From: Lama glama | Taxonomy: Eukaryota | NCBI GenBank assembly: GCA_028534125.1 | Contig: CM052816.1 | Span: 46,688,001-46,752,000 of the forward strand | DNA length: 64,000 nucleotides | Direction: 5' to 3' | Part shown: in pieces, positions 1 to 64,000 of the stretch | Numbering within the stretch: the first letter of the stretch is position 1 | Layout: the number at the start of each line of letters is the position of its first letter | Translations under genes and position numbers: made by a program | Notes under the pieces: model-generated | Seen by the model: the letters and a program-made list of their open reading frames with translations, nothing else | Databases searched by the model: none | Told to the model about the DNA's origin: nothing

Positions 1-669
1 GGAGATAGAGGCACGCAATAAAGAGCTATTATTGATTTTTAAAACTGCAGCTGGGTGAGTGGAGCATGCCAGAGTGAAAGGAGGACCAGCTGAAGGTGAG
101 TGGAGGGAAGATGGTGATACAAAGACAAGCTTCAGCAACCTTACCATTTTGCCTGCACCACACCCATAATCTTGATTACAAAGGACTTAAAAATTCAGAT
201 TTAATAGAAAGCCACTAATTCTATACATTTATGCTAAGGTTCCATAAATTTAAGTGTGAGATATGTAATCAATAAGCAATTGAGAAGATGTCTGATATAG
301 TTAAAAAATAAAATTTTGGTGCCTTATTCTGGGCAAATAAAATTATTTTCATAAGCCTGATCAAATCGAGTATGAATACAAAAAAAGATTCTCTGAAAAG
401 TTTATATAAAATACTGACAAGGATATTAGAAATTGGACACCCCAAAGTGCAAGGCCCTTCGGTATAATGCATATTGGTTTGATCAACATATTGTCATAAA
501 TGTTTTATATTTATTTCAAATATGAAATGCTTTTATGAAATAAAACTACTTTGAAGCATGAAAGCTGATAGAAAAGAAAATATCGTCTAAAATTTTGTTA
601 GATGACTGATGTTGAGATGTTTTTCAGGAATATGGGATAGCCCTTGAAAGTGAAATAGTATAATGATAG

Positions 670-860
670 CTAACTATATTGAACGTTTTCTACATGCCAG
701 GCACTAAATGGCTATACAAGTACAATTCACATCTTCTTGTTAGCAAAATCATCATCCTGGGGAGGTCCCACAACTTTCCCCACTTTACAATGAGGATATT
801 TAGAGAATAAAGGTTAAATGATTACTAAGTGTTTGAGCCTGGATTCTAATCCGGGATCTC
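670..860 (-). mobile_element. MIR SINE fragment
   Basis: ATTGAACG...TGCCAGGCACT...CCCCACTTTACAATGAGGA...AGGTTAAATGA resembles the reverse-strand MIR core. Confidence 0.55.
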
Positions 861-1449
861 TATTTACCCTTTCACTCTGGCTTTATCCTGTTGTACATTG
901 TCTGAAAAGGTATTTCCCACAATGTTCATACATGATATATAACTTTTCATTAATGAAACTGACTTCTCAAAAAAATGAGCAGAACTTTTGAGTGTTAGTT
1001 GCCAAAATGTCTCCTTAAAGGCTACACATTTATATCAGGGACATCCTTGAAATTCCCAACTTGTATCTGCGATTAGTGTCAATTTATGAAGCAGATATCC
1101 AATAATCTGCTGCTTTATAATCATATCATAGTTTCCATCAAGCACTTTGTTCATGACATTTGGTTTGGATTTAGTTTCAGTAACAAATTCATCCTTAATG
1201 ATAATGACTTGCCAACAGACTGTTAAGATTGCAGAGTAAACGCCTAAGGACATTTCTGTAGAAACTTAAATGCAAGGACACCATTACTGAAATAAGCAAA
1301 GAGCTTCCTAAAGTGTGAGCCTTGAAGAGGTTGACACACGGTTAGACACATATTTATGAAATATTTTCTGGCTGGGAAAAAAATATCGATTATATCATTT
1401 CCTGCTCTCATCATCCCTATAAGTGAGCAAAGTTTATGAGTATAAGGAA

Positions 1450-1710
1450 GCCGCATAGCATCGTAGCTAAGGGCGTCTACTGGAAACAAATCAACATGGT
1501 TTCACATCCTTTGTCTGACACTTATGAGCTATGTGACCTGGGGCAGGTACTATTACCCCTCTAAGCTTTAGTTTTTAAAATCTGTAAGATGGGGAGAATG
1601 GTAGTACCTATCAGAAAGGCTGTTGCTTAGGTAAAAGGAAGTAAAGTTTACAAAGCAATTAATACAGTATTAATCCAATACTGACAAATAGTGAGTGGCC
1701 ATTAAATGTT
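1450..1710 (+). mobile_element. MIR SINE
   Basis: AGCTATGTGACCTGGGGCAGGT...CTCTAAGCTTTAGTTT...ATCTGTAAGATGGGGAGAAT...GTACCTA (MIR core). Confidence 0.75.
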
Positions 1711-3189
1711 ATGCATTTTGAACTTACTTATTTTAACCCACATTCTAATAAGGTAGTATTATTTTTGCACATATACTACAAATCTTTGTATTACCAATAT
1801 GAATATTATTGATACAGAAATATTTAACTACAAATTTATTTTAGAAACCTTTTATAAGAGATCAGACCTTTTTTGGTTTGGATCTTTGACTCAATGAACT
1901 AGTATTCACTGGTAAAATAAACTGATTTTAATCATGGACTTAAATTTTAAAGTTTTATTGCATTTTACTTTTAATTCTCATCATATTCCAAAATAATTTA
2001 GACAGACTTCATCCCAAACAATGAAAATTAATTCTCTCTCTTTCTGGTAAATTAGAATATAGATATAATTATGTTATCTCATTGTTTTTAAATCTGGTGA
2101 GTATTGGAAACATATAAATCCATGCATGATATTGCTTTGAAAAAATACAATTTTATATTGTTTGGTTTGGTTTAAAATTTTAAGTTATAAATAAAATATT
2201 TTAGAAATAAATGTGTACATTCTCAGCTAAGTAAAGTACCATGATTTGGAAAATTACCTAGATGGAGAGGATTGGTGATGTGGTAGCTTTATTCTCTCCT
2301 TTCCAGATTCTTTGTCTTGGTGTTCCTAATGAGAAGAGTTTGCATGAATGCCAGATGTAAATTGCTTAATAATGTTTTTGAGTCTGTTTTTTCCTGTAGC
2401 ACATACTTACACCCATCATGAAATCACAAGGAATCACACACATCCCAAGTGGGACTTTATTCAAACCAAAAATGCAAAATGCTATGGTTTCTGTTTTTCA
2501 AGAAGTGGCAAACAGTCCCTGAGACATAGCTCTACTGCTGATCATGCGTCCAACAGAGAACTACTTCTAGGTCCCTCTTGGACAGAATGCTCCATTAGGC
2601 ATTCCACGGGCTCCCCCTTCCCAGCAGGCCTCTGCCCAGCCCCGTTGCCATAGATGGCCATCAGACATTTGGAATGACATCAGGAGATAATCTGAGCAGG
2701 CTCTGCCCAAAAGAATTCAAGCTAGCGGGAGACTGAAGATATCAATGTCTTCTTGGCTGACAACAGCATTCCAAAGGTCAAGCAGGGTGAAAAGAGGATA
2801 GATGGAGTTTCCAGTGCCTTTTCAACAACCAAGCAGCTAACAAGTATAAGGAAGCATCCCTCAGGGAGAGAATAAACAAATAAATACAGACAAAAGAAGC
2901 CCAAAAGTATCCCAGAGGCACCATCTTGTGAGAGGGAAATAAGGCAGCAGACAGCCATTGAGTCAGGAAATTTTAGGATTAAGGAAACCTCTATCTCTTA
3001 AAGGTAAAACTCACAAATAGCTCTCATGCAGAACGAATCTCTACCTCTCTGACAATCTACTTCTCCGACTTCTACGGTGATAGCCCACTATGGAACTTAA
3101 CGGTGTAGAAGTACAACTCCTCGCAGGAGAGCAGAAATGGCTAACCTTCACTGCAGCTGACCGCTTTCCCACCTCTGGGCTTCACACTG

Positions 3190-3320
3190 AACAGCTCATT
3201 TAATCCTCATAACAAAGTTTTGAAGGTAGCACTTTATGTTCCACATTTTATTCATGAGGAAACGGAGGCAAAGGGAGGTTCGGTAACTCGTGTGTAATCA
3301 TACAGTTACCATGGGATAGA
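3190..3320 (-). mobile_element. MIR SINE fragment
   Basis: CTCATTTAATCCTCATAACAA...CATTTTATTCATGAGGAAACGGAGGCA...GAGGTT. Confidence 0.7.
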
Positions 3321-4617
3321 GCCAACTGGCTTTTGGCCACATAGAGCCTCCCTAGTCAGGCTAGCGTTTTAGGTAGTCAGCTGTGGAAATATGTCCATGC
3401 TTCTAATACATATGAAAGCACTTGAAGAATTTCAAAGATTTTCTCTTTGGTTATCAGATTTCAGGGAGAATGGGAAGAACGCTTTCTACCATGAACCACA
3501 TACAAATGGTAAATTAATAAGAGAAATAAAGATAATAATTCAAATATGCATCAGCTCAGGAGAAATTCAAGCTTTAAAAATCATTTTGTTTTAAAAGTAT
3601 CATTCATAAGTACTCTTATCTGAACACTTAGTGGTCCTTCACTAAGGGTTAACTTAAAAGCTAATTATCATAAACTCCCAGAATTAACACCAATATATCA
3701 CTTCCAAATAACAATAAGAAACACAGGGGATAGTCATGGCAAAATCAACCAACCAACCAAAGCACTGAAGTTAGAAAGTTTGTGCTTTGTTTCTAAATGT
3801 GTATAATATGTTCTGTTGCCTTACATGCCTCGAATAGTGTAATTTGCAATTACGCTTTGTTCATGTTATTAACGTTTCTGGTCAAATTCCACCCCAGTGA
3901 TATCACTCTAAGACATAATCAATGTATCTGATACTATCGTCATCAAATTTGAGGAAGATTACGCTTTGTTAACAATTTTCACCTTATGTAACACCCTTCC
4001 TCTCTGACCTTAAGAGTGCAGTTAGCTGTTATTTTAAAAGGATAATTCCATTTCCTCAGAATTTTTTTTAGTACAAGTAAGCACAATGTTATGCCAATTA
4101 GTCTTTTTAAAAAGGCATTCTATGAATCTATGACATTACCAATAATACATTTTCAGTTTGGGAAACAGTGTTATTCCCCATACACCTTATTCTTTATTAA
4201 ATGGAATTTCTCCCTGAAAGAATACTTAGAGATATTTTCTCTTCTAAGAGTACTTTTCTCTGAAATCTTCTGTCAGGTCACCTTTCTTTACAGTTAATTT
4301 GCCTTGCCAACCCCCAGCCACTGCCCAGGTCTGGCACAAAGAGTACAATACCCTGTCAGGTGACCTTACCTTCTTTCCAAATTTATGGCATGATTTGGGT
4401 TGCATCTATTAACTTCCCTTTTTTTGGTAAAAAATTAGTTGCGGTGTTAAGTGTTCCCTGAGACCTCTTTCAGCAGGAAGATACCAAAATTCTGACTTTA
4501 AAACCTTCCACATTACTACCAAGAAATACAAATGCAAAGAGGGTCCTAAAATTTGACCGGTATCATAAAACCAGTTATTCCTTTCTTTCTTTAACCAACA
4601 TTCATTTAAAACTCTTG

Positions 4618-4816
4618 CAGCACATTCTGACAGAACTTTATGCAATGATGGAAACTTTCAACATCTAACAGTCAAATAAAGGTAGCCACTAGCCACCTGT
4701 AGCTACTGGGCACTTTAAAAGTGGCTAGTGTACCTGAGGGACTGATTTTAAATTTTATTTAATTTTAATTAACTTAAAGAACCACATACGGTCAGGGGCT
4801 ACCACACTGGTAGCAG
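4618..4816 (+). mobile_element. MER3-like hAT-Charlie non-autonomous DNA transposon
   Basis: AGAACTTT...ATGATGGAAA...GGTAGCCACTAGCCAC...GTGGCTAGTG...TTTTATTTAATTTTAATTAA...GGCTACC follows the MER3 consensus as I recall it. Confidence 0.8.
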
Positions 4817-5124
4817 TTCATAGCTTCAAGAACACGACAATACAAACATTTTACCCTTTTGATTTATTCAGCACGTACTCTATCATGCCTTCCGAGCACT
4901 GATCCTCCCACCACGTTTTCGCTTCATAGAACTCCACAGACAGATCAAAAAACAGCACAGGCATTTCCATTTCGTGATGATAATTTTGCAAGAGATCCCA
5001 GAACTGTTCTTATGTGCTAACAAATACAGAGGCTTGGAAGGGGAAAGGAACTTTTTGATTTTTTTTTTCCTGTGTTTTCTCCCCAGTACCCCGTTTCTCC
5101 TTGTAGTTTGTGGCCTTCCTCTAG

Positions 5125-6180
5125 CCAGAGCGCGCCCATCTCCAGCGGGGCACCTTAACTACTAGACTTTGTTGCTAGTTTTTTGAAATAACCCTGTGGA
5201 CCCTGAGGGAGTTTGGACTTTAAAAAGACCCAGTTCGGGGACCCTGTCCTTTCCTATAGGTCGGCCAGGTGACAAGGCAGGCCGGCTGGCGCGGGACCTG
5301 CGCGAGGCCCCGTCGCTCTCCCAGGCTTGCAAAACGCTCGGAGCCCTCAGGGCAGCCCGTGCGGCCGGACGCAGACCGCGCGCCAGCGCTTTGTGCACGT
5401 GCGTGGGTGGGCTCGCTCCGTGCGTCGCTCGGCGTCGCTCCGCGCGCCCCTCCAGATCTGTGGGGTCCTCTTTCGTCAGCTGAGGGTAAATATCCCCAAG
5501 TTCCCCAAACCACACCAGCAGGGCAAGTCCCCCGACACCGCCCCCGCCCGTTACGGAAGCCCACCCACCGCCGCTGGCCCCTTCTCCATCCGTACCCCCC
5601 CCCAGCCCGCCACGCGGCCTCTTCGCCCAGCAACCGGCCGTGTTCCCCCAAGCCGTGACTTCCCGGCTCTGGACACCACCCGGCACACGCCCGGCCGAGA
5701 CAGCGCGGCCTCCCCTCCACGCGCCCAGGCCCAGCAGCCCCCCGAAGGGCCCCGAGCCCGCCTCCTCCTCGCCCGTGGCGCTCGCACGTGGCGCACTCAC
5801 CCCCTAGAGCTGCCTCCGAGCTTTAGAAACGCTCCGGGGAGGGAGCCCCCGCCCCCTCAGCTCCGTCCGCGCGGGAAAGTGGGTTGGGGGAGACCGACCC
5901 AGAGAAGAATGTGTAGGTACCGAGAGCTGTGTTAGAGGGGAGGGCCGGCAATAATTGGCTGGCTCGGCGGCTGTTGCGCCTCTGCTGAACGCCTAGCCAG
6001 CGAGGATTCACTTTCCACACAAATCAACCTGAGGGATTGCTGCTGCCTACAGTCAATAACTGTGAGCTGCTGAAACCGGAGGCGTTCCCGGGTCTGGGTC
6101 TTTAAAGGGGGCTGTCCGGACAGAATCCCAGCCTTCTGCTTCCCAGACAAAGAAGTGGGCACCAAAACGCAGGGTGACAT
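5125..6180. promoter_or_regulatory. Upstream CpG island, likely an alternative or antisense (MEF2C-AS1-like) promoter
   Basis: About 1 kb of very GC- and CpG-rich sequence with GC boxes (CCGCCCCCGCCC ~5538, CCCCGCCCC ~5847), ATTGG at ~5954 and a minus-strand donor GGG|GTGAGT at 5803-5795. The link to an antisense lncRNA is inferred from recalled human annotation. Confidence 0.7.
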
Positions 6181-7682
6181 TTTTCACCCCTACACCCACC
6201 CCTCTGAGTAAGGATCTTTTAAAATTAAAGGGCACACGCACACATAGAGGTATCTAGAAAAAATAGTTAAAAGGGGAAGTGTGAAAGTTCAATCTTTGAA
6301 TTGAAGGTTCCTATGATATTTCAAGAAATGGAATAGAATCAATGTTCCGATGAATATTTAACAATTTTGTAAGTAAAAAGTAAAGTCCATGAAATGTGGC
6401 CATACATGTGGATACTTTTTAAAGAACTATACATTTGCAGGCAAATTAGTGATCAAGCCTTATTTGGGCATATTGATCCAGGAAAAGGAAGAAATGTATC
6501 ATAATTTGTAGTGGCATTTTTAAAAGCCTTAACACCTATCAGACATTATTTCATGATGATTGCATTTCTGTACGATGAAAAGGCCCTGGGAGATGTGTAT
6601 TATGATGCCTACTTAATAGACTATAAAACCAAGCCGAGCTGGGAGAAAGGATTTACCAGGTGACCTGGTACTGACTCCCAAGTTGAGACTAACTCACTGT
6701 GGGCCTGAATCTGAAAGACAAAACTCAGCTAACACCCTTAAAATAAAAGTGACCAAAATTCTTCATTTCTCCTTGACTGTGAAGCAACTTAAAAATAAAA
6801 ATAAATCTTAAGGATGACAACCCCAAAATAGAGGCTTTATAAATCTTAATGACTCTTGACTATGAAAAGTCTTCCTGCTAATACAAATGGGAAATAGATA
6901 TTGACCATTATGGTCTGATATGTGTCAAGGCTGGGAGGACTAGACCCGTTCTAAAGCCAAAGAAAAGTTCATTTGTGTGCTCAAAGTCATTGAAAGCTGG
7001 TTTTAAACAGAGGCTAACACACAGGAGCACTTGTCTGTGCTCAGCACAGTAAAACACGGCTTGGAAGGATAAGGTATTATTGGTAATAGAATTCATTAAC
7101 CGTACTGAATTCACATAACTAATCCCAAAGTATTTAAAGTTGGCCTTTAGGCAACATATAAAATAAGCCCTTTCAGCAACTTCAGTTGAAACTTCAGTAT
7201 CCCAACTTGACAAATTTTATTAGCTTGGGATATGATGAATTTGACTTTCTTCCTTGTAATTCTTCATCAGATATTAAAATAAAGGTACAAAAATAAAGAT
7301 AAATATAAGAGCTTTAGATACGAGCTAAAGGATGTGATTAAACCTTGGCTTGTAATAACAAATCCTTCTTATATGGCAGATTCTCAGTCACAAACAGTCC
7401 ATGTGATGTACACTGTACATGGACTAAAGCTGAACCTAAAGAATTTTTGAAATTTAGATTTGCCATTATTTACTTTAAAGGTTTATAAGTATTATCACAA
7501 TTAATGATCATTTTAATTAATTTATATTTAATACCCATTTATTTGGTTTAAAATTAGAATTAACATTAATGGTACTTCAGATTAGAAGTTTTAGAAATAA
7601 ATTAATCTGAATGTATTTTAATATCAACATTCTTAAAAAAAGTTTTTTAATTATGTACCTTGTTGTACTTATGCATTTTAAG

Positions 7683-7773
7683 GTGCCAAAGAAGAGTTGC
7701 AAACTGTGAAGTAACTTCTATGAAGAGATGAAGTAAAGAATGGAAGGCAAATGACGGACTGTATGTGTATGTG
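7683..7773 (+). other. MEF2C: Internal non-coding 5'UTR exon of MEF2C used from a more upstream promoter
   Basis: Acceptor ...cattttaag|GTGCCAAAGAAG and donor GTG|GTAAGT at 7774. The purine-rich body resembles the leader of alternative MEF2C transcripts as I recall them. Confidence 0.72.
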
Positions 7774-10499
7774 GTAAGTGCTTAACATGTGTTATTATCA
7801 CCTACCACAAAGTTAATGCATAAAGGTGAAGCTGCCAAACTCTGTCATTAGGTATTTATAATGTAAACATGTATAAAAGTGATAAAATGTTGCATAACCA
7901 TTATGTACTTTATTATAGAGCAGTACCATACCATTTTGCTTAAAACTCGCATCACCTTTCAGGGCCTACCTTTGCAAATCTGTTTTACAAATAATCCATT
8001 TCAGGAAAACTTGTGTGAGTCATCTCTACTGTAACTATAAAAAGAGATAACATTTTTTTCTGCTATTGGAATTTGTGTCTTACTACTTTTTATATCTGAA
8101 CTTCTATGTTCAATTATCATGTGTGTGTTGAAAATATTCTAGCTGAAGAACAGATACTACTGTAGTTGAATAGTCTTGAGGGGTAGATTAATCTATAGAC
8201 TTCCTTCATTTTAGGGTGGGTTGCTGTGGCAACCTCCTCAGCTTACTTTAGAATAATTTTTTAAAGCTCACTTCAAGAGCTACACCCAGCGTGGGCCAAG
8301 CTTAAAAGCAGGCAGACCCAGTGCACAGTGTTTTAGTAGATTGCTGATTTGATGTAGTGAAGTAGTAAGGAGTGGAGGGTGGAGCAAGATGATATGCAGC
8401 CCCAAAGAGAAATTCGAAATTAGCTTTCCTTTCCCTAGAGTTAAAATTCTGAGGATCATGCTCTTTGTAACTTCTGTGGCACTTTAGTTAAAATATATTG
8501 CTAAACAATTTGGGGGGGGATAAGTTAATATATATTTACAGGTTTAATAAAGCACTCATGATACTTATTTAATGAAGGAAATACTTGGTGATTGGGAAGG
8601 AAAACAGAGCTGGTTTAAATCATCAGTAATATGATCATCAGTCCCAGACATCATTTTCTCTTACAGGAAGTGTTCTCCCCCACTTTTTTAACAGGATAGG
8701 CTACTAGCTTTCAATTGGCTTAAAGGGTATAAAAATTTTCTACTTTCCAGTCATAGAACTGGAATAGATTGGAGAATTCACTTAACATATAAGCAAATTG
8801 AAGCCCACAAAGGACACACTCATTAGTTAAGTTCTAAATGAACTAGGGAATCCAGGCCTCCTAACACCTAGTACAAGCTACTTCCTACACTGGAAAATAC
8901 TCTGATCCTAGCCAAGTACCATTAGGTGGCAAGGAACAGAATGATTTTGATTAAAAAAAAAAAGTTCAGAAGTATTTAAAGATGAACACAAAGCACATCT
9001 TGGATTAACCGCTTTGTAGATTACCAGTGAATAATTTTAAATCTCAGGTGACTTTCTATTGTGTATTTCTGCACAACCTCTTCTGTTCCACTTCGACTAT
9101 AAAGGCTCATAAGGAGGAAACTAATGCTAATATTAACTTAGGTCACATATAATTACGAAGCTAAATCTCCTGGGAGGAATATCTTATATTTTAAAAGGCC
9201 AACTGTGGTACATTCCAGATCTAAATTATTTTCAAATTATCCACAATGTGGGGTTATACATACCTTTAAATGCTTGTACTATAACTGATAATTATGGGCT
9301 TGTTATAATGTTTATTATTAAATAATTCTTTAGAATGTTGAAAGGTTAAATAGTTTCTTTTTGAAGGAAAAAAATCTAAAACTGAAATGTATTGTAGTAA
9401 ATAAAAATACTCTTTATTATCCATCAAAAATAGTACGGTTAAGAGTCATGTATTGAATATGTCTTTTTGCTCATGTAAAATAGACTGTTACAATTCATTA
9501 ATTTCACACATTATGGCAATAAACTTAAATGTTCCTGCAAATGATTTGCTTTGTCAGGACATCTGTGAATCTGGAAAAAATTAATTTCTTTTTTACCACA
9601 ATATATAGACATATCTTTAGTATTCAAAATGTTGATGCACCTTTAAATTTTTGGATTGTTTTTTAGAAGTTGTACCTTAAATGAAAACCTGATATAAATC
9701 ATCTGTGCCATATTATTAAAATGAATTCATGGTAATAGTAAACTCACCAGATGAAAAACAAAACAGGCAAACAAATATATTGTAGATACTAATCTTCAAG
9801 AAATAATGGTATTTCATATGGTTTTTGCTTTGTGACAGTTGGCCATGCTCTCCTATAATAATAATAGCAAAAGATTCATAATGTCTGGGCTGATAGTCAC
9901 AATGGTGATGAGCCAGAAGCCTGAAGATTATTCAGATCTAGTTGTACTGGCCTGAAAATCAACCTTCCCCTTGCAAGTGAAGCCTTCGGGCAGATGCTTA
10001 AATGTTGAGCCCATTCTTCTGAGAAACGCTACCCAGATTAAATAGCCCCTACAATGAAGCAGGAGCTGTTTGATTCACACTGCCCTCATGCATTAAAATA
10101 GTCTAGAGGCATAATGCAGAACTGAACAGGAAATGCAACTAGTCATTGAGTTAAACACATAGTGCTGAAAGAATTTTTTTTAAGTGAGGAAATATCTTTA
10201 ATTAGCTAGATATTCCAGTATACTCGTATTGTCTGCACTTGTACAGTCAATATTTTTATTTCCCCAGTGTATTTTCTCTTCTTCCTTTCACAACATTAAA
10301 AATTTTAAATTTAGTTTAAATATTTTATATAATCTATAGTTCTACTGGCATGTAATCTTATTTTTTTCGTGGCTTGTTTACTAGTTGTTATATTTTATCT
10401 TTGGCTTTACTGGGCGTGGTGTAATTGGCTAGGGAGGGGAGGGGCTCAATCCCTAGTAGCCTTTCTTAAATCTTGACTATTAACCTTTTTTTGTAAGGA

Positions 10500-10700
10500 A
10501 AAGTATTTACTGTTCTTAAACCTTAGCATAAGTATCTTCCTTATCAGTCTCTATTGCTGCTTCCTGTGCAGCTGAAACTCTTCAGGATAAGTGAAGTCAT
10601 CGGCTATCGGATAGGGAAGCCTAATGCATTTGGGAAGTTGGTTTGGTTTACATGTTAATGCCTTGGATAAAATCCAGTAAGGTGTGGAAGAGATATTGTG
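10500..10700. promoter_or_regulatory. Probable ortholog of the Mef2c anterior heart field (AHF) enhancer
   Basis: Ordered motifs: GATA CTTATCA (10540-10546), GATAAG (10586), CTATC/GGATAG (10604-10614), ISL1-type CTAATG (10621-10626), forkhead-like GTTTACA (10646-10652), TTAATG (10655-10660), GGATAA (10665-10670). Order and flanks match my memory of the mouse enhancer sites, and it lies between two non-coding exons. Confidence 0.72.
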
Positions 10701-10869
10701 GGAGGAGGGAGGGGAAACTCTCCGAATAAGCTGCTGCCCGGGGAAATATTTCCAACCTGATTAGAAAGTTCATGGCCCCAAGATGAAGTCGAGATTTCAT
10801 ATACTGGTAATTCTTTTATTATTTTATACATTACTAACACTTGAAAAGCATTTCGGTTCACTTTCTTGC

Positions 10870-12150
10870 CCTCCAACCTCTCAGGGCCGAAAACCGCGTA
10901 TTTTGAAGGGAAGGCGCGCTGGAATCGAGTGCTGCGGACACCGTAGTCTGGGGGTTTTAAGCGTGAATAACGGAGGAGCGCTCGGACGGGTGGAAGAATG
11001 AAGTGGTTAACGCGTCTCCAAACGCGGGGGAAAGTCATAAGAGCAACTGTTAGGGTCGCGCTCCTATTGGTCAGAGGAAAGATCCCGACTTTAGAAGGAC
11101 TTTCCTGCTGGCTGGCTCGCAGCGTCCCCAGGGAGCGAGCGCGCCGCAGCCGAAGACTCGGTCCTCCGAGCGTCCTCGGCGGCGGCGCCGGGAGAGAGCA
11201 GGCAGCCGCCGCTCGCGGTGTTGTCTTCATTTCGAGCAATAAAGAATTGTCATTAGGTGTGCGTATGGCATTACCCCACCGTAAAACTAAAATTAGCAAA
11301 ATGTCAGGAATGGAAAGATTGATTCACCAAGATGCAATTATCATTTAAAAGTGCTTGATTGAGGTACTGATGTTCAGTGATTTATTCTGCATACCATATA
11401 CATAATTAAAGCAGTGTAGTGGAGTAATTTATCAATCTAGTTGAGACTGGAGGGGTGAGGAAGGAACTGCTGTATGTTTGTTTTATTAAAATGCTCCGAG
11501 GTCTAGTCCCGCCCCCCTTTTGCAAGAGTGAAACTGATGATTTCTCCAGCCCTCGAGGAGAGTCAACGGTTTGGGATTGTGAGGGAGATTGGAAAAGGCA
11601 GCGCGAGGCAAAGGCAAGGACAAAATAAAATAAAGGAAAAGAAGGCAAGAGGCACTTCATGGGACTTGCTGCTTAGAACCCCCAGCCGTGTGCTCCGTTT
11701 TCTCTACCACCCCCGCCTCCCCTCCCAATATCCTTCCACTCCCCCCGCCCCCCGCCTTTTTTACGCGATGTTTCAAAGGCTGTGAGCGGCTCTCCTTTTC
11801 CCATTCGTCTTCTGTCACTTCCTTCCTGGACGCAGTTTTCTGGACGAGTCTGGTTACTTTTAATCCGGCGGGCCGCTGAGAGCCACTTTCTCCTCCTCCT
11901 CCTCTTCCCCTTCCTCCTCCTCCTGCTGCTGCTGCTGCTGCTGCTGCTCCGAGCGGCCTCGGCGCGCGCGAATGCGCGGCCCCGAGCGCGCCTCCCCCGC
12001 GCGCGCTCCTTCCGCGCGCGCGCACACACATCGTCTCCAGCTCTCTGCTTGCTCTGCTCGCAGTCAGACACTTGAGCACACGCGTACACCCAGACATCTT
12101 CGGGCTGCTATTGGATTGACTTTGAAGGTTCTGTGTGGGTCGCCGAGGCT
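10870..12150. promoter_or_regulatory. CpG island / TATA-less main MEF2C promoter, probably bidirectional
   Basis: High CpG density against AT-rich flanks. GC boxes (CCCGCCCCC at ~11508 and 11744-11755), CCAAT/ATTGG motifs (~11066, 11589, 11725) and a double ETS core CACTTCCTTCCTG (~11816-11828). Confidence 0.85.
11889..11948 (+). repeat. Compound trinucleotide tract: CTC/TCC runs followed by (CTG)8
   Basis: (CTG)8 at 11923-11946, preceded by interrupted TCC repeats. Confidence 0.95.
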
Positions 12151-12277
12151 GCATGTTTGAATCAGGTGGAGAAGCACTTCAAGGCTGGACGAAGTAAAGA
12201 TTCTTGTTATTTTTTTCTCTCTCTCTCTTAAGAAAGGAAAATATCCCAAGGACTAATCTGATCGGTTCTTCCTTCAT
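12030..12277 (+). other. MEF2C: MEF2C non-coding first exon from the main CpG-island promoter (start approximate)
   Basis: Ends ...GGAAAATATCCCAAGGACTAATCTGATCGGTTCTTCCTTCAT|GTAAGT, a consensus donor at 12278. The sequence matches my recollection of the MEF2C mRNA leader. The TSS cannot be fixed from sequence. Confidence 0.85.
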
Positions 12278-15200
12278 GTAAGTACCTCTGACATTTCTCC
12301 AGGAAATAGAAATAGCCGGGGTATTGTCTCTGAAATCTGCATCAGTTATATTCCACTGCACCGAATCTATCCCTGTGCCTTTTTGGAGGCTGAAGTTAAG
12401 GCTTGCTGGCCATTCTTTTCTTAGATTCCGTGATTTCCTTGTGTTTTGCTAAAAGTAACTTTTTTGATAGTCTTTTCTGTTTGCCATCAGTTATTGAAAT
12501 CACTCCTGACTAGTTCTTGTCACACTAGTGTGTTTAAAGTTTCATGAAGTTAGTTCACATCATTAGCATGTTATGGTGGAGCGTGTGGAGCCTGTGGATT
12601 TTAATATTTCACAGAATGTTCTGTGACCTTGAAGTACATGCCTTAAGATTTAGCTGTTAGTTCACTATGCAAAGATGCTTCTGTGAGTCCCACCAAAGAC
12701 TGATTATTTGCTTTGGGTTATGCTTCTGAGCCACTAAATCTTGGGATTAGTTTGAGCTAAAGCATGGCTGTCTGTCAGAGTATACCTTTGTGCATCTCCT
12801 TCCTTTACCAAAGTGCTGGCTTGAGAGAGGGCTTCTTAACTGGTGTGGACAAAAAGTAATACCCTGGCCATGGTAGTCTATACATTTCACTGTTCTTGTT
12901 GGGATTTCAGTATATGCACTGCTGTTCAGATCGAGTCAAATACATAACTGTTTAAAAACAAACAAGGTTAAGTCACTTCAGTTGCCTTCTCTTTGGACTT
13001 TGGATGAAAGTTACCAAACTCAGTGATAAAGTTTGGCACAAATGAAGTATATATAGACACGGCACACTGTTTATTGTTTTATGAAATATTATGCAAGTAT
13101 TAAAGTTGAATACTAGTGTTATCTCCTTCTCAGAATACGGCTATTCATTCTTAAAGGAAATTGTATGTCTGAAACACGTCTGACTGTTCTAGGTCCAGTA
13201 GTTATCACTTTGGGGGAAAAGCTCTTTTTCTTCCCATTTTAAGAATGTGTGTCTTTTGTGTTAAATACCTTTATATGTAAATGCTGACAGTATAATAAGT
13301 AGAATCAGGCTCTCTGCCAGTTCTTTAACCGGTCCTCAGTGGAGAATTGCTTTGACATGAAGTGCGTTTTACTATTGTGCATCTGATACTAACTCTAATA
13401 GTAACCGTCTTGTGAAATGGTTAGTGCGTGCATATGTTTTCTAAGTGTTATAAAGGAACCCTGGCTACCTCATTATACCAGTCAAAGAGAGTGACCAGCC
13501 TCTTTTTCACTGGCACCTTGCAGTGGAATTGTGGTTGCAGAGTAAAGATGTTTATGTAGAGCATAATAACTCCAGTCCCTAGAGACTTGGTAGGACGTGG
13601 AAATGTGACCACCTGTGAACCCCATTTAACCTCTGTATTGCATACTAATTTTAGCTTTAAAGAGATTAACAATCTCCAAGTTGAAACTACATCTTGTTTA
13701 ATTTTTAAAATGATGTCAGTTTGGTCCAGTCTCTGAAAATGTTCAGTATGTACCAATGTGGCACAAGCAGTTTCGGTTAAATATAATGCAGTTAATAAAC
13801 CATATTATTGTCTTCCAGTATATGCATGAAGTTATTTATTAAATTAAAAGGGGTAGTTCTAAAGCAAGTGTCAGAACTTGACAGGTAAAATGACATGTAC
13901 CTATCTAATGTCTTATCTAAAGAGGGAAAAAAAACCTCTAAAATCAAATACCTCATTCTATTTGTAGGAAGATATATTTGGCTATATATTAGACTACTAA
14001 CTCAATTCTAAAAGTTTTCCTCAAAACACATTTTAAACTCAATGTTTGTTTAACATATGGTCCTCTAGTCAAGTTAAGGAGACAATAGCTGGCAGTTACG
14101 TTTACTTTAGGTTTTTACTAAACTTTAGAAAATCTACTGTTTTTTCTAATGTGATTCACACAACTTTGGAGTATTTGTAGCATATTTTCCATACTTCTTA
14201 CTAAAGACAGTATTTTACCTCATTCATTAGACTATTTACAGTCTGATTGCTGTGTATGTATGTGGAATATAGTGAAAGACAGTATTAAAGATGTAACTTT
14301 TAGTAAATATTAATTTATTTCTTATGTTTAAATAACAAATGAGCCTTCAGAATAAAAAGCCAATTTTCCGACTTTCCTGAGCTGTTCATACTTTAAAAGT
14401 ATGCAATTATATATATTAACTTTTCAGAACAAAAATATATTGATATTAAATATATAAAATTTAAATAACAAGAACCTTGCTGAACCTTGTCTCTTTTCTT
14501 CTTTGTAAACATATTCAGTTTTCAAAATTTAGGGTAAATGATTCATTCCATTAGGGAAAAGGGCTACCTAATGATTCAAAATTGAATCCTGAAAAAGCAT
14601 CATGTTTTATATTTTTCAGATTTCTCTGAGTTTCTTCTCTGACCCTCACTTTACCAAATCAATAAATTGCATAACACTAAACACTACAACCATATCTTTC
14701 CCATAAGTGATTTATTGTATTTAAACTTCTCTAAAAAAAAACTGAGCTAAATAACTCCTTGGCATATGTTAACATTATATTTCAAAACTTTCTTCTGTTT
14801 ATTGTAGTATATTTTGTGGTTTTATTTCCCAACTCTTGTGTGGTATACTTTGAGTCTCTGAAATCTCAGAAAGTGATAAAAATGGGGAAATATCTGTGCA
14901 GCAACACTTGTGCTACATAATGACAAAAAAAATAGTTATTAAACAGAGAACCCTGGCTTCAGGGACATGATTCAAAACAATGTGGAAGAATTTTGTATGC
15001 AGTTAAGGATCACAGAGTAGACTTTAAAGAGATTATTAATAAAGTTCTACTTTTTTTTTTCTCTAAGCACATCCTCTTAAGAGAACACCACACAAATTAA
15101 TATCTAAAAGTTACAAAAATGCACATATTCATTTTATGAATACAGTGATTGCCTGGACACAATGAGAAGATTTAATCACTGGTGCTCAGTCTGTGTGCTG

Positions 15201-18200
15201 TATGTGGAGGGTTGGGTGATTAAGATCCCTGTTCTCAGCACTGTACCTTAATCTCATGGGCGCGTGGACTGCCCTGCACTCAGTAAAGCCTGACTGTTCA
15301 CCGAGATCTGTCATCTTTAGGAAATCAAACCAGATTACAGAGGCAATTCACAAAACCAGGAGCGACAACAGAGTCTGTGCACCTTACAAAAGGCGGATTA
15401 CGCAGTTCACATGTTATTTTGATAGGTCAAAGATAAAAGCTGATTGTTGAGGAATGGCAAGACACTCCAATTTCAAATGATTGCTAGATAAGTATACCAC
15501 GACCCTGTTGCTTCCTCATTATGAAGAGCCATTCAAACAGTAGAAAACTCAGTTTTCAAATGACAGGCTTTCAATAATGACATAAGAGAAAACATCTCCC
15601 TTTTATATATGTCTTCCTTGCTTGTATTTTAAGTTCCATCACTTCTTTATGAACAGATATCTAGTTCTGGCTGCTTATATGAAGCAGTTATTATTATAAG
15701 GCTTAATTGCAGTAGACATTTTCAGAGGCGTTGTAGAGAGCGCAAAACAGAATTTGCCAGAAATAAAACATACACTCATAGTATTGAGTAACCGAGCAGA
15801 AAATGCACAGTAGTCAATAACCATTATGTTATTCTGTTACCAAATAGGTTCTTCGTAAAAATGTGGAATTCCTTAGTTAATGAATCCATACGTTTGAAAT
15901 ATATCTTGATAGATGTTTACTGGTCAGATTATATCTATTTCATGAATGTTTTGTAAAGGTCATTCTTTACAACAAAATATGAAGTTTTCAGAGTTTATTT
16001 CAGAGAATAAAGTTTTGGTTTACATAATAACATTTTGAAAACCCCAACTTCTTACATATCCAACTCTACAGTAATTTCTTGCTTCTTTAAATATTGAAGT
16101 CCTTTTTTCACCCAACTGATGCCTCCTAGTGTTTCGCACAATAAAACACTAATGAGTCACCCATAATGTAAACATTGCATTTTCATTGCCTACATCTTCT
16201 GTGATACATAAAATTAATATTTATGTGTTTAATTTTCTGTGCATTATTATAGTGAGATAGGAAATTCCAGTGAATGAAATGTTTCATCTGAGTAGATTTG
16301 TGGCACACACTTGCAGGGTTTCTTTGACCATAACAATATCTTACTAAGTTTTAATAAGTTTATTACCTTAAGCTCCAGTTCATATATTCACTGTTTATAT
16401 TCCCTCTTATTCCAAGTGGAAAACACAGGCAGAGTAGCAGAGCTTCCATTTTGTAGGCCTGGAAAATACGTAGCTGAGTTCATCCGCAAAAGCCTGACCA
16501 ACAAATTGCGAAGGGACTAACCGTTTCATTTAAACACTGAAATATCTCAAAAGAGATAGAAAATTTCACCTACTCTGTGTCTTCACATTTGCAAATTTCT
16601 GTGCAAAAGTGGAATAAAAAAGAGGATTTAGCAAAATAAAAAGTAAAGATAAATGTACAGATTCCCACAAATGTGGATTGTATCACTTTATTAGAAAATC
16701 ACAATAAAAAAGCTTGCTTTGGCAGCATAGTATTCTACCTAATAGAAGGAAAGCTTGTTGGAAAAACTTCTTATGACCAGCAAGTTGTCGAGGTCGAGGT
16801 CGAAGTCAGTGGATACCAACTCTGGTGTGAGTTTTCTGTCATTAGATGGTGAGTGTAGACTTTCAATGCTTTCCCACTTAAATGATTTCAGACAACTTTC
16901 TGATTCTACTTACAAAAAATAGAGACTTTAGTTTCTGAATATTTATTCTTTAAAATGTCTATGAAAGGCAGAAGGCTTTCCCCAATGGGTCTGAAATTCA
17001 AAAGATGCACCTTAAAGCCTGTAACATTTATGGGCCTCCTCCTGAGTTGCCATACCACACACAAGTGCACAAAAACACTCACAGATTGCTTCTAACACAA
17101 GTGTTCTGAGCGTCCAGGCATAGACCCTAGACTGAGGCTGAACTGAGCATAGTTCATTTCCCTTACCTGTGTATGCGTCTCTTAGTTTTCCTGATTCAAA
17201 ACATGTGCATTTTAACGATATTTGCCTCCCATTTAAGATTTTTCTAATCTGGTCAATAATACAGTGTTATTACAATTCTGTGCATGTTGGACACATTTCA
17301 AAGAATGTTAGGGGGTGTGTTCCTTTCGTTCTAGGAAGCAAACATGTAGAAAGGGGTGGACCTTTCCCACAAGAGCCACATTTCTTCCCTTGGAGAATTG
17401 AAGCAAATATGCAGTATGTAAGTGAATAACAGCATGAGAAAGAAAATAATTTCTAATGGTCTGCTATAGTTAGTGAGCAAAGGAAACTGTCAGGTTTTTC
17501 CTAAAAGTGGTTCCTATTGATAACCTTTCTCACACTGAATGCTGAAAAAAGTCTTTGAGAATTTTGTAATTTTAATATTACTTAACTTCTATAAAGTGCA
17601 CTACAACTAATTTTGCTCAAAACAAGAATTCAGTAGTAACTATTTTATAGATGTATTGAGGCATAAAGAAATCAAGAGAGCTAAAAGCACCCATTCCCTA
17701 CCTTTCTTAAGAAGTAGATAGCTTCGGTGTTCTTACACTAGTTTTTGTCCGTGCAGGAAAAATAAAGAAAATTCTATAACAAAGAATACCATTGTAGAAA
17801 AATAAGATTATAAAAAAGATTATCCAATATAGCATTATCTTAAATTTCTTTGGTATTATTTTAACATTAACTACAAAAAGGAAAGTTATATTCCTAATAA
17901 ATATGGAAATTGTATGATACCTGTTTTGTACGTGTTTTTGGGTTTGAGGTGATAACATGAGTAGCATTCATTTGTCATCTTAATGCACGTTGTCATTATA
18001 TTGCCTGAGTTAAATCTCTGTGTTTATTTTAAAAATACAGCCAGTGTAAACAAACTTCAAAGTATGCATGAAGATAATCTTTTGAGGACATTATAAAGGA
18101 AATCAGTGACATTACAAGAGATTAAAAACAGCAAACCTATTACAGGCAGAATTCTGCAGGAATCATTACTCTTAAATAATGCAGACATTATAGAGACTTT

Positions 18201-21200
18201 ATTAATTCTTAATGTTGTAAATTTGCAACGACTGGAGCAATGTTGTTCTTCTTGCAAGTGGTCGCAATTCATGTAGAATGACAGTGCCGATCTTCTAGCA
18301 ATAATTTAATTGAAGTACCTTAAACTTGTTTTCAGAGACTGGAGAAACTGATCTCTGAAGCAGTCCCTGGTGAGAACCTGCTTTTTACAAATAGTATCCT
18401 GAGTGTGGTCTGGTTTTCCTCTTGTATCTTGTTGTCATAGATAAGATGCACATGAAGAATTCATATAAATTGTTCTCGGAAATAATAACCAATGGATATG
18501 GTCTTTTGATAGAATGCAAAGTGTTTTTTTTTAAACAGCTAACAACTACCTCTCTTTTTCACACCTCTGTAATTCTTTCAGCAAGTTAGAATGATAGCAA
18601 GAGAATGCGTCTTCCCCCGAACCCTGAAGATAGGCAGCTTTGGCTTAGATATGCTTATTTAATTGCAAAATTGGAAAATAGATTCACTAATGTAAATAAG
18701 TGGGGACAGACAAGGGAATTAGTCTACTACTTAATAGAGTAAACATGACTTTTTTTAACCTTCTAATTAATTGTTGACCATTGCATGAGGTATACAACTA
18801 AGGCTTATTATGGAAAGCTGGTAATATTGCTTAATATCATAGGAGAGATTGGGATTTCTGTAAAGTAATTTTGAAAATGTGATTATTTAGCAGAAATATT
18901 CACTGGAGCATTTCATTTTTAGAAATCATGGTCACACAAGGAAGCCTTTATAGGACCGACTACCTAATTGCAGACAAAAATCTCTTTAATGAATGAACAC
19001 ACACACAGAAGAACGCATACTTTAAAAATATAATAGCCCTATATTTTTCAATTTTTTTGCCACATTCTTTATATCTGAACAGAATGTGCATGTCTAAGCA
19101 GATGTTTTAAGTTATATCCTTCATGTAGGTGAGCCTGTAAGTGTACCATTTAACTTAAATGGTTTTGTGGGAAGGTAGTTTGAGGAGTTTAAAAAGGAGA
19201 AAAAAAAAACCCTCCAGTTACTATAGTTTCAGCTCTTTCTTTTTAAAAACAGTAATTACACTCAGGATAAAGAAAGAAAAATAAACTCTTTTAATTCTTG
19301 GTAACATCCACAGTTTCTGAGGCAGCGCTCTGGTGTATTTTTATTTCTGAGCATGCAGGGCAGGTACTGGCAGCACAGCTACAAAATGAAAACTTCCTGG
19401 CTGCAGACCAGATACAGTGCACAGTGCCACATCAGAAACTTCCCCTCTTCTGTCTCCGAGTGATTTCAGCCCGAAGTCATGTCCTTTTTTCCCCTTGCGT
19501 AGGCTCAGGACCGGAGGGCCTTCTTCCTGGGCAGTCGCTTTGGGAAAGGAAAAGCATAACGTTTCCCTTCTTCAACTTGAAAACTCTGCTTCTTAAATCA
19601 CTGAGACCTTAGCTGCAAAGTGGATTCAGTATGTTTCCTTTTTCTTCCCATATAGCCGTTTAGAATGCGTAAAACAATAGGTATACGATACAAAATGAGC
19701 CCTCTTCCCCACCCCCCTCCTCCAGCACATGCAGGCCCAATCAGATGTCTGTACTTTTTTGTTTTGCAGAGAAAAATGTAATGGTTTCTTCCCATTGAAG
19801 CCCGTGCATTATATTCCAAATATGTTAGGTCATTTTGTGATGCAAATTAACGTTGAGTGGTTTTTGTACTTGTCTCGGGAAATAGCAATGTTCCACCACA
19901 CTATGTGGCACTACAGTAATTTTTTTATTGATAAACATTCACACTTTAAATGATTACTAGGTCAAAATACAAAGGAAATATGGCTCTAGGTTTCAGATTT
20001 GGTTTACGCTTTTCATTTGAAAGATATGGTGTAAGTAATGCAGTTATTATCCCCATGCAGAATAGATCAACTTCTAAATATCTGCATTGATATTCTTTGC
20101 ATTTGAAGACATAGTCTGAAAACTTGTACTTCTTCTTATAAAGTTAAAAAAAAAAGTGTTAAAACCAGTCTTTAATTACTAGTTACATTTTCAGTCGTTA
20201 CCAATGTGATTGTTAAAATTTCTATTAAAAAATAATTCCTAGCTGCCATGACTCTTTTCAGTCAGTAGTAGAATTCTTATTTGTGTGAGGTGTAATCAAA
20301 TTATTGCTAGCACACGTTTCTAAAACTAGCCTTCTCTTGTAGAGATGTATTAAATGGGAGCCTTAAGTGCAAAGTGTTACTGCGTAATATTTGTTCCAAC
20401 TTTATTTTTAAACTAAATTATTGATTTAACAGTATACAAATAGCATATAAATGTTAGTGTATTCATTAACCCACCAAACCAATTATTAATTGCCTACATA
20501 AAATTTACCAGGTCAAAACAATGGTTAAATGTAACTTAATTTTATTTCTTCTTAAACTAAGATAGATTGAAAAATTGATTTTAATTATGTTTATGTATCA
20601 AGCAACTATTTTTCTGTGAATGCAAATGTTTCCTAATAAAGTGTTAAGAAATTAACAGAACATAGATCTTAAAAGGTAAAAGGTAGCTCAGAGGAGTATG
20701 ATCACAATGGCCTATTCTTGCCTTAGGTGTTATGAGCAAGAGCCCTACTCCTGGAACACTTTCAAGGCCCATTAGCAAGAGGAAAAAATGTTAAATTTTT
20801 TTTGCATATATTAATATACATAGGAGTCAGTAATTTTTTGACATTTATTTCTTACAAAATTAGACATTCTGTTTAAAAATTCAGATTCGACCTTTAAAAC
20901 TATGCTTTTATTTAGGATATGGTAGGAGACTTCTTTATCTTCTTGGAATTCTCCTGAACTGTAGGATAATTTGAATCATCACCACTTCAAAAATATTGTT
21001 AGACACATTTGTAAAGTTTCAGTTGTTTAATATGTATACTGGAAAAATTTTTAATAGAAAATGAACTGTTTTATATTATAAAATTATGCCTGATTAAAAC
21101 GTGAACTTCTTGGAGTTTCCTGAAGTAGATAATTCTCTAGGCAAGAAATTTAAAAAATTTTAAACTGTTAATCAGTAAATGACCACGTACTTTTTTAAGT

Positions 21201-22188
21201 TGCCTGATTCCCATTCACATCTGAAGAGCCTTAGTAAATTGTTGGATGATCTTTAAGTAAAGGTTTTGTGGTCCAGAAAGTAGATCTTTCTACCCTTCTT
21301 CTGTTGCATTTAATATAAATATGTTAAAAAGGTATGAATCCAGACCTAGTTTCATTAGGATTATTTTTCTTAACAATATGAAGATGAACAAACATGGCTA
21401 TTAAAAATAAAAAAGTGTATCCTTTGGTTGATTTCTAAGTATTTATCAAAAGACCACTTAGAGTCTGTCTAGGTTATAGGTTAAGGAAATAACTTCGACT
21501 ACCTTTTCCTTTTCTTTCACCTTTGAGTTTTTCTCCCCTTACATAAACCAAAAAGAAAATCTCATGATGACATTAATTAATAGCTTAGCAAAGGGCCAGA
21601 TAAAATACTCAATCCCATTGCTTGTTTCCATATGGCCCTTTGGTTGAAATGAATGCACAACGTCCCTTCTAGAACTATGTGAGCTTTCTTGAGTTAGTGT
21701 GAGCACTATGTGATTTTTTTTGCCTTCTCTCATTTTTTAGCTTCAAAAATCAACGAATTCTTGACTTTACCCTTCTTTTTCCCCAAATTTTTATTGGTTT
21801 TGGATTCTCTCCTGTGTTCTCTTCTTGCTTCAGAATATTTGGTATTGTGAGAAATCAAGTGCACTTTTAACTTGTTTTGACTACACATGTGAGATCATAG
21901 AATTGTTTCAGGTGTTAACTTATCTCCTTACTCTTGAGAGCTTGATGTGGTTCATCACAGCCCAATGCCATGTCATGAAAGAGCTCTAGACACTGATTTT
22001 GAAGCAGCGAAAACTACAGAATATCTTTATAAGGAACTGCCAACAGCTTTCGAGTCAGTGGCTGGTCCATCCATAGCAAAAATGCACAGCATTATGAAGT
22101 CTCAGGAGATGGGACAGTTGTTGGACTAGATGAAGCAGATTATGGCTTTGATTGTATTTGGTGCATTCTTGGGCCAAATCTCCAAGGG

Positions 22189-22222
22189 GTGTGTGTGTGT
22201 GCGCGCGCGCGCGCGTGTGTGT
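22189..22222. repeat. Compound microsatellite (GT)6(GC)7(GT)4
   Basis: Read directly from the sequence; 34 bp of strictly alternating purine/pyrimidine. Confidence 0.95.
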
Positions 22223-22419
22223 AAAGGGAGAGATGAGAGGGGAAGAGCAGAGACTTAAGAGACAAAAAGCCTGAGAGGATGTGGATGAATGCAAGACAAA
22301 GAGAAAATCAGTTCTCTTGATTTGCAAGCATAAAGAGTTTGAAGACCACATTGCCATATTAATATCATTTCTTTAATTATACGTATGTGTGCTATTAGAC
22401 AAACAGGCCCATAAGCAAT

Positions 22420-22645
22420 AGAAAGTAATGTTTAAGAGCAAAGGCCAAACTGAGTTCAAAATCTAGCCTTCCATTTACTGGTTAGTGGCTTTAGGTAGGT
22501 AATTTAACCATCAGAAAGCCTTGGTTTCAGAATCTGTAAAATGGGTGTGATAATACCACCCACTTTTAGAGTTATTGTAAGGATTAAACAGGATAATACG
22601 TATAAAAACCAATGTAAGTGGTAAGTAATTAGTAAATTATTATAA
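22420..22645 (+). mobile_element. MIR SINE
   Basis: CTGAGTTCAAAATCTAGC...ATTTAACC...GGTTTC...ATCTGTAAAATGGG...GTTATTGTAAGGATTAAA. Confidence 0.75.
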
Positions 22646-23893
22646 TAGCACTACACTGTATTTTAATTATTTTATCTTCCTGCCAGTGATGATCCCTTAG
22701 AAATCCTTGGTGGAATAATTATTTTGAACTTTCTTTTTCAATAGTGCTTTCATACCATTAAAATTGGGTCACTTTCGGGGCAAGTCTCTAATTCTGATGT
22801 TATGTTGGGTCAATGCTAATGATCGCTAGGTACAGTATACTCCAAGAAAAGCAAAATCTTTCACAGATCAGATGTTATTAAATATCACGCTATTTTTAGA
22901 ACCAGAAATAGAACCAAAGAAACAAAATAATTTCATCTATGAGTTTTAAAAGTCTTTTATTGAAAGTTCTGAATTCCAGATAGATTCTTGCTTTTTAGTT
23001 TTAATAAAAGTTCAGTTTGGAGGAAGTGTTTGAGGTACACAGAGTTATTATGTGGTTTTAATAGTGAAAACAGCCTCAGTAAGAATTCTAAACTTTTTTC
23101 CCTTAGCATTACCCACTTTGAAGGATATATTAGTATTCTTTGTTTTTCTTATTGTGCAGTTTTGATTGTATGTGAACATAAATTATGAAGAATGAATGTC
23201 ATTTTACTTATCTTTCCATTTCTTCATACTCTTGCATGTAATTGGTATACTATAGATATTTGTTGAATAAATTAATTATATTGACTTGTAAAGAGAAAAT
23301 ACATTTTTCATTGGAATAGTTTAAAAAAACTAAATGGCACTCCTGCCATCCATTATTTCCCCAGATTTGAGGGATTGTTCATTTTAATTATAGTTTATCA
23401 ACTTTGAGATGAAGAACAAATGAACTTATCTTAATTTGAGTATTTTTCTTTATGTGAGAAGAAATACAAAGTAGTCTAGAAAATGCAGAATTTTACGTGA
23501 GGATTACACAAATAAGCGAATTTAGGTAAGATGTGGATGAAAGTAGGAATATATCTGGTCTCAGAGTCTATTTACCACATTTTTGTTCAGATTTTACATT
23601 TATGTAATTTCTCAAAGAAATTCGTATTTTGGATGACAGGTAGTGTCTATGAGGCTGCCCCTTTTAGACAGCCTGTGGAGTTGCAACCACTTGAAATTAT
23701 TCTCATGCTCTTGAATAACTCCCCTCCGGTGTGCACCTCGCATTTCAGCTTTCTTTTCCAGCCCTGATTTAATGCTTGGCTGAAGAGTGTTCAGTGCAAG
23801 GAATACTTGCAGAGTGGACTTCCCTATGGTAAAACAGCATGGACAGCTCCCAACACTGCAATCAAGGATGCCTCTAAAAAGCTTTAATTTAAA

Positions 23894-23913
23894 AATAATA
23901 ATAATAATAATAA
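23894..23913. repeat. (AAT)6 microsatellite
   Basis: Read directly from the sequence. Confidence 0.9.
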
Positions 23914-26900
23914 GTCTGCATGAAGATGATGGAGCCCTCTAAGGCACATGGGCTTAGAGAATTATTCCCATCTGCAACCCCCTCCCCCTGCTTAGTAGCC
24001 CTTTCCAGGGTTATGATTACTGGAAAATGGCTGTTAATCACCAGATTTTTTTTTTGACTGCAGCTGCTTCAGTCAGACTACTAATCTATTAAACAACTTC
24101 GTCTCCAGTTTAAAATTTGTATTGTATACTGTATAGAATAAATTTTCATTGTAATCAGAGCATCCAAGAGAACTTCCTGATATGATTTATAGAAGCACAT
24201 TTGTTTTTATGTATGGACCTCTGGTGCTACTGAGCCAACTGTTTAAACAATACTGTGGTTGATCAGCATAAAATCAAATATTGTAGCACTATTGAGTGCA
24301 AGCAGCATTTACAATAGTCACATTTGCAGAATATTTGAATTGTGGCATCTCTAGCACTTGGCAATATAATAGCCACATAATTCAAAACTTAACCCAGATA
24401 TTTAAAATTTGACTTGAACCTGAAATGGTTTTTAGAAGTTTAGATTCTCATACCAGACTGTGGTAGAGTGGTTTGGCCTCTTTTTCTACCCTAATGCTTA
24501 TTATATTTGCCATAATTTGAAGAAATAGTCCAAAACCTGAATCAATATTTAGTGCTGGGAGAGGACAAAACAGCTCTGATTTACAAAGACCCTTTTAAAA
24601 CACATTCTTGTATGTAAAATTGACAGGCTACAAGAGGTGCTTGGATGAAGTTCATCATGTTGGAAAGAATGTTTCAATTAAAGTTGAGCACTTTCTCTTC
24701 CAGGTCTTTTTTTCTCCATTTTTTATTTGCTGTGCCAAGGTATCCATGTGCGTTTTTCCACTGTCATCTGGCTCATTCCCAGCAGATGCACACAATCTGT
24801 TCTGCTGTCACTAACAGGGTTCGGTTTATGAAAAGAATGTGTCAGAACATGCCACTATAGTCACTTTTACAGGTTTTTTTTTAAGAGTAACTGAGAATAT
24901 ATGCATTGCCCTAGTTTTATTGTACTCAGCCTTTAAGAGATTTCTAAGAAACCTTTATAATATTCGTAGACCAAAAGCTTTCTTCCAAACATACTTTTGA
25001 CCAAATATTTGCTTTCTATTAAAAATAAAATTTTAGAAGTTCACAAAACATCTTTAATGATGAACTGAATGTATTGTATTTAAATGTAAGAGTAGATTTT
25101 TATAGGAATGTTTAAAATAAACCCAAGATTTTTATGAAAAATAATTTTCAATTATAAAATTTACTTTATAATCATTAAATACATATCTCCTACTGAAAAC
25201 AAACCTGCTTTCCTACTCAAATCAAGGCTTTATTTTAAAAAATAATTGTGATATACTACTTAGCATCAATTATTTGACTTGATCGATAATATTGGTTTCC
25301 TTAAGTCTTCGACTGACATCATTACATTAAATCAAAAGCAGTTAAACTATCAAATTCATCCTTATTCTGTATAAAGACATTTGATAAATTGTACTGTCAA
25401 ATCATATAACATTTTTCTTTTGTAGTTGTTCACATTTTAAAAGCATAATAGGTAAATAATTCTGAGTTTAATTTTTATTTATTAAGGTGTCTCTATGCCT
25501 ATTAAATATTCTGAATAAAAATTCAGTTTTTAGTTGTTTTCTTCATAGAAAACAATTTCTCTGGCTTTATACGAATTATTTAAAAAGTGAGCATTAGAAA
25601 TGTGGAAGTAATGAGCTTAATAATGTAGTAGATTGTGAAGTTTAAGCATGTATAGTAAGTACATACTGCATAACATATGCACATACAAATAAATAATGGA
25701 CACATTTGCATTTTGTATACAGGTTATGGTATTTAAGTATCTCCCGGAATAGAAGATTTTTAAATGTACTTAAGTGCTAATTTTAGATTTTTAAAATGAT
25801 TTTTGATATGAAGAACGACTCAAAGTCCAGAAAAACTGAACATTTTTCATCAAAGTTATAATTCACATGAACTAAAAATGAAGATTCAGAAACTATTAAT
25901 GGATGACCACTTATACAAATTAAGCATTAATTATATATATTTAAATAGGAAAACGAATTATTAGATTTCTGCATAAGGAAAATTTGTGAAGTACATTTTA
26001 AAATGTAATTTATGTCAGAAATTTTTCTGATTATGAAACTGATATATCGTCACATAGACAACTCAGGCAATACATATAAAGAGACATTTTTGAAACAACT
26101 TTGCAAATTTAAGCAAGAAAATAATTTTCTTAAAGCTCATTGGTTCTGTTGTCACATCATATGGATGAATTGCTAAATTATCTTTCTAGAATTGTATCAA
26201 ATGATTGTTATAGTTTTTGTTACTTTTTTTAAAGTTTCAAGAAATAATGATGACTCTTGTCTAATATTCATCTATAAGGGATTAATTTTCAGAACCTTTA
26301 AAAAGTGACTGCCATTAAAAAAAAGTTGATATAGAAAGAGGAATCCTTGTCCATTAAATTTCAAACATAGCAATGTATACTTGTCCATTGTAAGTTGATT
26401 TTGTAATGTTTTTGATGATGTGAACAGGGCATATATATTTGAGATGAATGACAAAGGTCAGTTCTGGAGTTCACTTTTTCTTGCCCATGTTTTAATTTAT
26501 TCATGACACTATGTGTCAGATAACTTTACTTTTAACTAGTCTGTATGGACTTGAATTGTTTAGTTTTTGGTAATCCTGAATATTTGCACTTGGGATAAAA
26601 AGGCTATTCTACACCAAGAATCATGGTGGTGAACTGAAAAGAATGTTTGGTAGAACCCCATAAGATATCAGAGCCTCTTACTCTTCCCCTCAAGCCATCG
26701 GCAGTGGAACTGGGGGAGAATGACCATAGTGCATTACAAGATGGTAGACCTGACCTTACTAAGTGACTACTGCTGGTATTGGAGGAGGAGTCACAAGGAC
26801 TGGAGAACAACCAGAGTCTTTTCAAATTCGCTACAATTTGAATATACATGAGATCATCTCAAGACAAAACTCCATAGGCAAACTTAATTACACTTGTCCT

Positions 26901-27729
26901 GAATGACTAGTCTTTAAAATCCTCTATTTATCACTCAGAGTGTAAATACAATCCAAAATTTCATTGGGCGGTGCGGGGAAGGGCTTACTCCTCTACGTGA
27001 GATTTTCGGAATTTAAAGAACATTTGCCTGTATGGTTTGCCCTGTGAAATACTTTTAAATACCAGATCTTCTAAAAAGATAGTCTTACTTATTTAATAAT
27101 ACCTTACAAAGAAATGATCACATTTTTTTCCAGTTTTATTTTTTTTAATTAAGAGAAAAGTAGTTTTGGAGCTTGAAATTTTCCTGGGGCCACTTTATCT
27201 CAGAAATACTTGTTTTGAATTTTGCCAGTTGCCTCAATTTCCGACATGGGTACCTCCCTGCTTTGTGGTTGGGAGGTAATTCTTTCTTCACATTTGCTTA
27301 GTCATAAGTCTTTTTGGAGCAAAGAAAGATTATTTTTGTGAAACTGTCCCCAAAATATGTATTATTCATAGACAAGAAACCCATCAAAGAGTCTCACTGC
27401 ACTGGTAATGATAGGTTGGACTGCAGTGACCAGAAGGCTCACCACTCAGCTTTCTTTAGGGAACTTAAAGACAGTTGTAGCCTTTTTCCATCTGGATCAA
27501 CATATGTTGACCAGTTGGTTTTCAATGCTTGCTGGCTTGGTGGCGGGAAGTAAGACTGATCTTCTATAAATAGAATTGATACTTTCAACTATGACTTAGG
27601 AATTCCACTTTTACTTTTATTCAGCATCACTACTCAGTATCTCTCTAATAATTCTAGTAACTTTTATGATGTGTAAAAAGCTTGTATTATTAACTTGAAA
27701 GCATTATTAATTACAGCTATTCTTAAATA

Positions 27730-27990
27730 GTAACAGTCACAGCTAACTTTTTTTGAGAGCTTACTTTCTATTTGAACATCGTCTAAGGGCTTGAGGCTTT
27801 ACAAGCATTAACTTATTTATTCTTCAAGACCAAGCATATAGGCACTGTTACTATTCCCATTTTACAGATGAAGAAACTGAGACAAAAGTAATTTAAGCAG
27901 CTTGCCTTAAAGTTATCCACTTTGTTAATAGCAGAGCTGAAACTTCAACCTGATAGTCAGTCTCCAGAGTCCACGCACTTACCAACTAAG
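27730..27990 (-). mobile_element. MIR SINE
   Basis: Near-consensus core TTCCCATTTTACAGATGAAGAAACTGAGAC at ~27854-27883 plus matching flanks. Confidence 0.8.
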
Positions 27991-29821
27991 CCGAAATCTC
28001 AAATACGCTGTCTCAGCAGTGAGATAAGAAAAAGGAAATAACTCAACTATAGAAACAATTTGGTGTGGTATCTTGGGGAAGAGTGTTCAGTAGCCCCAGA
28101 ATGACATGTTTATAACCATGTTTATGTGATATGTTAGTATGGTTTTTAAAGAGAAGCGAATTAATTCTTAGTCTATGATACAGTTCCATATTGTTAACCT
28201 GGAGGGGAAAAATATGTATTTTATCAGCTATTTGATAGATTTTCTTTTCACAAGAAATATCTTATTACTATTGTGAAAACAGATTTACCAGTTATAATGT
28301 TAGCTTTAATTGAAATGTGAACATCTAGTTTTATGTCATCTCCATCTAGTGACTTCCAGTTTGTTTCTCACTTTTTAAGCTCTCTTAATTTTTTATCCTT
28401 TACTTGCAGGAGTCACAGTAATTTATAGAGTTAAACTTTTAATTCTTAATTATTTAAGAATATAAGCTGTATGACAGAATCTATGCATGGATAGTAAATG
28501 GATTTCAGGAGTTATTCAGTTAATTTAACTAGTGCAAGTGGCTATCTTAGACAATTTTAATTCTAGAACACTTTTTAATTTTCTCTCTTTGTAGCTAAAA
28601 ATGGAAAAAAACCGAACGTTAAAAGCAGAGATAAATTTGAAACAGTGACAAGTTAGAACAACTTGCATTGTATTTGAAAACTAGGAAATGTTATATCAAG
28701 TTTATTCATCAACTAAATGGCTTTTATTTGATGAATGGCTTTTAGTTTCTAACTGAGTATTTCTGAGTTCAGTAAAAGGCCTTTTGGAAAAGAAAAGGGA
28801 TCACATTTAGAATTTTTACTTTGAGAGATAATATGAACTTTCTTTCTTCTAATAAATAGTTTTCATGTTTTTTCATAAAAGCATTACTGTGCTCTTGGCT
28901 AAAAGTGAGGACAGAGAAGCTGGTCAGAGGTCAAACGGAATGCAGATACTTCTGAATTACCAAGTGTACACACATCACACTTCAAAATTAATAACTACCA
29001 TATCTTTAAGTCATGGATTCCTTGACAAATTTCCACAGTGAATCTTAGTAACTACATTTGGTTCCACTTTATTTCACTTATTGAAGAGAATCAAATGCTT
29101 ATTTGGATTACCATGCAAACACCAAAATAATCTGTGTTCTATGTATTTAAAAATGCCTTTATTAGAAATGTGACTGGAAGATTTGGGAATTAGACATACA
29201 ATTTGGAATTAATTGGTTACAGTGATAAATGGCCTCCATGTCACTTTGCGGTGCCTGCTGGCGGGAGGAGTTTTGTGAGCTTTATGCAATATTAAAGTGC
29301 TGCTAGTAATGCTCAGTATTCATTCCTCCCTTTCAAACAAAACCACTGAGGCTAGTTAATCTGCTTCCTTGTGTAATTTTGACTACAGTTGTTTGAAATT
29401 CTTCTTTGGAACCTTCCAACTGTAAAGCACACTCTTAAGACTCCGTAAAACACCAGATTTATATTTAGTATCCAAAGACAGGAACAATAATTCTAAATAT
29501 ACAGAAAACAGGTATTCATTATAATGACCTAGATTACCCAGAGACTTAGGGAGGAAGTCATAGCTGTTAGCTAACTCTATAAAAGATAATTACATAAAGT
29601 TATTAGTAATATTTCTGGAAAAGGATTGTGATGTAGTTGATACTGCATTTTAAAAGCCTTTTCAAAAATTTTAATCATCAAAGGACTAAAATCTAAACTA
29701 ACAATTTCTCACTTAGAGAATCCATTCAGAAACGGTGAGCTATTATTGATCTTGGGTATATGCTAAGTGACAGGGTCATAGGTATAAAGCATTGAGAGTC
29801 CTTCATACTGTTAGTTTAGTG

Positions 29822-29975
29822 CAGTGGTTCTCGAGCCTGGCTATATGGGAGCTTTTCAAAAATGCTCATGCCCGTGCACCTCCAGATTTGGATTTAATCG
29901 GCCAGCCCTCTTGACATTGCTGTTTCTCAAAGCTGCCTGGATGATTTTAATGTGAAGCCTGGGTGAGAACCACTG
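29822..29975. mobile_element. MER5-family hAT MITE
   Basis: Perfect 11-bp terminal inverted repeats CAGTGGTTCTC ... GAGAACCACTG; internal GGAGCTTT...AAAAATGC and GATGATTTTAATGTG. Confidence 0.8.
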
Positions 29976-30134
29976 TTTAGAAGAAGATAAATGTGAATTT
30001 TGAACTCCATGCATTCTGGAAGTTAAAGAAACAGATAAGCTTATAGTTTGAAAACGTTCTTGAGCTCTGCCCATATAATGTCTACTGCTATTCCCCACAC
30101 TTCCCCTTGGACATCAACTAAGAATTTATTAATT

Positions 30135-30450
30135 GATCAGTCGTTTCATTCACTTAGTGTTTAATGGGGCTGGATTCCTAGGTGTTAGGGATACAGAAGT
30201 GAAAGATGGAGCGAGCCTCTGTCCCTGAGGAATTCAGTATGATAAGGGAAATGAACGTGCCAGATGCAATTATGAATATAATGTGATAAACACTATCCTA
30301 TAAGTATGTTGAAGGCAAAGAGGTTATTTAAGTGCTGGAATGTTCAACTTTTTTGGGAGATGAACAGTCAGGTCAGTCTTCAGTAGAAGAAAGGACACAT
30401 GAGGTGAGCCTTAAGTGATGAGTCGAATCCTGGCAGTATTCTAGAAAAGG
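30135..30450 (-). mobile_element. L2 LINE fragment
   Basis: TTCATTCAC...CTAGGTGTTAGGGATACAGAAGTGAA...CTGTCCCTGAGGAATTCA resembles the reverse-strand L2 3' region. Confidence 0.6.
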
Positions 30451-32102
30451 GCATTTTTTGGATTCATCTCCCTTCTAAAAACATTTACAAGTTTTTTACA
30501 TGGTTTACCATATTCTCAACTTTGCCCCCTCATTTGGAGAGGCTGTCCAGGTCTTGTCCAGGACTTTAGCTTCTGTTGAAATTGGGGGCAGCTAATGGTA
30601 CTATAGTACTATGAGGATGGTACCGGAAGTAGGAAGAGCCTAGCTAATCCCCTTTCCATTTTCAGGTATGAAGTAAGACATCCTCCCTGTTACGGGTCTT
30701 AAGGTGACTCGGAGGACTTGCACCTTCTCCACTCCCACTCCTGCCCTATTTCCTAGACGCAGCTGAAAGGAAGGATGGCCTCATCCAGGTCTTCCCCTGC
30801 AATTCACTGTTTTAACAGGAGATGCAAAACAAGTTATGAATGAGGAAAAAGAGTACTGACAGTGAAATACCACCACAAGAATACTTTCTATAGTGGAGAC
30901 TCAGCTCTGATCTCCTACCAAAAGTAATTTTTTAAAAAACTTCACATGGTATTTATTTCCTTTTTTATTTTCTCTTGGTCTAAAAAAATCAAAAATAGGT
31001 AAATAAAAATACGTTAGGGATGTTACACGGTTATGAAAAAATTTTGTTTACTTTAAAATTACTCTGTTAGAGTTCCTCTAAAAGAAGAGTATAAGCCTGT
31101 AAGACAGCAGAGCATGACCTTCTAAGACACAGAACCCAAGAAACTGGACTTGTTCTTTCTACGTTGCCAAACATATGACAAGTACACACATACACACACA
31201 CGTGTCAGTTTCAGAAGACAAAAAAGGCAAGATATGATGAGAAAATAAATATACTGGTTCCAGAAGTTATATAGAAAAATGTTGCATTATTTCAGAGGAA
31301 GCCTTACTAAAAATGAGTCACATCAAATTTTATGTAAGGGAGGATTAGATGGTGATCTTAATTATATAATGGAATAAAATTCTAAGTCTGTAAGTAAACT
31401 TTTCGTTCCAATTCTTAGACCACGTTACCTCCTCAAATCTGATACTTCATGAAACAGGTCCAGGTTCATACTGGGAGGGAAGAGGGGGAACTGGGCTGCA
31501 CTGCTTGATTATATCATATCCCAGTGACTGGAGTAGAGAACTAAATTAGTTATGATAAAAGACTGAGAACTTTGACCTAATGGGTTGACTTTTGGGGAAG
31601 TCATAAAATGTACTGAATTTGGTCTCAAAGAAATGATGCATTATTATCACACATGCAATTAGAAAATTATCACCTTGAGTAAATTAAGTATACAGCATTG
31701 AATTCAATTAGCATATTATTAGGAATTTACAAGTCAGTAAATATCATAAGGTGAGTTTATTTTTTTTAATGCTACTGGAACTTCTCCAGAAATTCAATAT
31801 GATCCAGATAAGAACGAGTGATTTTAAGCCATCGAAAGCCCTCAATCCTGGTTTTGCAGGTAAGAGGCATATTTATCCAGACTGTTTTATCTCAGAAAGG
31901 CAGAGTTCTCTATGATTGTAACGTATAAATCTGTTGAGAGTCCAGACGAGTTTTTCTCTCACATCATGCAATAGCTGAGAAGCTCTTTGATGGCAGTCAG
32001 GTCATAAATAGACTAGTGCATTTCAAGAACCTACTACACCCAAATAAAATCATGCTACAACATAACGTGTATTGGGGTGCTATATTTCTAAGAGAGTTTA
32101 AC

Positions 32103-32281
32103 ACAGTAAATTTCAGATCTGGCTTCACATTCGAATTCTTGGAGAGCTTTTAAAAAATAACAATGCTGGGCAACGAGCTGCAACATTTCCAATTTCATTG
32201 GTCTGGGATGGGTCTAGGTATCAGTATTTTTTGAAAGTATCCCAGATGATTCAAGTGTGCAGTCAGGGTTAAGAACTACTG
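32103..32281. mobile_element. MER5-family hAT MITE (more diverged)
   Basis: GGAGAGCTTTTAAAAAAT...ATTGGTCTGGGATGGG...CCCAGATGATTC...GTGCAGTCAGGGTTAAGAACTACTG. Confidence 0.7.
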
Positions 32282-33310
32282 TTAACATTCAAAATCTTTA
32301 GAACTTTGAATCATCTTTGAACACTAAAGTGAAGTAAATAAGGAACATTAGTATTACCTCCCTTTGAGCTATAAAATTCAGAAGAAAATTAATTGATTTC
32401 TTAAGTTATAACAGGGAAATTATCTCTTCCATAGAATCTTCCTTTTCCGAGTTTATGAGAATAGCTGCATCATTCCACTTTCTAAATTATTGGCATTTCT
32501 AAAGATGAAGTAACAGGGGAAGTGATGAACTTTATAAATAGACTGCATGAAATATTTGGCATGCGGGGTCAAGATGTAGGCGAAGCTGGAAAAAGACTAG
32601 TATGTGTGTTAGCCAGAGGCCAACAGTTGTTAAATTCCCTAATTTTCCTCAAGAAGGGGAAGAGTAAGAATCCCTTTAAGAACGTAATTTTTTTTTCTCC
32701 AATGTGTAGTCAGTAAAACCCAGAGGGGAAAAAAATGTACCTTTCAAGCCAAAATTAGGTCATGCCAACCACAGCAAATTGGAAGCTCTGCTTAAAATGT
32801 AGTCTTGCAGGATTGCTGTGGATCATCTTAATGTCACGCACGTGGTGGGGCTGGCGTTTCCAGATCGTGGCTGCGGGGCTCTGCTGAGCGGGCCAGCTCT
32901 GCGGAGTGAGTCTGACTGCCCCAGTGGGGCCGCGGTTGGCACACAGACGTGACCTAAAGTTGTGTCTGAAAGGTATGTTCTGGACTGTGGCATTTTCTAA
33001 GGTGAAAAAAATTGTACATATTCTAAAAAAAAAAAAATCAAAAAATAGAGTTCATTTTGTCTGATTCTAGAGGGGGAAAATGTTAAAGGAAACAGGGAAT
33101 GGACAAATCCAGCATAGTGGCCAGCAATTACGGCTTCCTAGTAATTAGGAGGAGGTTGCCAAAGAACTACCTTGCCATTAAAAAAAAGAAAGAAAAAAAC
33201 CTACAAAGTAATAGCTTCATTCATGTATTCACCTGTTCACATTAGGAGTGGTGGGATTGTTCTTTTTCCAGCCTTGAGGGATGTGGAAGAAAATTAGAAG
33301 GCACTTCATT

Positions 33311-33525
33311 CATTTCATTGGCACTTATCATTATTAGAATGTTGAATCTGCTGTAAAATGCAGTATATTTCCATTATGTAAAAGAAATTGCTGCTTTTTT
33401 CCTACCTGCAGAACATAAGCATTTCATGGGTGTTTCTGTTCATTATTTGAATGTTGAACTGGCCATAAAAATATAGCTTATTTCCATTACATAAAGGAAA
33501 TTTATACTCTTTCCTACTTGCAGAA
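33311..33525. repeat. Diverged ~110-bp tandem duplication (two copies)
   Basis: Copies 33311-33413 and 33420-33525 share, in order, CATTTCAT, TCATTATTwGAATGTTGAA, TATTTCCATTA, GAAATT and TTTCCTACyTGCAGAA. Confidence 0.8.
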
Positions 33526-36500
33526 AGTATTTAATAAAGTGATAGGCCTGTAAGGTTTAAAAAATTTTATTGTGGAATGCAGTAGAGAACTTTATCAAGT
33601 TGTGTAAGGAAAGTATTAATGTGTGTTATATAGTATCTCATGTGTTTGTCTATCTTTTGTTTAACACTGCTGAATTCATTCCCACTGGAAAAAAAAATCT
33701 CTTCAGAATTTTGGACTTGTTCCTAAATGAGCACATATATTCACAGCTGCGGGCTCTGTTGCCACTACCTTTACATCTGTGTCCTATCTGCAAAAAGAAG
33801 TTTTTTTCCTCTTCTAGAGCAACTTTCCAGTGTGTAAAATTAGTTGTATCAGTCTAGTTTCCAAATTATTGACATCTGCTAGGATGAGATAGCAGTGGAT
33901 GTATAATATTGTATCTGCTAGGGACTGAACTGGGATATTGTGCAGAAGACTGAAAAAAACAAACAGCTTTCTTTCTATTAGAAAACACTGCATTCTTGAA
34001 TTAATTACCAGAGGAACTTTCAGGTGTTAATCTCTAGCCCCTCTTGATTTTTCTGGCATGCTGATTCTACATTCTCTGATAACATAGGAAATAAAAGGCC
34101 CAGTTGGTCCTGAATGAAAATTCTGAAAAAACTTCACAGAGGAGAAAACACCTGAACTGTTTCTTAACAGAAGATCTTGAGTGTGTCTCACCTTGCTGTT
34201 GCATGTCTTGCCTTTCGAGCACAGACTCTTGTGTGCCACTGTGTACTCAGTAGTGCAGTCGGGCCCCAATTTATGAATAATTTGGGTCCCATAAATTTGT
34301 TTTGAAATTGGGAGTCGCAGAATTTATTTTTCATAGAAACTGTTTTTAAATGGTGGTTAGCTTCTCACATGAGCCCACAAAAACCTGTTGTACCCTTAGA
34401 GTAAAATTTATTAAAAATAGCAGGAAGCCATACAGGTGTTGTAATATGTATAACTGAATTAAGAGTCTTCAAATTTTCCTTCACCAGCAATGCTGAGACA
34501 AGTCACTTTTTCATGAGGCAAGTAGAATTTTTGTGGAAATAATGGAAACAATTTCTAGGCTTCACAATGTAGTCTAGACCTCAGAATCATATTCAGTGTT
34601 CCTTCAAAATGCAGAATTCCCACCACCACCTTCCTGGGGAGACCTTTCAACAGATGATTAGTATGTTTACTGGAGTTTAAGGATTACTGCTTAAAGATTG
34701 CAAGTATTCTTAGGTTATAATTTCTTATAAAAATAGCTTTTTCTGTTTCTTAATGCAGATCTATAATAAGCATCACTAAATGTTTATGAGTTATCTTTAG
34801 CTAACATGTGGAACATATAAGAACATTTCCCAGGGGATAACTGGGCAAGAGGAAGAGGACAGGAGATGGTTAACAAGGATGTGTGCCTGGACGAGAGTGC
34901 CTGAGAAGGATTTGACTGAACTACCGTTAAGACTCCATTAAGACTCAAGCACTTGGACTCCAGACTCCACATCTTATTGAATACACTATGTTGCCTTCTA
35001 TGGCCCCTAATAAACTCTTACTGGGCTGTCTCCTCCAGGAGTGTACAAGGCCAACTTTGAGTTTTATTGCCCATATGCCCAAAATCTAGACTCTGCCAGG
35101 CATTTGATTGGTAGATACTTACTGAATGAGCAGTTTTATTTTATGGAATTTATTAATTTCTATCTTGTACTAAAATTCATGTTTAAAGTATCTTTCCCAA
35201 TTTGGTAAAATTTAAGTTCTTTAAGGAGTAGAGATTAAGTTTTATTTGTCTTTGTATTCAGGATATACTCTGTAATGGATTTGTATCTCTGAATTAACAA
35301 ATTACTTTTTTGCACCAGATCCGCTATACTATCTGACTGGCCGAATAAACTTGATCATAACCTCAGAACCAAAGATCCTTCCTTGGAGTAGGCATCCAAT
35401 TCCTGTTTGAAATGCTACTGCTCACTATTCTATGAACCCTAGTAATAATATCTACTTATTGTACACTCATATATATTTTTACAGCTAGGAAAACTGAAGT
35501 TTAGGAGTCATAGATTAAAACTTTGGTCAGAAAGCAAGATTCTTATAGCTAAAAAAATTATAAAATATAGCTACAAAAAATTATCAGTAAGTATTATTTC
35601 ATTTCATATGCAGGTAATGGATGAATAATGGTTTTGCATTTTTCTTAAATCATAATACTACATTTCTTTCTCAGATTTTGCCCACTGTGTAAAAATTATG
35701 AATTTTTGTGGTTCTTGTTTATGCATGATGAAAGCCATGAAAAATACTGTTGTAACTGATAGAGCAATGTTGAAAGACACATTTATGACTCATTAAGAGA
35801 CATGGTGTATCTTATTGGTGCTGTCTGGAGTTTCAAATTTTATGTAATCCTTTCACATAAGTTGTGGGGGAAGTTTTTGTTTTGTTTATCACAAAAGCAT
35901 CTCACTAGGTTGATCTCTTACTTCATAAATATATGAAGAACCGAATACATTGGAAAGGGTTTATATCTTCTGTAAATCCACTATTTTGACATGTAACAAA
36001 AGTCAATTCAAGCCTTTTATCTATTCCACTGCTAGTTAGCATCAGTATATGAAGGGGATTAAAAAAACCAAATGATAGTTAAATCATGAAGTTTTACTCT
36101 TTATTAGCAGTCTCCAAGATATGTTTTGTTTTGATGATATTGTTATTTCTAAATGATAGTCATTTTTATTTTGGTCATAGGTTTCATTTATTCAGGCAGT
36201 TACATGGATTACCTGTATCCATTTAAGTATAGTAACTTACTATTGTTTTCAGTTTATTGAATGTCTAAGTGTTAGGCAGCTACAGAACATTTCTTCTCAG
36301 AGGTCCTAGTGGAAGATACTTGGCTACCAAGTGTACACAGGTGTTTGATAATTGACTTTTGTTCAAAGGTGTACGAGTCCAGTCTAGACTCCATTATCCA
36401 TTAGGTTCCCACTTCAGTGACAGCTGCTACATTTTAATACTGCATTAAGACCAGTGGATGTATCATTTTCATTGTCACTTGAAAAATATAATTATAATAA

Positions 36501-37957
36501 AAATCCTTGTTAATTTTTTTCTTGTTGTATGGTACACTTATTCCAAATAATGGTTAATACAACCAGAAGCCAGTGTTTAAATAAACTGAACATTGCCTTG
36601 AATGTTCTTTTATAGGAATTGACTTTAGAATATGATTCTGACTCTTCTGATTCTTCTTGATTCTTCTCTCATTGTGGTTCCTGTAATTTCTTTATCTCAA
36701 CTTTCATCTCTACCACCAGTACTTTTAGATATGTATTTTCCTTATATTTATTAATAGAAATAGATTTATGTTAATGTTTTAATCACATAAAAGAGATAAA
36801 GTTATATTATAAAAAGGTGTGATTTTTTTAAACATAATGTTTGACTCAGTTGCTAATGAATATTGAGGACACACTCTAATATATAGTTCTAAAATTGTTT
36901 GAATCATGTTACCTAAAAAGATACTAATAACCTTTTGTTTGTAACAATACTACCAAGGAATGTAGAAAATTCTGCATAAATTATTTCCATATACCATCAC
37001 TTTTAGTCTTTTAAATTTCCATTTATCATTTTGAAGATGTTGTAACCTAAAATACAAACACAGTTTGGTAGTTTGCTTATACTCTGGATATCTAAAACCC
37101 CTACAGGTTGAGTCTGATTGTATTGGTTCCATTTAAAGCTTCAAGTAATAATTATCGCAGTACATTTTAGTACAGTTAGAATCATTTAATCTTTTTGAGA
37201 TGCTGAAAATAGATTTTATAATTTCAAGTACCTGGGATAAATAATTATAGTCTATTCACAGAAGTATAAATGCATTAGTTATTTTAATTTTAAAATATGA
37301 TAGAGAAGTATACATTTCTAAATACTAAATTTTACAACTTAAATTAGCTAGCTAGTGAGTTAGAATGTGAAATTAACATTGGTGGTTTATAGAATGTTAA
37401 CAAGTAGAAGCTTAAAGTTAGTAGAAAAATCAGCCAAATTTAATCAGATAGGTGTTCCCTGAGGAAGTTCACTAAGCCTATATTCGGTTCTTGTGAGACA
37501 GGTTGATGGATTTCACAATGTATGAATGTTTACTGAAAGACAAAGACTTGGCATTATTCTAATAATTGAACAAAACAAAGTTCTTCACTGAAACATTAGA
37601 TATTCTTCATTTAAAAGTTCATTGTATGTAAGTTCTTAATGATATGTAAGTTATATATACACACACAAATATGTATACATATGTACACATCTCAGTATGT
37701 ATGTATGTCAAAGGACTTATCACAGTCAGAGCGAGTACCTTCCAGAGGTCTGGAAGTTTTGCTTGCTGCTCCATTTTAAAATGTTAGGTATTCTGGACAT
37801 CATGGAGGTCCTGAAGAGCAGTGGCCTTCTAGGGTCTGCTCCAACTCTTAAGTTCCCCCACTCTCTTACCTGCTTTGGCAGTTACCATTAATATGTTGTG
37901 GTCTTAAAGCAATCAACACAGCCATCATTTTTTCATTAAATTGTTGGGATTCTTTTT

Positions 37958-38130
37958 AGCATGACATAAAGGGCAGACGCTGGAGTCAGATTGCGTGGGT
38001 TCCAGTCCCAGAGTCACCACTTACCTTAGGCAAGAGAAGTTCCCTTTGTCTGTTTCCTCATATGTCAAATGGATGCAATGATGTTTGTTATGAAGACTGA
38101 ATGAGTTGAGATATGTAAATAGAAGAGCCC
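37958..38130 (+). mobile_element. MIR SINE
   Basis: CTGGAGTCAGA...GGGTTCCAGTCCCAG...ACCACTTACC...GTTTCCTCATATGTCAAATGG. Confidence 0.7.
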
Positions 38131-40011
38131 TAGACACAAAACAAGGATTAACATTCAATATCCTTTTTTAATTTTTACAATCAAGAAATTTTGCATTGAA
38201 ACATTTTTGGGTTTTGCCTTTTGTGGGAGAAGATCTAGGAAACAGGTTTTATAATTACCTACATCATACCACAAATTAAAGCCATTAAAGGCAACTTTAC
38301 TATTTGATTTTATCTTTTTGAAGTTCTTTTTTAATTCTTATAGTAGAATCTCAATAGTTTCCATTTGTATTATCAGATTTAAAATAGAACTAGGGAATAC
38401 CAGATTTACCAATTTCTGGAATTTTCTGAGTTTTGAAATATTAACAACAGATAATTTCCTGAAGGAATTTGCAGATTCATCCCCCTGAAACATCAGAGAA
38501 AATTGAACTTTAATAGTGGTCAGTCATTAATCCCATTGAAACACTTAAAATAAACATTAAGACGCAAATCAAACAGATAGATGTGATGAAACTTTTGTAG
38601 ATTTTTACATTAAGCCTTAGACAAAATTTTGCCCTAGCCAAATATTACACATTTTCAGTGCATTTTATTATGTCTGTATGACCTTTTTTTTTTTTTAAGT
38701 TTTCACAATTCTTATAAAAAAAGATTTCCCGTAGCATTCAATAGACAGCCAAAATCATGTGGATCTGGCTCTTAGATATGTGACTTTTAAGACTTAGATA
38801 GTTGAAGCATGTGAATTTATGAATGCCTTTTATTTTCAAATTAACAGACTTAGAAACAAGTAAATTAAAGTGCTTGGCACAATCACATTCTTTTAAGAAA
38901 TATTTTACAACGTTGAAGTATTTCTGTATCCATCTGAGATAACAAAATACTCCCACATGGACCATCTATACCTCTAAATAACCAGTCCATTGACAGAGGG
39001 GATTGGTGGACCAACTCTTTCACAGAGAACAGTGTCATTAGTAAACAGAATTTTGACCAGGATCTAAACTTTATTTTTTCTCATTAGTGTGCCCCATTCA
39101 TCAGTGTAGGTGAGAATGAATTCATGACATTTTTTTTATGTGCTTACCCATGTTGCAAATAACTAGTTTACAGCATGGAGTGAGAAATTACACTACTTAA
39201 GGTTTTCAAAATATGTCTATTTATTACCTTATTGTGACTAAAATAATTACAAGAATTAAATAATATATGTAAAGCACTTAGCATGTTGCCTGTTATTATT
39301 TCTGTGTAGAAAGATGTAAATTTGTGAAAAAACAAATTTTCATCTTAGGGAGATGGTTTTCACCCACATACGTTTATCCAGTGCTCTCCAAAGTAAGAGA
39401 TAATTACATAACAAAAAAGTTGTACCCATTCAACTGAACTTCAGGAATTATATTTGTTATTTTCTACTGAATAGCTTTCAGCTACTGTAGGTTTGGACTT
39501 TGAAATACAAATAATTATTATGTTTTTAAATCATGCAGATTCTCTCCAGTACCTCCTCTTCTATGTGCCTTTGGGGAAATAAAATTGCTTTTTAAATAGC
39601 AGATTATTCTACATGATTTTTGTAAAAGTTGTTATAGTAAGAATATAAATCTCAACTAAAATGTTATATATGAATTTTAGTTACATCACCCTGTGCCCAA
39701 TGCAGAATGGAATTTGTGTGCCCTCTGTGTATTCCCAGTTTTCACTCGTGTATTTTATAAAAGCATTTATATTTGAATCTAATTTTTATAATTTAGATAA
39801 TAGTTGTTTGTATTCAGTTTCAAATTTGAGAAGCTCCTGTGTAAGATACTTGCAATCCAAGTCATTACCAAAAATTGTGCAAATATAAATGAGATAAACA
39901 AAATAGAAATAGTGATCATGTGAAAACTATAGATTGGTATCTGATCTAGTCTCATAGCTAATTATGCATCTTAACAGCCTGTTAAAATTCTATCTAGAGA
40001 TCCTGGATTAT

Positions 40012-40034
40012 TCTCTCTCTCTCTCTCTCTCTCT
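40012..40034. repeat. (TC)11 microsatellite
   Basis: Read directly from the sequence. Confidence 0.9.
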
Positions 40035-43000
40035 TTTTTAAATCGTTGTTTTATAGATGAATTACTAAATGAAAAAAAACAAAAGTGGTAATAGAGGAAG
40101 TTGGCATGGAGAATTGTCCCTGTGCTCAGCTCTTTTTATCTTTTTCTAAATATAGTTTTAAAATATTGTTCAGGTCAGCTGATGTCAGCAGGGGAGTGCT
40201 TCTTCATGTCTTCTTTCTTTCCCAATCATTTCAATAATGTTTTGATAAATTAAAGTATATAAGTGAAACAAAGAAATCAGCACCAAGTTCTCATATTAAA
40301 TTGAGAATTGAAATTGCTAATTCCCCAGATATTTTTAATACATTGCTAATCTAGAGACCAGGACTAAATTGGTATTCAAGGACTAAAGTGGTAAATTTTT
40401 AATAGAGATGTCTCTTACAAGCAAGTCTTATTATAACATACTAGAATATCATTTATTCTTTGAGGGTGTGATTTATTCTATTTAAATGTAAGCCCTGTAA
40501 AGGAGATGTGTTAATCTATTTTTACTCTAAGTACATAAATATGTCTGCTACACTCTAGTCAGTAGATGTATTCAGAAGCCAATATGCCTACACTCTCACA
40601 TTTCTTCTGTAAATGATGAATAATATTGATAAATGAAAATTACAAATCTGCAATAGAGCTTAACTATTGAACACTAAATCATTCTGTTACTAACTCTGTG
40701 TTCCAGTGACATTTTCTAGATTAAAAAAAGTCATTCCTACACTTAAAAAATATTTTATGCTTTTGCAGCAATGTAAGCAAATGTGCATTTGAAAGAAAAT
40801 TCACAATGCAGCCACAAATAATTCCCTTTAAGACTCCAAGTGCCATTTTCAAAAATGATTCAATTTTCAGAATAGAATATTTAAAACCTCTTTCCTGCCA
40901 GACTTTACATTCTACATGTTTGGTACAATTAAAATGGAAGAGTGGAGGAATGGAACTCTTCCATCTATATTTTGGAAAAACATATTCACTCACCTCAATT
41001 TGTCAGTGTGCATTAAGAAGGAGGTCATTATGCAGTAGAAAAAGAAGAAGAAGGCAGCTCTAACTCATGTGACTGACATATACTGAACATGGCCATTAAT
41101 ACAACTTGGCAGTGACCTTGGCAGCATTACGGGTAATCTCCTTGCAGGGATAAACTACTTGAATGATATTTCTACCATGTTAAGCACAAAGAGAGTTCTC
41201 TTTGGAACTTTACCCTTTAATTTTCTTTTATTCTAACAAAAAAAAATTTTTTAATTTTCCCTTTGCTCTCTGAAATGATATTTTACTTCAAAACATTGTT
41301 GCTGTCATTTTTCTGTTATAATGGGGGACTGCTGTATATTGATAGCAGTTTCATAGAGGATTGAAGTTTATTTTATTTTTATTATAGGTATAAATCTGTA
41401 GTCAAATTTTATTATACCACTCATAACCAAAGTTCTAAAAAAAGCAGAAAGCTTATGTAGAGAAGATACATGTTGAGAATTTGATGTTGAAAAATTTATT
41501 GCATATTTTATAAAAACTCTCAGCAGCATTATTATTATTACCATTTAGGATTTATTTGGATTATGTGAGATAAAACATGTATTTGTATAACTTCGTAGAA
41601 TTTGCAGTAGAAAGTTCAAGTGCATCATTGCTCATTTCTTCCTACTTCAGATAAGTTTGTCACATAAGAAGGAAACTGTGTGGCACATAAAAGATTTAGG
41701 TAAAAAAATGGAAAAGATCACAAGCATAGTAAAGTTGTAATCTTATTAAAACATTCTACTGCCATTTTAATCCCATATTTAGTAATAATCTGTACTAAAA
41801 TACGTATAATAAAGAAGTTTCACATAATGAAGGCTGGGCTTAGTAAAAAGCCTCTAAGCAGGTCGTAATTTCTTACAGTTTCTTCTACGTCATATTTCAA
41901 TACAGGAAATGAACAATGACTATAAAGGAAGAGCATTTTTTTCCACAAATGTGGATCCATTTAAAAACTATTCCTTCCTGAATTGTTTCTGGGGCCTTTT
42001 GGCAATTTGAACCAGCTGTTGACAACAGCATTTATAGGAGCTATTGACACTGGAGGATATGGCAGTTTCTGTTCAATGTTCATTATTTGAAATGTTCATT
42101 CTAGTTTAAATTTTAAAAGTGGGCCAGATTGGTTAATTTCTGGAATTAAAGCAAATTCACTGGTCATTTACATTTTTAAGTATTGCGTGTATGTAGAGTA
42201 TTAGAAAGCTGCTTTCAATCAGTGAGTCATTTAAAGTGCACAAGGTGAATTGTTTTCATACATAGAATCTTTAAGACTCATTTGCTAAGAAGCACATAGA
42301 AATTTATTAGTTAAGGCATGTACAGTAAATTACAATTATTGCATTTCTCATCAATTTACCTATAAATTTAACCTTTAGCAGCACCTAGTTCCCATTTACT
42401 GTCAAGTTGATCTATATAATCAGAATTCCTTGTTATGTTTACATTTCCAAGGCATACAACAAATGGAAAATTAAAAGTACCTTATCTCTAGCTGTAAATT
42501 ATAAGTAAATGGTTGCCGATAGCCTATACTATTTAAAATCTTAATCATGGGGGAAAAAGAAGATTTTCTTCAAATAACTGTAATAAAAGTACATTAAGAA
42601 ATATAATTTCAATCAGAAAAAAGTTAAAATTACTTAGTATTTTTGGTATATTTTGTTTAAGCTACAAATGGCAATATGTTTTAATCCGTTTTCAAAGGAT
42701 GACGTGGAAAAGTCAGAGAAAAAATGAAACACCCTTCTCTAATCTAGAGAGAATCAAACTTTAAGGTTTGTTTTTAGATAAAAGCTCAAATCATGAATGT
42801 ATTAGATTTTATGTATTTCACCATCACCTGACTTAGGACTTTGACATATCAAATTTAAAAACTAGATGATGAAAATATTTCCTTAGAATTTTGTAAGACC
42901 CCCAACACATGGGACAGTATCGCAGAGGAATATGAGCTTGGAATCTGGAGTCAGGTTATTTTACCCAGTTTTGCTACTACCTACGTTGTAAAGTTGGGCA

Positions 43001-44699
43001 TGTTTTGTAGTTATTTTTTCTGGGCCTTGATTTTGTTTCTGAACCAGAAATATAATATGAACCATGATCATGACAGTACAGCTTACCCAGGTATAAGTTC
43101 CCTTGGAAATAATATTCCTGGGACATGTTCATTCAGTGAACTATCACTATTATCACTATTAGTAGGATGATTAAAAATTGTTTCACAGGAATAAAGAATC
43201 AAACACAAATTAAGACTCTGTTGCCAAAATTTCAAATTTTATTCTTCAAATCTTTTTTTCCTCCACTTTTCCAATCTGAAATAGAATCTCCTAACATGAT
43301 AATTTTCTAGATTATAGAAAGTCATAGATACTCATTTCAATAGATCATAAAACCTTTCAATAAAAATTTAAAAAAATGTATATCTATAGTTAATGCCTCT
43401 CATTTGGTGGTGAAGAAACTGAGTCTTAGAAAAAATTGAATGAAATACAAAAATTGAATTCAGAAATACTAAAAATTTAGCTTAAATGTGATTGTACAGC
43501 ATACATTGTCAACCTAGTAATTGATTTGTCTGGTTTTTGCACAATGTCTCAATAGAATTTTTAAGACAGACTTTTTTAACTTAATTCCAACAATTTATTA
43601 GTTTACCTTGATTTTTTTTAAATGTAATTTAAATAATACATAGACACAAAATATTTTAAATGATGGAACATGTCTCCAGGTGTTTAAGCATAGAATACAG
43701 TTAAAGTATTAGCGAAAGGCAAATAGAAGTGCTTTTTGTGGCAAGATTGAAAAAAAAAAAACTAAAAGAAAAAACACAAAAGAAATCTAGAGATATTTTG
43801 TCCATCCAAAAACAAACATGGGATAACGAAAAGCATTAAAGTAGACAGGGCAACACCACCGCAGATATTAGAATCTTCCGAAATACCTCAGCCCTTTGTA
43901 CCTCCCAGCTGGCCGCCAGTGACACGTCTCTCTCTGCACATACTCTCCTTCCAGGAGAGGACTCTGTGGGGAGATGGCTGTGGGGAGCGTCAGCACCTGC
44001 TGTCTCCACTTCAGACACTTCACTGTAGGATGATGCCCATCCTAATTTCAGGGCTGCTAGAAAAGAAAAGTTGCTTTCCTTCAAAAACCATTGAGATCCT
44101 AATCTAGGATATCATCTTTTTAAAATTATTATATTTAAGTTCTTGTAAATACATGAGAAATTTACCTAGGGAGCTGGCATATTGGCACACATCTAGCCAG
44201 ACAGAAGAGGTGTGCTCTCCTTTATCTTACTGTTTTCTCGTCCTGAGAATTTTTTCCAACATAATTAAATCTAAAATTTTGACAAAGAATCATCACAGTA
44301 TCTCCCACTTTATTGTAATTTTGGATTCTGATGCTATATCCATAAATTCTCGGGGAAGGGTTTTTTTTATTGTGTATCTTTTAGTTTATTTTTTCCATAT
44401 GGTTGATGTCTGTAATTGCACTCCGTTTCTAACCTACTCTTTTATTATAAAATGGGGAGTCATTGGTCACTTGTTCTCATCCTAGTATAATAGAAATATC
44501 CAAATATTATAGTCACAGATTACCTAGCCATATAATCAGGAAACATGAAAATGATATGGCTTTTTAAATTTATTAGAACTTATTTCTCTTTCAATAAAGC
44601 TAAGACAATATTATTTATTAATTAGTTTAATTTTTATCAGACCTGCTGATTGACTGAAGATTCACACCTTTTAGGGTCCAGTCACAAGCAGGAATTAAA

Positions 44700-46590
44700 G
44701 ATCTGAAGAATTCAACAGTAGAAAAAGATGAATTTAATGGAACAGGTTTTCAGAGGACTTGGAAGTATTTCAAAGGTACTCTTTGATAATTCAGCATACA
44801 GGGTGGAGGATTGCACAGGTGGTCAAAGACTACTTTACCTTGTATCACAAACATTTAAGAAGGAAGGAGAGTATCTGGTTGACTAAAGAAAGACCTGTAT
44901 GAGGACTGGAAATGAAAAAGTATTATGAAAAAATTTTTTAATAATATGGGAATTTAAAAGTTCTAAGAACTAGTGAAGGCTTGAAGTTTGATAAAGAGAG
45001 ACAAAATTAAGATATGCTATTTACAAAATGTATTCAGTTTAACCAAAAACAACAATGAAAGAAGGTGTGGCCCATTTTTCATGTGAAGGGGAAAGTAAAT
45101 ATAGATAATATGAGGAATATTGTAAATTCCACAGGGGTTTGGATTTTTGTCTGTTTTGCTCCTTGATGTATCCCTTAGAATAGTGCCTGGAGCATGCAGT
45201 AGTTACTCCAAAATTTTTGTTGAATGAAAGAATGAATTAAATGCTTCTTTGCATTGCTTTTTACCTTTATTAAGCAGTAAAATGACCTCATGGTTTTGGC
45301 CACGTCCCTGAAATGTAACATACATACGAATGACCTAAGGAATGAAGTGATGCTAAGGAACATAGCAAGTTTCACGGAACCCCTGGGCAGGTCTGGCTAA
45401 AGCCTAAGATCATTCTAGTAGCAGGAACTCGTGTTACATATGCCATTGCGGGGCCACAGCTACTATTCTTAAGAGCTATTGAATAAAGACTAGAAGATAT
45501 CTATCACGCTGATGATATTTTTAAAAGAAAACAAAGGATGACCCAAGGGACCACAACTAGTAACTCTCTAATTAGCAGACTTGAAAATATACGGGGAAAA
45601 ATCACAATGATGTGTTATACATTTCTTATACATCCTGTAACACCCTGGATGTGAGTATAAAAGCTGATCCTATGAGAATATTTTATCCTTCACTGTAGTG
45701 TGAAGGGGGAGGGGTAGATATAATATCAACTTTCCAAGGCTTTTGATTTTGTTCTGTACAACATCCTCACCCATAAATTGGGAAACTATTTTCCAAACTG
45801 CACAAGTTCCAATCGTAGCTACAGGAATAGTGTAATAAATAATTTGTTCATTAAATTTAGAGAGTCCTGTGTAAAGAGAGTTTTTGAGGTTTGGCCCTTG
45901 GAAGACAAGATCAGAACTCAGCGTGACCTTGGTAAACTGGCAAAGTGGTCAGAAATCATGAAGCCAAGGAGAAGAAAAATAAACTCTTTACATACAAAAT
46001 ATGAAAGAGTTGGCCAGGAGCAAATCTGGCAGGGGAAAAAATGCAAAATTGGAATAAATGAAAAGGCAAACATTTACTTTAAAATTCATACAGTATGTGG
46101 CTAATTAAAAAATATATCTGATATGAGTATGTAAGAGCCTTTTCTTGGTACTGTGTGTATTTTTGGACTCCAGAGCTAAAGGTGGGTCTGACTTGAAATG
46201 AAGAGCTGCAAAGATGGGGGCAAAAATAGAAACTCAAGCAAGGAAAGGACAACGAAAGTAGGTGTAACTCAGTCCATAGCCTTAAAGCTTACGAAGTGAA
46301 GACACGATCACCAAGTGCGGTTCTCTGGACAAAGGCTAGAAGGAGAGGACTGGGCATGAAGTATTCTGTGAGGGATTAGCTATAAGTAAGAATTTCCTGA
46401 GAGGGAGAGTTGTGAAATGTCAAAATAGGTTACTGAGGAAGGTTGTGCTGCTCCTTTTCCGGAAGGCCTTAAAAATAGGAGGGGTGGAATCTTTGTGAAA
46501 TAATTTGGGTATGGTATTATCTGAAGGAGGGGAAAATGCTGTGACCTTGCCTGACCCCTACCAGTTTTAGTGTCCGGCATTTCTGCTCTT
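44700..46590 (+). mobile_element. Decayed L3/CR1 LINE (ORF2 reverse transcriptase remnants), interrupted
   Basis: Collinear CR1-like peptides: SKAFDFVLYNILTHKLG (from 45733), EDKIRTQRDLGKLAKWSE (45901-45954, inside ORF 45778..46104) and KNFLRGRVVKCQNRLLRKVV (from 46388). The 5' boundary is approximate. Confidence 0.75.
45120..45240 (+). mobile_element. L2 LINE 3' end fragment nested in the L3/CR1 element
   Basis: TTTTGTCTGTTTTGCTC...TGTATCCC...AGAATAGTGCCTGG...TTTGTTGAATGAAAGAATGAAT, the typical L2 terminus. Confidence 0.75.
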
Positions 46591-48399
46591 ACTTTGGCTA
46601 AGTGGTATTATCGCTACGTATTTCTACAAAAAAAATAAATAAATAAAATAAGAGAAAGACTTTTTTGCTCTTTTCTAACATAGCAAAATGTATTTTTCTC
46701 ATAAAGAGCCATTTTAAGGCAAGTGAAATGTCCAAGCCCACCCTTCATTTAATATGAAATTCTCCATATTAAATTAGAGAGGCAGTTATTAAATATTCAT
46801 CTTAATTGATTTTTTTCCAAAGGAACTGGATAGAGATTATGCTATTATTCATTGTTTTCCAATTCATATGCTATAAAAGATGAATGTTTTTCTATAATTT
46901 TGAATGTTAGAATCCTCAGGAATGTGGCCAAATAATGATTTGGTCTGTTAACTGGTTATTTGATGATCATGTCCACCTTTCTAGCATCTAAAAGTCACGT
47001 CCCCCCTCCACTTCTCAGAACTTTCTTAATACCACTGACAGGCGTGAGTGACACCTTTGTAAAAGTTATTCCAGACGTTTCTTCACTGTGAAAGACAGTA
47101 CTTGCCAACAGGTCTTTTCTTACTGAACTAGACATCTCAGAGGTTTCCTGTTTACCAAGCGCCCTCTCAAAGCACAGGGGATATGTAGGCAGCCACTTTG
47201 AGCTTTCACTTTGCACGGTCACTTGCCCAGCATCTCAAATTGAATTCAGGCTTGGATATTATTGTTGCTTATGGAGTTTTTGACTCTGACCCATAGTCCT
47301 CATCAACTGGTGCAATAAACGTGTAAATACATAAATGAGTACATATGTGCATACATCTGTACCACAGTGTTCTGCCTACGAAAGTAGGAGAAAAGGCCGA
47401 TACATGCTGAAAATAGGCAAAACTGTTACATCCTCACACTCTGTAGGCTCTGACAGAGTAAGGCTGAGGTAAATTGTGGGAAGAAAATGATGTGAACTTC
47501 TATAATACACCAAAATATGTCACTTTTCTTCAACAATCATAAATATATTGCCAATTATGTCAACTGTTTTTATATAATTAATTTATATATTTTATTAGGT
47601 GTGTCTTACAAAGCTGATAGCCATACAATTACTTCTAAAATAATGTATTTAAAGAGCTTCAATTACAGTTACACCCAGAGGTCTCAAACACAAAGAATTC
47701 TAAAAAAGCAGGTACTTGTATAAAATACTAAAGTGGAAACTCCACTGCCCTCAGAAGAATATTGCAGTGGACCATGATTTGAGGAGATAAAGGAGAAGGA
47801 AGAGAAAAAGCTTAAAGAGAAGGAAGAGCAGGAGGAGAGGAGAAATGCGGGGGGAGATGATTACCAGGCCACACCAGGCTTGCTTAGATCTGGGTAGAAA
47901 CCTACCCAGGCTACTTTGAAGGGGAGCAAGATAACTGCCCCAAGCCTGGAGACAAGGTGTCTGTAATATTCTGTATAATTCTCACCTTTGTCATAAATGA
48001 AGTTGACTTCTTACCCATCCTCAGAGAGACACCTGTTTTGGTGGCTTTTACCAGGAGTTGAGATGAATATATGCTGAGTCTTGTACATTAAGCTGGTTTG
48101 ACTTGTGAGCAACCACATTCATTTGTAGAAAGGAGGGGAAAAAACCGTTGGTGCTGATCAGCCAGTAAATACTGATATTCTAATGACAGGTATCTGACTC
48201 AAGTTTTACTCCTTTTCCTGTTAGGACAGTGAAGGAAACTCTTTGTTTGCCATCAAGAATCAGAGAATGTTAGATTCTTTAAAGAAAATTGATTTTTAAA
48301 AGTATTTTGGATTCTACTAAATCTCTCTGAACATCACATTTTCTACATAGCATTTTAACCCTAGAGTACTCTTTTGAATATTACCTTGCAGCATGGAGA

Positions 48400-48640
48400 A
48401 ATAGCAGAGTATGTGGTTTGATTACTGAGTCTCGGACTGGACTTACAGGGGTTCAAATTACAGCTCTAGCACTAGCTGTGCGACCCTGAGCAGGTAATTT
48501 AACCTCTCTGTCCTCTGGCCTTTTTTTCTGTAAAATGGAAATTGTAATAGTGCCTTCCTCAGAGGCTCCTGTGAGGATTAAAGTCAATATATGTAAATTT
48601 TTTAGTGCCATAGTATTTTATAATTTGTAGCTATTGTTAT
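48400..48640 (+). mobile_element. MIR SINE
   Basis: GGGTTCAAAT...CTAGCTGTGCGACCCTGAGCAGGTAATTTAACCTCTCTG...CTGTAAAATGG...TGTGAGGATTAAA. Confidence 0.8.
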
Positions 48641-48874
48641 TAAGTTTCTAAATAGAATTAGTGGTCCAAAATGCATAATATAACCTTCATCTTAACTGCT
48701 TATTTTGCTTGAGTCTCAGGTGAATCAACTTCTCAATGCAAAAAAAAAAATTTAAGCAATTATATTGACCACACAATTAAACATTTTTGTCAGCTTATTG
48801 TTTCTCTAGAACTGTATCATTTGGAGAAGCATTCTGACCTCATTTTGTCTTACACCTTTATTGAATTTATACCG

Positions 48875-49040
48875 TTTAGAAACTTGAAAGGGGTCTTTAG
48901 AAATTGAACCCAGCTCCCTTTATATGTCCAAGGAAAATGAGACTCAGAGGAGTTGAGTGGCCCAAAGACCTGCACCTCCTGGGTAGCAGAACTCAACCAA
49001 GAGTCAGATTTTGACCAGAACTTTCTTTCCACTGCACTCT
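48875..49040 (-). mobile_element. MIR/MIR3 fragment
   Basis: AGGAAAATGAGACTCAGAGGAGTTGAGTGGCCCAAAG...GGTAGCAGAACT...CTTTCCACTGCAC. Confidence 0.6.
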
Positions 49041-51269
49041 TCTGCTTTTTGGTGCTTTGGACTTTGGAAACAAATTACACTAATAGCTAAATATTTTATT
49101 AATATTTTTACTTTAGAAGAGCAGCAATTTTCTGCACCTGATACCATGTTTGTATTTCTTTGTCAAGCTGAAAGAATAGTTTGTTTTTTTATCAATTATT
49201 CAACAATACTGTTATATCTTCCTTGAGCCAGGCACTGAGCTAAGGTTTGATTTGGGGCATTTGTATTCAGTAGTCAGAGGAAAGAAGCAGGTTCCTTTCT
49301 TTGAAGCTAGCATTTCCCAAAGGATATTCCCGATAAATCTGTAGATATTTCAGATTCTGTCATCCAGTATATTAAAGAAGTGAAAAGTCCTGCAGCAAAG
49401 AAATGTTTTCCTCAATTTTTTCGATTTTCTGACTTTTTGAGGGCAGAGGGGATCGTTTGTTAGCATCCTTAGCAACCAGTGATCTTCTGAACCCACTTTG
49501 GGATTTCTGAAGAGTCGTGAGCATCCTTCCAGCAGTGAGTGCTCTGTTTTAGATCCCTGGTTCTGGAGAATCGGGATGAAAAACTGTCCATCTCGGTAAC
49601 TTCTGATCTGTCGTAGCACGGCCTTCTTCACAGGGGCAGTGCTGTAATACTTTCCATGTAGTGGCATCTGCCAAGGATGACTTGGGCTTTCCTTGAAAAG
49701 AGCCTGGACAGAGTGTGTAGACAGGCTGAGATAAGGAGCCTCCCGCCAGGCCTTCGGCCCGGGACGGGTGCAGCTTCCCCCGGCCCGCGGCTGGCCCCGC
49801 GCCGCGTGCTCGCCTGCCCTGCCTGCGTAGTCAGAGGAAGCGTTCTGTTCATCTGAGAACACCTCTGTTCCTAGCCCTTTGACAGTTTCACTTTCCATTT
49901 CCCCTCAGTTCTAAACATGTGGAAAAAGAGATAAAGGTGATGAAATGAAAAAAATCAAGTGGGGAATGCCTGAAATAGAAGGAAGAAACCTGTATTCATG
50001 TGCCTGCTTTGTATGTGGTTATGACAGGGTTTTGGAAGGGGAGGCAGGCATCCTCCAAAGGTCGTTTTACAAGATGGGGAGGGAGGAAGGTGCATATGTA
50101 ATGTGAAGTATTGGTTAACTCTGAGAATAAAATGAAACACTATGCTTATTTTTAATAGGATAAATGTCTATACTATGATTCCTTTAGGAAAGGAAAGAAG
50201 ACAGCTTGACTTAAAAAAAAACTTCAAATTTTTAATTCATTTTCAGAGCATTTGATCAATAATAATGAAAATAAATTAGTGTCAATTTAGGCTTTGTGGT
50301 AAATTATACAACTTACCGTATTTTAAAATGGATAAATAATGTTCGCCAAATAGCACATTTTAAAAAAAATGATAGAATAAAGGATCAAACATATCCCATT
50401 CCCCCTAAAAATGACAGGGGAAGGAGAATTGAAAATGTATACCCATTATTCCTTAAACAGAGTTTCCTTGAATAGGAAATTTTGACCCCCCCCCCTTACT
50501 TAAAATACTCTAGTTTTTCATTGGACATTTCTGTTTTATAACTTTTAAAATTAGTGTGTCAGTTGTCCTTCTCTCTAATTTCCTACTTGTTTAAATTCAT
50601 AATTCTCAAATTTTGTATTTTTCCTCTTAAAAATACTTTAATTTAAAAAATACTAGATGACTCAATTTCTCTGTTCATTCTAAGTTGGAAATTAATCTGT
50701 TTGGCTTGAGGCTACATGGCTTACTCTCATTAGATGCATATGTCCAAAGATGTGTGAATTTTTTCCCATACAGTGAGACGCTGGGATTATCACTGAGAGC
50801 TTAATCAAAACTGTGCTGATTACTTGGGAGTTGGGTCCTATGAGAGAGGAAATAAATCAACCTAAAACAATGACTCCGTTACATTAGTAATGTTATAAGA
50901 TTGTTTATTTCTAAGAGTTTTAAAAATATAAATCTGTATTTTACATTTGCAGAAATTTTGCATTGTATTTGTTAGATTGCTCATGGTGCTATCCATATTT
51001 AACATTGCAACGTGAACTAATATACCCACGAACTCTTTTGACCAGTGGACCTTGCTTTTAATGAAATACCCACATTTCAAGGGAAGACACACCTTTGGAT
51101 TCAATGAATATAAATTAGGAACCTTTTTTGTTATAGTATATATTCTCAGTGTTTCAAAGTATTTACAATTTCCATAAACTTATATAATAATGAATTGAAG
51201 AAAACAAGTTTACACAGTGAATTTAAGAAACTGAATTGCATCCAACTGAATTTTTGCAAATGAATGTGG

Positions 51270-51405
51270 TTCTCTTTTCATTTGAGCCTCAAAGCCTCGT
51301 TATAGAATATATGTGTTATTATTCCCACTCTATAGCCGAGGAAACTGAGGTTTAGGAAACTGAGTTAGCCAGGTTTGTCCCACCAGTGACAGGCAGAGTG
51401 CTGGA
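51270..51405 (-). mobile_element. MIR SINE fragment
   Basis: TATTATTCCCACTCTATAGCCGAGGAAACTGAGGTTTAG. Confidence 0.65.
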
Positions 51406-51444
51406 GTATTCCCCTCCAGATACCGCCTTGCTCCATCCATGGTT

Positions 51445-51720
51445 TACATCTCCCCTCAGATGTCATCTTGTCAAATTACCCTTCCCTGACGCATTGTCTA
51501 CCTCGGCCCTTTCCTGTTCAGTCACCCCCTACCTAGCCTGTTCTACTGTGATGTTTTCTCTATAGGATTTTTCTATTTAAAAATCACCATATTAGTGCAC
51601 TTGTTTATTGCTTCATTCTCCCTTTAAAACATCAATTTCTTGAAGACCAGACCTACTTTGTTTTGTTTATAGCACCCAGCATTATGCTTGATGCACTTAT
51701 GTCCCTGTGAATATCGATCA
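51445..51720 (+). mobile_element. L2 LINE fragment
   Basis: CTCAGATGTCATCTT...CCTTCCCTGAC...CTTGTTTATTG...TTGTTTTGTTTATAGCACCCAGCA. Confidence 0.55.
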
Positions 51721-54700
51721 AACTTTTTCATTGATCTCTGTAATATTAAACATCATAGTTTGGGCTCATGGCCTTTGATGATGTCAGTTTAGCCAGGATT
51801 TAATTGCCCACGTGGTCCAAGCTAGAGTTTAGTTTAAAATCTATGACAGGAATACAGCCAGTGCAAATGTATCATTCATCCACTCCAAAGGTGGGGCAGG
51901 TAGACTGCCTTGCGTCCTTTAGGAGCTCTGCCCTGCGTCTGTGCACTTTAATCTCACTTCTCACATTTAACTGTCACCCTTCCTGACCACCAACCCCGAG
52001 AAAAGATCTGAAGTACTAAAAGCGTGTGTTACACAGCCCTGGCGTGTTTTACAGTCCACGGGGCAGTTGGGTAGAATCCCCCTGTCCTGGAGTTTTACAC
52101 AGATAAAGGGAGGATACAGTTTTGAGAGGAATGCTGTAACTACAAAGTGCATCCTGAAGGCCATTTAGCTCACAATGAAGGTCTGTGTTTTAAAATAGCA
52201 CTAAAACAAAGTAACTACAGAGTTTTGGCAAGGGCTTCAACTATTTATAGAACTAAGTAAGGCATAGTAAATAGTGCCACAGTACCCAGTTCTCCCTTGC
52301 CATAACCCCAAACTTGTGAGAAGCACTGTAATTATATTTTTCTACTTTAAAAAAAAAAATCACAGTAGCCATTATCAGTTTAACCATACGGAAGCTCAGC
52401 CTGAGATTTCTTTTTTAAATGCATAGTTTTGATTTTCAGCAGCTGCACTGGGTCTTTAATCATATATTATCTTTATGAAGCCTTTTTCTAACATATGTTA
52501 ATTGGCTGTTTTCTGTGACAAATTATGAGCTCTTACTTTGATGAGGTTCAATTGCAATCATGTTGGAGTCGAGTACGTAGAGTTTCCACCCCTGCTGGCT
52601 CCTCAAACCACTACAAACATCCGCACGTCACTGCAGTGCTGAGTAATGGCAGGATTTGGGCTGGCTGATTTTGTTACAGATTTTTTTTTTCCACAGGATA
52701 TTTTCAGCTTCTTTGTACTAAATCTGTTGCAGGGTTTGCCCTTTTTAGCAGAAGCATGCTCTAAAATTAACATCAAATCTTATTGGAGATTACTATAATA
52801 CAGTGAGAAATATTTCATGATACAACACCCCCGCGTCTGTTTCACCCCACTAAAATGTTAATACATTTGTTGGACAGTTTGTAGAAGACAGTCAGCGGTG
52901 AGGTTGGTGTTTTCTAAGTCATCGGCATTTTGTAATAAAGATTTTGAATTTTCCTCTTTTGAGGAGAACAGTTATTTATTGAGTAGCTGATCAAGGGTGT
53001 ATTTAGCTATCATAAAGAAGGCACATGCTCTTTTTCTCTAGGTGTTGCCAAACATCAGTATGCCAAAGACCCCACTGTATTTTCTTTTTCCTTTGCAGTT
53101 AACATCTGTTGATCGAGTAATAAAAAGAATTGTGTGTTCCATCAAGGTTAGTGTCCTAAGAGATGCGTAACATACATTCCAGTCCTCTAGCCTAACATCA
53201 GTTTTTAATGTATGATTAGCGTGAACAGATATGTTCTAATCCACCTGCTCTGCGGCCTGTGAGAGAGAGCCTGCATCAGAAACCAACAGATGATCTGTGA
53301 GAGCTGTCGTTAGAATAGATACAAAAATAGACTGCATTCGTTTACGTTCGCAGGAAAGTAGTCAGGGCAATGTCCTGCAGAAACTGTGTCGAACACCAGT
53401 CATGTTGGGATTAATTTAATTATGGTTCTGCCTTGACATACAAGGTGGAGGATCTGTAAACTGAGGATCTCCAAAGCGAGGGGTCAAATTTCCATACAGG
53501 TATTGGAGTTTAGAATAAGATGAGCCAGATGTGAACAGGAGCTACTCCTCACGAGGCTGTTTTTAATCAGCCGTTTCCCTGGAGTAGCTCACAGTCAATG
53601 AGCTCTAAATCCTGAGGCTACCTGCGCATATAGGAAGGCCTGGGAACATCATTACAGAACTTACAATTGAGCTTATGTGAAAAAATTAGAGCAGAAATTA
53701 AGGGTAAGAAAGGTTAACTTCAGAAGTCTTACTTTGATACTGCTGTTTCAGAGGGCCTTAAAGAGGTTATTTCAAATGTTAGAGCGTTGGTTCAGTGCAG
53801 AGCGTAGCTGCCTTCCAAATGTTAGCAAAAAGGAGTATCAGACTCAACTAAATGCAGATACTGCTCTATTAAAAGATCATTGTAAATAAGCCAAGTGAAA
53901 AGTTATTATAGATTTATATTAGCCCGAACTGTTTAAACACATGTATTATTTTGAGAAGGTACATGTGCGTTGTTTCATCCGGAGTAAATAAATGTAAAGT
54001 TTTTTGTTTTTTTTTTTTAATGAATATCACGACGGCTAGAGAGAATGGCTTCAGGGGTCCTGAGTGATGCCTCCGTGTGACTGTGAAGTCATTGGATGCA
54101 CTGTCTTGAGCTAGTGTACGCAAGGAAACTTGGTTCCACTTGATGGGACACATATACTTAATTGGCCTTAAGAAAATAAACCAAGGTAAAGAATGATGTG
54201 TAAATGAAACAGAGAACTTGGCATTTGACTGTATGGAAGCCCACGAGCCATGTGGCTTAATTGGGGCCAGTTGGGATCATTTAATGATTGCTGTCAGAAG
54301 ATCAGATTTAATTCTCCTTATAAGAAGACCACAGTGGGATAGAGTTAAACAAATTGTCATCAGAGGTTTCAGACGAACAAAGCCTTAATTAGGTTGATTA
54401 TGATGCTGTAAAGGAGATGAAGAGAAACAGAAAAATTGATGAATCACTGGGTTCTATGTTGAACCATATATAATAGCGGTATCAAATATCTGTATTTTGA
54501 GAGATAATGATGATGGCATTTTGAGTATTATATGGATATGAGCATGGAAAGTTTTTATGTAAACTTTCTAAATTTCTAAAGTTTAGCTACAGACAAAAAA
54601 TAAATGAAATTCAGTGTAAATAGCAGATGATTTATCAAGTACAGTCTTCTTAATGTAGAACAAAAACATTAACAGGAGACAATAGTATTTCTTCTCATTT

Positions 54701-56694
54701 CAAGGTCATCTTTAAATGTTAAATAAATTGGGAAAGTAAATAATAGGGGCAAATTATTTTCAAGGACATAATTTTCAATTATTGAACAAAGTATTTGAAT
54801 ACAGAATAAAACAAAATCTTTACTTAGAATGTCCTTTTAACCATTTACATCACAATCCTAACGATAGTGTGATTATTTACTAGTGATAATATTCAGGACT
54901 ACTCAGATGTCTTAAAATGTACTCTTACTGTTTTACCTGCATATTGTGAAAGACTAAAATGTGTTTTCCCCATCTGCTGCAGTTTTGCAGGAAAATATTC
55001 CCTCTGTACAAACATACAGACACAGACACACACATTTACACATACACAAATGTATCAGGGTGAAAACTGTGTGCAATACACACAGGCTTTTGAGAACAAA
55101 ATTTTATAGAATATTTCCATTTCAATAGTGAATATGATATAGTAAAGATTAAGAAAACCATGAACATAAGATTTTTTCCTGAAAGAATCATGAGATGCCT
55201 GAGAGTTTAGACTTCTGTCGTCATGAGATGAAAATGTGTAGCAGCATCTCGCATTTCAAGCCCCGCTTGCTTTGAAGGCTGACAGTTTCTGGTGTTGGTG
55301 TTGTGTAGTGCTTAACTTGCTTTGTTCAATACCAGCAACAAAAATCCAGCTGCATGTGCTTATTGAGAGGTTACAGCTGGGGAACAGAACCCACTCCGTA
55401 ATGCTAAATAGTAGCTCTTGCTTGGTGATGAGGACAGTGCCAGATTTACCTTTGTGGGGAGCTTTGCACGTCACTCAGTGGCCTTTGAAAGAAAACGTGG
55501 CGGCTGTGCTGTTGCGAAAAATTAGGAAAACAAAGACATGATTAAACCCTGAATTAATTGCTAAATATGATGTGGAAAGACTAAAAACTGTGGTGTGGTT
55601 GGATAGCACGAGGCTTTTGACATATTTGGACCATTTGGAGTTTATTTCAGCATGGGGATTGAAGGATGCTGTTTAAGCTCCAGTGTGAAAAAAATGTCAA
55701 AGGGAAAAATCTACCATGGATAACCATGACAGGAAAGCTGTGCTTCCCGTGTGTTTATTAAACTGTTTATAATGCAGTGCAATGCAGTTGTTTGAAGGTA
55801 TTCATCTCCTAAATTCTAGAACTGTGTAAATAAAATGGCTTGTATCAGTGACAATGGCAGGTTAGGCCCACTTGTTAAATTAATTGCAGGGGTTTTCAAA
55901 ACGAGTTCTTTTTTAGCCTTATTATATTTCTGACATACATTTCATCTCCTTTTGTCCTTGGGGAAAGATATTAAAGTAGGACTAGAAGCATTAATGTAGA
56001 GTTTTCAGCAGCCGTGGTCATTGGGAAAATTGATATATTTCCCTAGTTATTTCTACTTTTGCAGCCTGAAGCTCTTCCATGACTGATACTTAAAAGAAAC
56101 TTCTTAATTTTTATAACCCTGTAAATTTTTTCTTCACATAATGATTATTGTTAATGGATAAATGAAGCGTTTCCTTTACAAGTCATTCATCATCATCTCT
56201 GCAAAGTGAGGTCTTCATGGTATATGTAAGGACTATGATTCACTTGACAGCCTTACTTACTTGTAACTTTCAATTTATGCCTCAAAACTGAAGCAATCTT
56301 ACAAGTAGTAAGGCATGTTCCCAGTACTAACTGTGTACCCAGCCCTTCACGTACAGTATGACATTTAATGATCATAGCCATCCTGCATGTGGAGAAGTAC
56401 ATTCCCAACTGTTTCCAGGGCAAGGGAATAGTGGATCCAAGGTATTAAATCATCAGTCTGTAATCTCTCAGCTTCTAAGTACCAAGCTAGAGTTTAGACC
56501 CTGAGCTTCCTGACTCCAAAATCCATTTAGCTTCCACTTCTCAGTATAAATTAGCCTTTTCCATACATGAGATGCTATATATAATGAAAGATTAAGTGAG
56601 GTTAACAGCCTATCTGTATAAATAAAAATATGAAAATGTTCTCAGTGGTTATTAAAAATAGCAACTGAAGAAAGTACCTGAGAGATAAAAATAT

Positions 56695-57070
56695 TAATGA
56701 ATTAATTCATTAATCAACTGGTAATTATTAGCTACTGCTGTCTGCCTGGTATGAGGGTAGAAACTGAGAATGCAAAAGCGAGACGAAACAGACCTGGCCC
56801 ACAGTTGTTGAGGAAGATGGCAGACAGTTTCAATCATGAGAAGTGCTACGAAGGAGGACATGGTGCTGTGAGTCCTTAAAGGGAAATTTGATGTGATCAG
56901 TAAAGTCTGGAGTGCTTCCTGAGGAGGTGAAACTGAAGCTGAGTCAGAAAGGAAGGGAAGAAGTTAAGGAGGCACAGAGAGGAAGGAGGAGCATTCCAGG
57001 CAGAGGAAATTGCATATGCAGATACCCTGTGGTAGGAAGGAGCATGGCAGGTGTAAGGAACTGAAAGACA
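56695..57070 (-). mobile_element. L2 LINE fragment
   Basis: GCTTCCTGAGGAGGTGA...AAGCTGAG...GAGCATTCCAGGCAGAGGAAA...ATGCAGATACCCTGTGG...AGGAACTGAAAGA. Confidence 0.75.
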
Positions 57071-58659
57071 GTTGACATTATTTATTATTTGTCTGTGCGA
57101 TATTATGTTACTGAGACTTCAAGAAAACTCAGAATTCAGCATATTAACACTAAATTGGAATAAATTGAGAAAATAACTTCATTTGACATGATGGTATTTA
57201 TCCAGTGGGCAAGAATGGGTAATTTTGTTACCCTTAAGAGGATGACTTAGCTATATGTCTTTAGAATGCACTCAGCTTGCATTCATAGCTAGGGTAATAT
57301 AACTTTCTGTATAATTCTTGGCAAGCTTTGAGAGAAATGGAGCGACTTTCAGGACCAAGGAAATATTCCCTAACTCATACGATGTCACGTAGTCAAGTAA
57401 CAATAAGATTAATAATTACTATAGCTTTTGAAGTTCAGAATACTTCTTAAAAGAAAAAAGTTAAAGTTCTCCTTGTTCCTTTTAACCAAAATTTAATTAT
57501 GTGCCTCATATGTCTTTCAAACATATCATAAAGTAGAAGGTTAAGTGTATGTAGATGCATCATAATGAGGAAAGTTTTCCACTTAAAATAATGAATCATT
57601 TAATTGTTTGAGTTAGTAATACCAGGCTTGCAGCAACTAGGCTTATGATCATTTTGGTCCCTTACTAAGTATCCAGCTTATATTTATTTAACTGTATAAT
57701 TTCTTATGTGATATAACGTGCTTGGTTTTCAGCCTTGAGTTTCTAGAAAACACTGTATGAAGGTGCTAGTGTTAGTGAAAATGTGAGTCAATGGAAAAGT
57801 TATTTGTTAATACAAGTAAAAGAAAACCAGAATTCTTTCTTTGCAAACTGACATCACATATTTTAGTGTTTTATCATTATTCATAGGCTGTTTTTATTTA
57901 AGTGACTGCACTGTGCTTATTGTAGCAAAATACATGCTTTGCAAAGACAAGTTTAGCAGCAGAGAATTAATTTCTTCCCACATCTTTTCATGTGGCGTGG
58001 CAGTCTCACTCTAAGATCAAAACACATAACTGAAGGTTATGTTTAATTTCTAAATCAAAGTGTTGTGGGAAGATGATTGAAATCTGAAGATGACTCAGAT
58101 CCACTTGATATGTGGTTTTCTTCCTACAGAAACCTTAGGGTAGACTGCCATTTCCATGTTAGAAAGAACCTAATAGTGACGGGATTAAAATAAATAGTTT
58201 CACTATATACTGAAAGTTTATGTTAGTTACTTTGGTTCTTAATCTGAGTTTTTTTTAAAGAAATTTGAAAACTTCAATAACATAGGAATCTCTCCCTTCT
58301 CAACCCCGTGTATCTTTTTTATTTTTTAACTATGGGGGCAAAGAAGTAATCCATGTATTTTCCCAACAAACTTTGATTTTTTTGATTCGTGATTCTTTTT
58401 CTTTTTTAACCAAAGAACATAATTTGTCCATTTGGGTCTTTGCCTGTATAGAATCTTCTTCTGCCTCCAGAGGGTGAATGGAGATTGCATGGCCCTGTTA
58501 GCTGTGTCAGATGTTGCTGGTGAGGCATAGTAAATGGTAATTGTAGTGTATCTCCTACCTCACCAAAATGAACTTTTTTTTTTCTTATTTGTATTTCTTA
58601 AAGAAGTCATACAAAATACTAAGCTAGAGCTGTGAAATGGAATTTTTTTTTTCTCAGGT

Positions 58660-59070
58660 GTTTTAAAAATAGGAGTTAGAAATGTTCCCCTGTCTGGATT
58701 TCTCTCATTGTCCCTTATCTGAACCTCTCAAAGGCTTCTGTGTGTGGGGTGTGCAGCACAGTGCACTCAGACAGTGCTGCTCAGAGAAGGAAGTGAAGAG
58801 TTTTGGTTCCCATTTTACACTTCTGGAACAGTTTAGGGAAGGAAGCACCTTTACACCTTTTATTGTTCGTGGTTGCTGACATCATATCCTTCCCTGACCA
58901 GTCTGTGCGTGTTTCCTGCCATTCTGTCAAGATTCTTCTGTGTTACTGGGAGGGATTTGTGGGAGGGAGGAAGAGAGCGAGAAAGAGTGTTGGGGAGGGT
59001 GGGGGGGGTGTCACTCAAGGGAACTTGTTTGTAGAGGAGAGAGCCTGGGTGGGAGAAGGATCTTTAGCAT
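58660..59070. promoter_or_regulatory. ETS-rich intronic enhancer candidate (possible ortholog of the Mef2c endothelial F7 enhancer)
   Basis: AGGAAGT (58788-58794, in CTCAGAGAAGGAAGTG), AGGAAGC (58840-58846), TTTCCTG (58912-58918), GAGGAAG (58967-58973), SOX-like ATTGTT (58862-58867) and MEF2-type TTAAAAATAG (58663-58672). Confidence 0.55.
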
Positions 59071-62000
59071 CTGTCCGCAAGAAATTCTTCTCTCCTTGGG
59101 TCTCAAACCACGTTGCCTTCATCCATCTGCTTATGCCAAACTCAAAGTGAACAGAAGCCTGCCATAATGAAGTTCCCCTTTTTAGTAAGCAGCCTGATTT
59201 TATTTTTCTTATATTTAGGATGGCAAAAAAGAAAAAAAGTGCAGAAGACTATAGCTCTATAGAGTGTAACTGTGGTAGAGTATTTCTCTTTCTTTCTTTC
59301 TTTTTTAATTACTGATTGTTTCTCTGTAACTCTGTCATTTTCCAAGAATGCTTCTTTCATGTGGAAAGAAGTAGCGGCAAGGCTGCTGGAATTATTTTAA
59401 GCTTATGGTTGATTGTACATAATGAAAGTTCTCAGCATAACTTGAAATCTACTATGTGTAGTTTAGCTATTATATTCTTTTCTTCATATACCTACAAGAC
59501 AGTTTTTCAGATAACTAAAGTTATATAATCTCTTTTTCAGCCTCTCCAGGCCTCCTACAAATGAATGCTTGAAACTGACCTTACAATATAATTTTTGCAT
59601 AAAAATCAGATTAGAAAAATAGTTATGCTAAAAAAACAGCTGCTGAGCTATTGTTGACCTTCCTAACTCTTTGCATTTTTACTGACAACCTTGAACCATA
59701 GTGACCCATAATCAAATATTCTAAGCCAAGTGTTCCAAGACATATTTTACTTTGTGAAAACAGTCTCATTATCTAACTCTGTATATGTACTGAATCATAT
59801 CAAATTTTGCATTTCAAAAATGTTCAAAAGGCAACACACTTCACAAAATAATTCATTTTTTACAGAAAACAATAGAAGTTTAATCTCACTGATATTTAAA
59901 CTTGCATCTCTCCACATGACCTTACATATTTCAAAAAGGAAAATATATTTAATGGCAATTTTTAATATATCATAACTATTTTATATATATATACAAACTG
60001 AGACATAGCAATTCCTTCTGGCAGAATATTTCCCATCGTGTTTTAAGAATTAAAAAAGAAAATCCTTGCTCTGCTATTTTGAAGAAGTGTCTCTCATTTC
60101 AAAGCTGTGAAATGTGGGGTGGCGATGGAGGGGAAACTCTCCTAAGTTTGGTAGGGTCAGGAGCTCTGTCTATCTGGGGAGCCTTTTCTCCAGGGATGTT
60201 TCTCTGCTTGTTTGGTTATTTGTATTTTGAAATCAGGATCCGTAGAGGTTCTCATCTTCCCCGCCTCGTCCCACACTAATCTGCTCACCCTGACCTTCCA
60301 CCTTAAAGTGAATAAGCGCTTAGGCAGGCATAGTCCTGTAAGCCGATAGTGCCACCGGCCTCAGCTAAATGACAGAAAGGAAATTGTCCCATATGCGTTT
60401 GCTGTGGATTCATGGGTTGGCTTTTCTGTGGTAAAGGAAGCCTCTTTGTCTCTTTGGGGTCTTGCCCACTCGTGGGAAATACCACCGTAACATGCTGCTT
60501 GCTTCTAAGGTAAGACTCTTAGGAAACAGGAAAGTTATCCAGTTGGGTGATATTTAAGACTGTTACTAAAGATAGACAGATGGACACTGTTTGGCAATAG
60601 TGAATGTAGGATGCAGTTGTGCTTAGTGCATTTTTCATATTTTAATATATCTTGCAGCTAATTTTTTCCTGCATATTTGTCAAATGTGTATTATTTGTAT
60701 AACTCTCAAACTCCGAACTATTTCCAGCATTTAAAATGACCACTGGAGCAATAGTATTTGATGAGCAGTGTGTGGTCATGATATTACTCAACATATATAC
60801 ATATTCTCAGAGGCAGAACTGAGCTGCAATTTAATAGAAGGGGTTGGGCAAAAGAGAATGGATGGTATTTAAGTAGCACTTAATCCACCAGAACTAATTA
60901 TATCATAATAGCTTCTGCAATTAGATAATCACAGAAAACTTAAATTAAAAAAAAAGTTTACTCAAGGTGATAAAGAATTTAGAAATTAAATTAAAGAAAC
61001 CAAAAGACAGCTGATGATCAGACCAAGTGTGTAACAGTTCCAATTCCTGTTCCAATAACATTGAATTAGAGCCAAATAATCTAATAAATAGCCAGGGCAT
61101 TGGCTTAGCATTACATAATACATGTGGGAATTTATCAGGTCAGTTCTCAGACACCACACTAAAATAAACAGGGAAACTCTGAGCAGTGTGTAAAGCAGTT
61201 GCATTCTTTGACAGAAGACAGGATAGAATAATTGAAGCTGTTGCTTGCAAATGAAGAAGCCATTGTGGAATGCCTTCTTGTTAACTTCCACATTTCACAG
61301 CAATTCACTTTCATTACGTTCAAATATTTTCAGATATAATTTAAAACAAAGTGAAATAAATACTTTTAATACTCTGGGTCCTTGGGTTGATTTTGTATTA
61401 TTGATGACCACTTCCTCCATTTTAATTCATGGCTTAAAGATATACAGTATATAGCAAGCTTCTGTAATTTTGTATCTTCCTCCCCAAAGAGATATGATAT
61501 GTCTTTCAAAAATATTTAAATTTAGAGGACTGATGGCTTATTATAAAAAATATAGTTATAAATGGAATGATACTCTAATTTTTCACCCTTTCTTTTGTAT
61601 GAATGATTATCTTTCTTGATTCTTGTACTCAAGATACAGCTTAAGGGCTTTCAAAAGGGAAAAGAGATCTCACTGTTGATAGCTGCTTGTTATGTGAGAT
61701 TCAGTATTCCACATTATTTTTACAGTGTTCTCATAGCAGTGACTTTTTAAAAATAAGATTAAAGGATTTAGATTTAAATTAATTGACATTTACATATATC
61801 AAATAGCACTTTCATAATAGTCCATCCTATTTGCATAACGAGGGACGTTATCACCTCTGCTGTCAAAACATGAGATTGTTTTCCCTTCAGAAATGAATTA
61901 GCTGCCCTACTTAGCATACACAGGTACATAAAGGTTCATTAACTCTCTGATTTAGGTAATTTTTCATAACAGAAGGGTGAAAATAGTCACCTAATTTCAT

Positions 62001-62302
62001 TAAAAATACTAAGAAACTCTTTGCAAAAGACATTTCAAGTGTTGGGCTTTAAAGCATAGTTTTCATCATTTAAATGACTTGTTAAATTACTTACGAGGTT
62101 ATTTTAATTATAAAAAACAACTCATTCCTACTTGATATGCTCCTGCATGTGGTCTATACCGTGTACTTTTAATAAGTACTTATTTTCATTCATTTGATTG
62201 GCTTACTTCCAGAGAGTTTTATTTTTAAAAAATTAGATTATAATAGGTGTTATGAAACTGGCTTGCTATTAAAGTGGTGTTTAATTTTTCCTTTTTGTTC
62301 AG

Positions 62303-62444
62303 CAGGAACGAATGCAGGAATTTGGGAACTGAGCAGTGCAAGTGCTGAAGAAGGAGATTTGTTTGGAGGAAACAGGAAAGAGAAAGAAAAGGAAGGAAAA
62401 AATACATAATTTCAGGGACGAGAGAGAGAAGAAAAACGGGGACT
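62303..62444 (+). other. MEF2C: 5'UTR part of the first coding exon of MEF2C (tandem CAGCAG acceptor; exon starts at 62303 or 62306)
   Basis: Polypyrimidine tract ttaatttttcctttttgtt, then CAG CAG at 62300-62305, then purine-rich UTR GAACGAATGCAGGAATTTGGGAAC...GGGGACT up to the ATG. Confidence 0.9.
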
Positions 62445-62498
62445 ATGGGGAGAAAAAAGATTCAGATTACGAGGATTATGGATGAACGTAACAGACAG
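62445..62498 (+). CDS. MEF2C: MEF2C first coding segment (N-terminus of MADS box; 18 codons, partial gene)
   Basis: ATG GGG AGA AAA AAG ATT CAG ATT ACG AGG ATT ATG GAT GAA CGT AAC AGA CAG translates to MGRKKIQITRIMDERNRQ, the MEF2 N-terminus. Strong Kozak context (ACTATGG) and a phase-0 donor CAG|GTGAGT at 62499. The peptide alone does not separate MEF2C from MEF2A; the upstream UTR matches the MEF2C 5'UTR as I recall it. Too short to appear in the ORF track. Confidence 0.96.
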
Positions 62499-63886
62499 GT
62501 GAGTGGGGTAAACTCTTTTTGTATTATTATTTACATGGATCATTTATTACATCCCCCCTACCAGGTATATTACAGGTACTGAAAACGTTTTGATCTTAGA
62601 AACAAGAGAAGTTTTAGTGAATTTAATGTGGCCAGTTTAAGTGTTAATAGTCTCTTATGTGTAAAGGAAAAAAATTACCCTGTTTGTTAGAAATACACTT
62701 TACACCTTCCTGATTATTCACTTTTTACTTCAACGTGAATGTTAAGTGGGAGCTACATTTGTGTGACATGAATAGCTTAATAATTAAGAGTTAATACGCA
62801 TAACGTTGCTACACTGCACGCATCATCAAACAAAGATATTCTCATGTTCATGGGAACGAGGCCTTTTGTGGTCATCCACTTAAAGGTTTGTAACATAGGC
62901 TAAATGTTCTGTATAAAAATGGCTTTCATTCTATTCACAGTAAAAAAGACTTTGAAGTACATCCAAATATTTGACCTTGTGCTAACAACAACAAAGAAAA
63001 CACCCTCCAAAAATATTAGTACCTTCCAGCATATAGGCAAGAACTATTAGTTAGTCCATATCATTTTCTTTAAACCCTGAATTTTATAAACCTAGAGGCA
63101 GATGATGTTATAATTTTTTCCGAGAACTCCAGGGACACCTATATGATACAATTGATCTGTTCTAAAGACATTATACATCCAAATGCTCTATTCAACAGAG
63201 ACTTGTATATTATGAATATCTGTGCTTGACTCTTTTTCTTCACACTTGGAGAGAGTGGATTTCGTTAAGCGATGTAAGAATAGCTGGGTGGTTTGTATGC
63301 CTTCTACTGTTAAATATCAAAGAATGGTCCCTCAGAACTACTACAGTACTGCCCCATCTCAGCCACTGCAGACGGATAATGGGACCTACAACACGGGCTT
63401 TCCTTGACCGTGGGAGAGGAGAGCACTTTCCTGTTGCCCATTTACACGAGGGAAAGGTGAGAGGCCAGCCTTGGGGACACCTCACCAGACAGTAATTTCC
63501 CTCAAATAAAGGCAGTCTATCTCTCCTACTGTGCCTTCCTATCTTCCTGGACCTGCAAATGAGACTAGGACTGATTTGTGGTTTAAAATTTTTTGTTGCT
63601 ACCCGTGTATAAATTACAATGACTAGAAGTTGTTGTTTATGCCATCAAGGCCCCTATGCCATTAAGAGGTTAAAAAAAAAAACTTCTTAGATTTTCAGGT
63701 TTTAACTCCCTCAAAGTATTATATTTGAAGTACATATGACAAACTATTTTTGGCTGAAAATTGATCTAGAGAGTCAAAAATGCTAAGATTTATGATGGAT
63801 TCTTTCAGTATTTTCCTGCACATTGTTTATTGCTATGGGTCAGGCCAAAAAGCAGTAATTCTGTCAATATAAAGCCACTTTTGGTA

Positions 63887-64000
63887 GGGAGGTGGTAATA
63901 GCTCAAGTAGTAGAGCACACACTTAGCATACACGGGGTCCTGAGTTCAATCCCCAGTACCTCTTTTAAAAAAAAAAATTAAATAAATAAACCTAATTACC
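63887..64000 (+). mobile_element. tRNA-derived SINE resembling the camelid family (Vic-1-like), cut off at the window edge
   Basis: G-rich head, A-box-like TAGCTCAAGTAGTAG (63899-63913), B-box GAGTTCAATCC (63942-63952), CCCAGTACCTC, then an A-rich tail ending AAATAAACCTAATTACC. Confidence 0.8.

Follow-up and report, generated by a model that had tools for sequence, protein, structure and literature searches.

The window analysed here, a 64,000-nt stretch of Lama glama DNA (GCA_028534125.1, contig CM052816.1, positions 46,688,001 to 46,752,000), holds the 5' end of MEF2C on its plus strand. A non-coding promoter exon is followed, about 50 kb downstream, by the first coding exon, whose initiation codon stands in a strong context with A at -3 and G at +4 (Table 1). 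The original prediction had exon 1 ending in ...CTTCAT at 12277 and a CAG-CAG acceptor at exon 2, and when the sequence was re-read every coordinate and letter proved correct. The exon boundaries are further supported by human MEF2C mRNA, which has the same exon-1 end: in NM_002397.5, ...CUUCAU is joined directly to CAGGAACG, as expected if the proximal AG is used, and the joined sequence holds no AUG there. This and the other comparisons with human were made by eye against the first ~380 nt of that mRNA, taken from supplement file 2 of PMC10547706.

Table 1. Features of the MEF2C 5' region in the llama window (positions are those of the window)
Feature	Position	Strand	Details
CpG island at MEF2C exon 1	11501-12250		CpG scan
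MEF2C non-coding exon 1	12060..12277	+	promoter exon in CpG island; 3' end ...CTTCAT
uORF1, constitutive	12153..12197	+	MFESGGEALQGWTK*; 14 codons, CDS frame; T at -3, T at +4
Exon-1 donor GTAAGT	12278..12283	+	consensus; sequence read directly
Branch-point candidate TTAAT (yUnAy)	62281..62285	+	A at 62284; predicted, motif scan of 62230-62295
Pyrimidine tract, 12 nt	62285..62296	+	followed by G, TT and CAG-CAG-G to 62306
Proximal CAG acceptor	62300..62302	+	exon from 62303; T at -4 (62299); form in human reference mRNA
Distal CAG acceptor, putative	62303..62305	+	exon would begin at 62306 with G
Junction uORF, exon-2 part, hypothetical	62306..62348	+	14 codons; ATG from 12276/12277/62306; TGA 62346-62348
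uORF2, constitutive	62312..62332	+	MQEFGN*; 6 codons, out of CDS frame
MEF2C CDS start	62445..62498	+	MGRKKIQITRIMDERNRQ; exon-2 donor from 62499

The two parts of the leader compare differently with human. Exon 1 differs by four substitutions and four indels totalling 12 nt, while the non-coding leader in exon 2 is identical at 141 of 142 positions, the sole difference being at 62335 (A here, U in human). Between uORF1 and the end of exon 1, at 12210-12229, a T-run precedes a CT repeat; the T-run has 7 nt here and 10 in human, and the CT repeat 11 nt here and 15 nt in human. From these sequences the segment reads as a length-variable microsatellite in the leader.

Some other features surround the promoter exon. 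A CTG run of about eight repeats (11925-11948), flanked by CT-rich sequence, lies immediately 5' of exon 1 and within the promoter CpG island; promoter trinucleotide repeats can be length-variable. A second and stronger CpG island at 5001-6250 (GC up to 0.72, CpG observed/expected up to 0.9) is situated about 6-7 kb upstream of exon 1 and could mark another promoter, for example that of an upstream MEF2C start or of a divergent non-coding RNA. An ORF of the lncRNA MEF2C-AS1 is listed near the human MEF2C promoter in the tables of PMC10032668.

The tandem acceptor and its distal AG

NAGNAG tandem acceptors, reportedly treated by Hiller et al. in 2004, are defined by a motif that is found at the boundary of the intron with MEF2C exon 2, namely CAG-CAG followed by G. 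With C at both -3 positions the site also has the composition termed 'plausible' and belongs to the YAGYAG class. Upstream, an AG-free zone spans 62275 to 62300, and TTAAT is the only yUnAy candidate in 62230-62295, at a distance of 18 nt from the proximal AG and 21 nt from the distal one. The qualitative splice features of the site are thus a G at the start of the distal exon, T at -4, C at both -3 positions and a tract of 12 nt. As had been predicted, a junction made with the proximal AG has no AUG, and one made with the distal AG would have an ATG assembled from bases 12276, 12277 and 62306.

The motif can be followed into human only so far as the mature mRNA permits. If the human intron ends in AG, as introns usually do, human would have a NAG-CAG-G tandem too, its first N being unreadable from mRNA. 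Conservation of the exon-final AT and of the acceptor had been proposed as a check on the idea, and in the comparison with human alone the AT and the CAG-G are indeed shared. This gives no specific signal, however: the shared motif is uninformative because the surrounding exon-2 leader is almost invariant and so equally well kept.

Published rules for NAGNAG choice give mixed indications for the MEF2C distal AG. According to the passages available from Bradley et al. (2012; PMC3250501), the general preference for the proximal site amounts to about 1 bit and long pyrimidine tracts accompany proximal-major sites. Use of both sites depends mostly on the bases at -3, with C or T (the YAGYAG class) favoured, and the distal site benefits from a pyrimidine at -4 and from a branch point close by. 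Hinzpeter et al. (2010; PMC2951375), in the part of that paper seen, class CAGCAG as 'plausible', meaning that both sites are usable, and rank CAG as the strongest acceptor triplet.

It could be proposed that the distal AG is essentially unused with MEF2C exon 1 (under about 2-5% everywhere), which would leave the junction AUG a possibility on paper. The human reference mRNA takes the proximal AG, in line with the general preference for that site, and the 12-nt tract is long, the feature tied to proximal-major sites. Moreover, creation of uAUGs in the MEF2C leader is reported to be selected against in people, which would favour keeping an AUG-forming splice rare. Against this, the C at both -3 positions puts the acceptor in the favoured class and CAGCAG among those permitting both sites; the T at -4, the nearness of the branch-point candidate and the G with which the distal exon would begin likewise speak for distal use. 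The reference mRNA, for its part, represents one isoform and is silent on minor ones. Nor is it informative that MEF2C is absent from the seven supplement files of the Bradley study, because events are counted there in protein-coding regions (PMC3250501, as far as available). Weighing these points, we consider a silent distal AG rather unlikely, though deserving of serious attention. By the NAGNAG rules some use of the distal AG is plausible, and its product may be a minor to middling isoform; the distal share could nevertheless be near zero, or dominant in some tissue.

A possible junction AUG among the uORFs of the leader

In the distal splice form alone, the leader would carry a junction AUG with an in-frame stop in the 5'UTR, the predicted uORF reading MNECRNLGTEQCKC*. 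It was expected to share the MEF2C CDS frame, and does so (frame 0 relative to the ATG at 62445), a gap of 96 nt separating its stop from that ATG. With T at -3 and A at +4, the junction AUG would stand in a weak context, as had been said, and the original caution that any effect may be modest was right.

This uORF would not be alone. Two constitutive uORFs that the original prediction did not mention, uORF1 and uORF2, are present in either splice form, and all three uAUGs have weak contexts. In the distal form uORF2 begins 6 nt after the junction AUG and is nested inside the junction uORF. The two llama uORFs correspond to those labelled 'uORF1: 96-140' and 'uORF2: 240-260' on human MEF2C mRNA by Hedaya et al. 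(2023; PMC10547706, 10.1101/2023.06.15.545153), who mark only these two in the sections available. The junction uORF resembles them in being short, in its weak context and in belonging to the same leader, and it overlaps one of them. They differ from it in being constitutive and experimentally tested, whereas the junction uORF is missing from NM_002397.5.

The experiments on the constitutive uORFs give some measure of what initiation in this leader can do. In the available parts of the same study (PMC10547706), reporter output rose about 1.3-2-fold when uAUGs in the MEF2C, NKX2-5 and eIF4G2 leaders were changed to UUG, and uORF-enhancing ASOs brought MEF2C protein to 0.87-fold (uORF1) and 0.53-fold (uORF2). 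The ASO and AUG-mutant reporter data together indicate that initiation in the uORF2 region can repress MEF2C, and that baseline repression is modest.

Three things make up a configuration such as that at MEF2C: a tandem acceptor, AT at the end of the preceding exon, and G directly behind the distal AG. For a given tandem acceptor the AT and G would come together with odds of about 1/64, taking even base use, so that a few 5'UTR introns per genome may be expected to show a potential junction AUG by chance. We infer that the configuration is not above chance. The substitution at 62335 falls within the junction uORF and changes a residue (Leu vs Gln); a single substitution of this kind, judged at the level of sequence, says nothing for or against constraint. 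A predicted hairpin across the exon junction was also considered and dropped, being no more stable than dinucleotide shuffles of the 80-nt segment (proximal form, z = -0.77, 66/300 shuffles equally or more stable; distal form, z = -1.63, 20/300).

Expected effect on MEF2C output

On balance, and with reasonable though far from full confidence, we favour the view that this is an ordinary 'plausible' CAGCAG acceptor whose junction AUG is an incidental by-product of small effect and not a dosage switch. The reference product is the proximal form, without the AUG, and the distal AG would probably be used in some fraction of exon-1 transcripts, as is common for YAGYAG acceptors. Messengers of the distal form would gain a third weak uAUG, whose 14-codon uORF would overlap the 6-codon uORF2 and stop 96 nt short of the CDS. 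Most scanning ribosomes would bypass this AUG, and those initiating there would skip uORF2 and could resume scanning afterwards, for both of which reasons its net effect should be small. In the same way the junction uORF would partly replace uORF2 and not add to it, since the ribosomes translating it read past the uORF2 AUG. Such an outcome is consistent with the portion seen of a review of uORFs, according to which the effect of a uORF varies with its context, its length and how far it lies from the CDS, and a uORF already present can be pre-empted by a new uAUG.

The size of the effect was gauged with a toy leaky-scanning model in which initiation and reinitiation rates were assumed. For a junction AUG capturing 15% of ribosomes, the modelled output of the distal leader was 0.88-0.94 of that of the proximal leader, and across the whole grid it was 0.61-0.98. 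A net change of roughly 5-20% in MEF2C output might be expected per distal mRNA. It would be smaller at the population level, where it is scaled further by how much of the splicing goes to the distal AG and by what proportion of transcripts carry exon 1; several promoters serve MEF2C in rat, mouse and human heart. The junction AUG could, on the other hand, be more efficient than its context implies, giving a larger effect than estimated. This is conceivable because the ASO directed at uORF2, in the same region, halves MEF2C protein (0.53-fold).

The original prediction saw here a means of turning a uORF on or off. Its logic is right, in that the 3-nt shift adds or removes a uAUG, but the notion of a switch is weakened by the proximal splicing of the human mRNA, by the two constitutive weak uAUGs already present and by the short, stand-alone nature of the uORF. 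Because uORF2 starts close by and overlaps, the junction AUG would amount to a third weak uAUG and not to an on/off control.

A stronger reading is that the choice of AG is regulated and works as a translational rheostat: where the tissue or state favours the distal AG, the junction uORF would be gained and MEF2C protein would fall by an amount that matters physiologically. The sequence does allow a junction AUG, its exon-final AT and CAG-G are common to human and the llama window, and MEF2C is dosage-sensitive, uAUG gains in the same exon being reported as pathogenic. Strong tissue regulation is estimated for 12-37% of alternatively spliced NAGNAGs (PMC3250501, in the passages available), and boosted initiation at uORF2, 6-9 nt downstream, has the halving effect just mentioned (PMC10547706, likewise). 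All this must be set against the weak context of the AUG, the brevity of its uORF, which leaves 96 nt for reinitiation and pre-empts uORF2 instead of adding to it, and the small effects in the toy model. With several MEF2C promoters and first exons, only part of the transcripts would be able to form the AUG. The human-llama substitution alters a residue of the uORF, conservation of the motif does not exceed that of its surroundings, and no publication of such a mechanism was found in the literature searched. We therefore hold a rheostat of any kind to be very improbable, and a tick less probable again its fullest form, a conserved 3-nt rheostat regulated by tissue or activity, in which the cross-junction start codon measurably lowers MEF2C protein.

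The main catalogue of Ribo-seq ORFs reportedly starts at 16 codons and would leave out an ORF of 14, so that absence of the junction uORF from such tables, although it counts against a rheostat, says little. No MEF2C uORF was found in the six supplement files of PMC10032668 (7,264 catalogued Ribo-seq ORFs), where the only matches to MEF2C are the MEF2C-AS1 lncORF and an unrelated disease description.

Precedents and disease variants

Acceptor shifts of 3 nt in UTRs are usually ignored or treated as neutral. The described NAGNAG acceptors, so far as the parts seen of PMC3250501 show, share with the MEF2C site the CAG-CAG boundary motif and the favoured C at both -3 positions, and in both the insertion or deletion of 3 nt leaves downstream frames unaltered. 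They differ in lying in coding exons, where single residues are inserted or deleted, whereas the MEF2C site is in a 5'UTR and would form a start codon across the junction. The described cases also use both AGs, and MEF2C is known from the proximal form in human mRNA alone. In mechanism the nearest precedent is CFTR E831X (Hinzpeter et al., 2010; PMC2951375), where, according to the passages available, a translation signal at the very start of an exon is likewise gained or lost through a 3-nt acceptor shift. There, however, a disease mutation has put a UAG into the CDS, NAGNAG choice takes this stop out again, and the two isoforms were measured in mRNA from patients; at MEF2C the AUG is natural, built from two exons, located in the leader and predicted from sequence.

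That alternative 5'UTR splicing or choice of TSS can add or drop uORFs is well known (PMC13631847, in part). As in those isoforms, one MEF2C leader would come in versions of differing uORF content and potentially differing translation. A term search of the PMC13631847 text found neither 'uAUG' nor 'junction', and its ten matches to 'tandem' include, among those listed, tandem TSSs and the title of a U2af1 reference. Our literature search, conducted mostly at the level of titles and abstracts, found no paper linking NAGNAG choice to a uAUG or reporting the MEF2C site. The available passages of PMC2228316, PMC7184758 and PMC2879520 do not link NAGNAG choice to a uAUG. Papers naming both NAGNAG and MEF2C were set aside as coincidental co-mentions, judging by the passages concerned, and literature on junction or split start codons held nothing relevant by title or abstract among the matches listed.

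Overall the motif is real and the idea logically sound, the interpretation being partly supported and the effect expected to be small. A natural extra source of uAUGs in the MEF2C leader would bear on the reading of variants near the acceptor, such as one shifting splicing to the distal AG or one improving the context of the junction AUG. If true, a rheostat would be a new class of NAGNAG consequence in UTRs, and a single demonstrated start-codon-creating shift would justify screening UTR NAGNAGs for junction AUGs. The practical weight of the finding is low at present, because the effect expected on current evidence is small.

Wright et al. reportedly described uAUG-creating variants of the MEF2C 5'UTR in 2021. 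Four pathogenic variants of this type, c.-103G>A, c.-66A>T, c.-26C>T and c.-8C>T, are given in the parts seen of PMC7617937 and PMC13087467, and correspond to G 62342, A 62379, C 62419 and C 62437 of the window. Each change would create an ATG here, as published, and since all four do so at matching bases the exon numbering agrees with the human reference. In these same sources MEF2C is haploinsufficient and single-base uAUG gains in this exon lead to severe developmental disorder, which bears out the premise, already present in the original prediction, that the gene is dosage-sensitive. In the passages available, c.-66A>T gives a uoORF overlapping the CDS out of frame and c.-26C>T and c.-8C>T an N-terminal extension (PMC7617937), while c.-103G>A is listed only as 'uStart_gain' (PMC13087467); our own reading of the sequence places its ATG at 62342 out of the CDS frame.

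The junction AUG and the pathogenic variants have in common the exon, the leader and the principle that a new uAUG means less functional MEF2C. Unlike c.-66A>T, which overlaps the CDS, and c.-26C>T and c.-8C>T, which extend it, the junction AUG meets an in-frame stop 96 nt upstream of the CDS (TGA, 62346-62348), and so lacks the uninterrupted path to the CDS of the pathogenic type. By its sequence the junction uORF would belong to the stand-alone class, which allows reinitiation and whose effects are milder and not easily predicted.

The ATG created by c.-103G>A would fall within the hypothetical junction uORF, 4 nt short of the stop codon. One could speculate that ribosomes translating the junction uORF on distal-form mRNAs would read through this uAUG, in which case the splice form could slightly modify the effect of the variant.

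The remainder of the exon-2 leader, 62349-62444, is strongly purine-rich (GA-rich) and, compared by eye, identical to human mRNA; the four published pathogenic uAUG positions lie inside or just before it. Its conservation suggests a function beyond spacing.
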